Shown here: positions 1 through 64,000 of the stretch, one piece after another
How the letters are laid out: each line of letters begins with the position of its first letter
Numbering within the stretch: position 1 is the first letter of the stretch
Origin: Minisyncoccia bacterium
GTDB lineage: Bacteria > Patescibacteriota > Minisyncoccia > Moranbacterales > GCA-2747515
DNA: 64,000 bases
NCBI GenBank assembly: GCA_041738235.1
Contig: JBGSQF010000013.1
Location: 193,899 to 257,898 of the forward strand
Direction: 5' to 3'
The notes under the pieces: model-generated
What the model saw: the letters and a program-made list of their open reading frames with translations, nothing else
Told to the model about the DNA's origin: nothing
Database searches by the model: none
Position numbers and translations under genes: made by a program

Positions 1-681
1 AAAAGACCCTTCCGGAGGAAAAAAATCGACATCAAGACGTTCATTCAATGCTGCAATATGAAGATCCTGTATATTGTTATTTCGAACAGCGTTCAATATC
101 TCAATAAACCGTTCGTCACTTTGGCGATAGATCTTTTGTAGTTCCATCATTTCCACATCGAACGATCGAAAGACATCTGAAGAAAAAAAGTAGGGACTTT
201 GGTATCGTGTCTTAAAGAACATTCTCTCCTCAGCGCTTGCCACCACTGGAGGCAATTGATAGAGATCGCCGATACATATGAGTTGTATCCCACCAAAGGG
301 AATATCTTTTTTATTCCGAGCCAAGCGAAGCGATCGATCTATACAATCTAGGAGGTCGGCCCGGACCATAGAGATCTCATCGATCAACAAAGCGTCAAGA
401 GCCCGAATGACCTTGATATTTTTCTTTGGTTTCTTTATCGTCTCCAGAGTTATATCAGTAGAAAAACCAAAGAAAGAGTGGATGGTCTGCCCTTGAACGT
501 TCAACGCCGCTACGCCCGTCGGCGCCAAGATCACAATACTCTTTTTTGTATGCTCACGGAAATATTGAAGGAGAGTTGATTTCCCTGTTCCTGCACGCCC
601 AGTGATAAAAACGGGCTTATTGCCCTTTTCCATCATCTCCCACGCTCGTTTGAACTCTCTATTGATCTCGATACTCTTCAT
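1..681 (-). CDS. PIF1/RecD-like superfamily-1 helicase, N-terminal part; the gene continues beyond the window start
   Basis: Minus-strand frame reads MKSIEINREF...GRAGTGKSTLLQYF (Walker A), LAPTGVAALNV..TIHSF, LLIDEISMV (Walker B) and IGDLYQLPPV. These are the AAA_30/PIF1 helicase motifs. The ORF is open to coordinate 1. Confidence 0.75.
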   Translation of the reverse strand, partial: MKSIEINREFKRAWEMMEKGNKPVFITGRAGTGKSTLLQYFREHTKKSIVILAPTGVAALNVQGQTIHSFFGFSTDITLETIKKPKKNIKVIRALDALLIDEISMVRADLLDCIDRSLRLARNKKDIPFGGIQLICIGDLYQLPPVVASAEERMFFKTRYQSPYFFSSDVFRSFDVEMMELQKIYRQSDERFIEILNAVRNNNIQDLHIAALNERLDVDFFPPEGSF

Positions 682-918
682 TTTGATTGTAATGTTCGAA
701 AGAAGGGCCTATCAGCCTGTAGTAACCTTGGATTTCGATCCCCCACCTGATCCGGCATTTTTTCTTCTTCTCCCAACTGTCCAGGCGATTCAATACCAAT
801 GCTATCATTTTGTTTTCCCTCGATACCGGTATTGTCACCGAATTGTTTTGGCATCGGTTCTCCAGATCCAAGTTGTTCTCTTTTACGCATACTTATATTT
901 ATTTTATGATTTTACCCA

Positions 919-1992
919 CTATGAATCTAATCCAACTTCCTTCATATATACCGTCTTGGTTGGGAAAGCAAACTCTATCCCCTCTCGCTCGAATGCCTCT
1001 TTAAGGCTCAAGTTGAATAGTTGCCTCACATCCATATACACATCATAGTCACTCGTTTCCACAAAATACACACATTCAAAAGATAAGGCACTCTCCTCAA
1101 AGTTTTTAAAGTGTGCTCGACCAAACGTCGTATTCTCAATGGAAGAGACGATCTCTTTCATGATCTCGGGTATCCTCTTCAACTTTTCATTCGGCGTATC
1201 ATAGGTCACACCAAATTCTTTAGAGACCCTTCGTCGTTTCATCTTTTTAAAGTTCTGTACACGTGAAGAGGTCAACTCAGAGTTAGAAATGATGATCTCC
1301 TCTCCCCCCAACGACTTTATCCGAGTCGTTTTGATACCAATACTCTTTACTGTACCGCTATGTTCACCTACAACAATGAAATCTCCCACAGAAAAAGGCT
1401 TCTCAAGATAGAGAGAGAAAGAACTAAAAAGGTCCTTGAGAATATTTTGAAGTGCGAACGCAACGGCAATACCTCCTATCCCCACCCCAGCGATCAGAGA
1501 CGTCACATCGATCCCAAGATTGGACAAAACGACCAAGGTCCCAAATACCCACACCAACCCCTTGATGATCGACCCAAGAAGCTGTACTGCGACCTTTGCA
1601 TGTGCATCTGATTTCACGCGAAATACTCCATCGGCTATAAAGTCGATCACAACACGTAACGTCACCACTATCTGATAGGTAACCAAAATGATCAACAGTG
1701 TATTAATGATCGAATGTGTGAGACCGTTCAAAGTCAATGTCCTTATTGCAATATATGCCGCTAGAAACAAAGAGAGCGGTGGACGCAATGACTCGATCAC
1801 CTGTATCACTATATTATCAATATCCGTCTTGGTCTTCTCAGAAAATCGCTTGAGACGAGTCATCAGTAGTTGTTGAGCGAGAAATAAGATGACCGCAAAT
1901 ATGATGAATGAGAGAAGTGCTTGTATATAGGCGATTGCCGTATTCCCCCAAAGTGTTGTGGTCCATCCGGACCAAAAAAGAATCTCTTCCAT
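919..1992 (-). CDS. Mechanosensitive ion channel, MscS family
   Basis: 357 aa with N-terminal TM helices, followed by a beta-domain and C-terminal region typical of small-conductance mechanosensitive channels (...VGDFIVVGEHSGTVKSIGIKTTRIKSLGGEEIIISNSEL...). Confidence 0.8.
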   Translation of the reverse strand: MEEILFWSGWTTTLWGNTAIAYIQALLSFIIFAVILFLAQQLLMTRLKRFSEKTKTDIDNIVIQVIESLRPPLSLFLAAYIAIRTLTLNGLTHSIINTLLIILVTYQIVVTLRVVIDFIADGVFRVKSDAHAKVAVQLLGSIIKGLVWVFGTLVVLSNLGIDVTSLIAGVGIGGIAVAFALQNILKDLFSSFSLYLEKPFSVGDFIVVGEHSGTVKSIGIKTTRIKSLGGEEIIISNSELTSSRVQNFKKMKRRRVSKEFGVTYDTPNEKLKRIPEIMKEIVSSIENTTFGRAHFKNFEESALSFECVYFVETSDYDVYMDVRQLFNLSLKEAFEREGIEFAFPTKTVYMKEVGLDS

Positions 1993-2012
1993 GATGCACT
2001 ATTTTTAAGAAA

Positions 2013-2489
2013 TTATCCTGCTTTTTGTAATTCCCGAACATCCGCAAGTATTTCACTTGCATGAACCTCGGGTTTTACCTTTTCGTAGATCTTAGCGATC
2101 TTTCCCTTAGGATCAACCAAAAATGACATACGCTCTACACCCATATAGGTCCGTCCCATAAACTTTTTCTCTCGCCACACCCCAAACATCTCCGCCATTT
2201 TATGGTCCTCATCTACGAGCAAAGGAAATGGCAATTGATACTTCTCCACGAATTTCTGGTGCGACTTTACGCCCTGAACGCTCACTCCTAAAACTGCGAT
2301 CTCCCCCTTCTTAAAATCCCCCCAAACATCCCGAATGGCGCATGCCTCCTTCGTACATCCAGGAGTATCATCCTTGGGATAGAAATAGACCAAGAGCCAC
2401 TTCCCTCTATAATTTCTGGGTGTTTGTCCAACGCCCTTTTCATCAAAAACGACGAATTCAGGTACTTTTTTCCCAATTTGTATAGACAT
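2013..2489 (-). CDS. bcp: Peroxiredoxin Bcp (thiol peroxidase, AhpC/TSA family)
   Basis: 158 aa containing YFYPKDDTPGCTKEAC, the peroxidatic-Cys motif of the Bcp/PrxQ subfamily. Confidence 0.85.
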   Translation of the reverse strand: MSIQIGKKVPEFVVFDEKGVGQTPRNYRGKWLLVYFYPKDDTPGCTKEACAIRDVWGDFKKGEIAVLGVSVQGVKSHQKFVEKYQLPFPLLVDEDHKMAEMFGVWREKKFMGRTYMGVERMSFLVDPKGKIAKIYEKVKPEVHASEILADVRELQKAG

Positions 2490-2523
2490 ATTTTATGAGT
2501 TATCAAATAAGATCCCCAAGTCA

Positions 2524-2964
2524 TCAAAACATTGGGTGGCGTGGGATGGATGACGACGAGTTCCCATCATCCGATCCACCATGTTTTCCCAGGGTCAAGC
2601 GATCATCATCGCGCTGTCCATACGGTCTTGCAATACCAGACTTTTTTTCTTTCTCCTCAAGATACCGATCACGTGCCTTCATAAGTCGTCGATCATCGAT
2701 CCCAAACCGTTTTGCGATACTCCTTGCCTCTTTTTTGTTTATGTGATCTCCCTCTCCATAGCGCGCCTTCGCCACAATATCTGCCATCTCATCAAACGTT
2801 ACTCCACCTTTCTTCCTATCAAGTATTTCATCACGTAGCCATCGCTTTTCGGCCATTATATCCATACCTTCTGTTCCTCGAGCAACCTTTTTCATATCCT
2901 TCTTATCTCTCCCATGTTTGAAATAATCTGTTGAAAAAACTTTTTTTGTTTTGCCAAATATCAT
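2524..2964 (-). CDS. Hypothetical protein, charged and Lys/Arg/Asp-rich
   Basis: 146-aa ORF filling a gap between flanking genes; no recognisable motif. Confidence 0.4.
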   Translation of the reverse strand: MIFGKTKKVFSTDYFKHGRDKKDMKKVARGTEGMDIMAEKRWLRDEILDRKKGGVTFDEMADIVAKARYGEGDHINKKEARSIAKRFGIDDRRLMKARDRYLEEKEKKSGIARPYGQRDDDRLTLGKHGGSDDGNSSSSIPRHPMF

Positions 2965-3001
2965 ATGTCTTCCACGTTATTTTTTATCAAACATGATCCC
3001 A

Positions 3002-4708
3002 CTATTTTCTGATCGAACTCAGATCCCTGCCCCTTTCTATAACTCCGTTTTGCTTTATTTTTAATACCGACCGCTTGTTTTTATGACCCTCATCCCTTAA
3101 GGCCCCCATATCCACGGATGCCACGCTCAAGTCTTGTCTCTCGTACACCGGAAGAAATTGATCCGTGTGTCCATGAAATATAGCGTTGATACCCTGCTTT
3201 TTTATGGCATCAATAAAGTTAAACTCATCCTTCCCCGAAAGCCCCCTCCAAAAATATTCCCGGTTATCCGTATTCAGAAAGACGTCACGCAACTGATCAA
3301 AAAAGGGACTCGGCTCCTTATTGTTCAACAACACATCTCTCAATCCCGCCTGATAATATGTATTGATACGATCAACCATCATCTTTATATCCCCCTGCTT
3401 CGTCAATGTCTCCATCATAGAAAATGTCGGATCGGTATGTGTAAACAAACTGTCATCATGCACTACAGCCAATTTGAAATTACACATCGTTTCTAACATT
3501 TCCCTCCCCCGAGAATCCCCTTGCATATTTCTGAGCACCAATTCTCTTTCTGCATTGAGTTGTTGCCAAATACGTTCCTGCTGCCCGGCGTCCAGCGTTG
3601 TGAATGCATCCAGATCAACACCGCTGAGTTGTGAAGACCCGTATCTGCATAGTTCTAATAGCCCGTAATAGTGACCCTGTCGACACGACTCAAAAGCGTC
3701 AGAACTGGCCGCCCCAATCCTACCAGAAAGAAATGAGAGAAAAAAATCTTCATGATTTCCAGAAAGTATATCGATCTCCCCCCCTTGCAACTTCGCCTCT
3801 TTGGATAATTTCGAGATCATGTCTACCGCATCCATCCCATGTGTCTGCCTATCCCCGAGAATATCTCCATGAAAAACTACTTTTCTATCACCGCCAGTCC
3901 AGCGTAAATTTCCACCCGCATCCACAGACACCACCCCCAAACTCTCCAGATTTGCCCTTAAGGCCTCGACACTCCCGAACAGATCTCCTACCGCCATCAC
4001 CTCACTTGCCCGAGGAATTTTTCTCCAGTCCATAGCTTCGGCCTCTCCGATTTTTTTGCTTTGGTCTTTTGGTTGTGGCAGATCAGGACTCAACACCCCA
4101 CCCTCTGCTGTGCCCCGTGTCTTTGTAGAAAGATCTTCTTCCTTGTGACTCACAACCCTAGATTCTTTCAGGTCCGGGGATCCTAACTCTTTCGCCTTCC
4201 GGTATTCTTGAAGAGCCAATTCATACTGAAAGTTGGTCAGAACCTCTCTATCCACATCAGATAGAGTGGGTGAAAATTTTCCTTCCGCACCTTTTTGCTG
4301 AAAATACAAAAATTCCTCACGAAGTTCTGACATTAAGAAACTATCTTCTGCAAGCAGAGATGAAATGTCACCCTCTCCTCTCACAAACCGTCCAACACGA
4401 TCACCGGACAAGGCGATCGCCCGATCCATCAATACTTTGTCATCCCCCTCCAACCCAGCGTAAAAATCATTGAACGCCTTTCTCTTTCCTTCCTCTCTTT
4501 TGATCTCTCTTCGCTGAGTTTCAGCAACGATCTCCTTTCTTTGTCTCAGAACGCTCTCTCTTTTTGCCACATCGACCGGCAAAGCATCATGCAAAAGAAA
4601 CTCCTCCACAAGCTTGCTTGGCAATCCACGCAATTTTGTTGGAATGAAGACCTCTCCTGAGGGAGAAACTTCCCTTTGTTCATGAACATCCATGTGTTTT
4701 ACTATCAC
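3002..4708 (-). CDS. PPP-family (calcineurin-like) metallophosphoesterase with a long N-terminal extension
   Basis: VVFHGDILGDRQ (GDxxDR) and LSGNHEDFF (GNHE) metal-binding motifs lie in the middle of a 568-aa protein. The N-terminal ~230 aa are charged with a coiled-coil character. Confidence 0.6.
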   Translation of the reverse strand: MIVKHMDVHEQREVSPSGEVFIPTKLRGLPSKLVEEFLLHDALPVDVAKRESVLRQRKEIVAETQRREIKREEGKRKAFNDFYAGLEGDDKVLMDRAIALSGDRVGRFVRGEGDISSLLAEDSFLMSELREEFLYFQQKGAEGKFSPTLSDVDREVLTNFQYELALQEYRKAKELGSPDLKESRVVSHKEEDLSTKTRGTAEGGVLSPDLPQPKDQSKKIGEAEAMDWRKIPRASEVMAVGDLFGSVEALRANLESLGVVSVDAGGNLRWTGGDRKVVFHGDILGDRQTHGMDAVDMISKLSKEAKLQGGEIDILSGNHEDFFLSFLSGRIGAASSDAFESCRQGHYYGLLELCRYGSSQLSGVDLDAFTTLDAGQQERIWQQLNAERELVLRNMQGDSRGREMLETMCNFKLAVVHDDSLFTHTDPTFSMMETLTKQGDIKMMVDRINTYYQAGLRDVLLNNKEPSPFFDQLRDVFLNTDNREYFWRGLSGKDEFNFIDAIKKQGINAIFHGHTDQFLPVYERQDLSVASVDMGALRDEGHKNKRSVLKIKQNGVIERGRDLSSIRK

Positions 4709-4728
4709 TTTTTAAACCCAAAAGAACA

Positions 4729-6597
4729 TCATTCCAATATTGCCTTGATCCTTCGTACTCCAGCACTGGAAGATTCTTCTTTTGTGATACGGAATTTTCC
4801 TTTTATATCAGCCGTTCTTTCAACGTGTGGACCTCCGCATAGCTCTTGAGAATAGATATTCCCCTCTCGGTCCTCAACAATATATACGTTCACCATTTCA
4901 GGATATTTCTCCCAAAAACTTCCCTCAACACCCTCAGCACGCGCCGTATCCTTCGGCATCGTAGTAATTCGAACCGAACATCCCTTGGAGATCGCCTCAT
5001 TCACATAGGCCTCCACCTCATCCAAGATCTCACGACTTACTTTTTCGGGATGCGTGAAATCAAATCGTGTTCGCTCCACTGTAATATTTGAACCAGCTTG
5101 ATGTACATGATCGCCCAGGTACTTTCGAAGCCCTGCAAGCATAAGGTGTGTCACCGTGTGAAGCATGGTCGTCTTTTCACTGTGATCAGCGAGTCCTCCT
5201 TTAAATTTCCCTGCCGACGCTGTTCGTGAAAGATCACGGTGTTTTTGAAACTCTTCTCGATACTGATCAATATTTACTTCTATACCTTTCTCCTCCGCAA
5301 GTTCTTGGGTCATCTCCATCGGAAACCCATACGTAGAGAAAAGAATAAAAGCATCACGCCCATCAACAGACCCCTTTTGGGAAACCAGTCTTTCAAACTC
5401 TCGCAATCCCTTTTGCAAGGTCTTTCGAAATTTCATCTCTTCCTCTGCCACGATCCTTTCGATATTGTTCTCCTTTTCCTTAAGAAAAAGGTATGCATCG
5501 GCGTAGTACTCCGCGATGGGCAATGTGAGATCCTTGAGTGACCCTACCGACATACCAATTGAATCAGCAAAACGAATTGCGCGACGAAGGAGTCTTCGAA
5601 GTACATATCCTCTTTCCGTGTTAGATGGTACTATTCCCTCCCCGATCATAAACACCGAACCTCGAACATGGTCAGCTACGATTCGAAAAGAACGCTTATC
5701 CTCAGCGTATTTCTTTCCAGAAAGCTGTTCCATCTTTTCAATAAGACTTCGAAAAATATCAAGGCGAAAAACATCCGACTCGTCACTTGCTGCAGCCGCA
5801 ATACGCTCGAGCCCTCCACCAAAGTCGACATTACGCTGTGGCAGTTTTTCAAACTTCCCCTCTCGCTTGATAAACTCCATAAAGACAGAGTTCCCGATCT
5901 CCATAAACCGCCCACAATCACAATTTGGATGACACTCAGCACCAAATTTCTCATCATGCAGGATGTCAGTAAATTCGTAGAATACCTCACTATCGGGTCC
6001 ACCCGGTTCTCCCTCAGGCATATTGTCCGGCACGCCCGACCGGCTCCACCAATTCTTTTTTGCTCCGTACGAGAATATCCGACCCCCCTGCATCCCCACC
6101 TTGCTTGCTCGCTCTTCTGTAAGCATTTCTCTATGTTCTGCTTCAATTCCTTTTTCCCCAAAAAGCCTCTTCCAAATTTCAATGGATTCATCATCCCTCC
6201 CTACACCACTCTTTTCATCTCCTGAAAACACCGTAACGTAGAGTCGATTTGGATCAATTTTCAATTCCTGAACCAAAAAAGTGAAAAACCAGCGAAGTTG
6301 TTCTTGTTTAAAATACTCTCCTAGAGACCAGTTCCCCAACATCTCAAAGTATGTCGTATGTCTATTATCTCCAACTTCTTCAATATCCTCAGCTCGAAAA
6401 CAGCGCTGTGAATTCACCAACCGATTCCCCTCCGGATGCGATTGTCCAAGAAGATACGGAATGAGTGGTTGCATCCCCGATCCGGTAAACAACGTCGTAG
6501 GATCATTTTCCGGAAATATCGACGATGACGGAATAACCGTATGTCCGTTTTTCTGACAATATTCCAAATATTTTTTACGTATTGCATTTAACATCAT
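4729..6597 (-). CDS. alaS: Alanine--tRNA ligase, short form lacking the C-Ala domain
   Basis: FTGSGMQP and RCFRAEDIEEVGDNRHTTYFEMLGNWS are class II AlaRS signatures. HTVTHLM...H editing-domain motifs are also present. The protein is only 622 aa. Confidence 0.9.
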   Translation of the reverse strand: MMLNAIRKKYLEYCQKNGHTVIPSSSIFPENDPTTLFTGSGMQPLIPYLLGQSHPEGNRLVNSQRCFRAEDIEEVGDNRHTTYFEMLGNWSLGEYFKQEQLRWFFTFLVQELKIDPNRLYVTVFSGDEKSGVGRDDESIEIWKRLFGEKGIEAEHREMLTEERASKVGMQGGRIFSYGAKKNWWSRSGVPDNMPEGEPGGPDSEVFYEFTDILHDEKFGAECHPNCDCGRFMEIGNSVFMEFIKREGKFEKLPQRNVDFGGGLERIAAAASDESDVFRLDIFRSLIEKMEQLSGKKYAEDKRSFRIVADHVRGSVFMIGEGIVPSNTERGYVLRRLLRRAIRFADSIGMSVGSLKDLTLPIAEYYADAYLFLKEKENNIERIVAEEEMKFRKTLQKGLREFERLVSQKGSVDGRDAFILFSTYGFPMEMTQELAEEKGIEVNIDQYREEFQKHRDLSRTASAGKFKGGLADHSEKTTMLHTVTHLMLAGLRKYLGDHVHQAGSNITVERTRFDFTHPEKVSREILDEVEAYVNEAISKGCSVRITTMPKDTARAEGVEGSFWEKYPEMVNVYIVEDREGNIYSQELCGGPHVERTADIKGKFRITKEESSSAGVRRIKAILE

Positions 6598-6635
6598 AAC
6601 TTTATAGGATCTAACAGTACAGACTTTTAATTTAT

Positions 6636-7193
6636 TTACACCGTTCTTACATCTTCTTCTTTCTTCTTTCGTATCTCCTCGATCTTTTCGTTATACTCAT
6701 CCACTACCTTCTGCAAAACATCTTTTCCCTGAAATTTCTCATCCTCTCCGAATTCTCCCGCCTCTTGTGCCTTCTGAATGGCTGACCATGCATCCTCACG
6801 GATCTTTCGAATAGCAATGCGCGCCTCTTCCGCTTTCTTCCCCACCATCTTCACGAGTTCTTCACGGCGCTCTTCGGTCAACGGAGGAAGATTCAAACGT
6901 ATCACCTGACCATCATTGGCAGGATTAAGTCCCAAGTCCGACTCACGGATCGCCGCTTCGATCTGTACCGCTGCTCCCTTATCCCAGGGAGAGATCGTTA
7001 TGGTTCGTGGCTCAGGAATATGCACCGTCGCAAGCTGTTCGATCGGCATTTTGGAACCATACATATCTACCACGATCCCATCAAGCAACGATGTGCTCGC
7101 TCGTCCTGTTCGTACTTTTGCCAACTCCTGCTTGAAATTTACTATCGTATGCTCAAATCGCTCTTTTTCTACAGAAATGTATTGTTCAAACAT
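6636..7193 (-). CDS. frr: Ribosome recycling factor
   Basis: 185 aa with a conserved RRF sequence (ISVEKERFEHTIVNFKQELAKVRTGRAS...LNLPPLTEERREEL). Confidence 0.95.
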   Translation of the reverse strand: MFEQYISVEKERFEHTIVNFKQELAKVRTGRASTSLLDGIVVDMYGSKMPIEQLATVHIPEPRTITISPWDKGAAVQIEAAIRESDLGLNPANDGQVIRLNLPPLTEERREELVKMVGKKAEEARIAIRKIREDAWSAIQKAQEAGEFGEDEKFQGKDVLQKVVDEYNEKIEEIRKKKEEDVRTV

Positions 7194-7229
7194 AAGGTTA
7201 TTTTAAGAATTATAGACCAAGAAAATTAT

Positions 7230-8354
7230 TTATTGCTTTGCCGACTCTCGAAGACCTACATAAATAATGCCTGGGTTTTTGAAGTCATGGATCATCACAC
7301 TCACAGAAGCTTTATCGGCATCAAGTTGATACGGGAACCAATTTACTCCACCATCCGTCGTTCGATAAATGGCCTGAGCGCTATTGTAGTAGATCTCACT
7401 TGAATTCTCAGGACTTACTACGACCGAGGCTATAGGAAATGCCTTGGAGCTCCCAATGATGTTTATTTCTTCCCAATTTGCACCATACCCTGAAAAACGA
7501 AAAAGTCCTTTATTCGTTCCCACGTACCCCACGCCCTGCAGTTTTCTATCAAGCGAATAAGAGTAAACTGAACCGACCACCACGTCTTTTACAGCACATT
7601 CTTTCCCTTGTACACAAGCCTTCTTTTTTTCATCAAGTGCTTTCTTCCACTCTTCCTTCATATCAACAAATGTGTTGCCACCATCTCGACTCATAAGAAG
7701 ACTGTTTTGAAACGTCATAACATACACGATACTCTCGTTAAAAGGATCTACGGAAAGTGCACGGACGGGTTTTCCAGCATTAAACTTATTTTCCCATGTC
7801 GCTCCACCGTCTTGGGTCATAATGATCACGCCAGTACTCGTTCCGGCATATACAACATCGGGCACACTTTTTTTGAGTGCCAAGGAAAGCAGTACTGTCC
7901 CGTCCGCCGGCTCCGTATAAGTTTCCTTCCAGGTTTCCCCACCATCTATGGTCTTTGCGATCTTTGCTCTTCCATTGAAGACACCTGTCACATACGCGAT
8001 ATTTGAATCAGAAGGATGTGTAGCGATCGCGTAATTCTTTTGGATCGGCACATTGACTTGCGCCCAAGTCTCCCCACCATCTTTGGTCATAAAGACCCCA
8101 CTCTCCAACGACCCGAGATAGATCTTCTTGGTATCCATATAATCCATACCCAAAGAAAGAACGTTCACTTTTGCAATGTTCTTTTTATCATCGACTTTTA
8201 CGATCGGCTTATAGGCTTGTCCCCGATCATCGGAACGTATCATTCCTCCAGTCATCGTCGAAATAGACACTTCTGTATTCCCAGTTGGTAATGTACATCC
8301 CGAAAGCAGAAACGCTACAACAAGAACAAGCCCACTTCCCACGATCTTTTTCAT
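7230..8354 (-). CDS. Lipoprotein with BNR/Asp-box (sialidase-type) repeats
   Basis: Signal peptide plus lipobox (LLSGC). There are at least five S/T-x-DGG-x-T-W repeats: TKDGGETW, TIDGGETW, TQDGGATW, SRDGGNTF and TTDGGVNW. Confidence 0.75.
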   Translation of the reverse strand: MKKIVGSGLVLVVAFLLSGCTLPTGNTEVSISTMTGGMIRSDDRGQAYKPIVKVDDKKNIAKVNVLSLGMDYMDTKKIYLGSLESGVFMTKDGGETWAQVNVPIQKNYAIATHPSDSNIAYVTGVFNGRAKIAKTIDGGETWKETYTEPADGTVLLSLALKKSVPDVVYAGTSTGVIIMTQDGGATWENKFNAGKPVRALSVDPFNESIVYVMTFQNSLLMSRDGGNTFVDMKEEWKKALDEKKKACVQGKECAVKDVVVGSVYSYSLDRKLQGVGYVGTNKGLFRFSGYGANWEEINIIGSSKAFPIASVVVSPENSSEIYYNSAQAIYRTTDGGVNWFPYQLDADKASVSVMIHDFKNPGIIYVGLRESAKQ

Positions 8355-8424
8355 AAGCGTATTGTTTTTTTACTTTTTCTTTATTATAGCATAAAAGAGC
8401 ATAAAGAAAAGCCTCTTTTCCCCA

Positions 8425-8517
8425 ATAAAAAAACGCTTTGCGCGTTGTTGTTTCCTGAAAAACTTTTGTCGGCGGGGACAAGCGGATCCTGATACTACAA
8501 GAATCCAGCTTGTCCCC
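8425..8517 (-). repeat. Box+hairpin unit X1: AATAAAAAAACGCTTTGCGCG box, then a 10-bp GC stem (GGGGACAAGC/GCTTGTCCCC) with GATACTAC in the loop
   Basis: Direct reading of the sequence. On the minus strand the order is strong hairpin, then mini-hairpin CGCGCAAAGCG plus U-run. This is a terminator-like 3' end for a minus-strand transcript. Confidence 0.5.
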
Positions 8518-8929
8518 ACTTGCTTGAGCCATCAGACCGGGTTGACGCTGACTCGGTGCGCTCCCAGAGCCTGTCGGGCGATCGTCGTGATCTTGGTCAT
8601 GCGATCAGAGTCGGGAGAGCCGTGGAGAATGACAGAAAAATGAGCACTTCCTTTCTGGTCAACCCTTCCACGGACCACCTTGTGACACCCTATCTGCGCT
8701 TAGCATAGCGCTTCGAATAGAGCGCCTTCGCTCCCGAGCTTCCCGTTTCCATTCCTGGGAACCGCCTTAAGAGTAAGTCTTGTCTTCAACTCTTGCCTCT
8801 TTTCTTGTGTCCTCCACCAGAACTCCAAGCTCCGGCTCTGGTATTGACCTGTGTATGAAATTGCCTCCCAATTTCACCTATTTTATATACCCCATTTTAA
8901 GAAAAGATGCAACATATAAATACTCAGAC

Positions 8930-9055
8930 AATAAAAAACACGCTTTGCGCGCGATCATTTTTTACCGATAAAGAATATTACTGGGCGGAGGACTCAGCGG
9001 TTGGGTTTTTATTGGTGCGATACTACGACACCACCCTCGCGCTTTGTCCTCCGCC
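8930..9055 (-). repeat. Box+hairpin unit X2, paralogous to X1: AATAAAAAACACGCTTTGCGCGCG box, then stem GGCGGAGGAC/GTCCTCCGCC with GATACTAC in the loop
   Basis: The box and the loop motif are shared with X1. X2 lies immediately 3' (minus strand) of small ORF 9061..9261. Confidence 0.5.
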
Positions 9056-9523
9056 TACCCCTACCCCTGCTTGAGGCGGCCGGTCGATCCCGGTCCCTCC
9101 CGGAAAAACTCCGGGGAGAGTTCCCGGATCGCGACTGCCGCCGCCGCGAACTCCTCCGTCCCTGGGTCGAATTGACCCTCCCGAAGGAGGTATAGCCTTA
9201 TATCCTCATCGCTCTCATGGGATTCCATTCCCGTCCCCCAAACCATTTCTGCCATTCCCATTCTCTCTTTGTCTTACCCTCCCGAGATTCGTTCCCCCTT
9301 CTCGGTCAGACCTGCCCTAGAAATCGAGGATTTCCAACCCTCGACACCCTAAAGAACTTACCCTGTAATATAACATTTATTTCAAATAAAGTCAATACCC
9401 CGACATTGACATCCATTCTCAGTATGCCACCATATGAGTTACCTATCGGAAACACCGATCCGAGGGTAAAGAATCCGCAGAATTGCGGTAAGTATTCAAC
9501 CCAAGAAACGGAGAAAAAGGAAG

Positions 9524-9982
9524 GTGAATAAAACACCTGTAGAACTGGCGAGCATGCCCCCAGAAGCATTCCACGATCACCTCCTGGGAATCCTTCAGGA
9601 AATGCTCAGCCAGAACGAAAGTGGCGACGCTCCCGACAGAGGATTTTCCAATGCCGGTATCAACGATGAGGTTGATCGTGCTGCCCTGGGGATGCATCGA
9701 GAAACAGCTCAAGGATTCAGACAGATGAAAGGTGCCAACAAGGAGGAGTGTCGGGAAGCTCTCGATCGGATCAAGCACCACCCCGCGGAGATCGAAGTTT
9801 GTCAGAGCGGACTGGATGAGGACGATGGCTGTGAAGGGATCATTAGTCGGGCCCGACTTCAAGCCTACCCAATGACAACCCTTTGCAGGAACTGCCAGGA
9901 AAGGGCGGAGCGCAAAGATCCTTCCAATGGGAGAAACCGAATCGTACATCGACCCATCCGGATAGGAATGCTCAAGACATAG
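9524..9982 (+). CDS. DksA/TraR-family C4 zinc-finger protein
   Basis: C-terminal CQSGLDEDDGCEGIISRARLQAYPMTTLCRNCQ matches CxxC-(17)-CxxC with the conserved I..RL.A.P motif of the DksA/TraR finger. The gene sits in a visibly GC-rich island. The first codon is GTG; an alternative ATG is at 9554. Confidence 0.65.
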   Translation: MNKTPVELASMPPEAFHDHLLGILQEMLSQNESGDAPDRGFSNAGINDEVDRAALGMHRETAQGFRQMKGANKEECREALDRIKHHPAEIEVCQSGLDEDDGCEGIISRARLQAYPMTTLCRNCQERAERKDPSNGRNRIVHRPIRIGMLKT

Positions 9983-10123
9983 CGCTTCCCTCGAAAATTC
10001 CATCGATAAACACGTGAGACTCAAGAGCAACAAAGATTGCCTGAACTCATGACCTAGTGTTTTTATCGATGGATATCGTAGACAGGGTTACTAGGTCCCC
10101 CGCCCGTCTACACCATCATTCAT

Positions 10124-10160
10124 GGACAGTCTTTCCCGCAGGAGCTGTCCATGTTTTTTA
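10124..10160 (+). terminator. Intrinsic terminator after the DksA/TraR gene
   Basis: GGACAG-13 nt loop-CTGTCC followed by TGTTTTTTATT. Confidence 0.45.
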
Positions 10161-10217
10161 TTCTTCAAAAAAATGCTTATGAAAAAATCTGAGACAAAAA
10201 ATATCTATCCTTCAAAC

Positions 10218-11936
10218 TCATTTCTTGTCACTTGTTGCCTGTTGTAATCCCTTGATCATTATCTGCACACTCCGTCTTCCGTTCCAAACGTTTTCCTGAA
10301 TATTGCCCACTACATCGACCACCGCACCACTTGTCCAGGTTGTTTCTCCCCCTCCAAGATGAAATCCGATCCCATCCACAAAACGCTTTTGTTCTCCGTT
10401 TGACACTTCCAAGATCATTTTGAGATGTTTTTCCCCGTTTCCCACATATCTCGTCTCACGAATGATTGCATGAGGAATACAAAACAAGGGTTCGACATTT
10501 CCGATCCCAAATGGCTCGAACTGTTTGAGAAGTCTCACGAAGTCCAATGTAAAAAAATCCAACTCCGCGACGGCGTCTACCTCTTCCTGTATTTCCCTGC
10601 CTAAGTCGCTCTCCTTCATCATTTCTGATACTTGCGCGTGAAATCGCTCATGAAACGCATCGAGATTTTCGTTTTTTATGATCATCCCCGCAGCTTGCTC
10701 ATGTCCTCCATATCGCACTAGTAAATCTCGACACGCCTCTATGGCGCGTATCACACTCACCCCGGGAATACTCCGAAATGATCCGTGACTTTCTGCTTCT
10801 CCCCGCGTAAGGATCGCCGTTGGCTTTTTGAACTCATCGGCTATGCGCCCCGCTACCAACCCTACGATCCCCAAAGGATAATGAGGTTCAGCAGAAACGA
10901 TACACTGCTTATCAATGAATTTCTCACGCACCAAGATCCGTACCTCATCAGTGATCTTTGCCGTTATCTTTTGGCGATCTTTATTATGTTTCTCCAAAGT
11001 CTGGGCAAGTTCGTGCGCACGGTCACGGTCTTTGGTCACCAAGAGTTCATGTGCCACTTTTGCATGCGCCATACGCCCGGCAGCGTTGATCCGTGGCGCA
11101 ATAGAAAATCCTATCGTTTCGGCATTGGGTAGATTTTCCTCGCCAATGCGCATACGTCCAACGGTATACAGTTCCTGCAATCCCGCTCTTCGAGTCTTTG
11201 AAAGCACAATGAGCCCATACTTCACAAGCACACGATTTTCTCCGATTATCGGCATACAGTCCGCTACCGTTCCAACCGCTACTAGATCCAATAGCCATTT
11301 TAATTGGTCTTCTTTTTCTGGCGCAAGTTTCTGATAAACACCCTGCATCACCTTGAACGCCGTTCCCGCGCCACATAGCTCACGGAAAGGATACCCTGAC
11401 TCAGGCATTTTCGGATTGATACTCACTAGTGCCGGTGGAAGCACTTTGGGAATATGGTGGTGATCGATCACTACCACGTCCATTCCGTGTTCCTTGGCCC
11501 ACAAGATCTCATCATAATTCGATATCCCACAATCCACGGTGAATACCAATGACACACCATTGTCCAAAAAATATTGCATGCCCAAAATACTCACCCCATG
11601 CCCCTCAACATTTTTGTCAGGAATATACACGAGCGCTTCAAGCCCCAATACTTCCAGCCCTTCACAAAGGATCGCTGATCCCGTAACTCCATCTGCGTCA
11701 AAATCCCCAAACACGCCTACTTTTTCTTTTTTTTGCAAAGCAACCTGGATGCGATCGACGACGTCACTCATGCCCACGAACAAAAATGGATCGTGAAGAT
11801 GTGTTTCATAATCGGGAAAGAAAAATTGATCACGCTCCTCACTCGTCAAAATACCTCTTTTTTCAAGAAGTCTTTTGACTATTGGATGCTCCAAAATACC
11901 ACTCGGTGTATTTCTCCCAGCTTTTTTAGGATCCAT
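10218..11936 (-). CDS. recJ: Single-stranded-DNA-specific exonuclease RecJ
   Basis: DHH motifs GDFDADGVTG and VIDHHH, plus DHHA1 region (GGHEQAAG). Confidence 0.9.
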   Translation of the reverse strand: MDPKKAGRNTPSGILEHPIVKRLLEKRGILTSEERDQFFFPDYETHLHDPFLFVGMSDVVDRIQVALQKKEKVGVFGDFDADGVTGSAILCEGLEVLGLEALVYIPDKNVEGHGVSILGMQYFLDNGVSLVFTVDCGISNYDEILWAKEHGMDVVVIDHHHIPKVLPPALVSINPKMPESGYPFRELCGAGTAFKVMQGVYQKLAPEKEDQLKWLLDLVAVGTVADCMPIIGENRVLVKYGLIVLSKTRRAGLQELYTVGRMRIGEENLPNAETIGFSIAPRINAAGRMAHAKVAHELLVTKDRDRAHELAQTLEKHNKDRQKITAKITDEVRILVREKFIDKQCIVSAEPHYPLGIVGLVAGRIADEFKKPTAILTRGEAESHGSFRSIPGVSVIRAIEACRDLLVRYGGHEQAAGMIIKNENLDAFHERFHAQVSEMMKESDLGREIQEEVDAVAELDFFTLDFVRLLKQFEPFGIGNVEPLFCIPHAIIRETRYVGNGEKHLKMILEVSNGEQKRFVDGIGFHLGGGETTWTSGAVVDVVGNIQENVWNGRRSVQIMIKGLQQATSDKK

Positions 11937-11978
11937 ATTCGGTGTTTTTATGCTTTGTCAGGAACTCTTCGTCACTCG

Positions 11979-12548
11979 CTAAACTTGTCTCCATCCACAA
12001 CGAGGACAAACGAATTGTGTCGTATGCACGCCCTTTGCCCCAACTTGCAGTTTTAAGATCATGGGCTCATTGCACTCGGCACATTGAAAATGTCCATTAA
12101 AGCTTAGGTCTCGAGCCAAACGTTGTGCATCGAGATTATATTTATCAAAATCCAGCGCGTATTCAGACCCTTCCGCAAATATCGCAGACACAAGGTCCAC
12201 CACCTCTCCGGGAGTCGTGAAATCACGGATAATGAATTCTTTCACCCCAAGATCATTGGCTCGCTTCCGATCTTCCTCTCGTCCAAGGTGAGAAGACATA
12301 AAAAATGGAATATTGGCCGTCAAAACATTTTTCTTAAGTGTCTCGATAAGCGTAAAACCATCCATTCGCGGCATAACAATACCCGTAAATATCACATCTG
12401 GCATTTTGGTCGTTGCCACATCCACTCCCTCAACTCCGTCGTTGGCCTCCAATACCTCAAACCCAGATTGACGAAATATATCCGCATACATCTCTCGCGT
12501 AAACACATCATCATCAACGATCAGAACCTTCCTTTTTGTTTTATTCAT
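11979..12548 (-). CDS. Stand-alone response-regulator receiver domain with a C-terminal zinc ribbon
   Basis: Start chosen at MNKTKRKVLIVDDD. The CheY-like receiver has the phospho-acceptor Asp region (VIFTGIVMPRMDG). The C-terminus CAECN...CPRCGW is a Zn ribbon and no HTH output domain is present. The upstream 29 codons of the ORF-track call overlap the ABC exporter. Confidence 0.7.
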   Translation of the reverse strand: MNKTKRKVLIVDDDVFTREMYADIFRQSGFEVLEANDGVEGVDVATTKMPDVIFTGIVMPRMDGFTLIETLKKNVLTANIPFFMSSHLGREEDRKRANDLGVKEFIIRDFTTPGEVVDLVSAIFAEGSEYALDFDKYNLDAQRLARDLSFNGHFQCAECNEPMILKLQVGAKGVHTTQFVCPRCGWRQV

Positions 12549-12598
12549 AGAACACCTCTTAAACAAATAAAATAGCCTGCGTAAAGTATACCACAAAT

Positions 12599-14365
12599 TT
12601 AATCTCCAATAAACCCGCCGGCCTGCTGCTTCCAAAATGTTGCGTATACCCCCCCTTGATCCACAAGGTCTTTATGCCTCCCCTCTTCCACTACCCTTCC
12701 ATTTTCCACAACTAAAATACGATCCATTTTTTGTATCGTGCTTAAGCGGTGCGCAATAACGATCGTCGTTCGCTCCCTCATAAGTGCATCCAATGCCTCT
12801 TGAATATACTTCTCGCTCATGCTATCCAGTGAACTGGTTGCCTCATCAAGCACTAAGATCGGAGCATCCTTGAGCATCGCTCGAGCGATCGCCACGCGTT
12901 GCCTCTCACCGCCAGAGAGCTTCACGCCCCGCTCTCCCACCAACGTATCGTATCCTTTGGGAAGACTTTCAATAAACTCATGTGCACGAGCCTGCTTGGC
13001 GACAGCAATGATCTCTTCGTCAGTTGCTCCCAACCTTCCATAGGCAATGTTTTCTCGAAGTGTTCGATGAAAAAGAAGGGGTTCTTGTGGAACATAGGAG
13101 ATGCTCCTCCGCAGATCATCCTGACGAATCCGTCGAATGTTCTGTCCATCAATAAGCACCGCTCCGCTGGACACATCCAAGAAGCGAAGGAGTATTTTTG
13201 TGATTGTGGTCTTTCCAGCGCCACTGTGCCCAACAAGCCCAACCTTCTCCCCAGGATGGATATGCAAAGAAAAGTTCTCAAATATCTTTCGATTCCCCTT
13301 TTCATAAACAAAAGACACCTCTTTAAATGCAATATCACCTTTTGTGATATGACACTCTTCAGAGCGTTTTGGATCCCGTACTGAAGGTCTCTTTTCAAAG
13401 ATCTCCACCATTTCCTTCGCATCCGAAAGGGATTTCTCGATATCCATAAGAGCGCGACCAAATCCCCATACCGCGTCGAACGTTCCAAATATATATATCT
13501 GCACAAGCATGATCGTACCCACAGATACCTGTCCTTTGCCCCAAAGGTACACTGTAAAATACATGATCCCAAACTCCAGCACGATAAATAAAGCACCCTG
13601 AATGGCTATTGAATAATTTCTCATAAGCCATGCTCTTCGACGAACACGCTCCCAAAGAGAGGTTGTTTGTTTAAAAGATCGAAGTTCCCGACTTTTTAAG
13701 CCAAACAACTTTATTGTCAACGTATTGCTCACTGTATCCGCGTATTGCGCGATAGACCGAGAGTCCATACTTGCCTCTTCAAGATCATACGGCATCTTTT
13801 TTCGAGAAAAGTATAAGGACAACCAAATAAATAAAACGATCCAGATAAAGTACAATAAACCAATGATCGGCACACTCAAAAGCAACACGATCAGTGACCC
13901 GATCGCCTGAACGGAACGAAATACAATATGCCAAAGAAAGTTATTAAACACCGAGGAAAAAGATCCAATAAATCTCTTGGTCTTCGATACCAATGATCCC
14001 GAAAAATTATCTGCGAAAAAGACATAAGATTGTTCATGCACTTTCTGAAATGCGTAATCGGCAAGATCCCGAAGAACATTACTTTCAAAAAAAACACCAA
14101 AATAATCTCCGAGACGAAACAAGACATTATAAATGATAATAGCCCCTCCCAATACCCACACCCACATAAAAATACTCGAAATAGCCTCATCACTCATAAC
14201 ACCAAGGGATGCCACATCAATTATTTCTTTGTAGATCAAGGGCACGATCGTATTGGCCAATATGCCGGCTATAACATACAACACAAAAACGGCGATCCCT
14301 GATCTTGGATATTTTCTGGCTTGTAACCAATAATACTTAAGTATGGTGCGCAGCGCTCTGTTCAC
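12599..14365 (-). CDS. ABC transporter, fused permease/ATPase exporter (MsbA-like)
   Basis: Six N-terminal TM segments plus the NBD, with Walker A GHSGAGKTT, signature LSGGERQRVAIARA and Walker B ILVLDEATS. Confidence 0.9.
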   Translation of the reverse strand: MNRALRTILKYYWLQARKYPRSGIAVFVLYVIAGILANTIVPLIYKEIIDVASLGVMSDEAISSIFMWVWVLGGAIIIYNVLFRLGDYFGVFFESNVLRDLADYAFQKVHEQSYVFFADNFSGSLVSKTKRFIGSFSSVFNNFLWHIVFRSVQAIGSLIVLLLSVPIIGLLYFIWIVLFIWLSLYFSRKKMPYDLEEASMDSRSIAQYADTVSNTLTIKLFGLKSRELRSFKQTTSLWERVRRRAWLMRNYSIAIQGALFIVLEFGIMYFTVYLWGKGQVSVGTIMLVQIYIFGTFDAVWGFGRALMDIEKSLSDAKEMVEIFEKRPSVRDPKRSEECHITKGDIAFKEVSFVYEKGNRKIFENFSLHIHPGEKVGLVGHSGAGKTTITKILLRFLDVSSGAVLIDGQNIRRIRQDDLRRSISYVPQEPLLFHRTLRENIAYGRLGATDEEIIAVAKQARAHEFIESLPKGYDTLVGERGVKLSGGERQRVAIARAMLKDAPILVLDEATSSLDSMSEKYIQEALDALMRERTTIVIAHRLSTIQKMDRILVVENGRVVEEGRHKDLVDQGGVYATFWKQQAGGFIGD

Positions 14366-14400
14366 AAAGAATCGTTAATGCCAATTTGAGTTAAAAATAT

Positions 14401-14865
14401 TCACCACGTGATCCTCTTATATCTTCCCATAAGTTCTGCCTGCTCGAGCATGTGTCCTTCGATAGCACGGAGTAGCTCTGCTTTCGAAGAATCTCTTTCG
14501 AGATCAAGGACAACATCAAGTGCATATAACCGAAAAAAATACCGATGCTCTCGATCTGGCGGACAGGGCGGTGTCCAGTCATGACGACCGCTCGTATTAA
14601 TACCAATAGTGCCAACTGGAACTCCTCCCTCAGTTATACCCTGTGTTTCAGGCGACATATTCCACACAAGCCAGTGGTTCCACATTCCATCCTCACGAAC
14701 ATACTGCGGAACATCCGGATCTTCCACAATAAGAACCAAAGATACCGCGTTCTGAGGAACACCTTCAAATACAAGCGGTGGACTGACACGCTCTCCGTCA
14801 CACGTGTATTTCGAGGGGATCCTCTCTCCGTTCTTGAATTGTGTACTCGTGATCTGCATATTCAT
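14401..14865 (-). CDS. YbhB/YbcL-family PEBP (Raf kinase inhibitor-like) protein
   Basis: The HRYFFRLYALD and DPDVP motifs are diagnostic of bacterial PEBP. Confidence 0.85.
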   Translation of the reverse strand: MNMQITSTQFKNGERIPSKYTCDGERVSPPLVFEGVPQNAVSLVLIVEDPDVPQYVREDGMWNHWLVWNMSPETQGITEGGVPVGTIGINTSGRHDWTPPCPPDREHRYFFRLYALDVVLDLERDSSKAELLRAIEGHMLEQAELMGRYKRITW

Positions 14866-14961
14866 AATTTGAAATATTGTGAACTGACCACTCGTAGTAT
14901 CTTGGATGGGTTACATAAAAAGACAATTGCCACACCACTCATTATACACTATACTCACCCT

Positions 14962-15903
14962 ATGCCCATACTTGAAATAAAAGATCTCGAAAAAAAGTAT
15001 ACCAACAGTGTACAGGCACTCAAAAATGTTACTCTTAACATCAACAAGGGAGAACTTTTTGCACTCCTTGGACCCAACGGTGCAGGAAAAACCACGCTCA
15101 TTGGTATTGTTTGTGGGACAGTTCGCAAAACAGGTGGCACGATCATGGTAGATGGACACGATGCGGAAAGTAATTGGCGTGCGGTGCGTCAACTTATCGG
15201 ATATGTTCCTCAAGAACTCACGCTCAATCCATTCGACACCGTATGGGACACTCTCTTTTATCAACGTGGCTTCTACGGACGTCCGCGAAATGATGCTCTC
15301 CTTGAAAAGATCCTCAAAGACCTTTCTCTCTGGGATAAAAGAAGATCCATGATCCGTGAACTCTCGGGGGGCATGAAACGACGCGTGCTCATCGGCAAGG
15401 CCCTCACCAATGAACCCCGGATACTTTTTCTCGATGAGCCCTCGGCAGGAGTAGATGTGGAACTCCGCAAAGGCATGTGGGATTTCGTGGGCAAACTTAA
15501 GACAGAAGGCGTAACCGTTGTTCTTACCACACACTATCTCGAAGAAGCGGAGTTACTTGCCGATCGCATCGGCATCATCCGAGAAGGAGAGCTAGCCTTT
15601 GTAGAAGAAAAACAAGCGCTTCTTCATCGATTTGGCGAAAAAACGCTCACCCTTTTTCTTGAAAAGCCCATCGACACTATCCCCCCTTCACTCAAAGGTT
15701 TTGACCTGATCCTTTCGGAAAACAAAAAAAATCTGATATATCACTACTCCAAAGGTCAAACGAACGTCACGGATCTTTTAAAAAACCTCCACAGTGAACG
15801 AATTTTCTACCAGAATATGGAAACGGCAACCAGCTCACTTGAAGACATTTTCTTACAGCTCATAGAAAAAAAGGGGGAGACCCAGAAAATCACAAATCTC
15901 TAA
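14962..15903 (+). CDS. ABC transporter ATP-binding protein
   Basis: Start set at MPILEIKDLEKKY (ATG 14962). Walker A GPNGAGKTT, signature LSGGMKRR and Walker B LFLDEPSAG are present. The upstream 139 codons of the ORF-track call have no support. Confidence 0.9.
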   Translation: MPILEIKDLEKKYTNSVQALKNVTLNINKGELFALLGPNGAGKTTLIGIVCGTVRKTGGTIMVDGHDAESNWRAVRQLIGYVPQELTLNPFDTVWDTLFYQRGFYGRPRNDALLEKILKDLSLWDKRRSMIRELSGGMKRRVLIGKALTNEPRILFLDEPSAGVDVELRKGMWDFVGKLKTEGVTVVLTTHYLEEAELLADRIGIIREGELAFVEEKQALLHRFGEKTLTLFLEKPIDTIPPSLKGFDLILSENKKNLIYHYSKGQTNVTDLLKNLHSERIFYQNMETATSSLEDIFLQLIEKKGETQKITNL

Positions 15904-15914
15904 GACTTGCCCAT

Positions 15915-16676
15915 ATGAATTGGATCGGACTCAAAATGATCATTTGGAAAGAGTTGCAACGAACGCGACAAGTCTTTTTGCAAGCCGTGCTTTCCCCATT
16001 TCTCAGCACATTTTTGTATTTTATCGTGTTTGGAACGGCTATTGGGTCACAAATTGGAACCGTATCAGGCGTTTCCTATGGGCAATTCATTGTTCCCGGA
16101 ATGATGGCTATGGCGATCGTTATGAACTCCGTACTGGCCGCATCCAGCGGGATCTATTTCTTGCGTTTTATGGGAACGATCAATGATCTACTCACCGCAC
16201 CCCTTTCTTATATAGAGATCGTTCTCGGTTTCTCCATTGCTTCAGCGGCACGCACATCACTTATCTCAGCACTGATCTACCTTACAGCCCTACTCTTCGT
16301 ACCACTTCCAATAGCGCATCCTTTTTGGTTCTTCTTTTTTCTCTTTGGAAGTGCGATGGGATTTTCTTTTTTTGGTCTTCTGCTGGGTATCTGGGCAAAG
16401 GATTTCGAGCAACTCTCCTTTGTCCCCACCATCATTATCACCCCCTTGAGCTTCTTGGGTGGGGTTTTTTATTCTCTTACGATGCTTCCCCCTCTTTGGC
16501 AAAAACTTACTCTTATCAATCCTCTCTTCTATTTGGTGGACGCCTTACGCTATAGCTTACTCGGTATCTCTTCAACATCGCTTACCATCAGTATTCTCTT
16601 TATCCTAGTGCTTTGGATAGTCCCACTGATCTTACTCAGAAAGATATTCTTGTCAGGATATAAAATACGAAATTAG
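15915..16676 (+). CDS. ABC-2 type transporter permease
   Basis: Six-TM, 253-aa protein immediately downstream of the ABC ATPase. Confidence 0.8.
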   Translation: MNWIGLKMIIWKELQRTRQVFLQAVLSPFLSTFLYFIVFGTAIGSQIGTVSGVSYGQFIVPGMMAMAIVMNSVLAASSGIYFLRFMGTINDLLTAPLSYIEIVLGFSIASAARTSLISALIYLTALLFVPLPIAHPFWFFFFLFGSAMGFSFFGLLLGIWAKDFEQLSFVPTIIITPLSFLGGVFYSLTMLPPLWQKLTLINPLFYLVDALRYSLLGISSTSLTISILFILVLWIVPLILLRKIFLSGYKIRN

Positions 16677-16699
16677 GAATGCCTTTAAAAAACTTGTCG

Positions 16700-16752
16700 A
16701 AAAATAAAACAGGCGCACCGAAGGAATCCCTTCCTTTGGCACGCCTTTTTTT
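16700..16752. terminator. Hairpin plus flanking T-runs between the ABC permease (+) and small ORF 16771..17013 (-)
   Basis: AGGCGCACC...GGCACGCCT pairs perfectly only as RNA from the minus strand (G-U wobbles). U-runs flank it on both sides. Confidence 0.4.
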
Positions 16753-16770
16753 GCATTGGGTCAGGCAGAG

Positions 16771-17013
16771 TTACTGTCTAGCCCGCTCAAAATGTCCCAG
16801 TGGTGCCGGAGGAGGAAGTCCCCCATCCCGTTCATCACCGAACAATATTTGCCCTCTGCCGGCATTTACAGCCGCCGCATCGAGCTGATTCTGAGCCCTC
16901 TTCTTGTATTCCTTTTCCTCCGTTGTTTCCTTATCAGGCTGGTTGTCGTACTGCGATGTCACCGTCTTTTCCTCCGCCCATTTGGGCATGTTGTTCCATG
17001 CGGAACTCCACAT
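16771..17013 (-). CDS. Small hypothetical protein (first gene of the small-protein array)
   Basis: 80-aa ORF with a terminator hairpin directly 3' on the minus strand. Confidence 0.35.
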   Translation of the reverse strand: MWSSAWNNMPKWAEEKTVTSQYDNQPDKETTEEKEYKKRAQNQLDAAAVNAGRGQILFGDERDGGLPPPAPLGHFERARQ

Positions 17014-17094
17014 GGACGCTTTTGTAAATATAGACCCCCTAACTGAGGTTGGCGCTCTCGCTGAGAAGCTTCTTTTTGAAAGCGCCTCACCACA

Positions 17095-17385
17095 TTAGGT
17101 CGGCCGAGCGTTTATGCGCGCTCTCTCCGCCTCGAGTCGAGCAACCCACTGGCGAAGTTGAGCATTGGTGGTTTCGAGGTCGCCAACCTGGGCCGCGAGA
17201 GTGGCATTCCTCCCCCGCTCTACAGCGAGCTCCAACGTAAGGTTCTGAACCTGCTGCTCACTGAGCGCCGAGGCACTCCCAAGCATCGCTATTTTCGTAT
17301 TTGCTTGCCCCAGTTCAGCCGCAAGGCGAGTATTTTCGGCAAGATACTTCTTTTCGTCAGGCGTCATATTTGCTCCGATTGCCAT
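17095..17385 (-). CDS. Small coiled-coil protein
   Basis: 96 aa with heptad-like LxxLxxE repeats (...LTLELAVERGRNATLAAQVGDLETTNAQLRQWVARLEAERAR). It has its own sigma70-like promoter. Confidence 0.5.
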   Translation of the reverse strand: MAIGANMTPDEKKYLAENTRLAAELGQANTKIAMLGSASALSEQQVQNLTLELAVERGRNATLAAQVGDLETTNAQLRQWVARLEAERARINARPT

Positions 17386-17424
17386 TCAAACTTATCCCAC
17401 GGGGATCCGTAGGAATACATTCTT

Positions 17425-17453
17425 ACCCTAGGTCGTTTTTTGCTTGTCGTCAA
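17425..17453 (-). promoter_or_regulatory. Sigma70-like promoter TTGACG-17-TAGGGT for gene 17095..17385
   Basis: Minus-strand read gives -35 TTGACG (17448-17453), a 17-nt spacer and -10 TAGGGT (17425-17430), about 30 nt upstream of the ATG. An almost identical copy sits at 17802-17830. Confidence 0.5.
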
Positions 17454-17455
17454 CC

Positions 17456-17517
17456 TCAAAAAAAGCGAAAACCGGCACAGTCACTGAAAAGGATCTCCCT
17501 TCCTGACCGTGCCGGTT
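17456..17517 (-). terminator. Intrinsic terminator of gene 17538..17768
   Basis: Stem AACCGGCAC/GTGCCGGTT followed on the minus strand by UUUUCGCUUUUUUU. Confidence 0.55.
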
Positions 17518-17537
17518 GATTTTCCCTGCTCTCCTAT

Positions 17538-17768
17538 TTAGGGGTCATCCCCCTCGAGACGGATCCTCCTGTTTAGCCCCCCAAGCCGTCCATTTTCCAA
17601 CTCCAACTCCCGAATTCGTTTTTGTGTTTCAGTAAGCTGGATGAGAAGGCTCGTATTTCGATCAAGAGCGTCCGAGAGCTTACTCACAAGAGCTTCGATG
17701 CGCCTCTCGTAATCATCGCGTGTATTTTTTTCATCGGTCATCACGCGTATCTCCACTTGTCCTATCAA
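17538..17768 (-). CDS. Small coiled-coil protein; the real start is probably MTDEK at 17741
   Basis: 76 aa and coiled-coil (LTETQKRIRELELENGRL). The MTDEK N-terminus resembles the MTPDEK of the neighbouring gene. Confidence 0.5.
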   Translation of the reverse strand: MIGQVEIRVMTDEKNTRDDYERRIEALVSKLSDALDRNTSLLIQLTETQKRIRELELENGRLGGLNRRIRLEGDDP

Positions 17769-17801
17769 TGTCTCGCAAGACTCTGCGAGAATACCTTTTT
17801 A

Positions 17802-17830
17802 CCCTAGGTTGTTTTATAAATATCGTCAAC
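17802..17830 (-). promoter_or_regulatory. Second copy of the TTGACG-17-TAGGGT promoter, for gene 17538..17768
   Basis: Same -35/-10 hexamers and the same 17-nt spacing as the 17425-17453 copy. Confidence 0.5.
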
Positions 17831-17835
17831 TTCAT

Positions 17836-17887
17836 AAAAAGCGAAAACCGGCACGTCGTTGGGATACTACCCATTGACCGTGCCGGC
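17836..17887 (-). terminator. Intrinsic terminator of gene 17910..18308, with an AUACUA hexaloop
   Basis: Stem CCGGCACG/CGTGCCGG with inner GGG-AUACUA-CCC, followed by a U-run (minus strand). Confidence 0.55.
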
Positions 17888-17909
17888 GTAACCGAGACGC
17901 GAGGCGAAG

Positions 17910-18308
17910 CTAAATTACATGCTCGCCCGCAACCTCATAGAAATTCCACCAACGAGTGACCCCCTCCTGAGGACGCTCGTTGTGATGGAAAACAGGGAGT
18001 TGACTCCGGAGCGCGATAACCTCGAGATGAAGACGCTCACGCTCTGCCTCTAGGTACTGAACCTCTTGGGACAGCTCTGTGTTTTCCCGCTCAAAGCGCC
18101 TGATCTTCTTGTCCTTTTCTTTCGCTTCATTTTGTAGCGCTGACACCATCCTTGTGAGACGTGCTATTTCCCCTTTGGAGCTCCCTTTTTGTTCTCCTTT
18201 GCCCTTTCCATTTACCCCGGGATCATCTCCCCAGCTCATGCTCATATCTTCTCCCTCGCCTCGTTGGGCGATTTGTTGACCAAAAACGAAACCTTTCAAA
18301 AAACCCAT
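17910..18308 (-). CDS. Small coiled-coil protein with a Gly/Lys-rich N-terminal segment
   Basis: 132 aa; ...IARLTRMVSALQNEAKEKDKKIRRFERENTELSQEVQYLEAERERLHLEVIALRSQL. A TTGACA-17-TATTGT promoter lies at 18327-18355 on the minus strand. Confidence 0.5.
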   Translation of the reverse strand: MGFLKGFVFGQQIAQRGEGEDMSMSWGDDPGVNGKGKGEQKGSSKGEIARLTRMVSALQNEAKEKDKKIRRFERENTELSQEVQYLEAERERLHLEVIALRSQLPVFHHNERPQEGVTRWWNFYEVAGEHVI

Positions 18309-18326
18309 GTTTCAGAAAGATGAAAA

Positions 18327-18355
18327 GACAATACCCTTTTTCTCGTACTTTGTCA
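18327..18355 (-). promoter_or_regulatory. Sigma70-like promoter TTGACA-17-TATTGT for gene 17910..18308
   Basis: Read on the minus strand; positioned about 20 nt upstream of the ATG at 18308. Confidence 0.45.
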
Positions 18356-18431
18356 ATGTTTAACACCTCCCGATTCCAATACAATTTTCTGAACAACTCC
18401 AGAGTCAACAATCAGATATAGTCCTTATAAC

Positions 18432-18460
18432 CTTGCCACCCTCGTCCTTTTCCCCTACAA
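18432..18460 (+). promoter_or_regulatory. Sigma70-like promoter TTGCCA-17-TACAAT for the nucleotide-sugar dehydrogenase operon
   Basis: Hexamers at 18432-18437 and 18455-18460, 30 nt upstream of ATG 18490. Confidence 0.5.
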
Positions 18461-18489
18461 TAGATACGTAACCATAATATCTTCAAAAT

Positions 18490-19770
18490 ATGCCGAAAGA
18501 AATTGTCACTGTGGTTGGATTGGGGTATGTTGGACTTCCTCTTGCGGTACTCGCCGCCAAAAAAGGTTTTACCACACAAGGACTTGAACAGAACACTGAA
18601 AAGGTAGATCTCGTTAATCGTGGAGAAAATTTCTTACAAGATGAGTTTCTTAAAGAACACTTCCAGGCCGGCATGGTAAAAGCGTCTGTAAAGCCGGCGA
18701 TACTCAAGAAGTCAGACATCATTATTGTATGCGTCCCAACGCCCGTAGACGCCCAATATAATCCCGATCTTGGACCTGTGCGTGGCGCAGTAGAAGCCAT
18801 TGCTAACAATATTACCCTTGAGAAAAAACCCCTTATTATTATCGAGTCCACGATAAACCCCGGCGTATGTGAAGAGGTGGTTGAACCCCTATTGCGAGAA
18901 GCTGGCTTCAAGGAGGGAAAACACTATGACCTCGCGCACTGCCCTGAACGCATTAACCCGGGAGATCCAAAGTGGAACGTTACGAATATCCCTCGTGTCG
19001 TAGGCGCTGCCAATCCCAAAGGACTTAAACGAGCCGTCGCTTTCTATGAAGCTATCCTCGACGCTACGGTACGCCCTATGAAGTCGCTCCGCGAGGCAGA
19101 GGCGGCCAAAGTGGTCGAAAATTCTTTCCGCGATATTAATATCGCTTTCGTCAATGAGCTCGCGCGGTCATTTGATGCCCTTGGTATCGACGTAGTAGAC
19201 GTCATAGCCGGAGCCGCAACCAAGCCCTTTGCTTTTATGCCTCACTGGCCAAGCTGTGGCGTGGGCGGACACTGCATTCCCGTCGACCCCTACTATCTTA
19301 TCGAACGAGCCAAGAAAGCCGGATTTGACCATCGATTCTTACGCACTGCGCGCATGATCAATAACGCCATGCCCAACTATACGGTCGAACTTCTTCAAGA
19401 CAAGCTCAACGACGTTGGACTTCCAATGAATGGAACAGCTGTCGGTGTTTTGGGAATTGCCTATAAAGCCAATGTGAACGACGTTCGCGAATCACCCGCC
19501 ATCCCCATTATTCGCGAGATCAAGAAACACAAGGCAACTGTTCTCACATACGATCCTTATATTCCTAAGCAGTCGACAGAGAAATCTCTCGAATCACTTC
19601 TCAAGAAATCGACAGCGTTAGTTTTGGTAACGAATCACAAGATATTCACTGATATTGACCCTCAAGTATTCCAGAAATATGGCATTAAGGTCATTATTGA
19701 TGGCAAAAACTGCCTCAACAAAACAGCTATAGAGAAGCTTGGCATCCTCTACAAAGGCATTGGCCGATAA
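18490..19770 (+). CDS. Nucleotide-sugar dehydrogenase (UDP-glucose/UDP-N-acetyl-D-mannosamine 6-dehydrogenase family)
   Basis: N-terminal Rossmann motif VVGLGYVGLPLA, catalytic Cys region (GGHCIPVDP) and a C-terminal UDP-binding domain. Confidence 0.9.
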   Translation: MPKEIVTVVGLGYVGLPLAVLAAKKGFTTQGLEQNTEKVDLVNRGENFLQDEFLKEHFQAGMVKASVKPAILKKSDIIIVCVPTPVDAQYNPDLGPVRGAVEAIANNITLEKKPLIIIESTINPGVCEEVVEPLLREAGFKEGKHYDLAHCPERINPGDPKWNVTNIPRVVGAANPKGLKRAVAFYEAILDATVRPMKSLREAEAAKVVENSFRDINIAFVNELARSFDALGIDVVDVIAGAATKPFAFMPHWPSCGVGGHCIPVDPYYLIERAKKAGFDHRFLRTARMINNAMPNYTVELLQDKLNDVGLPMNGTAVGVLGIAYKANVNDVRESPAIPIIREIKKHKATVLTYDPYIPKQSTEKSLESLLKKSTALVLVTNHKIFTDIDPQVFQKYGIKVIIDGKNCLNKTAIEKLGILYKGIGR

Positions 19771-19805
19771 TAGCAACCACCGATTTAAAAAGTAATACAC
19801 AACAT

Positions 19806-20039
19806 ATGTTTTCTCTCCTAAAACTTATTATCTGGATCGTTGGGTTTGTAATGGTCACCGCATTTGTACTGAGCTACTTTGGATACGAAGTAAATTTCAA
19901 CTATTTTAGCGAAAGTAAAGAAGAGTGCCTCAAAAGACTCGACGAATGCAAGAACAAATACATCAAGCAAGGCACTAAAAACGCAAAGTGTGATTTTAAT
20001 TGTATGAGCTCTGATCTGATCATCAAGAAAGAACAGTAA
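19806..20039 (+). CDS. Small membrane protein, hypothetical
   Basis: 77 aa with one N-terminal TM helix and a Cys-rich tail; tightly packed within the operon. Confidence 0.4.
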   Translation: MFSLLKLIIWIVGFVMVTAFVLSYFGYEVNFNYFSESKEECLKRLDECKNKYIKQGTKNAKCDFNCMSSDLIIKKEQ

Positions 20040-20059
20040 ATAAGACTCTTACACCTCCT

Positions 20060-20470
20060 ATGAAAAAAAGGATCCCTTACGTTCTCACACAAGATGACCT
20101 AAATGAGATCACTCGTCTCTTTTCCGATTACCAAGAATTTCGCCCAAAAAAATTACTCGGCCTCTCATCCCGAGACACTGAAAGCCTAGACAAGGACGCT
20201 GAGCTTCATCGACGCGCTCAAATGCTCAGTGATCATTTATCTCTATCGGGATCTCGCGAAATAAAACCACTTGCCCCACACTGGTGGATGGCCGTGCTCC
20301 GAAAGGCACGAGAAGCAGATCCCCATTTTCAGCTTCCTGTTGAAACAATAGCGCTAAGCAGCACTGAATTTTGGAAAGGTCTCATCGATATGAACAATAC
20401 CCCTCCTCACAAAGAAGACGAGAAGGATGAGCGAGATAAAACAATAGAACCATCCATTCCTTTGCGATAA
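20060..20470 (+). CDS. Hypothetical protein
   Basis: 136-aa ORF within the glycosylation operon; no recognisable motif. Confidence 0.4.
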   Translation: MKKRIPYVLTQDDLNEITRLFSDYQEFRPKKLLGLSSRDTESLDKDAELHRRAQMLSDHLSLSGSREIKPLAPHWWMAVLRKAREADPHFQLPVETIALSSTEFWKGLIDMNNTPPHKEDEKDERDKTIEPSIPLR

Positions 20471-20517
20471 ACATCAAAGAAGCCTTTTAAAAAAAGCTTA
20501 AATTCTAAACCCATCCT

Positions 20518-21468
20518 ATGAAACTGGTTATTAATATTCCCGCCTTCAATGAAGAGGTGGCCATCAGTAAAACTATACAAAGGATCGCTCGACACTACGA
20601 CGGGATCGACGAAGTAAAAGTTCATGTTATCGATGACGGATCCAAGGATAGAACAGCGGCCGTCTCCCGAGAGGCTGGTGCCGATCTCGTTTACTCACAC
20701 CCTACAAACCGCGGGATTGGAAAGACCTTCCGTACAGCGGTAGAGCAAGCACTTGAGCACGGGGCAGACATTATGGTCAATATCGATGCCGATGGACAAT
20801 TCGATCCCAATGATATCCCCAAGCTCCTTACACCCATTCTTGAAGGGCGCGCGGATATGGTAATTGCCAGCAGATTTGGTAAGCATAAAGCCAAGAACAT
20901 ACCAAGCATCAAAGATAGTCTCAATCGTTTTGCTGCCAACATCGTGAGTCGCTTTATGAAGACCAAGATCGACGATCTTACCTGTGGATTCCGAGCACTA
21001 AGTCGCGAAACAATGCTTCGCCTCAACCTCCCTGGAGACTTTACCTATACACAAGAAACGATCATTGATGCACTTGGGAAGAATCTCAAGCTTGTTTGGA
21101 TTCCCGTCACCGTCACTTATTTCGCGGACCGAAAGTCCCGCGTTGTCAAAACCGTTTGGGGGTTCGTCAGTAATAGCGCCAAGATCATCCTTAAAGCCGT
21201 CCGAGATGTACGACCGATGAAGTTCTTTGGCATCCCCGGACTGATCCTGGTCTTTTCCGCGATCGTTGTTTTTATCATATTTCTTACTTTCTACTTCCAA
21301 AACTTCGAAATAACCCCCTATCGAAACTGGCTTCTGCTTTCCATCGTTCTCTTTCTTATCGGTCTTCAGTGCTTGGTGTTTGCCCTCATTGCCGACATGA
21401 TCAAAAGCAACCGACGCCTCATGGAAGAAGTGCTCTATTCTCTCAAGAAAGAAAAGTACAATAAATAG
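20518..21468 (+). CDS. GT2 glycosyltransferase (dolichyl/polyprenyl-phosphate sugar transferase-like) with C-terminal TM helices
   Basis: NIPAFNEE...VIDDGSKD...NIDADGQFDP (DxD) GT-A fold motifs, followed by two C-terminal TM segments. Confidence 0.85.
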   Translation: MKLVINIPAFNEEVAISKTIQRIARHYDGIDEVKVHVIDDGSKDRTAAVSREAGADLVYSHPTNRGIGKTFRTAVEQALEHGADIMVNIDADGQFDPNDIPKLLTPILEGRADMVIASRFGKHKAKNIPSIKDSLNRFAANIVSRFMKTKIDDLTCGFRALSRETMLRLNLPGDFTYTQETIIDALGKNLKLVWIPVTVTYFADRKSRVVKTVWGFVSNSAKIILKAVRDVRPMKFFGIPGLILVFSAIVVFIIFLTFYFQNFEITPYRNWLLLSIVLFLIGLQCLVFALIADMIKSNRRLMEEVLYSLKKEKYNK

Positions 21469-21502
21469 ATTCCGGGTAACAAGAAATAAGAAACTATCTT
21501 TT

Positions 21503-22606
21503 ATGCGAATTCTTTTTATTTCTCGTGCTTACCCACCAATACTGGGCGGCATAGAAAACCAAAATGCGGGGATTGCAAAATACCTAAGTAAAGAAACAGA
21601 AGTTCTTACACTCGCCAATACACGCGGTAAAAAATTTTTACCTCTCTTTCTTCCCTGGGTAACTCTTCGAGCGATCTTTCTTATGCATCGATACGATGCC
21701 GTGCTTCTCGGCGATGGTGTTCTTGCGCCCGTTGGAGCACTACTCAGTATCGTCCACCCAAGGAAGAAATTTATTTCTATAATACACGGCTTAGATATTA
21801 CCTATGCTAAAAAAAGATCTCTTATGGGAAGGATCTACCGATACGTTAACATTCCCTCGCTTAAAATGCTCGATCGTCTCATTATGGTTGGCAATGAAAC
21901 CATTGAACAGGCCGTGGCGGTCGGCATCGATCGCGCTAGATGTCTCTTTATTCCTAATGGCATTGACCCTGATGCATTATACAAACATACTGAACGAGAA
22001 AGACTCGACGACCTTCTCGGAATTTCCACCAAGAACAAGAAGGTTATCCTAAGAGTTGGTCGCTATGTTCGCCATAAGGGAGTCTTGTGGTTTCTTGAGA
22101 ATGTTCTCCCAAAACTTCCCAGCGATCATATTTTTATCGCCGCGGGAGGTGTTGTTGCCAATAACACTGCCGGGGACAACAACATATATCCCTTGTGTAA
22201 AAAGGTTATACAGAAACTCCACCTCGAAAGCCGAGCCTTTCTTCTCACCAACCTTCCCCAAAAGGATCTCATAACACTTTTCAACACCTGTGACCTTTAC
22301 GTTTCGCCAAACATCCCTGTACCGGGATCACTCGAGGGGTTTGGCATCAACCTTCTTGAGGCAGCAAGTTGTGGAAAAGTCGTACTTGCTAGCAACCACG
22401 AAGGCCTCAAAGACGCCGTACATGAAGGAAAGAATGGATTCCTACTCCCACCACAAGATGCTTCTGCATGGATACAAAAAATACAAGAACTAAGCGCCAA
22501 GCCGGAGTTTCTCCACTCTTTCGGAGAGTCAGCAAAGCGTTACACCGATGAACACTTCTCTTGGAAAAAGATCACCAAAAAATATCTTGTAGCCATAAAA
22601 AAATAG
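21503..22606 (+). CDS. GT4-family (GT-B) glycosyltransferase
   Basis: C-terminal EGFGINLLEAASCGKVVLASNHEGLKDAV...GKNGFL is the GT4 E-x7-E-type motif. Confidence 0.8.
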   Translation: MRILFISRAYPPILGGIENQNAGIAKYLSKETEVLTLANTRGKKFLPLFLPWVTLRAIFLMHRYDAVLLGDGVLAPVGALLSIVHPRKKFISIIHGLDITYAKKRSLMGRIYRYVNIPSLKMLDRLIMVGNETIEQAVAVGIDRARCLFIPNGIDPDALYKHTERERLDDLLGISTKNKKVILRVGRYVRHKGVLWFLENVLPKLPSDHIFIAAGGVVANNTAGDNNIYPLCKKVIQKLHLESRAFLLTNLPQKDLITLFNTCDLYVSPNIPVPGSLEGFGINLLEAASCGKVVLASNHEGLKDAVHEGKNGFLLPPQDASAWIQKIQELSAKPEFLHSFGESAKRYTDEHFSWKKITKKYLVAIKK

Positions 22607-22627
22607 CACCGGGAGGTGCTATTTTTC
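22604..22627. terminator. Bidirectional terminator between the convergent GT4 gene and pheT
   Basis: TAGCACC-GGGA-GGTGCTA followed by TTTTTCT, with A-runs on the other side. Confidence 0.5.
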
Positions 22628-22654
22628 TCAGTACAGATTGAGTCTTCAGAGATG

Positions 22655-25048
22655 CTACATCTTAAGTTCCACACCCAGCGTGTCCAACTGCTTCAAACAT
22701 TCTTGGAACATACCTTCCACTTCATCCTTTGTAAGTGTTCTTGTGTCATCGCCAAAGACAAGGTGATAGGCAAAACTCTTCTCCCCATCTTTTTCATACA
22801 CATCAAAAAGTTCTGATCCTTTAAGGAATTTGCCAACAGATCGTTGAATCACACTGAGTACCTCAGCCGCAGAAATTGCTTTCGGTACCACGAGTGACAT
22901 ATCACGCCAAACATAGGGAAACTTCGGGAGTGGTGCGTATTTCTGTGTCGAAGGCATCGTCCCATACAACTCAGAAAGATTGGCTTCAAATAACGCCACT
23001 CTTCTTTTTACCTTCATTTCACGCAGTATGAACGGCGAGATCTCTCCTATGCGTGCAATACACTTTCCACGCGTGATGATCTGGGCACTGCGAGTCTTGT
23101 GGAAGTAGGCATCTCGTACATCCAGCTTCTGATAGGAAACTCCTTTCATCCCTAAGGAAGCAAACATTGCTTCAATACGTCCTTTGAGACATGCAAAGAC
23201 TTCATCCCCACCAGATTCTAAGGCAACGATCGCCTTAGACCCATGTACCTTTCCCACCTCACCCTTCTCGTACACTTTTCCCACTTCAAAAAATCTTACT
23301 TCATCAAAGTAACGGAGGTTTTCTTTGAGTTTTTCCAAGGCATTCGGTAGCATATTCATTCGAAATAGTTGTTGATCGGGATTCATCGGATTTTGCAAGG
23401 TAAAATGTTTCTCTTTTGGAAGTCCGAACGTCTCCGCCACTTCCGCCCTATAAAAAGAGTACGATAAAATTTCATCACACCCCACAGCGGTAAGCTCGTC
23501 TTTTATCTTCCTTTCGAACACCCTTCTCATGTTCACAGCGGGACTCTCAAGGGAAACAAGTGGTGCGACTGGAACGATCCTGTCATACCCATACAATCGT
23601 CCGATCTCTTCGATAAGGTCCTCTTGGGTATAGAGATCTCTTCGGAATGTTGGGATAGTTACACGCAGGTCAAATCGCTCACTACCACCGATCTCCTGCT
23701 GATCACCCATCGACTCTATCTGCATCCCAAGCGATCCCAATATTGAAGCAATTGTTTCTTTGGAGATACTTTCACCCAACAATTTCTCCACATAAGAAAC
23801 CTTAAGATCTATCGTCCAAGATGTCACCGGTTTAGGGTACACGTCCACGCTCGAAACGATCGTTGCCCCACATAGCGTTTGTAAAAGCTCTACTGCCCGA
23901 GAGGCTCCTATGCTGACCATATTTGGATCAATATCTCTCTCGAAGCGGTACGAGCTCTCCGTGTTCATTTTATGTCGTACACGAGATCTGCGAATGCTCA
24001 TAGCGTCAAAACAGGCTACTTCTAAGAATACATCGGCTGTTGATTCGTCCGTCCCACTATCGCGCCCACCCATTATGCCAGCAAGTGCTAATGGTTTTTC
24101 TGTATTAGCGATCACAATATCTTCCTCAGATAGCTCGATCTCACTCTCATCAAGCAATGTCATTTTCTCACCTTCTCGAGCGTTACGGATATGAATTTGT
24201 AGATCATCTACTCCCTCCTGATCATCACTTGCCACTATTTGACGAACATCAAAAGCATGGAGAGGTTGCCCTGTTTCAAGCATGACATAGTTAGTAATAT
24301 CCACTACAGCGTTTACCGAACGCATTCCACAGAGAAGAAGTCGCTCCTGCATCCATTTGGGCGAGTGACCATTTTGAACATTGGTAAGACGCACTCCCAT
24401 ATACCGACTACATTGCTCTTTCACCTCTATCTCAACATTTTCACTCTTCACCGTAGAATACTCTTTTGAAGAAAAGTTAAGATTTGTATTCTGTATCGCG
24501 CAAATTTCCCGAGCTATCCCGATATGCGCTAATGCATCGTGACCTCGACTCGAAAGGATCGAAAGTTCCAACATAGCATCTCCGGTCCCAATAATATTCG
24601 AGAAAGGAGTGCCAAGAGGAGTCTTTGGATCTAGATGTGCTATGCCGCTATGGTCTTCTCCTAATCCCAATTCATCCTCAGCACAAAGCATCCCATGCGA
24701 TGTTTCCCCCCGAATAGCAGACTCTTTGATCGTCATCCCATTAGGAAGCGTGGTGCCCACCGTTGCCACCGGCACCACATCTCCAGGTGCAATATTCTTT
24801 GCACCACAGACAATGTTTAGGATCTCCTTTTCTTCCGGATCTATTGTGACCTTTGTCAATGAGAGCTTGTCAGCGTTAGGATGTGGAGCTACCTCTAAAA
24901 TCTTTCCTGCCACCACGCCCTGTGAGATCGACGACGACTCTTCCAATGAATCTACCTCAAAACTATAGCGCGTAAAAAGCTCCGCCATCTCTTTTGGCAA
25001 AAGTTGCGTCCCCGCCAGTTCGTTAAGCCAGTTGACTGAATATTTCAT
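22655..25048 (-). CDS. pheT: Phenylalanine--tRNA ligase beta subunit
   Basis: 797 aa with N-terminal tRNA-binding domain, B3/B4 and B5 domains and the C-terminal FDX-ACB region. It lies immediately downstream of pheS. Confidence 0.9.
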   Translation of the reverse strand: MKYSVNWLNELAGTQLLPKEMAELFTRYSFEVDSLEESSSISQGVVAGKILEVAPHPNADKLSLTKVTIDPEEKEILNIVCGAKNIAPGDVVPVATVGTTLPNGMTIKESAIRGETSHGMLCAEDELGLGEDHSGIAHLDPKTPLGTPFSNIIGTGDAMLELSILSSRGHDALAHIGIAREICAIQNTNLNFSSKEYSTVKSENVEIEVKEQCSRYMGVRLTNVQNGHSPKWMQERLLLCGMRSVNAVVDITNYVMLETGQPLHAFDVRQIVASDDQEGVDDLQIHIRNAREGEKMTLLDESEIELSEEDIVIANTEKPLALAGIMGGRDSGTDESTADVFLEVACFDAMSIRRSRVRHKMNTESSYRFERDIDPNMVSIGASRAVELLQTLCGATIVSSVDVYPKPVTSWTIDLKVSYVEKLLGESISKETIASILGSLGMQIESMGDQQEIGGSERFDLRVTIPTFRRDLYTQEDLIEEIGRLYGYDRIVPVAPLVSLESPAVNMRRVFERKIKDELTAVGCDEILSYSFYRAEVAETFGLPKEKHFTLQNPMNPDQQLFRMNMLPNALEKLKENLRYFDEVRFFEVGKVYEKGEVGKVHGSKAIVALESGGDEVFACLKGRIEAMFASLGMKGVSYQKLDVRDAYFHKTRSAQIITRGKCIARIGEISPFILREMKVKRRVALFEANLSELYGTMPSTQKYAPLPKFPYVWRDMSLVVPKAISAAEVLSVIQRSVGKFLKGSELFDVYEKDGEKSFAYHLVFGDDTRTLTKDEVEGMFQECLKQLDTLGVELKM

Positions 25049-25049
25049 A

Positions 25050-26129
25050 TTAAAACTGTCTAATAAATCTCAGATTCCCACTGTGAAATAACCGAATATC
25101 GTCGATCTTATATTTCATCATCGCGAGTCGCTCCACGCCAAATCCCCAAGCAAATCCTTGATAACGATTTCGCTTATATCCCGCAGCTACAAACACGTTT
25201 TGGTTGACCATTCCAGCTCCTCCGATCTCCAACCATCCGGTTTGCTTACAAGAACTACACTTTTCTCCCCCACACACCATGCAACTAATATCAAATTCAA
25301 AACTCGGCTCCGTAAAAGGAAAAAAACTCGGTCGAATTCTTACCTTCGTTTCCCGTCCAAAAAATCTTGAAAAAAACTCCTCACCCACATACTTGAAATT
25401 TGCCACATTGACATCGTCTCCCACCATCAGTGCTTCAAATTGGTGAAACGTATGTTCATGTGAGGCGTCGGTGGCTTCATTACGAAAACATTTCCCCGGA
25501 ACAATAATACGAAATGGCGGGGTGTGTGATTGCATATAATGCACCTGCACCGGCGAAGTGTGCGGACGAAGCGCTAACCTTTCCCCATTCTCATTCTTAT
25601 CCGAAAGCCAAAAAGTATCCCAAGCATCACGTGCTGGATGATTGGCAGGAACATTTAAAACATCGAAATTATACAACTCTGTCTCTATCTCTGTCCCATC
25701 AGCGACATCGAACCCCATTGAGGAAAAAATACCTTCTATGTCACGGAGTACATGCGTGATCGGGTGCAAGTGTCCGATCTCAACCTTCTTCCCCGGAAGT
25801 GTCACATCGATCCGCTCACCCTCCCAATCAAAGTCTCCTTGCTCGATCTGAGCCTTTCGATCATCCAGTGCGAACAGAATATCATTTTTTACTGCCTGTA
25901 CTTGTGGCCCAAATTCTCGACGCTCTTCAGGACTCATCGACCCCAAAGACTTCAGCACTTCCGTCAGTGCCGATCTCCGACCCAAGAATTTCGCTCGAGC
26001 ACTTTCTAAAGCATCCAAAGTATCGACTTCAGAGATCGCCTGTATCGCTTCAGTTTTGATCACTTCGATATTTTTATTCATAGAACTATCGTAACAGATA
26101 TTTATTCGTTTGCAAAGAGGACAAAACAA
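25050..26129 (-). CDS. pheS: Phenylalanine--tRNA ligase alpha subunit (likely start MNKNIEV at 26081)
   Basis: Class II motifs (FRNEATDASHEHTFHQFEALMVG; GWLEIGGAGMV) and adjacency to pheT. Confidence 0.9.
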   Translation of the reverse strand: MFCPLCKRINICYDSSMNKNIEVIKTEAIQAISEVDTLDALESARAKFLGRRSALTEVLKSLGSMSPEERREFGPQVQAVKNDILFALDDRKAQIEQGDFDWEGERIDVTLPGKKVEIGHLHPITHVLRDIEGIFSSMGFDVADGTEIETELYNFDVLNVPANHPARDAWDTFWLSDKNENGERLALRPHTSPVQVHYMQSHTPPFRIIVPGKCFRNEATDASHEHTFHQFEALMVGDDVNVANFKYVGEEFFSRFFGRETKVRIRPSFFPFTEPSFEFDISCMVCGGEKCSSCKQTGWLEIGGAGMVNQNVFVAAGYKRNRYQGFAWGFGVERLAMMKYKIDDIRLFHSGNLRFIRQF

Positions 26130-26170
26130 AAACGGGACCGTGTACGGCGAGTCCCGTTTGTTGTTTTTTT
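26119..26170. terminator. Hairpin AACGGGAC-12 nt-GTCCCGTT with T-runs on both sides, 3' of the RRM gene
   Basis: Seen directly in the sequence; on the minus strand it sits immediately 3' of the RRM protein gene. Confidence 0.5.
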
Positions 26171-26179
26171 GCGAAGAGT

Positions 26180-26437
26180 TTATCGTTCCTCGAGAGGACG
26201 AGCTTCATTCACAACGAGTGTTCGTCCGCCGAATTCCTTTCCGTCGAACGTCTCAATTGCCTTGTCCGCATCAGCGTCAGCCTCGAATTCTACGAATCCG
26301 AATCCACGTGATCGGTTGGTCATTCGGTCCACGATGATGCGAACCGAGGAGACAGCTCCCGCCTCAGAAAAAGCGGCCTTCAACTCCTCTTCTGTGGTGG
26401 AATAAGGAAGTCCACCAACATATAATTTCTTTGCCAT
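26180..26437 (-). CDS. RRM-type RNA-binding protein
   Basis: Start at MAKKLYVGGL (RNP-2) with RGFGFVEF (RNP-1), 85 aa. The longer ORF-track N-terminus is not supported. Confidence 0.85.
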   Translation of the reverse strand: MAKKLYVGGLPYSTTEEELKAAFSEAGAVSSVRIIVDRMTNRSRGFGFVEFEADADADKAIETFDGKEFGGRTLVVNEARPLEER

Positions 26438-26599
26438 AACAAAACATGTTTTACCGATTAATAAGCGTAAGGCCTCTTGAACGCTTACCTTCCGGGTGAA
26501 ACATGCCGTACACACGGTATCCACGCACAGAAGAAACACTTTCTTGAGAATACTTACTGCTTTACAGTATACACTATCCGACCAAAAAAGTCAATCATT

Positions 26600-27751
26600 C
26601 TATTCAAAAGGACTCCACTTATTCCTTTCTAAATAATCACTCTTCAGTCTCGCAAACACTGGCCTTAGAACATTCGAAACTTGTTGTTTCGTTAGATTTA
26701 CCTTTTGTCCAACTTCTCTAAGAGACATTCCCTCTGAATCTATATCGCTATCCCAGTCATCTCCTGTTTTTATTCCAAAATAGAGACAGACCATTTTTCT
26801 TGTTCGTTCGTTCTGGATCTTCCCTATGATGTCTTGGACATACTCCTTGAGTTGCTCAGTAAATACTTCATCCTCACCCGAATTTATATCCTGAAACGGT
26901 AAGGAAGCGTCTCGCGCTTCAGGCGGTTCAGCGCCACTTTGAAGAGAAAGATATTGAAACACACCGTAAGCATTTCTGAGGTGTTCTAGGTCCTCAGAAG
27001 TTTCCATGGGGATGCCCAATGCGTGCATCTCCTCTGCGACAGCCTCAATAAATTCTTCGTCACTTTCTGGATTACGTCCATAAAAGTCCCGAAAATGTGC
27101 AAGAGCCCTTTTATACTTCCGAATTACATGGGCGCTCTTGCTGGTCGTGGATTCCCGAATCAGGTTATCACCATGCATTTTAAGACGTTCTTGAATACGA
27201 TTGCGAATACAGACCGCGGCATATGATGGAAAAGAAATTTTTTCCTCAGGCTCATAACCTTTCAACGCCTGCAAAAGCCCCTCAGCTGCATATTGAAACA
27301 GGTCCTCCCTATCTGCTTCAGAACCCCACAAGAAAGGCCTCATCACCATCTTCAAGAGACCAATGTTTGCCAAAACTGCTTCCTGCAACTCTCTCTGACC
27401 GTTCTTGTCTTCTTTTTTTGTCAAATTATCGAGTTGCAAGAAGTGCTTTGCTCGACCCAACACACTCAGGAATCCTTCTTCCGATACCTTCTGACCATTT
27501 CGAAAAAGCTCTTTCTTCTTGATCGGCCTTTCTCCGACTAATGCTGCCGATCCATTCTTCCTACTTTTCCATACATAGGGATTTTTTTTAAAGAGTGCTA
27601 TGTCTGACCACATATAGAGAAGAGCTCCCGCTTCTTCCTGTGAAAATTTTTGCTCTCCCTCCAAGTCTTCTCCTTGATCAAAGCGTTCTTGTCTTTTTCT
27701 CAGTTCTTCTCCGATCTGAGGAGAATATGGTATATGCCCCAATTCTTTCAT
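26600..27751 (-). CDS. RNA polymerase sigma-70 family factor
   Basis: Region 2 (DLFQYAAEGLLQALKGYEPEEKISFPSYAAVCIRNRI) and region 4 HTH (MSLREVGQKVNLTKQQVSNV). It has a long N-terminal extension and an acidic insert (GDDWDSDIDSEG). Confidence 0.7.
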   Translation of the reverse strand: MKELGHIPYSPQIGEELRKRQERFDQGEDLEGEQKFSQEEAGALLYMWSDIALFKKNPYVWKSRKNGSAALVGERPIKKKELFRNGQKVSEEGFLSVLGRAKHFLQLDNLTKKEDKNGQRELQEAVLANIGLLKMVMRPFLWGSEADREDLFQYAAEGLLQALKGYEPEEKISFPSYAAVCIRNRIQERLKMHGDNLIRESTTSKSAHVIRKYKRALAHFRDFYGRNPESDEEFIEAVAEEMHALGIPMETSEDLEHLRNAYGVFQYLSLQSGAEPPEARDASLPFQDINSGEDEVFTEQLKEYVQDIIGKIQNERTRKMVCLYFGIKTGDDWDSDIDSEGMSLREVGQKVNLTKQQVSNVLRPVFARLKSDYLERNKWSPFE

Positions 27752-27762
27752 ATTGTATAAGC

Positions 27763-29889
27763 CTATCTTACAATTGCTACGCGTGCATCCAAGACCTTTC
27801 CTCCGTTCCCTTTTGAAAATATGATCAGAGGATTTATATCAGCCTCGACGATCTCCGGATGCTCCTCAAGGATTCGCGATATTCTGCCAATACTTTCTAA
27901 AAGAACCTCTTCATCCAAAAGTTCTCCACCCCGAGCACCACGGAGCAATGCTTTAGACTTGAGTTTTTCGACCATTGATATTGCATCATCCTTCGATACA
28001 GGCACAGCCCCAAAAGCCACGTCACGAAATACCTCAACATAAACACCTCCGAACCCCACCATCACCGCATGCCCCAAATTAGGATCTTTTACACTTCCTA
28101 GTATAAATTCCACGCCCTTTTCCGTGATCATTTCCGCCACAAGTATTCCATCAATATGTGCATCCGGTACGTTTTTTGCTATACGTTCCATCATCGCTTC
28201 AAATTCTTGCTCTGCCGTATCTGGAGTGACAGAAAGAGCCACTCCTCCCACATCACTCTTGTGTGCAATATCAGAAGAAAGGATCTTAAAAGCTGCTAAA
28301 CCCCCTACTGATTCAACAGCGTTACGCGCTTCTAACCCACTATGAATATTCACGCTTCGCGTCACCGAGAATCCATACGCTTCGAAAAACTCCAGCGCAT
28401 CCGAAAAGGACATATCCCCACCTTGAGTATATCTCGCAATGATCTCCTGAGCTTTACCACTCTTTTCAAAAGTAAAGTAAAGGTCATCACCCTGAGACCG
28501 TTGAGAGAGTTGAGCAAAATGATACATCATATCCAGCGAACGAATCGCTTTTTGTGGAAATCGACTTACAGGGATCTGCTCCTTGCGAAGCATTGTGATA
28601 CCTTTCTCTACATCCGTTGCACCCATGAAAACTACATAGAGCACCTTTGGGGAAGTGTGAGATAGATCAATGATCGCCTGTGCCGTTTCAGAGATTTGCG
28701 TCATTGACTGCGGTGTGAGAACAACAACCACAGAGTCCACACCCTCATCTCCCAAGAGAAGCTCCAGTGACTGACGATACCGCGAAGCATCAGCATCACC
28801 CAAAATATCGACTGGGTTATGCGAATTAGCCGCCGCAGGAAGAAAACCCTTCAGTTTCTTCTGTGTTTGCTCTGACAACTTCGCCAATTGAAGACCGCGC
28901 AAGATCACTTCATCGGTCGTGAGGACCCCAGGACCACCAGCATTCGTAAGCACCGCAACACGGTTTCCTTTTGGAAATCGTTTGGACGAAAACCCAGCTA
29001 AATATTCAAATAGATCATCAAAGTCACGGACACGAATAACACCCGCTTTTTCAAAAAGAGCATCATACACAGCATCGTTTCCGGCAATGGCGCCCGTGTG
29101 TGAAGCTGAAGCACCTGCGCCAATACTGGTAACTCCCGACTTTACAATAAGCACCGGCTTCCCACCTGCTTGAAGTTGTCGAACTGTCTCAACAAATCCT
29201 TTTGCATCGGTTAGCTGTTCCGCATACAAAACCACGATCTCCGTTTCAGGGTCATCTGCCAAAAAACGCATTAGCGCCACCTCATCGATCTGTGCTTTGT
29301 TTCCAAGACTCACGAACTTCGAGAATCCTAAGTTCATCTCTTCCGCATAGTCAAGCATAGCTGTACAAAGCGCCCCACTTTGGGACAAAAAGGCTATTGA
29401 ACCCACCCTTGGGAGACGTGTAGCAAAAGAAGCATTCATAGAAAAATGGGGGTTGATCACTCCCAAACAGTTCGGTCCCAACAGCGCAACACCGGCTGCA
29501 TCGCACATTGAACGGATCTTTTCTTCTGCTTCCACATTCCCAATTTCTCGAAAACCCGCAGAGATCACAACAACAGCAGAAACACCCTTCCCTACCGACT
29601 CGGTAACCACCTGAACAACCGCGCCTGCCGGAACTACTACGATAGAAAGATCGACCGGCTCAGGAATGTCACCGATACTTTCGTAACATTTTTTTCCATA
29701 CAATTCCGTTGCGTGGGGATTGACCGGGTACACTTCCCCTTGGAAACCCTGAGTAACCAAATTTTTCACAATGTCATTCCCAACATTCCCCTCTCGCGTG
29801 GAGGCACCGATAACAGCGATCGACCTTGGTTTAAAAAGCGCATCGTAGTTCATAGAATATTTTATTTTAGAAAAAGTTAATGCACGCAA
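27763..29889 (-). CDS. Acetyl-CoA synthetase (ADP-forming) / NDP-forming acyl-CoA synthetase, fused alpha and beta domains
   Basis: CoA-binding N-terminus (SIAVIGAS...), succinyl-CoA-synthetase-like ligase domain and a C-terminal ATP-grasp domain; 708 aa. The start is probably MNYDALF at 29853. Confidence 0.8.
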   Translation of the reverse strand: MRALTFSKIKYSMNYDALFKPRSIAVIGASTREGNVGNDIVKNLVTQGFQGEVYPVNPHATELYGKKCYESIGDIPEPVDLSIVVVPAGAVVQVVTESVGKGVSAVVVISAGFREIGNVEAEEKIRSMCDAAGVALLGPNCLGVINPHFSMNASFATRLPRVGSIAFLSQSGALCTAMLDYAEEMNLGFSKFVSLGNKAQIDEVALMRFLADDPETEIVVLYAEQLTDAKGFVETVRQLQAGGKPVLIVKSGVTSIGAGASASHTGAIAGNDAVYDALFEKAGVIRVRDFDDLFEYLAGFSSKRFPKGNRVAVLTNAGGPGVLTTDEVILRGLQLAKLSEQTQKKLKGFLPAAANSHNPVDILGDADASRYRQSLELLLGDEGVDSVVVVLTPQSMTQISETAQAIIDLSHTSPKVLYVVFMGATDVEKGITMLRKEQIPVSRFPQKAIRSLDMMYHFAQLSQRSQGDDLYFTFEKSGKAQEIIARYTQGGDMSFSDALEFFEAYGFSVTRSVNIHSGLEARNAVESVGGLAAFKILSSDIAHKSDVGGVALSVTPDTAEQEFEAMMERIAKNVPDAHIDGILVAEMITEKGVEFILGSVKDPNLGHAVMVGFGGVYVEVFRDVAFGAVPVSKDDAISMVEKLKSKALLRGARGGELLDEEVLLESIGRISRILEEHPEIVEADINPLIIFSKGNGGKVLDARVAIVR

Positions 29890-29928
29890 CCCGATCAGTG
29901 CCTTCTGATCAAAATACCTCCGACCACA

Positions 29929-31566
29929 TCACATCTTCTCAGGAACGCTCACCCCACATAAATCCAATGTCTCAGCAAGAGCCGTTTTGACAGCCACGAC
30001 CAATGCCAATCGTGCAGAAGCGATCCTTAGATCCTTTTCCCCAGTAATATGACATTCCGCATAGAACGAATGGAAAAGGTCTGCCAGCTCACGCCCGTAT
30101 TGCGGGATCCGATGCGTTTCATAGGTATCAGCCACAACCTCTATAAGATCAGGAAAAGCTCTTAATTTTCGAAGAAGCGCTTTTTCTTTTGGATGCACCA
30201 AAGTTGAAAAGTCTTTTTCCTCCATCCTCAATCCCTTTTCTTTTGCCTTTCGCATAATACTTGCCATTCTTGCGTGCGCATATTGTACATAATATACGGG
30301 GTTTTTCTCAGATCGCTCCAACGCTAGATCGATATCGAAATTAATATGCGATGTAGCCGAATAAGAAATAAACCCAAAACGCACCGCATCTCTTCCCACT
30401 TCCTCAATAAGGTCATCCAAGGCAAAATACGTCCCCTTGCGTTTTGACATCTTCACCTCTTTTCCATCGCGCATCACTCGAACAAATTGTGTAAGGATCG
30501 TCTTGTAAGATCCTTCCTGTTTTTCCAATATTTTTTCCACAAATACTTTCATTTCCTTTGCCTCGCTGTGATGATCGGCACCGAGAACGGTGATGAGTCG
30601 ATCAAACCCTCGATCAAATTTATCCTTATGGTATGCAAAGTCAGCCAGACGATAGGTATAACGTCCATCTGTTTTCACTAATACACGATCTTTGTCATCT
30701 CCAAATTCCGTCGATCGGTACCATTGAGCCCCTTCTTTTTCGTAGACCAACCCTTTACCCTTTAAAAACGAAAGAACCGCCTCAACCTTCCCATCAGTAT
30801 GCAAGCTCTTCTCAGAGAAGAATCGGTCAAAAGAAATACCAAGTCGTTCACAGGTTGGCTGAATGTCCTCCTTAAGGATCTTCTCCGCAGCCCAGAATCC
30901 CACCTCTCGCGGATCCGTTGGTTCTGCCGGTCTTTGCTTGGCAAGTTCATCAATATACGCCCCGGAGTACTGTTTTTCTTCATCTCCCAGAATAGAATGT
31001 CCCAATATCTTTACTTGATTACCAAAATCGTTGACATAGAATTCGCTCCACACTTTATAGCCTGCTTTTTTGAGAACCTCCGCCAATACACTTCCGATCG
31101 GTCCTCCTCGAGCATTCCCCAAATGAATGGGCCCCGTAGGATTGGAAGATATATATTCCAGAAGAACTTTCTGGCCTTTTCCTACTTGAGATCCCCCAAA
31201 CTGTTCCTGCTCCTGAAGCACTTGAGAAATGATATTTTGTAATGAAGTAGCTGTGCTATAGATATTCACATATCCAGGCATGACCGCCTCTACATGATCG
31301 ATCTGTTCTCCCCGCAAAACTGAGGCGATCTCACGGGCGATCTCGATAGGTGCTTTGTGCAGTTTTTTTGATAACAAAAAGGCCACGTTGGTAGTGTAAT
31401 CCCCCATCGCTTCCTCAGGCGGATACTCTACCAAAATGTCCTCCGATGAGATGTCCCACCCAAGGCCCTGAATAGCGTCAAAAATGGTCTGCTGTATATA
31501 TTGCTTCATATTCCGCAGTATATCTGTTTTCCTTGAAAAAATCAAAATTACCCCCATTAAAAACAA
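29929..31566 (-). CDS. argS: Arginine--tRNA ligase (start probably MKQYIQQ at 31509)
   Basis: HIGH-region equivalent PTGPIHLGNARG, KMSKRKG (KMSK) motif and the DALR anticodon-binding C-terminus. Confidence 0.9.
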   Translation of the reverse strand: MFLMGVILIFSRKTDILRNMKQYIQQTIFDAIQGLGWDISSEDILVEYPPEEAMGDYTTNVAFLLSKKLHKAPIEIAREIASVLRGEQIDHVEAVMPGYVNIYSTATSLQNIISQVLQEQEQFGGSQVGKGQKVLLEYISSNPTGPIHLGNARGGPIGSVLAEVLKKAGYKVWSEFYVNDFGNQVKILGHSILGDEEKQYSGAYIDELAKQRPAEPTDPREVGFWAAEKILKEDIQPTCERLGISFDRFFSEKSLHTDGKVEAVLSFLKGKGLVYEKEGAQWYRSTEFGDDKDRVLVKTDGRYTYRLADFAYHKDKFDRGFDRLITVLGADHHSEAKEMKVFVEKILEKQEGSYKTILTQFVRVMRDGKEVKMSKRKGTYFALDDLIEEVGRDAVRFGFISYSATSHINFDIDLALERSEKNPVYYVQYAHARMASIMRKAKEKGLRMEEKDFSTLVHPKEKALLRKLRAFPDLIEVVADTYETHRIPQYGRELADLFHSFYAECHITGEKDLRIASARLALVVAVKTALAETLDLCGVSVPEKM

Positions 31567-31599
31567 AGACCCGCCGAAGCAGATCTCTGCCGGTAGGGT

Positions 31600-32058
31600 T
31601 TACCTCACTATCTCAAATCCTTCTCTTCGAACATCTTTCTTCAACTCTGCGGTAAGGACCTCTCCACCCGGAACAAACAGCTTCTTTTTCCCGGAAAGAT
31701 ATAGATGCGATACCCAGATACCATTCACAAGAGCGCACTTCGTCCACCCTTGAACCCGTGGATGCAAAAGACCTCCCTCCATTGCTTCCCATATTTGTAA
31801 GATTCCCCGAGTAAACGAAGTTCCAGTAGAAATATAATCCAGAACATGTCTTACCCTGTCCGGACGATGCCGCTCCTCTCCATCTCCTTTAAGCCATTCG
31901 CATCGAAATCCCTTGCATGATTCTGGACGAGACTGATATATTTGGCAACCCTGTCCAGGAATACAGTGGGGACACCATTTCCCAACCGGTTTATCAAGCT
32001 CGCAAATCTTATGCGTCTTGCAGCATGCGGTACACGGGCCACATGTTCGAATCATCAC
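31600..32058 (-). CDS. YkgJ-family CxxCxxCC cysteine-cluster protein
   Basis: N-terminal CGPCTACC...CPHC...C..F.C matches the putative Zn/Fe-chelating CxxCxxCC domain. Confidence 0.55.
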   Translation of the reverse strand: MMIRTCGPCTACCKTHKICELDKPVGKWCPHCIPGQGCQIYQSRPESCKGFRCEWLKGDGEERHRPDRVRHVLDYISTGTSFTRGILQIWEAMEGGLLHPRVQGWTKCALVNGIWVSHLYLSGKKKLFVPGGEVLTAELKKDVRREGFEIVR

Positions 32059-32181
32059 GTGCTTACTCCTCTAAGGAACTGAATGTATTCATCGTAACAT
32101 TAGACCCACATATGTCAAAACATACTCAATTGAAAAGATTCTCTTTTCAAAACGTATCAATAAGTAGAATACCTCGGTATC

Positions 32182-32210
32182 TTGCCACATTTTAAATATT
32201 CCTCTATAAT
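32182..32210 (+). promoter_or_regulatory. Sigma70-like promoter TTGCCA-17-TATAAT ending 8 nt before ATG 32219; the transcript is likely leaderless or nearly so
   Basis: -35 at 32182-32187 and -10 at 32205-32210; no room for a Shine-Dalgarno sequence. Confidence 0.45.
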
Positions 32211-32218
32211 AAAATCAA

Positions 32219-33019
32219 ATGACAACTCTAAAATATAAAAATAAAAGTATGTCGGATGAAACCACACAGACAGGAGAGTTGAGCCAAGATCAGGCAATGA
32301 AGATGCAGTCACTCCGCGAAATGATCTCCAACGCCGAAAAGACCATCCAAGGTGCCAAGGCGATGCTTTTGCAATTGGAGGGGAAAAAGAAGGCGGGACG
32401 CCGTCGAAAAATGGAGGAAGATGAAGATGGTGGGACGATCGTACAAGGAACCTTTGACGGTCAGATTATGCTTGGATCCGACGGAAAACAGTATCCCGTA
32501 CCAGCAAACTACGCATCAAAATCGAAACTTGTTGAAGGTGATCTCTTGAAACTCCACATTACGCCGGAAGGATCCTTTATTTACAAACAAATTGGTCCGG
32601 TAGAACGAAAACATGCTCTTGGTATTGTCACCCAGGACGAAGGTGGAAACTATATTGTGATCGCCGACGGGAAACCTTACCGCATACTCCTTGCTTCCAT
32701 CACCTACTTTAAAGCTCAACCAGGCGATGAAGCGGCAATAGTCACCTCGCGTGATATCGATAGCCACTGGGCATCCCTTGAAAACATCGTACAAAAAGCA
32801 AAGTACGGTGCTGAAGACCTCTCTTCATTGGGAAGCATAAAGACGAAGCAAGCCGCCCCGAATTCGCAAAAAATCATAGACGACCCCCAAGAAACTCAGG
32901 AAGAGGATGAAGAGGATGACGAAAATTCTGAAGATCTTTTGGAGGAGTGGCGTGCCGATATCGAGGCCATAGAAAAAGAGATTGCCGAAAGCGAGAAACA
33001 AAAGACACCAGCGGAATAA
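32219..33019 (+). CDS. Hypothetical protein with a strongly acidic C-terminal tail
   Basis: 266-aa ORF; the C-terminus is rich in DEEDEEDDENSEDLLEEW. Confidence 0.45.
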   Translation: MTTLKYKNKSMSDETTQTGELSQDQAMKMQSLREMISNAEKTIQGAKAMLLQLEGKKKAGRRRKMEEDEDGGTIVQGTFDGQIMLGSDGKQYPVPANYASKSKLVEGDLLKLHITPEGSFIYKQIGPVERKHALGIVTQDEGGNYIVIADGKPYRILLASITYFKAQPGDEAAIVTSRDIDSHWASLENIVQKAKYGAEDLSSLGSIKTKQAAPNSQKIIDDPQETQEEDEEDDENSEDLLEEWRADIEAIEKEIAESEKQKTPAE

Positions 33020-33032
33020 TCACACTAATTAA

Positions 33033-33701
33033 ATGTCTTTCTCTCCCTCGGAAGAAGGGAGAGAATCTTTATGGAACGGTATGAACACACAAAAAAGTTC
33101 CGCCTCTCTTACTTCTCGAGACCTCGTATTCGGAGCGATCAATGGTGCGGTATTCGGTCTCATGGCATCATTCGTAGCCAAAAATCTTGGGCACACTCTT
33201 AGTCCGGTCATTTCATTTCTTGGATTTTCAATACTAGCCGTGGTTGGTATCTATATTGGATATCTTCTCTCAAAGGTCAAGCCCTTTTTCTTCCAACTTG
33301 CCAAATTTGCCGCTGTTGGAGCCGCTAATTTTTCCATTGACTTTGGAGTATACAATCTCCTCATTCTCTTCACTCAGGTCAACACGGGACTCGGTATCGA
33401 CCTCTTTAAAGGGATCTCGTTCCTCGCTGCAGTGACCAACAGCTACTTTTGGAACAAACACTGGTCATTCTCCAAGGAAGACTCGAACTCATCCGAGAAA
33501 GAGTTTGTACTGTTTCTTACTGTGAGCGTCATAGGAGCTGTGCTCAGCATCGGCATGGTACATGTCCTTGTAAACATCATCGGAAGCCCCGCCTCTAACA
33601 TCTCTGCCAATATGTGGGCCAACATCGCGAATATCGCAGCAACGCTTGTGGTACTCATGTGGAACTTTCTCGGGTATAAGTACATCGTGTTCAAGAAGTA
33701 A
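33033..33701 (+). CDS. GtrA-family membrane protein (polysaccharide-synthesis/flippase-associated)
   Basis: Four TM helices with the GtrA-like motif FAAVGAANFSIDFGVYNLL. Confidence 0.75.
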   Translation: MSFSPSEEGRESLWNGMNTQKSSASLTSRDLVFGAINGAVFGLMASFVAKNLGHTLSPVISFLGFSILAVVGIYIGYLLSKVKPFFFQLAKFAAVGAANFSIDFGVYNLLILFTQVNTGLGIDLFKGISFLAAVTNSYFWNKHWSFSKEDSNSSEKEFVLFLTVSVIGAVLSIGMVHVLVNIIGSPASNISANMWANIANIAATLVVLMWNFLGYKYIVFKK

Positions 33702-33716
33702 CTTTCTTCCTCTTCG

Positions 33717-33750
33717 CAAAACCCCTTCTTATTTGAAGGGGTTTTGTTAT
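33717..33750 (+). terminator. Intrinsic terminator after the GtrA-family gene
   Basis: CAAAACCCC-12 nt-GGGGTTTTG followed by TTAT. Confidence 0.55.
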
Positions 33751-33864
33751 AGAACCTTTTGCACCCCAATACAAAACACCTTTCTCTTTCCTTAAAAATC
33801 GGCTATACTATACTTCGTCATGACTTAGTAGACTAGGTGAACCTATAAACTTTACGGACATCTT

Positions 33865-35490
33865 ATGGAAACACTCTACCGAAAATACCGTCCCAAGAAC
33901 TTTTCTGAGGTAGAAGGACAAACACACATCGTTAAAACCCTCAAAAATACTATAACAGCCGGACGAATAGGTCACGCCTACCTTTTTACCGGACCCCGAG
34001 GAACAGGAAAGACCACCATTGCTCGAATATTCTCCCTTGCGCTCAACTGTCTCAAACCAAAGAATGGCGACCCCTGTGGCAAATGCACCAGTTGCCTCAA
34101 GATCCTTAAGGGATCCTCTCTCAGCATCATAGAGATCGACGCTGCTTCCCATACCGGAGTAGACAATATTCGACAACTGCGTGAAGAAGCGATCCTTCCA
34201 CCACTCGATGGCGCACGCTACAAGGTCTACATCATCGACGAAGTGCATATGCTTTCCAAAGGTGCCTTTAACGCACTGCTCAAGATACTCGAAGAACCAC
34301 CCAAGCACATCATATTCATTCTCGCCACCACCGAAATACAAAAGGTCCCCGAGACCATTATATCTCGCTGTCAACGATATGACTTTGGTCGACTCCCTCT
34401 CGGAAACATCATCGACAAACTTTCTCGCATCGCCAAAGAAGAAAAGGTAAAGCTCGATCCGGAAGTATTGGAGATGGTGGCTGTGGCTTCAGCGGGAGGT
34501 ATGCGAGATGCAGAATCCCTCCTCTCTCAACTCTTTTCAGCCAACGATAAAGACATCTCCGCAAAGGAAGCAGAAGAGATCCTTGGTTTTTCCCATCGTC
34601 ATACTGTTCGTGCCTTCATTGACGCCCTCGTCGAAAACAATATACTTCAAGCGCTCCGCTACATCGAAGAAGCATCAGAGAACGGATACAATCTCGACCA
34701 CTTCGTAGAAACTCTGCTGTACCAATTAAGACGAATGCTTTTTCTTCGCGTCTCACCCGATATGCAAAATGATCTCAAAAATGAAATGACCAAAGAAGAA
34801 CTCACCAAGGTGCTTGAGCAGATCAAGCCTCTCTCGCTCTCTTGGATCGTTCGTGCCATTGATACCTTCCTTGCGGCACGTATCTCCATGCGATCCTCTT
34901 TTCTCCCTCAGATCCCTCTCGAAACAGCTGTGGTAAAGATCCTCGATACAGCGTCTACCACAACACCTCCTCCCACTCCTCCCGCTAACAACACACAACC
35001 AAAAACGCAACCCACTTCCGCACCTCAAAAAGAGAATGTTCCAACAACAAAACTTGCTCAAGAGGTCAAGGTCGATACCCCCAAGATATCGAATGCTGAA
35101 GATACCCCTTCCCCATCTTCTCCATCTGAAGAAGATCTTCCAGAGCCTTCCAGATCGCCCCAACGAGCCTCATTTTCCCTCGAGGAGGTCTTTACCATAT
35201 GGCAACAGTGCCTTGACCAAACAAAGGAAAAAAATGCACTCCTTGGAACATTTTTACGCAATAGTAGCGTGACCAAAACAGAAGGAAACTCGGTGTTCAT
35301 TACCACCTCCAGTGAATTCTACAAAAGCGCTCTCGAGAAACAAGAAAATCGTTTGACAATAGAGACTATTCTAGGTATCCTTTTAAACACTCGTGTTTCT
35401 ATTCACATCAGTATTGGAGTTCCTGAGGCAGAAAAACCGGATCCACTCATCCAAAATGTCATAGAGGCATTTAGAAATGCGATCGGATAA
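33865..35490 (+). CDS. dnaX: DNA polymerase III subunit gamma/tau
   Basis: AAA+ clamp-loader motifs GPRGTGKTT and DEVHMLS, a Zn module CxxC..C..C, SRC and a Pro/Thr-rich linker. Confidence 0.95.
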   Translation: METLYRKYRPKNFSEVEGQTHIVKTLKNTITAGRIGHAYLFTGPRGTGKTTIARIFSLALNCLKPKNGDPCGKCTSCLKILKGSSLSIIEIDAASHTGVDNIRQLREEAILPPLDGARYKVYIIDEVHMLSKGAFNALLKILEEPPKHIIFILATTEIQKVPETIISRCQRYDFGRLPLGNIIDKLSRIAKEEKVKLDPEVLEMVAVASAGGMRDAESLLSQLFSANDKDISAKEAEEILGFSHRHTVRAFIDALVENNILQALRYIEEASENGYNLDHFVETLLYQLRRMLFLRVSPDMQNDLKNEMTKEELTKVLEQIKPLSLSWIVRAIDTFLAARISMRSSFLPQIPLETAVVKILDTASTTTPPPTPPANNTQPKTQPTSAPQKENVPTTKLAQEVKVDTPKISNAEDTPSPSSPSEEDLPEPSRSPQRASFSLEEVFTIWQQCLDQTKEKNALLGTFLRNSSVTKTEGNSVFITTSSEFYKSALEKQENRLTIETILGILLNTRVSIHISIGVPEAEKPDPLIQNVIEAFRNAIG

Positions 35491-35561
35491 AGATAGAACG
35501 ATCCCTTCCCCTGTATTTCCCATTATAGGAAGGTTTGTTGTTGTTCAGGGATCAATAAAAT

Positions 35562-35633
35562 TGGGGCGTAGCCAAGCGGTAAGGCAGGGGCCTTTGAAGC
35601 CCCCATGCGTAGGTTCGAATCCTACCGCCCCAG
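35562..35633 (+). tRNA. tRNA-Gln (anticodon UUG)
   Basis: The cloverleaf aligns position-by-position with E. coli tRNA-Gln: U1-A72, D-arm GCCAAGCGGTAAGGC, anticodon loop CUUUGAA and T-arm GTAGGTTCGAATCCTAC. No CCA is encoded. Confidence 0.85.
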
Positions 35634-35640
35634 CTAACAA

Positions 35641-35676
35641 AATATTCCACCCTTCTTGGGTGGAATATTTTTGTTT
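35641..35676 (+). terminator. Intrinsic terminator after tRNA-Gln
   Basis: 12-bp stem AATATTCCACCC/GGGTGGAATATT with a 5-nt loop and a T-run. Confidence 0.65.
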
Positions 35677-35869
35677 AGACACAGTAGGATTTGAACGGGA
35701 GGGGATCGGGGAACGGAAGCTCCCCGTCGGGGGTGACCAAGTCTATCTGTTCTAATAAATAGATGAGGACAAGAGGACGGAAGCCTTATTGAAGCGAAGC
35801 GTGTGAGATTCCTACCGCTCTAGTACCCTACTAAAAATACCCCTATAAAGCCATTTTTTTGTTACGTGC

Positions 35870-36415
35870 TTGACAATGAGTATAAAATATGCTATACTCT
35901 CATGTTACAGTACAGTTCTTTACAAGGATGTCATTGCTAATTCTTCCTATATCGAAGGGTATTGGGCTGGAAAAGTTGGAGAGAATTGGCAAGCTCTTAT
36001 CCAAGCCTCCTACTTCTCCCTGGGTTACCTCAACAGCACCAGGGACGCCGACACCATCCAGATTAAGAGTCGACTGCAGTACACAGGGTGGATGGTTCGA
36101 CCTTTCGTTGATGTTCGAGGGCAATACTTTCTCCCCACCGGGGAGGCAGGTGTTGCCTATTCCGCCTTCGGTGCTGAATGGAGTACTGAGACCCGCCTCG
36201 GGACACTCTCTCTATCGGGACTGACAGCATATGACTCAACGCCGTTTCTCCCCAACCATGCCTGGCTCGGAGAGGTCGATGCCGGCCTCTGGCATTCCTT
36301 GGGCAAAAATACTCAAGTTGGCGCTTGGGGGAAGTGGATCACTCCCCTCTCCAGCTTCAATAGCGAAGAACGTGGAGGCCTTGTCGCCGGGATCGGATTC
36401 AAGCATGTTTTCTAA
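35870..36415 (+). CDS. Hypothetical protein with an outer-membrane-barrel-like C-terminus (…GIGFKHVF)
   Basis: 181-aa ORF in a compositionally distinct stretch just 3' of the tRNA. It has alternating hydrophobic residues and a terminal aromatic Phe. The start is uncertain and no signal peptide is apparent. Confidence 0.3.
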   Translation: MTMSIKYAILSCYSTVLYKDVIANSSYIEGYWAGKVGENWQALIQASYFSLGYLNSTRDADTIQIKSRLQYTGWMVRPFVDVRGQYFLPTGEAGVAYSAFGAEWSTETRLGTLSLSGLTAYDSTPFLPNHAWLGEVDAGLWHSLGKNTQVGAWGKWITPLSSFNSEERGGLVAGIGFKHVF

Positions 36416-36759
36416 CTAATGATGGGGATGTACAAGGACGTGCACTCCTCCAGAAGGATCTTTCAGGATAAGAAAGATCTTCGATCAGCAAGGAAGCTCA
36501 ACATATCTATGTTGGGCTTTTAAAATTCTTAGATTTGCTTACGGTGTGCAAGATATGAGTTCCATATCATCCCCTATTCGTATAGCTTCATAAAAAAATA
36601 GCCCAGAAGAGCTATTTTTTATTTTTTTTCAATGAATACAGGTAGCTAGAATACAGATGGCTACTGAGCCCCTACCCTCTCGCCGTCAAGGTCGCTCGGG
36701 GACCCGCTCTCTTGGCTGTGAGTGTCATGCATTACAGATATCGGAGCTAGAACCTCAAT

Positions 36760-37264
36760 TTAAAACATTCTCAAATGTTTTACCAAGAAAGCATCATTCT
36801 GCGCGTGGGCTGTTGGAATATGAATAATGGGAAGATTGGCATTTTTGTATACTTTATCTACAAATTCGTCTCGTTTCCTTCTCCAATAATTTCTATGTGA
36901 TTCCCCATCCAATTCTATGGCAACGAGAGGGAAAGAAGTTTTCCGATCGCACAAAAGAAAGTCAACGTGCTTGGATTGTATCTTGTTTCGTAAAACGGCC
37001 TTTGTACTTTGGCTTTGATTTTGTACAACACTAAAAATATCCCAAAGGCGCACTTTCGAAAGAACGACGTATTTATCCCCCACAACGCGTGTGATCGATC
37101 GTATCGTAAAATTTTCTTTCCGAATGGTTAAACAGTGCTCGTATCACATACATTGGCTCGGTCATTTCCTCTACCATCTTCCTCTGTCGTTTTTTTAGGT
37201 ATGCCCCAAACAAGACTAGAAAGAGAAAAAGTATAATGAGAACGAGCAGAAAGATGTATTGCAT
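36760..37264 (-). pseudogene. DUF2726/NERD-like nuclease-fold gene split by a frameshift at a G5 run (~37075-37083)
   Basis: The N-terminal TM segment plus ...SERKFYDTIDHTRCGG* (37073..37264) and DKYVVLSKVRLWDIF...DFLLCDRKTSFPLVAIELDGESH (36760..37083) are contiguous DUF2726 sequence in two frames. Removing one G from GGGGG fuses them. Confidence 0.55.
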
Positions 37265-37462
37265 ATTTTTTTCAATAAAAAAGATCCCACATCGGCAATA
37301 CTCTTTCTGGCACTCATGCCACTTTCGAGATATAACCAAATACATGATACCGATCGCGAGACCGTTACTATGTACTTGAATTTGAGACCATGCCCTAGCA
37401 AAAACTATGGTTTAGGCCTATAATTCAGTTGTTGGCAATATTATATCACATTCTGAAACATT

Positions 37463-38053
37463 ATGCTTGTTGTTTGCAACACAGAAAACCTAGTTCAAGA
37501 TGTGTCAAGCATTATTACTGCTTTAGCTACAATTGCGGGTGTTTTGCTTGCAATAAAAGGATTTAGCACATGGAAAGATCAATTAAAAGGAAAGACTAAC
37601 TATGAGCTTGCAAGGAGATATTTGAGGGCCGTTTACAAGGTCAGAGATGCAATAAAATTTGTCAGAAATCCTTTTATACCAGTTGAAGAAATGAATGCAA
37701 CACTACAAGAAACCGGAAAAGACCTCGGCAGTAATAACAAAGAAACAAATAGGGCTGTCTATAGTCTTCGATGGAAAAAAGTCAATGAGGCTGAGTCTGA
37801 TTTGAAAGTCGAGCTTTGGGAGGCTGAGGTGTCATGGGGAAAGAAGGCATTGTCAGTTGAAGAAGATTTTCATGATTGTATAGTAAAAATATTTGTTGCT
37901 CTAAAAATGTATCTGGATACTGGAAATGCTTACGAAAGAAAAAAAGAGGATAGAGATTTAATTTATGACATGGGAGAAGATGACAAATTTAATCAAAATG
38001 TAGAGCAGGCCATAAAGAAGATCGAGAATTACCTTGCTCCACACTTAAAATAA
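37463..38053 (+). CDS. Uncharacterised small protein with one N-terminal TM helix (AT-rich cassette gene A)
   Basis: 196 aa with a TM segment SSIITALATIAGVLLAIKGF followed by a charged helical domain. It is markedly AT-rich relative to its flanks. Confidence 0.5.
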   Translation: MLVVCNTENLVQDVSSIITALATIAGVLLAIKGFSTWKDQLKGKTNYELARRYLRAVYKVRDAIKFVRNPFIPVEEMNATLQETGKDLGSNNKETNRAVYSLRWKKVNEAESDLKVELWEAEVSWGKKALSVEEDFHDCIVKIFVALKMYLDTGNAYERKKEDRDLIYDMGEDDKFNQNVEQAIKKIENYLAPHLK

Positions 38054-38055
38054 GC

Positions 38056-38664
38056 ATGTTGCGAAAAACCCTAGTATTTTTACCGATAGTAGTCAGCATC
38101 TTTTTAGCAATCGCCTACTTTCGTTATTTTAATCGAGGAATTGATTTTTGGGATAGTATAATTGGAATATTTTTATCATTGGTCTCCGGTATACCGTTTG
38201 CACTCTGGATTGATGGCCTAATCAAAACTAAAGAAGAAAATGAAAGGATGAGGATGGATCGACTGAGGGAGAAAGATATACTCATGTTCATAAAACAAGA
38301 AATAGATTTTAATTCGAGGTTAATTTTAGATCTTCAAAATAGAGATATTAAAAATGCGAGTTTCCATCCTTTGCAAATAGAGATGTGGGAGGTTTTAAAG
38401 AGTTCAGGTGATTTAAAATTGATTTTAGATACCGAATTACTTAATAGAGTTACCTCTGCATATGATATCATTTCTAAAGTAAAGCACTTTGAAGAAAAAG
38501 CACTGGATAACTGGAATGTCAATAATAACTCGGATAACATAGGGTCAACTTGGCAAGTACAACTAAACCGAGCAAAAAATTTTTACGGTTTATTGGATAA
38601 ATCTATGGGTGAAGCAACTGGATCAATTTCAACAAGAATAAGCGAAATCGATAAAAAATTTTAA
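38056..38664 (+). CDS. Uncharacterised 2-TM membrane protein (AT-rich cassette gene B)
   Basis: 202 aa with two N-terminal TM helices and a soluble ~140-aa C-terminal domain. It is separated from gene A by 2 nt, so the two are probably operonic. Confidence 0.5.
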   Translation: MLRKTLVFLPIVVSIFLAIAYFRYFNRGIDFWDSIIGIFLSLVSGIPFALWIDGLIKTKEENERMRMDRLREKDILMFIKQEIDFNSRLILDLQNRDIKNASFHPLQIEMWEVLKSSGDLKLILDTELLNRVTSAYDIISKVKHFEEKALDNWNVNNNSDNIGSTWQVQLNRAKNFYGLLDKSMGEATGSISTRISEIDKKF

Positions 38665-38720
38665 ACCCCTAACGAGTTTAAATAGGTTCCAACTTTATCC
38701 CACAATCGCAGCACTTTATC

Positions 38721-38748
38721 AACGGCCACCATCGGCCGTTTTATATTT
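38721..38748 (+). terminator. Intrinsic terminator of the AT-rich two-gene cassette
   Basis: AACGGCC-ACCATC-GGCCGTT followed by TTATATTT. Confidence 0.5.
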
Positions 38749-38857
38749 CCATCATCCTAACACCCCCCTACTTGAGAAATAATTTTCGCACCTTTTAGTA
38801 ATATTTAATGAATATCGACATTTTTTTATACCAACATTCAGAGAATACCCTATCTCA

Positions 38858-39985
38858 ATGTATATGGAAAATGACAAAGACCAAATCATTGCCGAGGAGC
38901 TTCTAAGAACAGCCGACATTCGGATCAATGGCGATCGTCCATGGGATATTCGAGTACATGACAAACGTCTCTATGGTCGAGCAATAAGCCAAGGTTCCCT
39001 GGCGTTTGGAGAAGCCTATATGGATGGGTGGTGGGACGTCCCGAAACTCGATGAGTTCTTCGACCGGTTGTTCCGAGCCAAGATCGAAGAAAAGATACCC
39101 GAGAGTTGGCAGACTCTTCTCTGGATCGCCGAACAAAATATATTCAATCCTCAAAGAAGATCCAAAGCCTTTGAGATAGGCAAACACCACTACGATATCG
39201 GAAACGATCTCTACAGTGCGATGCTCGATGCTCGCAAGGTCTACACGTGCGGATATTGGAAAAATGCCTCCACACTTGATGAAGCACAGGAAGCCAAGCT
39301 CGATCTGGTGTGTAAAAAAGTACGACTAGAGCCGGGTCAAAAGATCCTGGATATCGGTTGCGGCTGGGGAAGTTTTGCTAAGTTTGCGGCAGAAAAGTAT
39401 GGCGTACATGTGGTGGGTATCACCGTCTCACAAGAACAGATTAAACTCGGCAAAGAGCTCTGCAGGGGTCTTCCGGTAGAACTCTACTACCAAGACTATC
39501 GAGACATTGAGGGTGAGTTCGATCACATCGTTTCACTGGGAATGTTCGAACACGTGGGACACAAGAACTACCGAACGTATATGCAGGTGGTCCGAAAACA
39601 CCTCAAAGACGACGGTCTTTTTCTTTTGCACACTATCGGGCAAGACTACTCAACGACATCGGGCGACCCGTGGATAGAAAAATACATCTTCCCCAATTCT
39701 ATGCTCCCCTCAGTAAACCAGATCGCTGAAAACATAGAGGGGTCATTTGTTCTCGAAGATTGGCATAACTTTGGTGCGGATTACGACAAGACCCTGATGA
39801 GTTGGTTTGATAACTTCAACACACATTGGAACAAACTCAAAAACGCCTACGACGATCGCTTCTATCGTATGTGGAAATATTTTCTTCTGGTATCTGCAGG
39901 AACATTTCGATCCCGCAGGCAAAGTCTCTGGCAGATCGTTCTCTCCAAAGAAGGTGTGCCCGGGGGATATGTATCGATCCGATAG
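38858..39985 (+). CDS. cfa: Cyclopropane-fatty-acyl-phospholipid synthase family SAM-dependent methyltransferase
   Basis: CFA-synthase N-terminal region, SAM motif ILDIGCGWG and C-terminal conserved region (…YMQVVRKHLKDDGLFLLHTIG…). Confidence 0.85.
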   Translation: MYMENDKDQIIAEELLRTADIRINGDRPWDIRVHDKRLYGRAISQGSLAFGEAYMDGWWDVPKLDEFFDRLFRAKIEEKIPESWQTLLWIAEQNIFNPQRRSKAFEIGKHHYDIGNDLYSAMLDARKVYTCGYWKNASTLDEAQEAKLDLVCKKVRLEPGQKILDIGCGWGSFAKFAAEKYGVHVVGITVSQEQIKLGKELCRGLPVELYYQDYRDIEGEFDHIVSLGMFEHVGHKNYRTYMQVVRKHLKDDGLFLLHTIGQDYSTTSGDPWIEKYIFPNSMLPSVNQIAENIEGSFVLEDWHNFGADYDKTLMSWFDNFNTHWNKLKNAYDDRFYRMWKYFLLVSAGTFRSRRQSLWQIVLSKEGVPGGYVSIR

Positions 39986-39993
39986 ACACGCCC

Positions 39994-40188
39994 TTAGCTC
40001 GTTCTCGTCGAGTGACTGGACCGTGGCGGCAATTGACTCACCTGCCCCACCGCATGATTTCCAGAAGAAGCAGTCTGTGCGGATGCGGCCACTGCTCCAG
40101 CATCCACCCCCTTCTTACCCCAAACCAGAAAATATATGCCGAAAGAAAAAACGGCTATACCCGCGATGATAAACAAAAATTTTTTCAT
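39994..40188 (-). CDS. Possible small membrane protein
   Basis: 64-aa ORF with an N-terminal TM helix MKKFLFIIAGIAVFSFGIYFLVWG. It overlaps a plus-strand ORF of similar size, so coding status is uncertain. Confidence 0.3.
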   Translation of the reverse strand: MKKFLFIIAGIAVFSFGIYFLVWGKKGVDAGAVAASAQTASSGNHAVGQVSQLPPRSSHSTRTS

Positions 40189-40267
40189 ACGATATTCTAA
40201 ATTATATATCTGATCAACTTCCTACATATACGCGGAAAAAATAATTCTCTTTCAAAGTTTTGCAATA

Positions 40268-40310
40268 TACAAAAAGGACCCCTTGACGGCGGTCCTTTTT
40301 GTTTTTGCCT
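40268..40310. terminator. Hairpin AAAGGACC…GGTCCTTT with T-runs on both strands
   Basis: Located 3' of the thioredoxin-fold gene (minus strand) and of the small ORF at 39994..40188. Confidence 0.5.
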
Positions 40311-40317
40311 ATATACC

Positions 40318-41394
40318 TTACTGACAAGATGCGGCTGAGGCTACGCTCCCTGAAGCCGCCTCTGTTCCATCTCCAAATCCTGGGCTTGGAACTGCCGATG
40401 ACAACGTTGCTGAACACTCTTTTGGAGGATTCGTAAATCCAGAACAAACGGTCTTTAAGATACTTGCGCTATCACGTCCCGATTCAACCAGTTGTCCGTT
40501 AATGACCAAGCTTGGTGAACCCTGTACACCATACTTCTCGTTCAGATCTTTCTGGATATTGAAAGGTGGGTATGACCCATCCTGCGCCTTCGCATTAAAG
40601 GCTTCGGTAAGACCAAATTGCTTATCAGTAGCAGAGATACATGCTGCAATTTTAGCAGTGTTTATCTTACTACTTGCGGCACATTTTACAGAATCGCTCT
40701 CTTTGTCAAAACATGCCAAATATCCAAGATATTTTGTTGGCTCCTCTTTTTGGATACAATACTGATTCATATTCTCCTTGAATTCATTCTCTCCATGCAT
40801 CACGTATGAAACGAATTTGATGTCAAACTTGATCTTTGACCCGAGGGCTTGTACAACAGGGATCATCCCCTTCTCCATCTGCGTACCGTATGGACAGTAA
40901 CTCATCACGAAGAGTTCCACCACAGGAACATCCGTCTTCTGGGTGACCTCTGTGACCGGTGCTGGACCAGTCGGTGCTTGAGCAGCGGCGTCATCCCGCT
41001 TTACCAGGTCGATCGCCTGTGGAAAGAGCTTTTTTCCATCCTTGGTCACGTAAGCGTCCACCTTTTGTTGTGCCACTGAAATGCTCATTTTGTATATACC
41101 ATCCTCTTCCGTAAAGCTATCTATCTTAAAATCAGTGCCTGGAGCTACCAAATTCTCTTTGATGAATTGTTCTGTGCTGGCCTTTACCGCCTCAGCATTC
41201 TTTTGATCTGTATTTTTTTGGTAAAAGTAAGCACCGACTCCAACAACCGCAGCCAAGAGGACTATCGCTATTCCAACAATGATACCCTCTTTATGTTTCT
41301 TCATAAACGCTTTGCATGTTGCCATTTTCTTCTTCTGGGAAACTTCTTGTGTTGAAACCCCCTCCTTTGGACTCTCTGCTTTTTGTTCCTCCAT
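40318..41394 (-). CDS. Membrane-anchored thioredoxin-fold (DsbA-like) protein with an atypical CPYG motif
   Basis: An N-terminal TM helix is followed by VELFVMSYCPYGTQ, placed as in DsbA/BdbD CxxC sites. The C-terminus is Cys-rich. Confidence 0.45.
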   Translation of the reverse strand: MEEQKAESPKEGVSTQEVSQKKKMATCKAFMKKHKEGIIVGIAIVLLAAVVGVGAYFYQKNTDQKNAEAVKASTEQFIKENLVAPGTDFKIDSFTEEDGIYKMSISVAQQKVDAYVTKDGKKLFPQAIDLVKRDDAAAQAPTGPAPVTEVTQKTDVPVVELFVMSYCPYGTQMEKGMIPVVQALGSKIKFDIKFVSYVMHGENEFKENMNQYCIQKEEPTKYLGYLACFDKESDSVKCAASSKINTAKIAACISATDKQFGLTEAFNAKAQDGSYPPFNIQKDLNEKYGVQGSPSLVINGQLVESGRDSASILKTVCSGFTNPPKECSATLSSAVPSPGFGDGTEAASGSVASAASCQ

Positions 41395-41477
41395 ACTTTT
41401 TTATAACTTGTTATTTATGAACCGCGTTCGTACAGCATATCATATTTAGAAAAAAGAACAATCTCCAGCTCAACGAT

Positions 41478-42749
41478 CTAAGGCCCATGAGATATGGCCG
41501 TTCCAGCCACAAATCCCGTTGTCCAACAAAGTTGTAAGCTATATCCACCCGATGGCCGATCAATATCCAAAACATCTCCCACTATATAAAGATTGGGATA
41601 AAGACGTGACCGCATATATTTGAAGTCCACTTCTTTGAGATCAACACCTCCACTCGTTACGATCGCTCTTTCTTCACCCAAGAGATCAATTATGCTCACG
41701 CGAAGGTCTTTACATATCCGAACAAGTTCCGCACGTTCCTTTCGAGTGACCGTAGATGAAACCTTATCAGGATGAATACCTGCAAGCTCCAAAAAGGTAG
41801 AAGCGCAAATGGGTGGAACAAATCCACTCAGTGCATTTTTCATCTGCTTGTTCTTTTGTTCATTCAGATGTGCCAGAAACTCCCTATCCAACTCCTCATA
41901 ATTCAAATGAGGAAATAGATCGATGGAAAGAGGTACTTCTCCTTCGTGGAGAAGTTCTCCGATACGTCGGCTTCTATTAAGTGCTAGCGGACCACTGAGC
42001 CCAAAATGCGTAAACAAAAGTTTTCCCTTTTTAGGCTCCTTCTTCTTGCCTTCCCGAATGACCGACAGCGTTGCCTCCGAAAAACTCGCCCCGGACATTC
42101 GGCCTATCCACTTTTCTTTGACACGTAGTGGCACCAAAGCCGGGCGTGCCATCTCTACCAAGTGTCCAATGCTCCTCAGCCACTTAAATCCATCTCCCGT
42201 CGACCCCGTTTCTGGATGAGACTTCCCGCCCGTTGCCAGAATGTAAGCATCTGCCGAGATCACTTCTCCATTTTTCCGACGAACACCTGTAATAACGCCA
42301 TTCTTTGCTTCCAATCCCATAACCTCTGCGTGAAATACTATATCCACTCTGCCCTTCTCCATATACCGTCCAAGAGCATCCCAAATAGATTGCGCATTAT
42401 CACTTGCAGGGAACACCCTCTTTTCCGCCTCCACCTTTATCGGAACATTCCATTTCTCAAAAAAGTCCAGTGTATCCTGAACACCAAATTGTGCCATTGG
42501 AGAAAAAAGGAACTTTTTAGCATCACCAAATTTGCCCAAGAATATATCCACATCAAACTCAGCATTGGTCACATTGCATCGCCCTCCTCCCGTCAAGAGA
42601 AGCTTCTTGCCTAAGGACTCATTTTTCTCCAACAGCAAAACACGTGCACCCAGTTCAGCTGCCCGCCCTGCCGACATCATTCCTGCCGGCCCACCCCCTA
42701 TAACCACAACATCGTATTTGGTCATTTGAATAAACTCATCACGTATCAA
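41478..42749 (-). CDS. HI0933/BaiN-family FAD-dependent oxidoreductase
   Basis: YDVVVIGGGPAGMMSAGRAAELGARVLLLEK FAD-binding motif and the diagnostic TGGGRCNVTN. Confidence 0.85.
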   Translation of the reverse strand: MIRDEFIQMTKYDVVVIGGGPAGMMSAGRAAELGARVLLLEKNESLGKKLLLTGGGRCNVTNAEFDVDIFLGKFGDAKKFLFSPMAQFGVQDTLDFFEKWNVPIKVEAEKRVFPASDNAQSIWDALGRYMEKGRVDIVFHAEVMGLEAKNGVITGVRRKNGEVISADAYILATGGKSHPETGSTGDGFKWLRSIGHLVEMARPALVPLRVKEKWIGRMSGASFSEATLSVIREGKKKEPKKGKLLFTHFGLSGPLALNRSRRIGELLHEGEVPLSIDLFPHLNYEELDREFLAHLNEQKNKQMKNALSGFVPPICASTFLELAGIHPDKVSSTVTRKERAELVRICKDLRVSIIDLLGEERAIVTSGGVDLKEVDFKYMRSRLYPNLYIVGDVLDIDRPSGGYSLQLCWTTGFVAGTAISHGP

Positions 42750-42780
42750 TACTTGTTATCATAAGTGCCTATAGATAAAA

Positions 42781-43356
42781 TTGCAAACCAAGAACATTTC
42801 CAGTACCATGGAGCTATGTTCTCTTACTACAACACTCGTTATGGCCACATATTCGCCAACCACAAAAGATGACCAATGCGTTTTTTGCAAGATCGTTTCC
42901 GGAGAATTTCAAACACCGGGGATATTCTGGAAAGATGACGCCTTTATGGCATTTCTCTCCATAGATCCGAATACTGAAGGATTTTCCGTCGTTGTCCCTA
43001 AAGATCACTACGGCTCCGATGTGCTCAAAATGCCTGATGATGCACTCCAAAAGTTTGTCCTTGCTGCAAAAAAGGTGGCCGAGATCCTTGAAAAACATTT
43101 TTCTAACGTAGGACGCGTAGGTCTTATTATGGAGGGAACCGGGATCGATCATGCCCACATCAAGCTCGCTCCAATGCACAAAACAGAACACCTCAAAGGT
43201 GGAAAGTGGAAACAAGCCATGAGCACGAAAGAGCTCTGGTTTGATCATTATGAAGGATGGATCGCTTCCGCCGGAGGCCCCATGGCCGATCCAGAAGAAC
43301 TGAAGCAACTCGCACAAAAGTTAAAAAAACAAAACACACAAATGCAAACACCATGA
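42781..43356 (+). CDS. HIT-family (histidine triad) hydrolase
   Basis: CVFCKI near the N-terminus and a histidine triad within GIDHAHIKL. The start may instead be the internal Met MATYSP. Confidence 0.75.
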   Translation: MQTKNISSTMELCSLTTTLVMATYSPTTKDDQCVFCKIVSGEFQTPGIFWKDDAFMAFLSIDPNTEGFSVVVPKDHYGSDVLKMPDDALQKFVLAAKKVAEILEKHFSNVGRVGLIMEGTGIDHAHIKLAPMHKTEHLKGGKWKQAMSTKELWFDHYEGWIASAGGPMADPEELKQLAQKLKKQNTQMQTP

Positions 43357-44231
43357 AAAAAGATGCTCGTTTCTATATGAATGCCGTCCGGTCGATCGCT
43401 ACAGAAACACTCTCGGACAAAAACTATACCAAGAAAGACATCGGTGGTCATATCAAAGACCTGGTAAGTCTCGACCAGAATCCGCAAAGAAAAGCCATTG
43501 CCTTCTTTTCTGTTCTCAGACATTTTATTCCTGATGAGCTTTTCCATAGGATCACAAATGGTCATTTTCAACACCAAGGAGATACCCAACTTTCTATCGA
43601 TCCAGACCTCTACTCTCTCCAAGAAGAAAGAGTTGGGGAGGGAGAACAGTGCCATGTATACAAACTCCTTTCACAAGATCCTGAAAGACCCTCACTCGTA
43701 GCAAAGTTTGAAAAAAAATGGGGAAACCTTCAATTCCTCCTTGATCGTGCAAAGAAGGTAAGATCAGAGTATGAAGAGATACGGTCTTGGTTTGAGGACA
43801 TTCCAGACTTTATCCCAGAAGAGTTCCGTTTTATTGGCAAAACTCCTTTTGGAGGAAGAAAGGGCGTGATCGTCATCCAAAAATTCTTCGGAGACTCTAC
43901 AAAAATAAAAGATCTTTTCCGTAGCGTGGATAAAGGATCATTGTTACAAACACTTCAAAACAATCCCTCTTTAGAAAAGACTTTTCGTGCGTTTGTTCAA
44001 GATACCCTCTCTCAATTAGACAAGGACGGGAGAATGATCGATATCCTTGGAAAAGATAACGTTGCCCTCATAGAAGACACTGACGGGCCACACCTCATTC
44101 TTCTCGACCCCCATGTCATTCACAACATAAACAAAGTTCCCAAGGAAATTCAAAAAGAGTTATTGGGCCATATTACCTATCTTCAAGAAATAGTAGAAGC
44201 TCTAGACACCAATAAAGACACGCGCCTATAA
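43353..44231 (+). CDS. Hypothetical protein
   Basis: Start taken at ATG 43353 (MKKDARFYMN) to avoid a 100-nt overlap with the HIT gene; 292 aa with no clear motif. Confidence 0.45.
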   Translation: MKKDARFYMNAVRSIATETLSDKNYTKKDIGGHIKDLVSLDQNPQRKAIAFFSVLRHFIPDELFHRITNGHFQHQGDTQLSIDPDLYSLQEERVGEGEQCHVYKLLSQDPERPSLVAKFEKKWGNLQFLLDRAKKVRSEYEEIRSWFEDIPDFIPEEFRFIGKTPFGGRKGVIVIQKFFGDSTKIKDLFRSVDKGSLLQTLQNNPSLEKTFRAFVQDTLSQLDKDGRMIDILGKDNVALIEDTDGPHLILLDPHVIHNINKVPKEIQKELLGHITYLQEIVEALDTNKDTRL

Positions 44232-44234
44232 AAA

Positions 44235-45113
44235 CTACTCAGAAAGAGGTCTGATCTGAGACAAGAGGAATGTATACGCTCCATCGATCTCCATTGACTT
44301 TGAGGTAAGCCCAGGCAAGCGATTGACCTCCATGAGATACGGAATGTTGGTGTCTTTATCCACAATAACATCTGACCGTGACCAAGAAAGTTTCAATGCC
44401 CTACTGCTCCGCACGGCCATTTCTCTTATCTGCGTTGGTATATCGTCAGGAGAATCGACAAATACCTCTTGAGCGCCATTACAGGTATTATTTCTGAACT
44501 CTCCCATCTGAGGATAACTCTTCTCTCCAGAAACCACCTTATCGTTGACGACCATCACTCCCCAATCATACTCATTGGGGATATACCTCTGAAAAAGATA
44601 CTTTTTATGCTTGGGAAGACTTGCTAACGCTTCAACCAAGTCCTCTTCTGTGTCCACCAATACAGATCGTGCCCCCTTTGAGCCCTTGGTATCTTTGACG
44701 ATCAGAGGATACCCACAAACTTCTCTGATCTGTTCAAGGTGTTTTTCTACTTGTTTGTAGTCGATAAAAAGTGTATCCGGGGTTCGAACACCCTGAAGCG
44801 CGAACAATAAATGATCTGTTATCTTTGAAGTGCCCTTTTCTACATAGGTACAATGGACATTATTCCATTCCAAATAGAGTTTTACGGCATATGCCAAGTC
44901 CCGAGACGTCCACGATGAAGAAAGCCACACAAAAGAAAAGTCCCTAAGGTCAACACCCCTGTGGGTGATATGAACACCCTCCTCTCGAAATTCAAATACT
45001 AGATCGGTATACTTCCCCTTCGTTAACTGAACGGGAAATGGTAATTTACTCGTTACCTGCTCTATGTTCTTTACCGCAGGTAGCACTAAAATGCGAAATT
45101 CTTTTTTATTCAT
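44235..45113 (-). CDS. ATP-grasp domain protein (RimK/GshB-like ligase)
   Basis: PLIVKDTKGSKGARSVLV and LMEVNRLPGL match ATP-grasp B- and C-subdomain motifs. Confidence 0.7.
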   Translation of the reverse strand: MNKKEFRILVLPAVKNIEQVTSKLPFPVQLTKGKYTDLVFEFREEGVHITHRGVDLRDFSFVWLSSSWTSRDLAYAVKLYLEWNNVHCTYVEKGTSKITDHLLFALQGVRTPDTLFIDYKQVEKHLEQIREVCGYPLIVKDTKGSKGARSVLVDTEEDLVEALASLPKHKKYLFQRYIPNEYDWGVMVVNDKVVSGEKSYPQMGEFRNNTCNGAQEVFVDSPDDIPTQIREMAVRSSRALKLSWSRSDVIVDKDTNIPYLMEVNRLPGLTSKSMEIDGAYTFLLSQIRPLSE

Positions 45114-45301
45114 AAGAGGTCCTTTTAAAAATAAAAACGGCCTTCAGAGGGCCCTTCATTGCCTATAACATCCGTGACACTCTCGCAACCCGAATACCGA
45201 CACGAACCCTCTACAACAAAAGACTACTCTTCTAATATACAACAAATTTGATACTTTGTAAAGCCCTTATATCATTCTTTATTCGTTCCGCCGTAGTTCC
45301 G

Positions 45302-46243
45302 TCACTTCTTAAGATACTCCTGCACTGCCTCCTCCCAAGATCTGAGAGGTTCTGTTCGGGTAGAAATAAGTACGGACTGAGACGGACGTTTGGCGGGTCG
45401 GGGAAATATCTCAGGGGAAACCGGCTCCACCGTCGCTTCGATCCCCGCGATCTCAAAAAGTTTTTTGGTCGCTTCGTACCAGGTAACAGCACCGGTGTTC
45501 ACCACGTGGTAAATACCAAAAGGAGCTGTTTCTACCAGTTCTCTGGTTTTCTTGGCCAGGTCTGGTGCATACGTAAAACAACTCTTTTCACCGTCTACAA
45601 CTTTTACCACACCCTCTGTACGAGCTTTTTCTGCGATCACATCAAAAAAACTCCGCTTTGCTCCCTCCGCTAGAGCTGGTTTCCCAAACAACTTGGAAAG
45701 TCGGATGATGTAGTGGCTTTGACACTGCTTTTCTACTTCTTGTTCACCACACAACTTTGTCTTCCCATACACCGAAAGCGGTTTGGGCATATCATATTCA
45801 CGATATCCATCAAACTCCCCACTCGGATCAAGATACGAGCATCCGGAGCAACTTGATCCACAGCATCCGGGAGCGCGACGTCCCTGTTCTCGATACTTCG
45901 GCTGCTCCCCATCAAACACGTAATCGGTCGAATAATGTACGATAGTTGATTGTAGATCATTAGCAATATCGGCAAGAAGTCCCGGAGCCACCCCATTCAG
46001 CGCCTCAGCTTTTTTCTTCTCCATTTCATCTGTTTCACAAAGGTCAACTGCATTGTAAGCGGCAGCGTTAATGATTACATCAGGCCAAAGGTCCATGACC
46101 TTCTCACGGGTCTCCTTCGCATTCGTCACATCGATATCCTCTCGATCCCATGCGGTTACAGAATACTCCCCACCCTCAGAAAAGACTCTTACCAACTCTT
46201 GCCCCAACATTCCTTTAGCACCAATGATCAGTACTGATTTCAT
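45302..46243 (-). CDS. rfbD: dTDP-4-dehydrorhamnose reductase with a Cys-rich insertion
   Basis: N-terminal ILIIGAKGMLGQEL Rossmann motif and the RmlD YxxxK region. An unusual insert GCCGSSCSGCSYLDPSGEFDGYREY is present. Confidence 0.75.
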   Translation of the reverse strand: MKSVLIIGAKGMLGQELVRVFSEGGEYSVTAWDREDIDVTNAKETREKVMDLWPDVIINAAAYNAVDLCETDEMEKKKAEALNGVAPGLLADIANDLQSTIVHYSTDYVFDGEQPKYREQGRRAPGCCGSSCSGCSYLDPSGEFDGYREYDMPKPLSVYGKTKLCGEQEVEKQCQSHYIIRLSKLFGKPALAEGAKRSFFDVIAEKARTEGVVKVVDGEKSCFTYAPDLAKKTRELVETAPFGIYHVVNTGAVTWYEATKKLFEIAGIEATVEPVSPEIFPRPAKRPSQSVLISTRTEPLRSWEEAVQEYLKK

Positions 46244-46716
46244 ATCACCATTGCTTTACGAATTATAGCCACGCTATCCACAGAATTATGAAATTTTATT
46301 TTCTCTATCCGATCGATCGAAACCCATTCTGCCTTCCTCGCATACCCTTTCTCGTACTCATCAAAACCATCCGTAGAGAGGTCTCCACTTTTATAAGAAC
46401 AAGTATAATACAAGAGAATGGTATTAAACGCTTTTTCGTGAGGAATTGCATAGTAAAAATCTTGACCACAATATACCAGATCTTTCATTAAAACATGAAA
46501 TCCTGTTTCTTCATGAAATTCCCGAATAAGCGTCTGCTCAATCGTTTCCCCTATCTCCATCCCACCCCCGGGAAAGTCATAGCCATCCCGTTGTGGAGAA
46601 AGGAGAATTTCACCATCACGAAAAAGTAACCCATACACAGAAGGTCGGAAGGTTATCTCATTTTCTGAAACTTCATGCATTTCTTCATTCCAATCCCGAC
46701 AAGAGATCATATTCAT
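46240..46716 (-). CDS. NUDIX hydrolase
   Basis: Nudix box GGGMEIGETIEQTLIREFHEETG. Confidence 0.9.
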   Translation of the reverse strand: MNMISCRDWNEEMHEVSENEITFRPSVYGLLFRDGEILLSPQRDGYDFPGGGMEIGETIEQTLIREFHEETGFHVLMKDLVYCGQDFYYAIPHEKAFNTILLYYTCSYKSGDLSTDGFDEYEKGYARKAEWVSIDRIEKIKFHNSVDSVAIIRKAMVI

Positions 46717-46733
46717 ACATAACCAAAAATCAT

Positions 46734-47417
46734 TTATCCAAATGTTCCTACGCGTATATCAGGGAATCCACCCCTACTTATATAATGCACCGTAAGATCA
46801 GGATCACCAACAAAGAAATCCGACTTATAGATCAACACGCCACCACGGGGCGAGATCACTCTCTTGATCTCTCGAGATATCTCCTCACGCATGGATACAC
46901 TCGGAAGAACCGAGACATTCATATTGGATAGAAGCACCGACACATCACTCTTATCGGGAATCCTCCTGAGAAAGGTCAGGGCATCCTCAGCAACCAAAGC
47001 TATAGGAATATTCCTATTGTGAGTACCTGCTGACTGTCTTGCCCGAAGAAAGTCGTATAACTCAACACCAACATATCCTTTAGCGTGGAACATCTCCGCA
47101 ATATCAGCCCCATAAAAATTTCCACCACTTCCAATATCTACGAGTACCTGCCCACGGAATATCTCTTTCAATTCAGCAATACCGTCCTTATCAATAGCTC
47201 CCAGATCACGTTTAAAAGTATCGTTCTTGCAGTAAAGCGGTGTCCCAATATTCTTGTTTACCTTTGGAGGATCAGTTAGTAATTCCTTGTCGGAAAGATA
47301 AGAGAGATCTCGAATTCTCGATCGGTCCATTTCTTCATCAAGTCCCGGTATACACCGTTCTGCAGGGACAAGTTTAAAACTTTCTTTCCTTTCCACCCCA
47401 GGAAATTCTATATTCAT
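46734..47417 (-). CDS. Hypothetical protein (possible Rossmann-like fold)
   Basis: 227 aa; VLVDIGSGGNFYG is weakly reminiscent of a nucleotide-binding glycine loop. Confidence 0.4.
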   Translation of the reverse strand: MNIEFPGVERKESFKLVPAERCIPGLDEEMDRSRIRDLSYLSDKELLTDPPKVNKNIGTPLYCKNDTFKRDLGAIDKDGIAELKEIFRGQVLVDIGSGGNFYGADIAEMFHAKGYVGVELYDFLRARQSAGTHNRNIPIALVAEDALTFLRRIPDKSDVSVLLSNMNVSVLPSVSMREEISREIKRVISPRGGVLIYKSDFFVGDPDLTVHYISRGGFPDIRVGTFG

Positions 47418-47461
47418 ATATGTTCTTCATCATGTCTCTACGGGCCAACGAACTCTTTTTG

Positions 47462-48172
47462 TCACATCCGTACGTACTTCTCCCACTTCGTATAAAGATC
47501 TCTTGTCGCCACGATATCCCGAACGTTGTATCTTGCGATATCCTTATACCGCTTGGACTCAAAAAGCTCCTTCACATCATCACCTGTAACACCTGCCACT
47601 TTAGGACTTTTGATGCCAAATGCTCGACACCATAAATGCAAGCTTCCCTTACGCATTACCGCCCCATAGAATGTCAATTGATCTTGAAGATCAATATGTT
47701 TTGCATCGAAGCGCTGACTTCCGAGATAACGATTGGAAAGGAAATCCTTACTAGGTCGAATACCATTGACCGCACTTCTCACTATCAAAAAAGGAAGGTC
47801 GAACCCTCGTCCATTAAATGTAACAAGCTCTGTGTACTTCGTAGCTCCATTCCAAAACCGCTGCAACATCTGTGCTTCCGTCATTTGTTCATACGTCACT
47901 CCGTCCTCTTCAAATCGTCCGTACTCTTCGCCGGGCGCTTGGAAATAGACCACCTTGGCATCTTGTTCCACGTCCAACATCCCAATGGCCACAACCTGTC
48001 CCGTCAGCGGAGAAAAACCCAATCCCTCCTTGACATCTTTGAGTTTTGCTTCATATTCTTCATCATTTCTCGATTCTCGTTCGATCCACCGGGTCAAAGA
48101 ATGCCGAGACATTTCATCAAGGTCATCAAACTTTTCTCCCACTGTTTCAATATCTAGTATAAGTGTAGACAT
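47462..48172 (-). CDS. RNase H-like 3'-5' exonuclease related to the PolB exonuclease domain (YprB-like)
   Basis: Exo I motif LILDIETVG, with downstream FNGRGFDLPF and a C-terminal Y..D motif. Confidence 0.65.
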   Translation of the reverse strand: MSTLILDIETVGEKFDDLDEMSRHSLTRWIERESRNDEEYEAKLKDVKEGLGFSPLTGQVVAIGMLDVEQDAKVVYFQAPGEEYGRFEEDGVTYEQMTEAQMLQRFWNGATKYTELVTFNGRGFDLPFLIVRSAVNGIRPSKDFLSNRYLGSQRFDAKHIDLQDQLTFYGAVMRKGSLHLWCRAFGIKSPKVAGVTGDDVKELFESKRYKDIARYNVRDIVATRDLYTKWEKYVRM

Positions 48173-48193
48173 TATTTCATGCTCTAAAAAAAG

Positions 48194-48664
48194 TTATGCC
48201 GCCATCTTGTGACCCTCCTCACTCTCTTCTCTGTGAGACTCTTCCTTGAGGTATGATTCAACTCTCGCCCAAGAAGGCTTGCCCCCCACTACCTCACTAA
48301 GGGCATCCCACGTATCCCACGATACATCACTCCTTCCGATCAACTGCTGAATAGCTTCCTTCCGCTCGTTCAAAAGCCTGGTAACATTCTCATCACGCTC
48401 GATCTCAGCTCTTATACTTTGGTAAGATTCTGGCAAGATATTTATACCATTTTTTTTCAAATACCCGGTAAGATCAGTACTACTGCAAAATCCTTCAAAC
48501 TGGACATCCCCCACATTCTTGCACAAAGGGCACTTCCCCGACTTATAGGCATCGTAAAGCTCTCTAGGCACACCAGATTCATATCCCTTGCTCCGCACAG
48601 AGGCTGTTTCCGACCGTTCTCTTGAGACATCAACGGGAAACTCTCTTATTGTCGCGCTCGTCAT
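48194..48664 (-). CDS. Hypothetical protein
   Basis: ORF trimmed to the internal Met to remove overlap with mutY; acidic C-terminus. Confidence 0.4.
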   Translation of the reverse strand: MTSATIREFPVDVSRERSETASVRSKGYESGVPRELYDAYKSGKCPLCKNVGDVQFEGFCSSTDLTGYLKKNGINILPESYQSIRAEIERDENVTRLLNERKEAIQQLIGRSDVSWDTWDALSEVVGGKPSWARVESYLKEESHREESEEGHKMAA

Positions 48665-48668
48665 ATAG

Positions 48669-49649
48669 CTAAGTATTAGTTTGTAATAAAAGTTTCCGAA
48701 CGTCTGCTTTGGTATATGTAAGGAAATCGTGCTTTCCGAGTAATATTTGAGCATTTACGAACAATACCGGAGCGCCCTCTATGTATACCTTTTTATGTGC
48801 CGGTCGAACAGATACCTTTAATCCGTATTTCTCCTCGAAATACCATTTTATACCTTCTCTCGTACTGCGTGTTTTTGATACTTGGAAGGGTCTGTAAGCA
48901 CTCTTTCCTATAGAATAGTACAATTTATGGTCTTTGTGAAGAAAAACCCATGCAGAGGCTTCCTGGGAAGAAAATTTTTCCTTTGGCCTTTTTCTTGTGA
49001 TCTCCTCCCGTCCGCCCTGTTTAAAGTATCTACAGCTCCCTCTTAGTGGACAAATCTCACACTTTGGCCTTTTTGTACAAATCAAAGAACCAAAATCCAT
49101 AATAGCGCCATTGAAATCTCTTTTATCAGCAGTGATCCTTCCTTCAAAGTCCCCCGGATCCATCTCGGCTTCTTTTGTCCCTAGAAAAAACCGCCCAAAA
49201 ACACGCTGAAAGTTCGTATCCCAGGCCAAATGATCCACATTACTCCCAAAGCTCAGTATCGCTCGAGCGGTATACTTCCCAACGCCAGGAAGACTTTCAA
49301 GTCCCTTAATATCCTGGGGAAACTTCCCTTCATGCTGCTCAACGATCGCTTGTGCCGCTCTCAGCATGTTGCGCCCTCGATTATAATAGCCCAACCCTTG
49401 ATAATATGGTAAGAATTCGTCCCACGACGCTTTGGCAAGTTTTCTCACCGTTGGAAATCGCTTCAGAAACTGAGCATAAAAACCGATCACACGATCCACC
49501 TGCGTTTGCTGGAGCATGACTTCGCTCACCCATACCTCGTATAGCGTGATCTTCTTTTTTCTCCATGGTAAGTGCTTGCGCCCTTTTTCTCGATAAAACG
49601 AGATAACCTGCTTGCCAAAAAATTCAACCCCTTTTTTCGTTATTGCCAT
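48669..49649 (-). CDS. mutY: A/G-specific adenine DNA glycosylase
   Basis: HhH-GPD motif LPGVGKYTARAIL and [4Fe-4S] loop CTKRPKCEICPLRGSC. Confidence 0.9.
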   Translation of the reverse strand: MAITKKGVEFFGKQVISFYREKGRKHLPWRKKKITLYEVWVSEVMLQQTQVDRVIGFYAQFLKRFPTVRKLAKASWDEFLPYYQGLGYYNRGRNMLRAAQAIVEQHEGKFPQDIKGLESLPGVGKYTARAILSFGSNVDHLAWDTNFQRVFGRFFLGTKEAEMDPGDFEGRITADKRDFNGAIMDFGSLICTKRPKCEICPLRGSCRYFKQGGREEITRKRPKEKFSSQEASAWVFLHKDHKLYYSIGKSAYRPFQVSKTRSTREGIKWYFEEKYGLKVSVRPAHKKVYIEGAPVLFVNAQILLGKHDFLTYTKADVRKLLLQTNT

Positions 49650-49959
49650 ATTGCCTTTTTGTGATCTTTGCCATCTTACCTGTCAGCGCTTCAGAAATAT
49701 CAATTCCCACCGTTTGTGCAATAAGCGCACACACGATTACCACATCAGCTAATTCGTCACCTAATTCACTTTGCTCTTCTAGCTTCTCTTTTCGTTGATC
49801 ATTCAGATAGGCTAAAACGGCATCTGACACCTCCCCCGTTTCCTCCGCCAGCTTCACCGTCCGCGCCAAAAGACGTTTCTCCACATCAGAGTTTCCGTAC
49901 ACGTGAGAAATGTATTCGTCCTGATCTTTGATAAATTGTAGAAATTCTTTAGTGAGCAT
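49624..49959 (-). CDS. MazG-like nucleotide pyrophosphohydrolase (small single-domain form)
   Basis: EETGEVSDAV...ELGDELADVVIV matches the MazG EExxE/D metal-binding helices. Confidence 0.75.
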   Translation of the reverse strand: MLTKEFLQFIKDQDEYISHVYGNSDVEKRLLARTVKLAEETGEVSDAVLAYLNDQRKEKLEEQSELGDELADVVIVCALIAQTVGIDISEALTGKMAKITKRQYGNNEKRG

Positions 49960-50047
49960 ATTCCCCGTTAATAATCCTAACTTTGTAAACGTTCTTCATT
50001 CTTAATTTCATCTCTCCCCGACTTTCTTACTTCCCCCTCTCTACTTT

Positions 50048-51472
50048 TTACTTTCCGCTTGTTGCTTTCAACTTCTCATTAACCCTCCACACATCCCCTG
50101 CCCCAATAGTGAGCACGATATCATTATTGCGCATTTCTTTCTGTAGGATATCAACGGCTCCGTTGATATCTCCAGCGAACTCTGCTCGACCATGGTCATA
50201 ATAATTGATCCGATCGACCAATTCTTGACTAGAAACATCCCCAGCCTGTTCACGAGCACTCGCATATATGTTCAGAAGATATACCTTGTCTGCCACAGAC
50301 AAACATTGGGAAAATTCCTCAAAAAGTGCCTTGGTACGAGAAAAGGTATGCGGTTGAAATACCGCAAGGATGCGCTTGTGCGGATACCTTGCTCTTACCC
50401 CGTTCAAAAGCGCTCGAATCTCCGATGGATGATGCGCATAGTCATCAAAGAGCAGTACCCCTCCACGTTCACCGACAGATTCAAACCGCCTTGACGTGCC
50501 TTGAAAGGTTTTGATCCCCTCTGCAACGATCACCATATCTATCTTGAGCAGATGGCACATAGCCACTACCCCTGTCGCATTTTGTATGTTGTGTTTTCCA
50601 GTAAGTGTTGTTTCAAAAACTCCCAAGTTCTTTCCTCCACATTGAACGGAAAAACTTTGCATAGTCACTGTTTCTTTTTTCTTGTCACTGGTTTCCTGCT
50701 GTCTATGTACTACTGGTCTCTGCTCAATGTGATATTCGGCATCATTTGCAAATCCGTATGTCACAAATCGCTTTCCACTTTTTTTCGCTGCCATTACCGC
50801 CTCCGCATCATCCCCACAAACAACCAAGAACCCGTGAGCAGGAAGCTTCTCGAAAAATGATCGGAATGTCTCACGATATATCTCTGCCGTAGAAAAAAAG
50901 TCCGGATGATCCCAGTCAATATTTGTAAGTATCACAGACCAAGGATTATACTCCTTAAATTTATTTTGATATTCATCTGCTTCAAAAATAAAATATATTC
51001 CCTTTCCATCCAACCCGCCGCCACCCCAATTCAAGACTCGACTCCCCACCACGGCACTAGGATCCGATCCAGCTATCTGAAGCGTATGGGCAAGCAAGGC
51101 TGTTGTAGTGGTTTTTCCGTGCGATCCACACACCGCGATCGAAAACTTCTCACGCGTAAGCATACCCAAAAATTCTGGATAGCTCATGACAGGAATGTTC
51201 TTATCTTTTGCTGCAAGAAGTTCCACATGTGACTCAGGATGATAGGCCGTAGAATATACCACCACATCTTCAGAGCCTAGAATGTGATCTGCTAAAAAAT
51301 CTTCGTGGTACGGGATCCCCGACCTTTTGAGAGACTCGTCCGTGAAGAACTTCTCTTTTGTGTCCGACCCAGACACATACACACCATGCGCCACCAAGAT
51401 CTGTGCCACCGAACTCATTCCAGAACCCTTGATACCCACGAAGTAGGCATTCTTAATATCGGATAGTTTCAT
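50048..51472 (-). CDS. murC: UDP-N-acetylmuramate--L-alanine ligase
   Basis: N-terminal YFVGIKGSGMSSVAQIL and Mur-ligase central GSHGKTTTT motif. Confidence 0.9.
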   Translation of the reverse strand: MKLSDIKNAYFVGIKGSGMSSVAQILVAHGVYVSGSDTKEKFFTDESLKRSGIPYHEDFLADHILGSEDVVVYSTAYHPESHVELLAAKDKNIPVMSYPEFLGMLTREKFSIAVCGSHGKTTTTALLAHTLQIAGSDPSAVVGSRVLNWGGGGLDGKGIYFIFEADEYQNKFKEYNPWSVILTNIDWDHPDFFSTAEIYRETFRSFFEKLPAHGFLVVCGDDAEAVMAAKKSGKRFVTYGFANDAEYHIEQRPVVHRQQETSDKKKETVTMQSFSVQCGGKNLGVFETTLTGKHNIQNATGVVAMCHLLKIDMVIVAEGIKTFQGTSRRFESVGERGGVLLFDDYAHHPSEIRALLNGVRARYPHKRILAVFQPHTFSRTKALFEEFSQCLSVADKVYLLNIYASAREQAGDVSSQELVDRINYYDHGRAEFAGDINGAVDILQKEMRNNDIVLTIGAGDVWRVNEKLKATSGK

Positions 51473-51513
51473 AGTATTCTTTTGTCTTCAACTCCTCGAA
51501 CCCAATACATTTT

Positions 51514-52632
51514 CTATTTCTTTCTGGCAGCGAGCAAAAGCACCTCATCAGCGATCATTTGAGCGGCCTGTGGATTATAAAAACGTCCCACACGTTCACG
51601 AATGCGCTCTCGTACGCCCTCATCATTGAGGATGTGCTTGATCTTTTCCAAAAAGATATGCTCGGAAAGATTGGGTTCTTCAAGAACCATTGCCGCACCT
51701 TCTTCAGCAGCAGCATACGCGTTCATCCGCTGATGATCATTGGCTGATGTTTCCAATGGTATGAGTATCGACACCTTCCTATTGGCCGCAAGTTCCGATA
51801 TGGTCGTTCCTCCAGCTCGACTGATCACAAGGTCCGCTACTGCCAAAGCAAGCCGCATTTCACCTTCATCGAGAAATGGAAATATTCTATATCGTCCAGA
51901 TCCTGCTTTTACACCCGCCCTACTTGCTGATAGATTTTTGGCTTCCTCAAAATTCCCCCTTCCCGTCTGATGAATCACCTGTGCAAATTCCAACACATCA
52001 TCTAATACAAGAGAAAACTTTTCATTGATCGCGCGTGATCCTTGACTTCCACCCAGAACCAATATCGTTGGAAGTGACTCGGTCAAATGAAAATAGTCCC
52101 TTGCCTCCTGTGGATCTCCATTTATGAGCGTCTCTCGTACCGGGATCCCCGTAGGAATTATCTTACTTTGTATGAAGTATTGTGCAGCATGTCGATAAGA
52201 AATAGCAACCTTATTACAAAACCTCCCGATCACTCTGTTGGCCGATCCCGGCATGGCATCGGTTTCATGAGTAAGGATTGGGATCCTATAGACCCAAGCA
52301 GCCAGAACCACTGGAAAGGCGACATACCCTCCTTTAGAAAAAATAGCATTCGGAAGTTCTTTAAAAAGTATTCCGAGACATTGAAACGCCCCCCATACTA
52401 CTCGGAATGGATCGAAAAAATTAGCCACTGAAAAATAGCGTCGGTATTTTCCAGTAGAAACCACATATGAACGATCTGCTTCTTTAACGATATCCTGTTC
52501 CATCTCGGATCCGGAACCGACATAGATGATCTCCAACGGATCAGCAGCACGTGCTCGAAGTGACCGCATAACCGCAAGTGCTGGATAAATATGTCCTCCT
52601 GTGCCCCCTCCAGTAACGACTATACGAAGCAT
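51514..52632 (-). CDS. murG: Undecaprenyldiphospho-muramoylpentapeptide beta-N-acetylglucosaminyltransferase
   Basis: IVVTGGGTGGHIYPALAV N-terminal motif and GT28 C-terminal domain. Confidence 0.9.
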   Translation of the reverse strand: MLRIVVTGGGTGGHIYPALAVMRSLRARAADPLEIIYVGSGSEMEQDIVKEADRSYVVSTGKYRRYFSVANFFDPFRVVWGAFQCLGILFKELPNAIFSKGGYVAFPVVLAAWVYRIPILTHETDAMPGSANRVIGRFCNKVAISYRHAAQYFIQSKIIPTGIPVRETLINGDPQEARDYFHLTESLPTILVLGGSQGSRAINEKFSLVLDDVLEFAQVIHQTGRGNFEEAKNLSASRAGVKAGSGRYRIFPFLDEGEMRLALAVADLVISRAGGTTISELAANRKVSILIPLETSANDHQRMNAYAAAEEGAAMVLEEPNLSEHIFLEKIKHILNDEGVRERIRERVGRFYNPQAAQMIADEVLLLAARKK

Positions 52633-52747
52633 ACTTACAAAAAGTTAAAAGCTTAAACTCACCAGTCTATAAAGTTAAGATACATCACTACTCCCTATTC
52701 ATTGTACTTTGTGAACTTGCTGACCTGAAAGATGTCTTAGATATTGC

Positions 52748-53884
52748 CTACTCATCCATTCTAGCGTGTCGGCTCACATTGAGCAATATCCCCATTCCAG
52801 CGAGAGAGAAAAGAATCGAAGATCCTCCATAACTAATAAGGGGGAGTGGAACCCCCGTAAGAGGAATAAGGCCAATGATCGCAGCTATATTTACAAAGGC
52901 CTGAAACACGATCCACGATGTAAGCCCAACGGCCAAAAACCTCCCAAAATCATCTGGTATCCGTGATGCCAAACGATACCCACGAAAAGCGAAGGCGAGA
53001 AACACCAACACAACCGCAAGGGCCCCGATCAGTCCCAACTCCTCCCCAATAATAGCAAATATCGAATCTCCCGCAGGCTCTGGAAGATAATTAAATTTTT
53101 GATGACTGTTTCCCAATCCTAAACCGAATATACCCCCCGATCCAACGGCGATGAGTGCTTGTTGGATCTGATATCCTTTTCCCTGCGGGTCCAAACCAGG
53201 CTGCAAAAATACCATTAAACGATTCCAGCGATACTCAGAACCACGGATCAAAAATAAAAGAAGAACCAACCCTATTCCACCCGCAGAAAAAATATGTTGA
53301 AGATTCCCCCCTCCAACAAAAAACATTGCACCCGCAACCATCACCATGATCATAAGCGTTCCCATATCAGGCTGTGCCAACAAAAGTATCCCGATAACGC
53401 CAACTACCGCAGCAAAAGGCAAAAATCCCTCTGAAAATCGAGTAATGTTTCTCGCACCCCGAGATGAAAGCCAAGCACTAAGATATAATATCATCCCTAA
53501 TTTTGCCAATTCTGAAGGCTGAAAGGAAACCGGACCAAGATTAAGCCAACGAGTCGCACCGTAAGCATTTGTTCCGATCCCAGGGATCAAAAGTACTGTA
53601 AGAAGTATAAGAGAAATAAAAAACAACGGTGTAGCAAAAGACTTTAATTTGTAATAATCAATACGCGAAAATACAAATAAAGCGACAATCCCCAAAACCA
53701 CCCCTACTATTTGACGTTTCAGAAAAAAGTAGGCATCTTCATACCGAATATCGGCATAGACGGTACCGGCACTTGCTATCATCACCACACCAAAAACGAC
53801 CAATAAGCCGATAAGCCCTAGCAGTATTGGATCCATCGGTGCAAGTTGTTTGGATTTTCTTTGTTTCATTTCTCGACTATTCAC
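52748..53884 (-). CDS. ftsW: FtsW/RodA/SpoVE-family peptidoglycan glycosyltransferase (SEDS)
   Basis: 10-TM SEDS protein adjacent to murG. Confidence 0.85.
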
Positions 53885-54626
53885 TCAACTTCTTTTCATT
53901 TCTCCACCTCTCGATTTCTTTATGATTTCCACTGAGCAGCACTTCTGGAACTTTCCACCCATTGAACTCCTCTGGACGGGTATAGTGGGGATATTCTTTT
54001 TGTATCTCTCCTGTATGAGTAGAAAGATCCCCTTCAGATCGCTCGCTCCCAAAACTTTCTTCCTTGAGAGATTCCTCGTTTCCCAAAACTCCCGGCAATA
54101 ATCGCGAAACACTGTCCACCACCACCATAGCCGGGATCTCCCCACCGGTAAGCACATACTCCCCAATGGAAAATTCTTCATCAACAATATGATCCGCCAC
54201 TCGCTCATCAACTCCTTCATACCGTCCACAGATCATAATAAGGCGTCCGTATTTCGCCAGTCTCTCAGCATCCCTCTGCGTAAACAACTTCCCCTTGGCA
54301 GAAAATAGAATAGTTCTCACATTTGTTGTTCTCTTATCAGAAAGAACGGTATTCAAGCTTTCTGCTCTTCCTCCCTGCTGACTATCGTTCATCTTCTGTT
54401 GCTTGATCATACTTACGGCGCGATGGATCGGCTCCACTTTCATTACCATCCCCGCTCCGCCCCCATAAGGAATATCATCCGTTGTTTTGTGTTTATCTGT
54501 GGCAAAGTCACGAAGGTTATGCACGACAATATCGATCTTATGTGATTCTTGTGCGCGCTTCAAAATCGACTCGCCAAAATATGAGTCGAAAATGTGAGGA
54601 AAAATGGTGATAATGTCAAACCTCAT
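53877..54626 (-). CDS. trmD: tRNA (guanine37-N1)-methyltransferase
   Basis: [10 protein letters not shown] and SPOUT-knot motifs ([13 protein letters not shown]). Confidence 0.9.
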
Positions 54627-55035
54627 ACCATCGCAAAGAATACTTGAACATGGGGATGTCCGAATTGTCGCAACGTCCCCACCGTGCTACACTTTATGTG
54701 TGTCCCTATCCTATCAGATGCGATGAATTGGGGCAAATAAAAATACCCTAACTCGGGAGCAGACCAGTGAAAAGACGTAAAAAAAAGCAAGTCGTATGCG
54801 TGGTGCCGTCATCTTCATCCGCGTTAGCGGTTAAGTATCTGCAGAGCACGCTTGATAAGGGGCACTCCGTGGAGATCCCCAGTCTCGGCATCACTCTTCA
54901 CCCTCAACGACGCAAACCTCCCACAAACTGAAAACGGCGCAGGGAAGAAGCCTCTTCCCTGCTCACTTCACAAGAGCTTTACTAGTTTGATTTTCAAAAC
55001 AAAGAGAGATCCTAAACAACACACATGTTCCCATT

Positions 55036-55491
55036 ATGAGAATCGTTATTTGCGGAAGCATCGACTTTACCCCAAAGATCAAAGAAGTTGCAGATATCTT
55101 GATTCGACAAGGACATACGGTCGACATACCTCTGACCAGTCAACGCATCATCAATGGTGAGCTTACTCTTCAAAAATTTTTAGAAGAAAAAGGTAAAAAC
55201 ACTACTTCAACTTCAAAAAATGTGATCCGCAAGATCAATGATGACGTCATCAAAAGATACTACTTAAAGATACAGGCATCCGATGCCATTCTCGTTCTTA
55301 ACGTAGAAAAAAAAGGGATAGCCCATTATATCGGTGGGAACGTCTTTCTTGAGATGGGATTTGCTCATGTGCTCAACAAAACAATCTATCTTTATAACAA
55401 GATCCCCCAAATGGCCTATACTGAAGAGATAGTAGCTATGCAACCCATAATCCTTGATGGCAACCTAAATCAAATTACAAAGGCTATATGA
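55036..55491 (+). CDS. Nucleoside 2-deoxyribosyltransferase-like / DNPH1 (Rcl)-family protein
   Basis: MRIVICGSID...ASDAILVLNVEKKGIAHYIGGNVFLEMGFAHVLNKTIYL parallels the Rcl fold motif SIYFCGSI...VGYELG. It overlaps the next gene by 4 nt. Confidence 0.55.
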   Translation: MRIVICGSIDFTPKIKEVADILIRQGHTVDIPLTSQRIINGELTLQKFLEEKGKNTTSTSKNVIRKINDDVIKRYYLKIQASDAILVLNVEKKGIAHYIGGNVFLEMGFAHVLNKTIYLYNKIPQMAYTEEIVAMQPIILDGNLNQITKAI

Positions 55492-57002
55492 AAACGCTAC
55501 TTGTTCTTCCTGTTCTGACCATGATCTCGATCGCGATCTATTCTTGTATCAGACTCTTCTTCTTTTTTACCGCAGATTACGGTTTTTGGGATAAGCTCTT
55601 TGCCATATTTCTCATACTTGGAGAGGCGTACATGATCATTCATGCTCTCGGTTTTATGATCAATGTCTTCAAGATAGATAGGCAAAAAGCAGCACCCCCG
55701 GCAAAAATCCCGGAAGGGTCACACCCAAGCGTCGCTGTCGTAGTAGCCGCAAAACATGAACCAAAAGAGGTTTTGGAGAGAACCTTTACAACACTGGCAT
55801 CAATGGACTATCCCGATTTTAACCTCTATCTATTGGACGGATCTACTGACGAAAAATACATTCAACAGGACAAGGACATTTCTCGAAGATACCACGTAAC
55901 GTATTTACATCCCAGCCAATTTCACGGAGCAAAGGCGGGTATAATAAATTTCTTCCTACAATATTCAGAAGAAAAATACATGGCAGTGTTCGATGCTGAC
56001 CAAAATCCCATGCCAGATTTTCTCAAAAAAGTAGTGGCTGTCGCTGAACAAGATGAAAATATAGCTTTCGTACAAACTCCACAATTTTACTCCAACTTGG
56101 CAGTAAGTCCTATCGCAAAGGGATCTGCTTTACAGCAAGCAGTTTTTTATGAAAGTATTTGCGAAGGAAAGAATACTAGTAATGCCATGTTTTGTTGCGG
56201 AACCAACGTGCTCTTCAGGATAAGCGCCCTGGAAAAAGTGGGTGGCTTTGTTGAGACTTCCATCACAGAAGATTTTGCCACATCAGTCAAACTCCACACC
56301 GAAGGTTTTAGGTCGGTCTATTACAATCACGCTAACGTTTTTGGTTTGGCTCCAGAAAGCCTATCAGCTTACTTTAAACAACAGTACCGATGGTCTGCAG
56401 GAACCGTAGGCGTTTTAAAAGAATTACTTTCTCGTTTTTCGAAGGACCCTGGTTCCCTTACTCTTGGTCAATGGTGGGAATACTTCTTATCATCCACCTA
56501 TTATTTTGTCGGTTGGGCATTCTTCCTACTTGTCATATGCCCACCGGTCTATCTCATATTTGATCTTCCCTCTTACTTCATCAGTCCTAAAGTATACATA
56601 TTGACATTTATGCCCTATTTCGTACTCACGCTATTCGTCTTTTATGGTATAATGAAGAAAAGAAAATATCATATCAGTGAGGTTTACAATGGGATCATTC
56701 TTGCCTCTGTGAGTTATCCGATCCTAATGCAAGCGGTCACCATGTCCTTATTGGGGAAAAAGATCACCTTCAATGTTACTCCGAAAGGCAAAACTCGAAA
56801 GATCCCTTTCCTCAAACTCTGGCCATGGACAGTTATGCTGATCATCAATGTCATAGCTGTATGCGTCGGTATATTCAAATTCCATAACAACCCTTACGCA
56901 ATAGGAGTTAACATGTTATGGTGCGTCTATCACATATTCATACTTTCCCATGTCTATTATTTAAACCACCTAAACACAAACAATAAACGCTACTCCATAT
57001 GA
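55488..57002 (+). CDS. Processive GT2 beta-glycosyltransferase, cellulose-synthase (BcsA)-like, without a PilZ domain
   Basis: All four processive-synthase motifs are present: D,D (LYLLDGSTDE), DxD (VFDADQNP), TED (SITEDFATS) and QxxRW (QQYRWSAGT). Two N-terminal and five C-terminal TM helices. Confidence 0.8.
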   Translation: MKTLLVLPVLTMISIAIYSCIRLFFFFTADYGFWDKLFAIFLILGEAYMIIHALGFMINVFKIDRQKAAPPAKIPEGSHPSVAVVVAAKHEPKEVLERTFTTLASMDYPDFNLYLLDGSTDEKYIQQDKDISRRYHVTYLHPSQFHGAKAGIINFFLQYSEEKYMAVFDADQNPMPDFLKKVVAVAEQDENIAFVQTPQFYSNLAVSPIAKGSALQQAVFYESICEGKNTSNAMFCCGTNVLFRISALEKVGGFVETSITEDFATSVKLHTEGFRSVYYNHANVFGLAPESLSAYFKQQYRWSAGTVGVLKELLSRFSKDPGSLTLGQWWEYFLSSTYYFVGWAFFLLVICPPVYLIFDLPSYFISPKVYILTFMPYFVLTLFVFYGIMKKRKYHISEVYNGIILASVSYPILMQAVTMSLLGKKITFNVTPKGKTRKIPFLKLWPWTVMLIINVIAVCVGIFKFHNNPYAIGVNMLWCVYHIFILSHVYYLNHLNTNNKRYSI

Positions 57003-57211
57003 CAAAAGAAGAAATACTCAGTAAATTAGACAAAGCGGTCATGCAAGAAGAGGAAGCGGTGCCTATTTATGCTGAGCACATATCAACCACAGCAATGTGG
57101 GCAGGCCTCTCAAATGCCGATATAGAGAAGATCAAAGATTACCTAAGAGTGCTACACGAAGAAAGTATTGGTCATGCAAAGGCCTTTGAAAAAATAAAGG
57201 AACTAATTTAA
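56999..57211 (+). CDS. Small ferritin-like protein with ExxH motifs (paralogue 1)
   Basis: 70 aa; EEEAVPIYAEH and LHEESIGHAKAF resemble diiron-ligand helices. Confidence 0.4.
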   Translation: MTKEEILSKLDKAVMQEEEAVPIYAEHISTTAMWAGLSNADIEKIKDYLRVLHEESIGHAKAFEKIKELI

Positions 57212-57215
57212 CCAT

Positions 57216-57425
57216 ATGCTCACAAAAGAAGATTTTCTCGGTTTTTGTGATCAACTCATGACCATCGAGATAGAAATGGAGCATGAAGCAATGGACCTAT
57301 TTGACCATATAGAAAACGAAGAGGCACGAAAGATACTCACAAAGATCTCGGAGGATGAGCGCCGTCATGAAGAGATCGTAAGGGACATAAAGAAAATAAT
57401 CGAAGACCATTATGCAGAAAATTAG
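57216..57425 (+). CDS. Small ferritin-like protein with ExxH motifs (paralogue 2)
   Basis: 69 aa; EMEHEAM and EDERRHEEI. Confidence 0.4.
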   Translation: MLTKEDFLGFCDQLMTIEIEMEHEAMDLFDHIENEEARKILTKISEDERRHEEIVRDIKKIIEDHYAEN

Positions 57426-58308
57426 GACAGCGGTCATCCCAGCTGGAGGACATGGTGTGAGATTCATGCCTGCATCAAAAAGCATTCCCAAAGAAATGTT
57501 CCCCATAGGAGAAAAGCCGGTTATCTACCATGTGGTTGATGAAGTAGTAAGGTCGGGCATTACTAACATTATATTCGTCGTTTCACACAATAAACAGTCC
57601 GTGGAACATTTTTTTTCTCCAAACATCGAACTGGAGGAATATCTCATGGGTCGAAAGAAGGAAGAAAAAGTAAGCGAGCTGAAAAAAATAGCTGAAATGG
57701 CTGAGTTTACCTTTGTCCATTCCAAACCCCCCTATGGAAATGGTTCCCCAATCAGTGCGGTCGAGCATCTCTTACAGGATGAACCTTTCGTGTTGGTTTG
57801 GGGAGACGAATTTGTTATAAATGGAGGAAGACCAAGAATACAACAATGCATAGAGGCTTATGAACAGATCGGAAAAACTGTTATTTCTGGATTTGAGATA
57901 AAAGATCCCAAACAAAGACAGCTGTACGGAATGGCAGAACTTAAGAACATAGATTCGCAAGACGAGACTATCCAGGAAATAATGAGGATAGTCGAAAAAC
58001 CTGATCTGGGACAAGAGCCTTCTCCTTATGCCACACATGGTGCCTATGTTCTCACACCAAAAATATTTGAAGCGCTTCACCACATCCAACCTGGAAAAAA
58101 TGGGGAATTATGGCTTACCGACATGCTCAACTATATTCAAGAGAAAGAAGGTTTGTTCACAAAGATCATCAAAGATGCAGATTATCTTGACTGTGGAAAC
58201 CCCCTCTTTTATCTACTGTCTCAGATAGATTATGCAATAAAAAGATCGGATTATAAAGATGACGTGTTTGAATATGTTAAAAAACTTGGTGCTTGCAAAA
58301 TCGATTAA
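57412..58308 (+). CDS. galU: UTP--glucose-1-phosphate uridylyltransferase (sugar-1-phosphate nucleotidyltransferase)
   Basis: AVIPAGGHGVRFMPASKSIPKEMFPI nucleotidyltransferase P-loop, typical of GalU. Confidence 0.8.
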   Translation: MQKIRTAVIPAGGHGVRFMPASKSIPKEMFPIGEKPVIYHVVDEVVRSGITNIIFVVSHNKQSVEHFFSPNIELEEYLMGRKKEEKVSELKKIAEMAEFTFVHSKPPYGNGSPISAVEHLLQDEPFVLVWGDEFVINGGRPRIQQCIEAYEQIGKTVISGFEIKDPKQRQLYGMAELKNIDSQDETIQEIMRIVEKPDLGQEPSPYATHGAYVLTPKIFEALHHIQPGKNGELWLTDMLNYIQEKEGLFTKIIKDADYLDCGNPLFYLLSQIDYAIKRSDYKDDVFEYVKKLGACKID

Positions 58309-59410
58309 GTTGACACTGTTTACCCTCTTAGGTGTTCTGTTGCTCTCTGGTGTGCTGTTCTTCTATAGTACTAGCCCCTACACAACTCGTAAGTTCGAAT
58401 TCCAATCAAATATTGGTAACTCACTAAAGGTCTTTCTTTACAATGAAAGTGCTTTTAATGATCCAATTCCAGGCTGCTGGTACGATAGTGGGGACTATAT
58501 TGTTTTTCTACACCGAAATGCCGAGACCTTTTACTACCTCTCTCTCGCATACGAACAAGCATCATCACCACAAGTCAAAGCTGATATCAAATACGTTCTA
58601 GATAGACAAAGCACCTGCATAGATGGCATGCTCAAGAGAAACTATAAACAGTTTGGTGATCAAGGGAGTCATGGTATTAACCTTCCACCGACATTCAGTT
58701 CTGCATTCTACCCAAGAAATAATTACCATATGAGACCAGGCGAAGGAAAAGATGTCTATCTTTTGTATAGCCTGTCATTTACCAACCTTGGTGATACAAA
58801 AAATGCAGCCAACTGGCTAAAGAAGGCAGAAGAGGCAGACACAAAGACCATCTCAGAGAATTGTTGTGAGGGGGGCCCTCTCTTTTTGACCCCCATGGAC
58901 TACACTGGACTTACAGGACTTTCAGGTATAGAAGATGTCAATGCGAGAGACCTCAACACTATATGGGGGGTACATTTTCCTGCCCTACTCTCAATAAAAA
59001 ACGGAGAAAAGGGAATGCTTAGCGATATGCTTTCCTCAGTAGAAGAACGGTGGACTCAACATGACTCCCCCTTCCTTTATTTGGGAGGAAACTATGATAT
59101 TGCTGGAACCATTGCCCTGGAACGTATGTATGCCAAAAAATTCAACGATCACTCTTTTGATGATCTAGCCTCCTCGCTTATACACTACCTCAAAGGCGAG
59201 AATCAGTATCACACAGACTTTACCAATTATCCATCTCCTTATCATCCTTGTGCTTTTTTTGCTAGCTGCTCTTTACCAGACACGCTTATCAATGGTGCTG
59301 ACAGCGATGGATTTGATCCAAAGAGAAACGACATATGGCGAAACACGGAAATACAGTTGTTTGGTCAAGCGGAATACGTTCTCGCCTTAGTGCTCTATAA
59401 TAATTGGTGA
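58259..59410 (+). CDS. Membrane-anchored glycoside hydrolase, GH9-like putative endoglucanase
   Basis: N-terminal TM helix; PGCWYDSGDY resembles the GH9 GGWYDAGDH signature, within a ~350-aa alpha/alpha-barrel-sized domain. Confidence 0.45.
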   Translation: MTCLNMLKNLVLAKSIKLTLFTLLGVLLLSGVLFFYSTSPYTTRKFEFQSNIGNSLKVFLYNESAFNDPIPGCWYDSGDYIVFLHRNAETFYYLSLAYEQASSPQVKADIKYVLDRQSTCIDGMLKRNYKQFGDQGSHGINLPPTFSSAFYPRNNYHMRPGEGKDVYLLYSLSFTNLGDTKNAANWLKKAEEADTKTISENCCEGGPLFLTPMDYTGLTGLSGIEDVNARDLNTIWGVHFPALLSIKNGEKGMLSDMLSSVEERWTQHDSPFLYLGGNYDIAGTIALERMYAKKFNDHSFDDLASSLIHYLKGENQYHTDFTNYPSPYHPCAFFASCSLPDTLINGADSDGFDPKRNDIWRNTEIQLFGQAEYVLALVLYNNW

Positions 59411-59450
59411 AACCATTTACACGGTCCGCTCCCCTTAAAGAAATTCCTAT

Positions 59451-59804
59451 ATGAACAACAACGAACTTCCCTCACGTCCAGAGATCCCCTTTCCTCTTCC
59501 CCGTCCAAAAGATATCGTTCTTTTAGATGGAAGATACACCCAGTGCATTATGGCAAATTCATACAGAATAGTTCTCACCTCTCTCGATCAGCAGGAGGTT
59601 GTAGAAATAGACTCCAAGGATCTTCACAAGTATACCTACGTTCCTCCAACTCGAGATCAAGTGCTCGCCAAACATCTTGTGACACAAGGAGCTATGACCC
59701 AAAAAGAGCTCAGTCTCGTCCGATGGGGATCAGAAGAAAAACAAAATCCCCATCTCAAAGGAGAGGTCACCTTCTTCGGAACCTACACAAAAAAAGACGC
59801 TTGA
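59451..59804 (+). CDS. Hypothetical protein (last gene of the operon)
   Basis: 117-aa ORF with a terminator immediately 3'. Confidence 0.4.
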   Translation: MNNNELPSRPEIPFPLPRPKDIVLLDGRYTQCIMANSYRIVLTSLDQQEVVEIDSKDLHKYTYVPPTRDQVLAKHLVTQGAMTQKELSLVRWGSEEKQNPHLKGEVTFFGTYTKKDA

Positions 59805-59810
59805 AACAAA

Positions 59811-59837
59811 AAAACAACCCCTTTCGGGGTTGTTTTC
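59811..59837. terminator. Bidirectional terminator AACCCC-TTTC-GGGGTT flanked by A- and T-runs
   Basis: Lies between the convergent gene 59451..59804 (+) and the KH-domain gene (-). Confidence 0.6.
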
Positions 59838-59853
59838 ATATCGCTTCTACAAA

Positions 59854-60243
59854 CTAGATATTGATACTATTCACGATCTCATCCACCGTCTTCTTTGGCT
59901 CTTCTGCAGCTGGCTGAGTAGCAGAAGCGGAAGTAGAAGTTGACGTGGAAGCCTCTTCACGCTCGCTCTTACGCACATGTGTCGATCCTTCCGGCTCATT
60001 GATCTTGAGATTCACTCGAGCATTGTTTCGCGCACCGATAACTCGGAGCAGTGTTCGAAGTGCTTTGGCGGTCATACCATCGCGACCAATCACCATACCC
60101 ATATCCTGTGCATGAACATCCAACGAGATTAAAACACCCATTTCATCGATCTTTCGCTCTACCTTTACTGACTCGGGATTATCAACCAACATTTTGACAA
60201 CGTATTCGATAAACTCCTTATCTGTGTATTTTTCTTCGCTCAT
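59854..60243 (-). CDS. KH-domain RNA-binding protein (KhpA/YlqC-like) with an acidic, Ser/Thr-rich tail
   Basis: VIGRDGMTAKALRTLLRVIG KH GxxG-type core. Confidence 0.8.
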   Translation of the reverse strand: MSEEKYTDKEFIEYVVKMLVDNPESVKVERKIDEMGVLISLDVHAQDMGMVIGRDGMTAKALRTLLRVIGARNNARVNLKINEPEGSTHVRKSEREEASTSTSTSASATQPAAEEPKKTVDEIVNSINI

Positions 60244-60417
60244 GGTGGTACATTACCTGATTAATATAGCGAGAAACGATCCCTTTCGGTTGACCAAACC
60301 GCGTAGCTTCTCACCATGTGTATAGTATACTAAATTTCCACTTTCCCGTCAATTCAACAAATCCCCCCTACTAACCAGATACGCTCTTCATTTTACAAAC
60401 TTTCACCATTTCCGGCA

Positions 60418-62736
60418 TTACACATCTTTTCCCTCCATATCTTCCTTCTCCAACTTTACTGAAAGAAGTTGCGACACACCATCTGTTCCCATGGTCACAC
60501 CATAAAGCACATCTGCTGCACGCATTGTTTCACGATTATGGGTAATAACGATAAACTGGGTCTTGCGAGCAAGTGTTTCCAAGATACGACTAAATCGTTC
60601 TGAGTTAGACTCATCAAGCGCCGCTTCCACCTCATCCAATACCGAGAATGGCGGTGGACTGTAAGCGATAACAGCAAAAAGAAGCGCCAAGGAAACAAGT
60701 GACCGTTCCCCTCCCGACATCATAGAAAGCGAGTGGATACGCTTCTTCGGTGGGGATACCTTAATGTCGATCCCGATCTCACGAGAAGCACTTGTGGCGG
60801 GAAGGGCCACGAGTCCCTCCTCAACATCTTCTTCCGTTTCTTCTCCTTCCTTTTCACCAGAGGGCGTCTTCTCCCTATCCAATACCACCTGTTCCAACTT
60901 TGCTTCACCACCATCAAACATCAAAGTAAAGAATTTTGAGAATTCTCGGTTAATGGATTCGAATGCTTTGGTGAACTCCTTCTCAATACGAGAATCCATC
61001 TCCTTTACGATCTTGTTCAGTGAAATGATCGTCTCCTCCAGATCTTTCAACTCGCCACTTAAGAAATCGTATCGTTCCTGTGTTTCTCGATACTCTTCCG
61101 CTACCAATGGGTCAATACCTCCGATCTGAGAAAGTGTCGTTTGAAGTCGAGATATTTTTCTCTCCACCTCAAAAGTATCAACAGAATCGGAAATATCGGG
61201 TAACGTCTGTGGGTCGACAGCCAGCACATTATGGATGTCTCGCTTCAGATCCTCCTCACGCACCTCTACCCGAGCACAAACGATCTTAGCCTCGTTCCAA
61301 CGATCCTTCACCTTCTCCGCATCCATCTGCAAAGCATGCATTTGCTTCTCGATCTCAAGGAACTCTGCATTTACCTTCTTGGCGTTCTGCGACTTCGCAA
61401 TCATTTTTTCTTCCCACTGACGAACAGCCTCTTTATGTTCAAGGATCTCTTTTTGAAATTGGTCTCGCTGAATTTCGAGTGTTGATATTCGCTCCCTAAA
61501 TCGACGCTCTTCCGCCTCAATAACAGATTGATCTCGCTTTACCTCAACTCTCGATTTTCCGCAGTTTATATGAAGACTCTCCAGAAGCGATCCTATTGCG
61601 CGCGACTCCTCTCGAAGACCGTTGAGTTCCTCTATGGACCGTATCTCCTCAAGACGTTTTGTAAGTTCCTTCTGCTTGGTGCGGATCTGATCTAGCTCTC
61701 GGCGAACGAAAACCAGGTCAACAGGAATACTATCAACCTTGCGTTGATGCCTCGATCGCTCTTTCTCCATCTCCAAACGACCTTCAATAAAAGACTGCTG
61801 TCGTTCAGCTTGAGAAAGTTTTTCACGGATCTTAGAAAGTTCATGACGAGAACCGTCGTCGTCAGTATCACCAGATGATAAAGCTTTTGCCGCAAGTTCT
61901 TTCTTTTCATAGAGCGTATCAATATCACGCTGAAAACGCATTACCTCACGCCCAGATATCATCTTCGCCTCTTCTGCCTGAGCTCGCTCGTTCTCTAAGG
62001 CGTCCCAAAGAGTCTTATAGTACTGCTGTTGGAGACTCTTCAATTCAACCTCCAACGACTCTCTCTGTTCAGCCTTCTTAGCCTGTCGTCGAAGCAAACG
62101 CAAACGTGGCTCTATCTCGTTGAGCAATTCTTGGGTACGATCCATGTGCTCCCTTGATGTGGCTAACTTTCGCAAGGCTCGTTCGCGTTTCAATTGAAAG
62201 GGCTTGACTCCTGCCGCCTCTTCTACAATAGAACGTCGCTCAAACGGATTAGCATTCAAAATTGCGTCTGACATTCCTTGATTAAGCACGCAGTGACTCT
62301 CCTTCCCGATCCCGCCAGTCGCCAACATATCTACTACATCAAGCATTCTCACCTTTGATCCGTTTATCTTGTATTCCCCCTCCCCGCTTCGATAGATCTT
62401 TCGTGAAACTGAGATCTCGGTATAAGGAACCGGAATACGTTTATCGGCATTGTCAAAAAAGAGCGTTACTTCAGCATAATTCTGCCTCGACTTTCCTTTC
62501 GATCCAGCAAATATTACATCATGTGATTTCTTCCCACGAAGACTTTTCACAGACTGCTCTCCCATTACCCAACGAATGGCGTCGGCGACATTCGATTTCC
62601 CGGACCCATTTGGTCCCACGACCGCGGTAATTCCCGTCCTTCTCCCCGTTCCTCCCGTTCCCGGAACATCAAAAACAAGCGAAGTTTTGTTCGCAAAAGA
62701 TTTAAAACCAATGAGCTCTATACGTTTGAGATACAT
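60418..62736 (-). CDS. smc: SMC-family chromosome-segregation ATPase, unusually short (772 aa)
   Basis: N-terminal Walker A VVGPNGSGKSN, C-terminal signature LSGGERSLVSLALLFA and Walker B VLDEVEAALD, with ~450 aa of coiled coil between them. It lies immediately downstream of rnc, matching the conserved rnc-smc synteny. Confidence 0.8.
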   Translation of the reverse strand: MYLKRIELIGFKSFANKTSLVFDVPGTGGTGRRTGITAVVGPNGSGKSNVADAIRWVMGEQSVKSLRGKKSHDVIFAGSKGKSRQNYAEVTLFFDNADKRIPVPYTEISVSRKIYRSGEGEYKINGSKVRMLDVVDMLATGGIGKESHCVLNQGMSDAILNANPFERRSIVEEAAGVKPFQLKRERALRKLATSREHMDRTQELLNEIEPRLRLLRRQAKKAEQRESLEVELKSLQQQYYKTLWDALENERAQAEEAKMISGREVMRFQRDIDTLYEKKELAAKALSSGDTDDDGSRHELSKIREKLSQAERQQSFIEGRLEMEKERSRHQRKVDSIPVDLVFVRRELDQIRTKQKELTKRLEEIRSIEELNGLREESRAIGSLLESLHINCGKSRVEVKRDQSVIEAEERRFRERISTLEIQRDQFQKEILEHKEAVRQWEEKMIAKSQNAKKVNAEFLEIEKQMHALQMDAEKVKDRWNEAKIVCARVEVREEDLKRDIHNVLAVDPQTLPDISDSVDTFEVERKISRLQTTLSQIGGIDPLVAEEYRETQERYDFLSGELKDLEETIISLNKIVKEMDSRIEKEFTKAFESINREFSKFFTLMFDGGEAKLEQVVLDREKTPSGEKEGEETEEDVEEGLVALPATSASREIGIDIKVSPPKKRIHSLSMMSGGERSLVSLALLFAVIAYSPPPFSVLDEVEAALDESNSERFSRILETLARKTQFIVITHNRETMRAADVLYGVTMGTDGVSQLLSVKLEKEDMEGKDV

Positions 62737-62744
62737 AGATACTA

Positions 62745-63440
62745 TTATTTATCCCATCCCTTCTTTTCCAGGGCCGCTTTCGCAGCATTCCGTTGCGCCT
62801 CTTGCTTAGAAGGACCCTCGCCGGTCGCTACCAATTCATCTCCAAGATACACCCCAACAACAAACACTCTATTATGATCCGGGCCAACCGACTCATGTTC
62901 ACGGTATGTGGGAGTTATGGACACCATCTCTTGCGCCTTCTCCTGGAAATGACTCTTGGGATCAACGAATAATTTCTTATCAAAGACTTCCCCAATATGC
63001 GTCACAATACGCCCGAGGATAAAATCCTTGGCATCCTCATACCCCTTGTCTAGATAAATAGCTCCAATGATCGCTTCGCATGCGTTAGCAAGCAAATACT
63101 CTCGAGCCCGTCCAGTATCTTTTGATTCCCCACGACTCATCATGAGATACTTTTCAACACCCAACTCGCGAGAAACTTTTGCAAGCATCTCACCCCGTAC
63201 CAACGCCGCTCGCCATGCCGTAAGTTCTCCTTCTGGATTCGGATATTGATGGAAGAGATACTCTGTTACTACCAATTCCAAAACAGCGTCTCCCAAGAAT
63301 TCAAGACGTTCATTGTGATCAAGTGCATACCCACGATGCTCATTGATGTAAGATCGATGCGTAAGAGCTGTTTCAAGCAGCCCTTGTTCCTTAAAAGAAG
63401 TTCCGAGTGCTTTCTCCAACCCTTCAAGATCCTTTTTCAT
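62745..63440 (-). CDS. rnc: Ribonuclease III
   Basis: RNase III signature ERLEFLGDAVLELVV plus a C-terminal dsRBD. Confidence 0.95.
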   Translation of the reverse strand: MKKDLEGLEKALGTSFKEQGLLETALTHRSYINEHRGYALDHNERLEFLGDAVLELVVTEYLFHQYPNPEGELTAWRAALVRGEMLAKVSRELGVEKYLMMSRGESKDTGRAREYLLANACEAIIGAIYLDKGYEDAKDFILGRIVTHIGEVFDKKLFVDPKSHFQEKAQEMVSITPTYREHESVGPDHNRVFVVGVYLGDELVATGEGPSKQEAQRNAAKAALEKKGWDK

Positions 63441-63568
63441 AAAAGGGCCAGTTCTCGTCCTTGTGCCGGAATTCCCTTAATACTTCAAGGAATATCGCCG
63501 CACAAAGAGATAACTAGATTAGTAAGTAATATCTGTAAAATAAAAAATGAACCTTGACCGTATAAACA

Positions 63569-64000
63569 TTATGACTCTGACGGACTCTTTGTTTTTTTCT
63601 TATCCTGCTTCATTGGCTCTCCCATCTGTCGATAGATCGTGCCAAGTACGCCATTGACAAAACGAGAAGAGCTTTCCCCGCCAAATGTTTTGGCCAACTC
63701 GATCGCTTCGTTGATCGCCACCTTTGGAGGCACCTCTTCATACTTGCCATATACCAGCTCATATATCCCCAAGCGCAAAACAGATCGATCTACGGTCGCT
63801 ATTTGATCGATGGGCCATTCCGGAGCACACTTTTCTATAAGCGGGTCGAGCTCAGATCGTTTTTCTGCTACACCACGAACTAATGTTCGAACAAGATCAG
63901 ATTCTTCAATACCAGGACCAAATTCGGCAATATTTGTTTCTAAATATTCTTCCAATCGATCCGGTTGAGAACCATTAAAATCCCATTCAAAGATGGTTTG
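63569..64000 (-). CDS. nusB: Transcription antitermination factor NusB (5' end beyond the window)
   Basis: NusB-like all-helical sequence (…[19 protein letters not shown]…SRFVNGVLG). The frame stays open through the window edge; the first in-window start-like codon is TTG. Confidence 0.7.

Follow-up and report, generated by a model that had tools for sequence, protein, structure and literature searches.

Two small adjacent membrane-protein genes, here termed A and B, lie in a variable island beside a tRNA-Gln gene (Table 1), and comparison with other genomes at the sequence level established them as unrelated, independently acquired single-gene cassettes stacked in a hot spot. The self-contained two-gene cassette put forward in the preliminary description does not hold up against these comparisons. 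In the interpretation that we find somewhat more probable than its negation, the hot spot harbours two independent cassettes, where A would be a membrane-anchored anti-phage or anti-plasmid accessory or effector and B a separate entity. The term window refers throughout to the whole stretch of 64,000 nucleotides that was analysed.

Table 1. Features of the island and its surroundings (positions within the window).
Feature	Position	Strand	Description
tRNA-Gln (UUG)	35562..35634	+	Detected by ARAGORN; Rfam tRNA 67.9 bits; conserved left anchor of the hot spot
17-nt imperfect direct repeat	35807..35823	+	Copies the tRNA-Gln 3' end (35617-35633); 14/17 bases, 82% identity
181-aa ORF	35870..36415	+	Island cargo; GC 0.51, locally 0.57, unusually high; no family match
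DUF2726 (nuclease-fold) gene	36760..37345	-	With N-terminal TM segment; two frames, 36760-37083 and 37073-37345
LOOT RNA (Rfam RF03000)	37297..37418	-	cmscan 59.1 bits against a gathering score of 46.4; E 8e-10; model 1-121, full
33-nt block	37401..37433		Also found, 100% identical, upstream of L001's homologue of A
Gene A (196 aa)	37463..38053	+	Predicted single N-out TM helix (~residues 15-33) and cytoplasmic helical bundle
Gene B (202 aa)	38056..38664	+	Predicted N-in 2-TM hairpin (~4-24, 34-56) and cytoplasmic four-helix bundle
Terminator-like hairpin	38721..38748	+	Stem 38721-38740 (7 bp, 5 G-C), then T-rich TTTATATTT; downstream of B
HI0933-like flavoprotein gene	41478..42749	-	Conserved right anchor; kept in L001, L007 and L008 (blastn)

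In this Patescibacteria (Minisyncoccota-like) genome the hot spot follows the order dnaX, tRNA-Gln, cargo and HI0933-like gene, with A and B located back to back in the cargo part. The dnaX, tRNA-Gln and HI0933 genes were kept in the relatives L001 and L007–L009 with varying cargo in between, and three relatives that have all three genes in common carried a different cargo each. The tRNA gene itself was 90–92% identical in L001 and L009, and the DNA on its 3' side diverged. The 17-nt repeat may represent an att-site remnant, although two copies this short could also occur by chance. The calculated GC content of A and B together was 0.343 (0.360 for A and 0.324 for B; GC3 ~0.30), whereas 1.2-kb segments of the window exhibited a mean of 0.446 with a standard deviation of 0.025. 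The two genes form the GC minimum of the whole window, with 0.16% of the sliding segments being equally low. This sliding profile confirmed the AT-richness that had been noted for the gene pair relative to its surroundings, and the island proposed at tRNA-Gln was likewise borne out by the conserved flanks, the variable cargo, the GC minimum and the weak 17-nt copy of the 3' end of the tRNA. These data support the A–B segment as foreign, AT-rich DNA within a variable island adjoining tRNA-Gln. A search of the window island for a Rep or AIPR remnant found none.

Both ORFs were recovered as originally described, on the same strand and 2 nt apart, and compared with ~80%-identical homologues both were under purifying selection, with dN/dS values of 0.12 for A and 0.07 for B. 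The AlphaFold2 model of A (pLDDT 90.6) was all-helical, with a long N-terminal helix carrying the TM segment followed by a helical bundle; the model of B (pLDDT 80.9), also all-helical, displayed a 2-TM hairpin followed by a four-helix bundle. The models agree with the organisation initially read from the letters, one TM plus a helical domain for A and two TM plus a soluble domain for B, the helical-bundle folds of both being generic. Within the A family the positive-inside count gave average K+R values of 0.4 before and 5.9 after the TM segment, and an N-out topology with the ~160-aa bundle in the cytoplasm is predicted. For A we detected neither a recognisable catalytic motif nor a conserved His, no match in Pfam, NCBIfam or PADLOC at E ≤ 0.1 and no homology to any characterised protein, and searches of the same three collections corroborated that neither protein belongs to a named family. 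Solved-structure relatives of A or B were not found by sequence, and BFVD yielded no significant structural match for A.

Assessing the two genes across other genomes showed no sign of a conserved pair. In tblastn searches at E ≤ 1e-3, none of the 62 loci compared contained both A and B; B was absent from all other A-bearing loci examined (n ~ 35), and A was absent from seven of seven B lineages. Likewise, hmmsearch with B profiles against the ±4 neighbours of 29 A homologues retrieved no B-family protein, the lone weak match (17.8 bits) being to an A-homologue ORF itself. Copies of ~80% identity occur singly for both genes. Those of A lack B in L012–L015, one of them following an ABC-transporter operon, and those of B lack A in L007–L011; one of the latter likewise occupies the dnaX...HI0933 hot spot, and the 620-nt gap upstream of it holds no A-like ORF. 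The blastn homology shared with relatives breaks off where each gene begins and ends, covering 37396/37462–38053 for A and 38074–38662 for B. The claim of a self-contained two-gene cassette fails on these grounds, A and B not being conserved together in the loci examined. A common origin of A and B was also rejected, at an hhalign probability of 10%.

The A family (78 homologues) is sporadic and spans at least eight phyla. A pattern-based scan yielded a confirmed match in 32 of 185,579 species genomes from many phyla, and in 30 of 32 genomes the homologue was AT-richer than its own flanks, by 6.6 points on average. Several lines connect the family with mobile elements. In three lineages a REP_ORF2-G2P Rep gene is no more than 3 kb away from A, and members also adjoin Rep or recombinase genes and are present on plasmids and in one phage. 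Distant relatives reside on plasmids of Leptospira, Caballeronia and Paraburkholderia, where their neighbours include toxin-antitoxin genes, transposases and a Shedu gene; on plasmids the copies are embedded in extended arrays of small hypothetical genes that share one strand, and the distant relative in Pseudomonas phage Atpa001 is a lone opposite-strand gene. PHROG matches (PHROGs 17209, 6169 and 7125) were obtained for 22 of the 78 members. Scanning the IMG/VR viral contigs by pattern and tblastn yielded no relative of A and none of B either, and these empty scans rule against a viral origin of the two genes.

The operonic surroundings of A often include nuclease-based defence genes. For at least nine of 29 species-level loci (raw count), restriction–modification (RM), GmrSD-HNH, SNF2/ResIII or HEPN_AbiV genes are co-oriented and contiguous with A. 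Four loci share the order EcoRI-type methylase, A and GmrSD_N+HNH nuclease (L037, L039, L040 and L042, the third with an additional AAA_21 ATPase). Type I genes flank A in three further arrangements, namely hsdR and hsdM/S followed by A (L025), hsdM, A, DUF4760 and hsdS (L027), and hsdR upstream of A (L044). The L018/L029 operon reads DUF2326, SNF2 helicase, A, N6_N4 methylase and ResIII, whereas in L030 the gene directly precedes HEPN_AbiV (E 2e-18). At L016/17 a reverse transcriptase gene is followed, after intervening sequence, by A, a 319-aa protein, DUF4238, GmrSD_N and HEPN, and in L001 an AIPR gene lies ~1.3 kb from A. Altogether, A is found inside chromosomal RM operons at six species-level loci (seven lineages including the L018/L029 SNF2 operon), with gaps of -4 to ~120 nt where it is placed between RM enzyme subunit genes. 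Frequently a variable small gene follows 0–80 nt downstream, encoding HEPN_AbiV, DUF4760 or proteins with Rx4-5H motifs recognised by eye. About half of the A loci have non-defence operonic neighbours, comprising histidine kinase, EpsG-like, SET domain, cupin, MsrB, ABC-transporter and glycosyltransferase genes. No cas families were among the Pfam matches to the operonic neighbours, and the PADLOC summary of the neighbours comprises the best 25 of 364 families. Because of its RM, GmrSD-HNH, SNF2 and HEPN_AbiV operon neighbours and its patchy, AT-rich, mobile family, A is credible as a defence-associated gene, the function being assigned through guilt by association. The defence module initially proposed therefore stands in part, for the A family with its defence-island and mobile-element neighbours, but not for B, beside which no defence gene recurred in five contexts.

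The closest architectural parallel to A is Csx28 of type VI-B2 CRISPR-Cas13b, which consists of an N-terminal TM helix and a cytoplasmic four-helix bundle and oligomerises into a pore that is activated by its partner nuclease and depolarises the membrane upon nuclease activation (bioRxiv 10.1101/2021.11.02.466367). The modelled N-terminal TM and putative cytoplasmic helical bundle of A resemble this layout, as does its accessory position beside nuclease defence genes, and by this analogy A is a credible new defence-associated accessory gene of Csx28-like architecture; a PDB profile search at E ≤ 10 detected no homology to Csx28. DUF4760 (PF15956) is also similar in its small size, in the order of N-terminal TM helix and helical domain and in comparable TM and 'WKxQL' stretches, but none of the 78 A members matched PF15956 at E ≤ 0.01 and the hhalign probability against a true DUF4760 neighbour was 14%, so that this identity was rejected. 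A further precedent concerns position. PrrC is an anticodon nuclease in type I RM loci, a soluble ATPase-nuclease that provides a backup defence once restriction has been blocked. A resembles it as an extra gene between RM genes (L025, L027, L037, L039, L040 and L042), but unlike PrrC it is a predicted membrane-anchored helical bundle without recognisable catalytic motif. LemA likewise combines a TM helix with a four-helix bundle, and this candidate was dismissed as none of the 78 A members gave a LemA Pfam match. The sensor bundles of 4HB_MCP, TorS and NarX are extracytoplasmic, lie between two TM segments and feed an output domain, whereas A and B have predicted cytoplasmic bundles and no output domain; as designed helical bundles scored equally well, the match to 4HB sensors reflects a generic fold only.

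B is a separate, unnamed family, a putative accessory membrane protein devoid of a defence or mobile-element signal. Ten close homologues and 324 family representatives at E ≤ 1e-3 were found. The 111-sequence alignment lacked a conserved block, and a closer alignment added one metagenome locus. Sequence conservation extends over the TM hairpin, including a GxP in TM2; R96 and H104 (Rx7H spacing) are invariant, and an 'NRxTSAY' stretch is also present. A close homologue exhibited a GC content of 0.32 compared with 0.47–0.49 in its flanks. Neighbours of the family, for the most part ordinary genes, fell into five contexts, comprising an M23 peptidase with nucleotide-metabolism genes, rpsL/rpsG, methyltransferases, HipA with a helicase, and glycolysis; in this small sample of five no defence or mobile-element gene recurred beside B. 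Phage and plasmid collections contained no B, also with the family consensus as query. A B-like tblastn match at 55491–55619 of the window was discarded, as it covers just the TM segment at the N terminus of a 504-aa membrane ORF, which by eye resembles a family-2 glycosyltransferase.

With its two N-terminal TM segments and predicted cytoplasmic domain, B is reminiscent of SLATT proteins, of CBASS/Pycsar 2TM effectors and of Cap1/Cam1-like effectors of type III CRISPR. The likeness to SLATT and CBASS/Pycsar effectors raised earlier could not be substantiated: no SLATT Pfam match was obtained among 111 B and 78 A members, the B members also gave no match to any other effector family in Pfam, PADLOC 2TM models matched one member each, and no cyclase, CARF or SAVED gene was adjacent in any B context, nor was a cyclase among the neighbours in the window. 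A HEPN assignment of B found no support at the sequence level, in view of the Rx7H spacing in place of Rx4-6H and the lack of a HEPN Pfam match in the family; compared with the HEPN-type and every other tested A-neighbour protein, hhalign gave B a probability of at most 2%. The sole match of B below 0.1 in Pfam, NCBIfam or PADLOC was the PADLOC match to KwaA of Kiwa (E 0.0026), confined to the TM region (residues 4–78) and found for one of 111 members, and was judged to be due to chance or composition. For the partner KwaB (DUF4868) there was no Pfam match at the locus, and A and four other island proteins lacked any PADLOC match, so that no KwaB partner was found.

We weighed the preferred interpretation against three others. 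A and B could form one two-gene defence module with A as sensor or partner and B as 2-TM membrane effector. In line with this, a gap of 2 nt separates the two co-directional genes, a terminator-like hairpin follows B but none intervenes, GC and GC3 are equal in both, and the conserved TM hairpin and GxP of B are expected for a functional membrane element. The variable small genes downstream of A homologues would further allow A to be an adaptor with swappable partners, B being one of them. We nevertheless regard such a module as improbable, as B is missing from the ~35 other A loci and A from the seven B lineages, close copies are solo with homology stopping at the gene borders, and B is unrelated to the A-neighbour proteins tested and has no recurrent defence neighbour in its family. 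Low GC in both genes, a gap of 2 nt and just one terminator are nonetheless compatible with a single transcription unit, so that it is conceivable that A and B are functionally linked at this locus.

Alternatively, A might be a moron or cargo gene that serves the mobile element itself, in superinfection exclusion, anti-defence or maintenance, and would have reached RM operons by hitch-hiking. The lone phage relative, the PHROG matches, the plasmid copies near toxin-antitoxin genes and transposases, and the Rep or recombinase genes nearby in three lineages are compatible with this option, to which we assign a low probability, given that placement between RM subunit genes in chromosomes is unusual for an anti-defence gene and that neither an IMG/VR relative nor a significant BFVD structural match was found. 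Equally doubtful as an account of both genes is that they encode ordinary small proteins of the envelope or membrane that take no part in genetic conflict, and that their low GC and patchiness reflect accessory-genome turnover. B-family members do occur among housekeeping genes, next to glycolysis genes and ruvX (L062), methyltransferase genes (L053) and before rpsL/rpsG (on the contig of P0086), several A homologues adjoin glycosyltransferase, ABC-transporter or EpsG-like genes, and the folds are generic. The rarity of A across many phyla, its AT-richness relative to the flanks and the RM or defence genes that are its immediate operon partners in at least nine of 29 loci argue against it. For B considered by itself, this ordinary-membrane-protein reading is quite plausible.

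Returning to the preferred interpretation of A as a membrane-anchored defence accessory or effector, the operon layouts indicate that A is elsewhere often co-transcribed with nuclease-based defence genes. By analogy with Csx28, it would assemble into oligomers via the cytoplasmic bundle and, in response to engagement or disabling of a partner nuclease system, disturb the membrane or depolarise it; A may also work solo, as an abortive-infection or exclusion protein. In the window, the broken state of the adjacent DUF2726 gene would leave A with no intact partner, and B is probably co-transcribed with A merely through its landing site. If A is indeed a defence accessory, it would constitute a new compact membrane component fitting many restriction and abortive-infection systems, and would extend the Csx28 principle, a membrane pore amplifying nuclease immunity, beyond CRISPR and into candidate-phyla-radiation bacteria, where phage defence is poorly known. 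As A is small (~190 aa), has no recognisable cofactor need and occurs in natural, clonable M-A-R operons, the idea is cheap to test. The non-pairing of A and B spares cloning designs built on a false two-gene unit and illustrates that hot spots can stack unrelated single-gene cassettes into operon-like arrangements. A bolder and rather unlikely extension would see the A family as a general Csx28-like 'membrane plug-in' for nuclease-based immunity in many phyla, here newly coupled to B as an effector pair. A would then have joined RM systems (type I, II and III-like), GmrSD-type restriction, SNF2-helicase systems and HEPN/AbiV modules, and through it the engagement or inhibition of the nuclease would lead to a depolarised membrane or arrested growth.

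Further features surround the two genes. Of the terminator of their own that had been attributed to them, a hairpin with a T-rich run is present after B, but the number of terminator-like sites was no higher than in shuffled sequences (two observed versus 1.8 expected), so that the hairpin is not significant on its own. Upstream, the frameshifted DUF2726 neighbour was confirmed by the Pfam match of PF10881 to ORF 36760–37083 (E 5.7e-23, 81.5 bits against a cut-off of 24.7) and by the distribution of the gene over two frames. Its N-terminal portion is encoded by another, overlapping ORF whose true start is likely ~37264, and the split near 37073–37083 probably denotes a pseudogene, otherwise an assembly error.

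The LOOT RNA, which had escaped the preliminary description, is divergent from gene A, its 3' end lying 33 nt upstream of the likely DUF2726 start; positions 37380–37418, counted there as the upstream region of A, are the 5' part of this RNA. A TGnTATAAT-like element is located nearby on the minus strand (37448–37440). A role of LOOT as a nuclease-gene-specific partner was ruled out, the ORFs after four LOOT copies differing in kind. The 33-nt block overlaps the LOOT 5' end and contains a plus-strand TATAAT at 37419–37424; unlike this fully identical block, the coding sequence of A is 73% identical to that of its L001 homologue.

The ORF listing placed two genes on the plus strand, A and B, with a gap of 2 nt, matching the two adjoining ORFs of the preliminary description. 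Comparison with ~80%-identical homologues yielded Nei–Gojobori dN/dS values of 0.12 for A and 0.07 for B, indicating that both are protein-coding and under purifying selection. The claimed AT-richness was borne out by the GC profile, as the A+B segment (GC 0.343; GC3 ~0.30) is the minimum of the entire 64 kb, for which 1.2-kb segments gave a mean of 0.446 and a standard deviation of 0.025. The neighbouring DUF2726 gene is indeed frameshifted, occupying two frames (36760–37083 and 37073–37345), which makes it a pseudogene unless the assembly is in error here. The proposed terminator was confirmed only in part: a hairpin at 38721–38740 followed by a T-rich run is present 3' of B, but the number of such sites is not above shuffle expectation.

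Table. Coordinates of the annotated features (L-numbers denote fetched contigs)
Feature	Location	Strand	Remarks
tRNA-Gln	35562–35634		
DUF2726 gene	36760–37345	-	interrupted by frameshift near 37073–37083
LOOT RNA (RF03000), full-length	37297–37418	-	59.1 bits, gathering score 46.4; between DUF2726 and A
ORF A	37463–38053	+	196 aa; ORF listing
ORF B	38056–38664	+	202 aa; ORF listing
LOOT RNA	L140 2421–2538	-	IMG/VR viral contig
LOOT RNA	L183 5922–6043	+	IMG/VR viral contig
LOOT RNA	L202 8399–8517	+	IMG/VR viral contig

The idea that A and B form a two-gene module did not survive comparison with relatives, in which each gene was found alone and never with the other among the loci compared. A word-indexed search returned 78 homologues of A and only 10 of B, an exhaustive profile search 324 B-family representatives, and a scan of 185,579 species genomes A homologues at 32 loci. 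No B-family protein occurred among the ±4 neighbours of the A homologue in the 29 of these 32 loci so examined, and none of 62 loci contained both genes by tblastn. An 80%-identical A without B lies 3' of an ABC-transporter operon (L012–15), and an 80%-identical B without A occupies the same dnaX…HI0933 hot spot as in the window (L007–11), with no A-like ORF in the 620 nt upstream. The same hot spot of a Minisyncoccota MAG (L001) carries a 72%-identical A with companions quite unlike those of the window, namely a rolling-circle Rep, 259-aa and 150-aa proteins and an AIPR abortive-infection gene. Nucleotide homology to relatives spans one gene each (37396/37462–38053 for A, 38074–38662 for B), and hhalign indicates no relationship between the two families (probability 10%). 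Both genes keep their low GC whatever the setting: in 30 of 32 genomes the A homologue has a higher AT content than its flanking DNA, and a close B homologue has a GC of 0.32 vs 0.47–0.49 in its flanks.

The simplest reading is that two single-gene cassettes are stacked in a hot spot, and we consider it likely that A and B are independent genes, B probably being co-transcribed through its position alone. The A/B junction CTTAAAATAAGCATG (38043–38058) resembles the 3' end of A in relatives having A only (L012, about 6578–6591) as well as the 5' leader of B in relatives having B only (L007, 2130–2147), where the leader forms the end of an unrelated 66-aa ORF. Judged from these sequences, a microhomology of 9–11 nt may be the point at which the two cassettes came together.

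Comparison of the window with L001 and L007–L009 shows a cargo hot spot bounded by dnaX/tRNA-Gln on one side and the HI0933-like gene on the other (35635–41477 in the window). Between these anchors lie, in the window, a 181-aa ORF, DUF2726, LOOT, A, B, a cyclopropane-fatty-acid-synthase-like gene and a thioredoxin-like lipoprotein; in L001, a Rep, small TM proteins, A, the AIPR gene and a HAD hydrolase; and in L007–9, an M23 peptidase, B, a pyrophosphatase, a dCMP deaminase and an ASCH protein. The 181-aa ORF (35870–36415, plus strand) matches no family and has an unusually high GC of 0.51, locally 0.57; its carboxy-terminus (…GIGFKHVF) resembles the outer-membrane β-barrel signature, which is odd for a candidate-phyla-radiation genome.

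The five B-family contexts obtained were heterogeneous: between an M23 peptidase upstream and pyrophosphatase and dCMP deaminase downstream, directly 5' of rpsL/rpsG, inside a methyltransferase gene run of a Chloroflexi MAG, near HipA and a helicase, and amid glycolysis genes and ruvX. No copies were found in plasmid, phage or IMG/VR sequences, family consensus query included, and Pfam scans of the family gave scattered membrane-protein noise only. B is an accessory membrane protein whose close relatives are clearly foreign by GC, with no visible defence link. KwaA was rejected as an assignment, the weak match of the window protein not being common to 110 other family members.

Homologues of A, in the same genome scan, are rare and scattered over Patescibacteria lineages, Acidobacteriota, Gemmatimonadota, Proteobacteria, Verrucomicrobiota, Chloroflexota and Hydrogenedentes. 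ORFs were predicted at all 32 loci, and those contiguous with A in the same orientation were searched against Pfam and PADLOC. Restriction-modification or defence genes are operon partners of A in at least 9 of 29 species-level loci, in six of which A lies between subunit genes of one system. Four loci place A between an EcoRI-type methylase and a GmrSD_N+HNH nuclease (L037, L039, L040, L042), with an extra AAA_21 ATPase in L040. Elsewhere A follows hsdR and hsdM/S (L025) or has hsdR upstream (L044), stands between LexA-like and hsdM genes and DUF4760 and hsdS (L027), or between DUF2326 and SNF2 helicase genes and an N6_N4 methylase and ResIII (L018/L029); in L030 its stop codon overlaps the start codon of a following HEPN_AbiV gene. 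Precomputed annotations of L016/17 list a recombinase, Rep, HTH and reverse transcriptase before A, and a 319-aa protein bearing an RNRIVH motif, DUF4238, GmrSD_N and HEPN after it. About half of the A loci are without a defence neighbour, showing for example a histidine kinase, an EpsG-like protein, a SET domain, a cupin or MsrB.

Small A-adjoining proteins were inspected at L027 3491–3967, L023 5386–7707, L016 5614–6573, L025 6585–7328 and L049 5443–5856. Several unannotated ones carry, by eye only, Rx4-5H (HEPN-like) motifs, and A may be recurrently paired with small HEPN proteins. The DUF4760 protein (L027 3491–3967) has an A-like amino-terminal TM and a 'WKQL' stretch.

REP_ORF2-G2P-type Rep genes lie <3 kb from an A homologue in three lineages. 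Distant relatives occur on Leptospira, Caballeronia and Paraburkholderia plasmids, near toxin-antitoxin genes, transposases and a Shedu gene, and as a lone gene on the opposite strand in Pseudomonas phage Atpa001; the amino-terminal part of 22 of 78 family members matches PHROG 17209. A is mobile and repeatedly embedded in operons of nuclease-based defence systems. One homologue sits on an apparent tRNA-adjacent integrative element (L016 30–100; L016/L017 72–4520) with a serine recombinase, a REP_ORF2-G2P Rep, an HTH protein and a reverse transcriptase, then DUF4238, GmrSD_N and HEPN genes.

As expected from the preliminary description, neither protein has a credible match in Pfam, NCBIfam or PADLOC. 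Since the PHROG matches are moreover of unknown function, the A family appears undescribed; as a type, small membrane proteins carried in defence islands are familiar. AlphaFold2 models built with family alignments are confident and all-helical, A (pLDDT 90.6) with a long amino-terminal helix bearing the TM segment followed by a bundle, and B (pLDDT 80.9) with two TM helices followed by a four-helix bundle. Family-wide charge counts predict N-out, C-in for A and N-in, outside loop, C-in for B, either soluble domain being cytoplasmic; for A, these predictions establish a modelled architecture and topology. PDB profile and BFVD searches yielded no significant structural relatives of A or B. Invariant residues of A (R61, R68, E76, Y100, R103, plus Y47, W125, G126) suggest a putative binding or interface surface.

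A would act as a membrane-anchored accessory or effector of nuclease-based defence systems, a defence association that we favour by a small degree. The closest functional analogue that we can name would be Csx28, which combines an amino-terminal TM helix with a cytoplasmic four-helix bundle and whose octameric pore depolarises the membrane while Cas13b is active (bioRxiv 10.1101/2021.11.02.466367). A has the same predicted architecture and an 'accessory to a nuclease' position, but lacks Csx28 sequence similarity, a HEPN motif and a CRISPR context, which places it outside the Csx28 family. We propose a pore mechanism for A with low confidence only. Because the DUF2726 gene is broken, A in the window has no intact enzymatic neighbour, so that it may act alone or be a remnant.

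The 3' end of the window LOOT RNA falls 33 nt before the likely start of DUF2726, and on the minus strand the RNA's 5' end is preceded at 22 nt by a TGnTATAAT-like element; the RNA overlaps the point at which the preliminary description began the cassette. A 33-nt block (37401–37433), overlapping the LOOT 5' end and a plus-strand TATAAT, is 100% identical to L001 5937–5969, where the adjacent A coding sequence is just 73% identical and the remainder of LOOT is absent; it could be a promoter, an RNA 5' end or a recombination site. The three IMG/VR LOOT RNAs score 75–91 bits, each 17–44 nt upstream of a co-directional ORF. These ORFs are all of different kinds, by eye a PD-(D/E)xK-like 369-aa protein, a TM-anchored trypsin-like protease and a large secreted, maybe peptidoglycan-binding protein. 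This placement suggests, from four cases only, that LOOT serves as the 5' leader of cargo genes in mobile elements and is not a free-standing small RNA. Group I introns also turned up on two IMG/VR contigs matched by a loose LOOT pattern (L121 7912–8303, L229 1017–1211); they share the CCTAAAC…GCATGG hairpin motif.

Follow-up and report, generated by a model that had tools for sequence, protein, structure and literature searches.

A putative PilZ-less, BcsA-type beta-glucan secretion locus with a split ferritin-like protein pair in a Minisyncoccia bacterium

What does a compact gene cluster built around a cellulose synthase-like glycosyltransferase (GT2) produce in a Minisyncoccia bacterium, and with which partners does the enzyme work? 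The cluster lies in a 64,000-nucleotide stretch of contig JBGSQF010000013.1 (hereafter, the window). The ORF list shows seven tightly packed genes (g1–g7, Table 1), confirming the co-directional cluster that had first been noticed. The upstream neighbours murG, ftsW and trmD and the downstream neighbours (a KH-domain protein, smc, rnc and nusB) are all on the minus strand, so that g1–g7 form a discrete plus-strand island. These neighbours are housekeeping genes. The g1/g2 and g2/g3 junctions overlap by 4 nt and g4/g5 by 14 nt, while gaps of 4 nt and 40 nt separate g3 from g4 and g6 from g7, respectively. The overlaps of 4–14 nt given in the initial annotation thus hold for three junctions, but not for g5/g6, where the overlap is 50 nt when counted from the first ATG of g6. 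Counted from M6 (58274), the likely true start since the orthologues begin there, it is 35 nt. The overall interpretation given to the cluster in that annotation was partly supported.

Table 1. Coordinates of the cluster and its non-coding flanks within the window.
Feature	Positions	Strand	Length	Description
Intergenic region trmD(-)/g1	54627–55035		410 nt	Divergent; presumed promoter or 5' leader of g1
Hairpin in the trmD/g1 region	54939–54962		10 bp	
Cluster g1–g7	55036–59804	+		Seven ORFs
g1	55036–55491	+	151 aa	Cytoplasmic; family of ~140-aa proteins
g2	55488–57002	+	504 aa	Putative PilZ-less BcsA-type synthase (GT2)
g3	56999–57211	+	70 aa	Acidic, cytoplasmic helix-loop-helix
g4	57216–57425	+	69 aa	Acidic, cytoplasmic helix-loop-helix; E...ExxH ligands
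g5	57412–58308	+	298 aa	UTP-glucose-1-phosphate uridylyltransferase (GalU-like)
g6	58259–59410	+	383 aa	Type-II membrane-anchored, extracytoplasmic, cysteine-rich GH9 fold
g7	59451–59804	+	117 aa	Putative orphan ORF
GC-rich hairpin	59810–59837		12-bp stem	Between convergent g7 and KH-domain gene; probable terminator

The g2 sequence contains LLDGS, FDAD, QTPQ, FCCGT, TED and QQYRW motifs and an FNVTPK gating loop, bearing out the full catalytic set of a processive synthase that had been read from it at the outset. It matched the TIGR03030 (CelA) profile with an E-value of 5.5e-72 over positions 60–560 of 714 (243 bits, which is below the trusted cutoff), and BcsA in the PDB with an E-value of 1.4e-41, aligning with residues 203–684 of the E. 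coli protein. An AF2 model (pLDDT 87) was compared with known structures by Foldseek and resembled BcsA most closely (TMq 0.77–0.83), above plant CesA (0.66–0.72), HAS and CslF6. Among 33 relatives, D169/D171, Q196-P198-Q199, F235-C-C-G238, T260-E-D262, Q298..R301-W302 and F428..T431.K433 are invariant. The protein consists of two N-terminal TM helices, a GT-A domain, interface helices and four C-terminal TM helices, and ends only 16 residues past the last TM helix that aligns with BcsA. There was no Pfam match to PilZ, in agreement with the earlier claim that the domain is missing. Its fold and motifs suggest that g2 is a minimal BcsA-type processive beta-glucan synthase without PilZ, with glucan synthesis as its predicted activity. 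Such a core need not be constitutively active: in RiGT2, which differs from g2 in needing its PilZ domain, truncation of this domain abolished activity (PMC10374906).

The best family for g5 was TIGR01099 galU (E-value 3.5e-65; positions 1–259 of 261), with a score of 220 bits against a trusted cutoff of 326.8, and it also matched Pfam NTP_transferase (1.7e-25); its proposed identity as a UDP-glucose-forming GalU therefore holds in the form "GalU-like". Orthologues with 48–74% identity adjoin the synthase in most Patescibacteria loci.

Ten loci, that of the window included, were compared; their synthases belong to the subfamily most similar to g2 (46–72% identity). Nine contain the GT2 together with both g3 and g4: the window itself, L026, L027 (Elusimicrobia), L028, L029 (Omnitrophota), L030 (Patescibacteria), L032 (Falkowbacteria), L033 (Fibrobacteres) and L034 (Latescibacterota). 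In all, the pair accompanies the synthase in at least six phyla. In L026 the small pair is truncated by an IS110 element; the tenth locus, L031 (Verrucomicrobia), has a close synthase relative and no small ORFs. Among the relative loci retrieved, each one of sufficient extent repeats the series GT2, two small ORFs, (GalU), GH. In the GH9-like family, all sufficiently long loci combine the GT2 with the small pair, (GalU) and the GH9-like gene, L018 in another arrangement. Such repetition makes the arrangement more than chance. The invariant core is the GT2 and the two small proteins; whether GalU, a GH9-like or Lic26A-like GH26 glycanase, or TPR proteins are also present depends on the lineage. 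Diderm relatives add the TPR proteins and, in one case, a possible outer-membrane protein, neither of which was found in the Patescibacteria loci. In L030, a BcsG-type phosphoethanolamine transferase (PF11658, 396 bits) adjoins a 48%-identical synthase. Of the proposed seven-gene operon, the packed co-directional ORFs are real, but the functional unit is smaller, with g1 and g7 unlinked in the relatives. Nor is the system, first described as unusual for such a lineage, confined to it: it was found in several classes of Patescibacteria and in four or more diderm phyla.

We consider it probable that the locus encodes a minimal, c-di-GMP-independent, synthase-dependent secretion system for a beta-glucan of the cellulose type, suited to a single-membrane cell. 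The sequence and fold of g2 predict a beta-glucan, as had been proposed, and are equally compatible with cellulose and mixed-linkage glucan. There is accordingly an appreciable, though smaller, chance that the same architecture makes a mixed-linkage (1,3;1,4)-beta-glucan, or some other beta-glucan that is not cellulose, for instance curdlan, with the GH9-like and GH26 enzymes as cognate lichenase-type trimmers. Many GH9 endoglucanases also cleave mixed-linkage glucans. The Omnitrophota locus encodes, between the synthase and the ferritin-like pair, a GH26 with similarity to CtLic26A, the lichenase of C. thermocellum ("Endoglucanase H"), at an E-value of 1e-51, against only 1e-14 for mannanases; a GH26 occupies the same position in the Elusimicrobia, Fibrobacteres and Latescibacterota loci. 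These lichenase-type enzymes, which sister operons have in place of a cellulase, weaken the cellulose part of the original claim. Furthermore, RiGT2 has BcsA-like motifs and fold and makes a mixed-linkage glucan, and its authors state that the predicted structure would suit cellulose just as well, so that sequence and fold do not separate the two kinds of synthase (PMC10374906).

The g3/g4 pair, treated at first as incidental, is what the system conserves best and what is least well explained. The two proteins look like the N-terminal (helices A and B) and C-terminal (helices C and D) halves of a single rubrerythrin/ferritin-like four-helix bundle. The L029 orthologue of g3 matched Pfam Rubrerythrin over positions 1–58 of 137 (25.3 bits; cutoff 22.8), while g4 itself matched positions 93–136 of the same profile (23.4 bits) and its L029 orthologue matched Ferritin_2 over positions 83–134 of 138. 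In the PDB, the g3 profile gave a weak match to helix A of bacterioferritin; the g4 family profile matched the Due Ferri designed di-iron peptides best (7e-6), followed by the ferritin-like di-iron protein TM1526 (4e-4), symerythrin (3e-3), and then bacterioferritin and EncB/EncC. The ferritin-like character assigned to both proteins is thus upheld. In eight loci from at least six phyla, E17, A20, Y24, H27, S56 and H59 of g3 are invariant and position 55 is E or D; in g4, the invariant residues are D6, E18, M21, E48 and H51. One feature counts against this reading: the carboxylate and histidine in the second helix of g3 are spaced i/i+4, (E/D)-x3-H, rather than in the canonical ExxH. We found no description in the literature of a ferritin-like partner for such a synthase.

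Rubrerythrin-type proteins are general peroxide-defence proteins of anaerobes, and it is conceivable, if unlikely, that g3/g4 serve oxidative-stress defence or iron handling on their own, accompanying the synthase gene without any role in glucan production. The position of the pair does vary, directly after the synthase in Patescibacteria and after the GH26 in diderm phyla, and most GH9-like genes stand beside a second, more distant synthase subfamily, whose small partners lack the His ligands; metal chemistry is therefore not universally required. However, that subfamily has kept its two small ORFs, unchanged in size and order, in spite of the loss of ligands, which speaks for a structural link with the synthase. 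Moreover, wherever the pair occurs in the close loci it lies inside the same co-directional cluster, and its stop and start codons usually overlap or nearly abut. A search with g3 found 40 proteins, every one 64–82 aa long and none a fusion, and at least ten are apparently encoded on the same contig as a GT2 match.

The GH9-like designation of g6 held up as well. It matched Pfam GH9 with 32.3 bits (cutoff 27.7), as did 25 of 29 family members, and the best 33 PDB matches of its AF2 model (pLDDT 92.8) by Foldseek were GH9 without exception; it is not a GH8. Two of the outcomes that the initial annotation had named as speaking against its reading of the cluster, a GT2 of non-processive affinity and a hydrolase outside the GH9/GH8 profiles, failed to appear. 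A single TM segment (residues 14–39) with lysines on its N-terminal side would anchor the protein. C73, W74, D76, G78, D79, H329, E364 and six cysteines are invariant in the 29 family members. The family is small (39 protein clusters, 10 species genomes), and its named members are all Patescibacteria. From its fold and catalytic residues, g6 appears to be a compact, highly divergent GH9-fold glycanase, about 100 residues shorter than solved GH9 structures and 13–17% identical to them, with a putative role in trimming or release. We considered the possibility that g6 is instead a non-hydrolytic, glucan-binding membrane-anchored partner, functionally like BcsB, CcsB or GlxA, and that its TM helix serves to stabilise the channel. 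The low identity to active GH9 enzymes would fit, Pfam and NCBIfam revealed no BcsB, CcsB or GlxA homologue in the operon, and in CslA–GlxA the single N-terminal TM anchor of the partner, a feature g6 has too, is required for activity (PMC11022532). Nevertheless, this is improbable: the invariant Asp pair (D76, D79), H329 and E364 point to retained catalysis, and a GH9-like gene is missing near the close synthases in L028, L030 and L032, so a g6-type protein is not an obligate partner. The hydrolase and structural roles are mutually compatible.

In the glucan secretion system that we favour, g5 would supply UDP-glucose, and g2 would polymerise the glucose and thread the chain through its own six-helix channel, with the gating loop kept although its usual tether, the PilZ domain, is gone. 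Outside the cell, the disulfide-rich GH9 barrel of g6, held by its N-terminal helix, could cleave beta-1,4 linkages, whether to trim the polymer, to set it free or to clear a synthase that has stalled, a role analogous to those of BcsZ (GH8), CcsZ (GH5), CslZ and plant KORRIGAN (GH9). In the cytoplasm, g3 and g4 might heterodimerise into one ferritin/rubrerythrin-type bundle with a two-metal carboxylate/His site; the bundle would be an accessory or regulatory subunit that this synthase subfamily cannot do without. As a tentative function we favour a switch responsive to redox state, O2 or iron, in place of the PilZ/c-di-GMP input. The locus would then represent a variant of synthase-dependent glucan secretion in which the c-di-GMP switch is gone and a split ferritin-like pair is the companion.

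Plant CesA is a PilZ-less, BcsB-independent synthase that works with the type-II membrane-anchored GH9 endoglucanase KORRIGAN, an analogy to g2/g6 rather than orthology. With the Gram-negative Bcs systems (BcsA-BcsB-BcsZ-BcsC, types I–III), the locus shares the synthase fold, the D, DxD, TED and QxxRW motifs, the FxVTxK gating loop and an operon-encoded extracytoplasmic endoglycanase; the TPR proteins of diderm relatives are comparable to BcsC and BcsK. In published systems, the core synthase has a non-homologous partner, and the GH family of the glycanase varies (PMC11022532, PMC7710045, PMC8892547). The clostridial CcsA-CcsB-CcsZ system is likewise monoderm-type, without outer-membrane components, and has a cognate glycanase outside GH8; however, CcsA retains PilZ, CcsB is a CBM11-like membrane protein, CcsZ is a GH5, and the cluster has acetyltransferases but neither ferritin-like proteins nor GalU (PMC7710045). 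Streptomyces CslA-GlxA-CslZ also joins a BcsA-like synthase to a non-homologous metalloprotein and a glycanase, and a single N-terminal TM helix anchors GlxA, as is predicted for g6; but GlxA, a radical copper oxidase, is large and extracellular, in contrast to two cytoplasmic helix hairpins of ~70 aa (candidate metalloproteins), and CslA has a partial PilZ signature and is c-di-GMP-responsive (PMC11022532). RiGT2 and BgsA are BcsA-like GT2s whose linkage specificity is invisible in the sequence; BgsA also lacks a canonical PilZ domain, but binds c-di-GMP at its C-terminus, where g2 has no extension (PMC10374906). The E...ExxH helix-loop-helix is common to symerythrin, rubrerythrin, TM1526 and half-ferritins (the encapsulin cargo EncB/EncC; Due Ferri), in which such units pair into a two-metal four-helix bundle. 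Unlike the homodimers or single chains of these proteins, the g3/g4 halves come from two genes as a predicted heterodimer, and their genomic partner is a glucan synthase rather than an encapsulin or peroxidase system.

We propose that g1 and g7 are local passengers. The g1 gene is translationally coupled to g2 in the window, yet outside the conserved module: homologues occur in L008 and L019, 3 kb off and on the other strand, and in none of the other related loci. The DNPH1-like label was not supported, as PF05014 matched g1 below threshold (E-value 0.099) and reached 0.01 or better in only 15 of 30 family members (best 6e-5), and the family profile had no sequence match in the PDB. The family (960 representative clusters; N89, K92, G100, E106 and E131 invariant) may be distantly related to nucleoside 2-deoxyribosyltransferase-like proteins, a weak connection. 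For g7, there were no matches in Pfam, NCBIfam, PHROG or PADLOC, nor by tblastn in any related locus.

It is very improbable that the genes lie together by chance, or form a horizontally acquired island in decay, and do not work as a system in this organism: the GC content at 56–58 kb is lower than nearby (40.5% vs. ~44–45%), the strand is opposite to that of all neighbours and an IS110 transposase follows the truncated g3 in a related population (L026), but all seven ORFs are intact with their catalytic residues, gene order is kept across phyla, and identical copies were found in two further sequencing runs.

Upstream of g1, the divergent intergenic region had no Rfam family at E ≤ 0.1 and a fold z-score of only -1.7, and a promoter scan was uninformative (12 matches vs. 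11.9 expected). Downstream of g7, the terminator scan scored the GC-rich hairpin on the minus strand, followed by a T-run; on the plus strand it has an A-run before it and a T-rich 3' arm. It is probably a bidirectional intrinsic terminator, since it is sufficiently palindromic to work both ways.

The seven open reading frames g1–g7 all lie on the plus strand and are tightly packed, as the initial annotation had described and as their coordinates and junctions confirmed (see the table of coordinates). The g1/g2 and g2/g3 junctions are 4-nt overlaps, g3 and g4 are separated by 4 nt, and g4 and g5 overlap by 14 nt. The g5/g6 overlap is 50 nt, or 35 nt when g6 is counted from M6, the start found in its orthologues, and a 40-nt gap precedes g7. 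Because the neighbors on both sides, murG, ftsW and trmD upstream and a KH-domain gene, smc, rnc and nusB downstream, are all on the minus strand, g1–g7 make up a discrete island, delimited by a divergent intergenic region upstream and by a strong hairpin between convergent genes downstream. The GC content at 56–58 kb is 40.5%, compared to ≈44–45% in the surroundings. Judging from the gene packing, co-transcription of the cluster is plausible; a promoter scan was uninformative, with 12 sites found and 11.9 expected.

Coordinates of the features discussed, in the window or in the loci of relatives (L numbers)
Feature	Source	Positions	Strand	Length
g1, weakly NDT-like	window	55036-55491	+	151 aa
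g2, BcsA-type synthase (GT2)	window	55488-57002	+	504 aa
g3, small ferritin-like	window	56999-57211	+	70 aa
g4, small ferritin-like	window	57216-57425	+	69 aa
g5, GalU-like	window	57412-58308	+	298 aa
g6, GH9-like glycanase	window	58259-59410	+	383 aa
g7, orphan ORF	window	59451-59804	+	117 aa
Divergent intergenic region	window	54627-55035		410 nt
Perfect 10-bp hairpin	window	54939-54962		
Strong downstream hairpin	window	59810-59837		
LOOT RNA (Rfam RF03000)	window	37297-37418	-	
SMC-like ORF	window	60418-62736	-	772 aa
GH26	L027	7539-8519		
GH26	L029	6509-7441		
GH26	L033	4325-5161		
GH26	L034	6194-7030		
BcsG-type transferase	L030	6953-8524	-	
Protein after the small pair	L027	8973-9785		270 aa
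Synthase locus with truncated g3	L026	3956-5115		
Synthase locus, subfamily B	L005	4608-6011		

The best NCBIfam match of g2 was TIGR03030 CelA (E = 5.5e-72, 242.8 bits, profile positions 60–560 of 714), ahead by a wide margin of the runner-up, PgaC, at 84 bits. Its closest solved relatives were the BcsA proteins of E. coli and R. sphaeroides (E = 1.4e-41 and 3e-39), and the alignment spans E. coli residues 203–684, corresponding to the TM3–TM8 core and the GT domain. All the catalytic motifs of processive synthases that had been attributed to this gene are present (LLDGS, FDAD, QTPQ, FCCGT, TED and QQYRW, containing the D, DxD, TED, QxxRW set). Together with F..T.K, they show complete or near-complete conservation across 33 relatives, and D169/D171, T260-E-D262 and Q298..R301-W302 are invariant. 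The gating loop FNVTPK (FxVTxK) aligns with FNVTAK of E. coli BcsA, and its residues F428, T431 and K433 are invariant. The AF2 model of g2 (pLDDT 87) shows six TM helices, two of them N-terminal and four C-terminal, together with interface helices. Comparison of the predicted structure with BcsA, a check proposed in the initial annotation, gave the E. coli and R. sphaeroides proteins as the best PDB matches (TMq 0.77–0.83, E = 1e-23 to 1e-29), followed by plant CesA (TMq 0.66–0.72) and then by hyaluronan synthases, CslF6 and cyclic glucan synthase.

The absence of a PilZ domain (RxxxR, D/NxSxxG), also claimed previously, was borne out: there was no Pfam match to PilZ in g2, which ends 16 residues after the BcsA-aligned region. 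Nor was there any match to BcsB by Pfam or NCBIfam among the seven ORFs. Since g2 scores below the curated equivalog cutoff of TIGR03030 (699.1 bits) and is accompanied by neither PilZ nor BcsB, we describe it as working like BcsA rather than as a canonical BcsA equivalog. Its sequence and model identify it as a predicted processive BcsA-class synthase pared down to its core.

A c-di-GMP riboswitch or leader was considered as a substitute for PilZ and rejected, as the Rfam scan of 54560–55100 at E ≤ 10 returned only noise. The fold z-score of the upstream region was −1.7. The intergenic region upstream of g1, which is unusually long, contains a perfect 10-bp hairpin (GCAGGGAAGA-AGCC-TCTTCCCTGC) ≈75 nt before g1; on the plus strand, no T-run follows this hairpin, and it matched no Rfam family.

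The two small ORFs that follow the synthase had been described as mini ferritin-like proteins, and this identification held up, for g4 by its own Pfam score and for g3 through an orthologue. The C-terminal half of the Rubrerythrin profile (positions 93–136 of 137) matches g4 with 23.4 bits, above the threshold of 22.8. When a profile of six g4 family sequences was compared with the PDB, it matched the designed di-iron peptides of the Due Ferri series, which are helix-loop-helix units (E = 7e-6), followed by TM1526, a di-iron protein of the ferritin-like type (E = 4e-4), and symerythrin (E = 3e-3); bacterioferritin and encapsulin ferritin-like cargo matched more weakly. The g3 protein of the window is sub-threshold against the Rubrerythrin HMM, but its orthologue in the Omnitrophota locus L029 matches the N-terminal half (positions 1–58 of 137) with 25.3 bits, while the g4 orthologue from the same locus matches the C-terminal half as well as Ferritin_2 (E = 4e-5, 24.1 bits; cutoff 24.7).

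Across 8–9 loci from at least six phyla, g3 has invariant residues E17, A20, Y24, H27, S56 and H59, position 55 being either E or D, and g4 has invariant D6, E18, M21, E48 and H51. The pattern in g4, E18 plus E48-x-x-H51, is the canonical ExxH; the second helix of g3, (E/D)55-x3-H59, has a non-canonical i/i+4 spacing as opposed to i/i+3, and there is the additional invariant H27. One carboxylate from each first helix and a carboxylate plus a histidine from each second helix thus constitute a candidate ferritin-type ligand set for two metals. The matches of the g3 orthologue to the N-terminal half and of g4 to the C-terminal half of the profile, together with this ligand set, lead us to the view that the two genes encode the predicted halves of a single ferritin-like four-helix bundle. 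The domain is split over two genes rather than carried on a single chain; all 40 proteins found in the g3 family are 64–82 aa long, and no fused g3–g4 form was seen among them. As a check for paralogy, an hhalign comparison of g3 with g4 reached a probability of only 63%, confined to the second helix. The two proteins are acidic and free of hydrophobic segments, and are therefore presumed to be cytoplasmic.

The g2 family is a large group of PilZ-less synthases of ≈505–515 aa, with 1,734 matches at E < 1e-20, from Elusimicrobia, Omnitrophota, Latescibacterota, Fibrobacteres, Verrucomicrobia and Patescibacteria. Two groups were distinguished: subfamily A, which includes g2 (46–72% identity to g2), and subfamily B, the synthases adjoining most other GH9-like genes, with only 32–35% identity to g2. 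Gene content was compared across relatives, as had also been proposed (see the table of loci), and the small pair was found with the GT2 in nine of the ten subfamily A loci, the window included. Loci anchored on a GH9-like gene and having enough flanking sequence contain a GT2, two small ORFs (≈62–75 aa and 57–64 aa), usually GalU, and then the GH9-like gene; a single one, L018, has another order. In subfamily B, the small ORFs keep their size and order and have no His ligands. Comparing them with g3 and g4 in hhalign gave weak, co-linear alignments (E = 2e-3 and 3e-4; probability 14–41%), making homology plausible.

Gene order at synthase loci related to the window cluster
Locus	Lineage	Genes in order
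L027	Elusimicrobia	GT2, GH26, 80 aa, 65 aa, 270-aa possible outer-membrane protein
L029	Omnitrophota	TPR, TPR, GT2, GH26, 75 aa, 64 aa
L033	Fibrobacteres	TPR, GT2, GH26, 82 aa, 64 aa
L034	Latescibacterota	TPR, GT2, GH26, 73 aa, 66 aa
L028		GT2, 75 aa, 66 aa, GalU
L030	Patescibacteria	GalU, GT2, 76 aa, 62 aa; convergent BcsG-like gene
L032	Falkowbacteria	GT2, 80 aa, 62 aa, GalU
L026	Magasanikbacteria-like	GT2, truncated g3, IS110 transposase
L031	Verrucomicrobia	GT2, no small ORFs

The evolutionary unit is the synthase plus the split pair, with the other components exchanged according to lineage and envelope type. The interpretation in the initial annotation was largely right, but had to be corrected on three points. 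It presented a seven-gene operon, whereas the conserved unit is the triad of GT2, g3 and g4 with lineage-specific modules added; it called the system unusual for a reduced-genome, probably episymbiotic lineage, whereas the system is not confined to that lineage and recurs in Elusimicrobia, Omnitrophota, Fibrobacteres and Latescibacterota; and it named a cellulose-like product, which is discussed below.

Some of these loci had further features. At L026 (JGI 3300025308 contig Ga0209211_10014565), the synthase is 72% identical, and g3 is cut to 47 aa directly before an IS110-family transposase, followed by unrelated genes. For the nearest GH9-like relative, the contigs (among them L004, from the same metagenome) start within g3 and continue through g4, GalU and GH9; the pattern reflects either an IS insertion that split the operon or an assembly break at the repeat. 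In the subfamily B locus L005 (ENA ERZ27293400 k141_870986), which has no GalU, two response regulators separated by a 226-aa protein that matches no Pfam family lie directly upstream of the synthase, suggesting two-component control. The protein after the ferritin-like pair in L027 has a signal-peptide-like N-terminus and no Pfam match, and may be an outer-membrane export component.

Of the 41 families matched by g5, TIGR01099 galU scored best (E = 3.5e-65, 220.2 bits), over nearly the full profile. This score falls below the trusted cutoff of 326.8, and g5, earlier assigned as GalU, is described here as GalU-like. Orthologues of g5 (48–74% identity) adjoin the synthase in most Patescibacteria loci. 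Since GalU would supply UDP-glucose, and given the closest relatives of the synthase, the product is probably a β-glucan, and the presence of β-1,4-linked glucose in it can be held with good confidence. Which β-glucan is less certain. BcsA-like features do not separate cellulose from (1,3;1,4)-β-glucan, as described for RiGT2 (PMC10374906). Cellulose, either plain or modified, is a tentative identification to which we give slightly less than even weight. A BcsG-type phosphoethanolamine transferase (PF11658, 396 bits) convergent to the GalU–GT2–pair operon of L030 (GCA_049318005.1) was counted in favor of cellulose, and hints at phosphoethanolamine-modified cellulose outside the Proteobacteria. 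A mixed-linkage glucan seems rather unlikely. The evidence for it, besides RiGT2, is the putative lichenase-like GH26 found in operons of four diderm phyla, located between the synthase and the ferritin-like pair in all four, with TPR proteins upstream in three (not L027). The L029 copy, the only one compared with solved structures, was closest to the C. thermocellum lichenase CtLic26A (E = 1e-51), with mannanases at 1e-14. The gene context is mixed, with GalU and the GH9-like gene in the window and BcsG in L030 set against the lichenase-type GH26 in the sister loci. Of the cellulose-like β-glucan originally proposed, the β-glucan is indicated, with cellulose as one candidate form of it.

The membrane-anchored, GH9-like nature of g6 was likewise supported. 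The protein scores 32.3 bits against Pfam GH9 (PF00759; gathering score 27.7), and GH9 was matched at E ≤ 0.01 by 25 of 29 family members. An AF2 model built from 29 homologues (pLDDT 92.8) is an (α/α)6 barrel nearest to GH9 structures, and the top 33 PDB matches in Foldseek were all GH9. Searches against PDB sequences reached the GH9 enzyme J30 only at E = 0.09 with phmmer, and found no GH9 with the family profile; the tie to solved GH9 enzymes was thus made by the Pfam HMM and fold comparison only. The GCWYDSGDY sequence of g6 aligns with GGWYDAGDY of J30 (the DAGD motif, which holds the catalytic base pair, D76 and D79 in g6), and W74, D76, G78 and D79 are invariant in 29 sequences, as are H329, E364 and six cysteines. 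E364, the candidate catalytic acid, lies in W-x3-E-x-Q-x3-Q-A, which resembles the PROSITE GH9 signature. There is a single N-terminal TM helix (residues ≈14–39), with lysines N-terminal to it. The conserved residues, the cysteines and this topology point to an extracytoplasmic enzyme with a type-II anchor and disulfide bonds that is probably active.

The g6 family is small, comprising 39 protein clusters among 5.8 billion; 10 loci were located among the 185,579 species genomes and a further 10 by the metagenome scan. Named members are all Patescibacteria (Magasanikbacteria, Uhrbacteria), except for one bin, L013 (CAYZYJ010000040.1), which has the GT2, small pair, GalU and GH9-like cluster and is labeled “uncultured Gammaproteobacteria”, likely as a result of mis-binning or mislabeling. 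The family represents a compact branch of ≈340 residues below the sequence-detection range of solved GH9 enzymes, and is relevant to CAZy classification and to the mining of new enzymes.

In the mechanism that we propose, GalU would supply UDP-glucose, g2 would polymerize the glucan chain and move it across the membrane, and g6 would trim or release the chain on the outside, while g3 and g4 would form a cytoplasmic metal-binding bundle that is bound to the synthase or regulates it. The first three steps draw on homology, predicted structure and conserved context, and the last solely on conserved linkage and ligand conservation. Synthases that need a non-homologous partner have precedents in BcsB, CcsB and GlxA; another is the PNAG system, where PgaD, a small membrane protein, has been proposed to share with PgaC a composite interface that senses c-di-GMP (PMC11022532, PMC7710045, PMC8892547). 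A more specific version, in which g3 and g4 form a heterodimeric di-iron bundle, docked to the synthase from the cytoplasmic side, that takes the place of the PilZ input and gates or stabilizes the synthase in response to redox state, O2/H2O2 or iron, we consider improbable. If true, it would represent a metal-based, c-di-GMP-independent control of cellulose-type exopolysaccharide synthesis common to Patescibacteria, Elusimicrobia, Omnitrophota, Fibrobacteres and Latescibacterota. The ligand-free partners in subfamily B speak for a structural role of the pair that came first or persists.

Class by class, the components are already known: processive GT2, GalU, an operon glycanase of variable GH family, and half-ferritins. 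The combination appears to be undescribed, as do the widespread PilZ-less minimal-core subfamily, the ferritin-like partner split into a presumed heterodimer, and the compact GH9 branch restricted to Patescibacteria. A full-text literature search, made largely in open-access papers, found no description of a cellulose synthase in CPR/Patescibacteria, and none of a Bcs-type operon with GH9, GH26 or ferritin-like components. The secretion of cellulose by synthase-dependent systems is a textbook example of regulation by c-di-GMP, and the version described here, widespread in uncultured lineages, is devoid of the PilZ switch; the split ferritin-type pair is a concrete, testable candidate for another principle of control or assembly. 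Patescibacteria are small-genome, often episymbiotic cells, and a self-contained operon that combines a source of UDP-glucose with a synthase and a surface glycanase points to an investment in extracellular glucan, with a bearing on host attachment, aggregation and survival.

The outermost genes of the cluster, g1 and g7, are passengers of the module. The earlier assignment of g1 as DNPH1-like was not sustained: g1 reached PF05014 only at E = 0.099 (13.2 bits; cutoff 28.8), and neither the single sequence nor the family profile matched anything in the PDB. PF05014 was reached at E ≤ 0.01 by 15 of 30 relatives of g1 (best, 6e-5), and the conserved E106 in GGN.FLEMGFA presumably fits the catalytic-Glu motif of that family. 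Only L008 and L019 have a g1 homologue in the vicinity of the module, at a distance of 3 kb and on the opposite strand, and no g7 homologue was present at the related loci compared. Screening g1, g3, g4 and g7 against PHROGs and PADLOC gave nothing meaningful; a DRT match at 13 bits was disregarded.

Whole-window Rfam and tRNA scans found only a tRNA-Gln and a LOOT RNA, both far from g1–g7. The LOOT RNA scored 59.1 bits (gathering score 46.4) with the full model covered, and its site is the window's only other stretch with near-zero GC skew (36–40 kb). Typical bacterial SMC proteins are ≈1,180 aa long; the SMC-like ORF downstream of the cluster is considerably smaller, with both head halves recognizable, and its coiled coil appears to be much shorter than usual.
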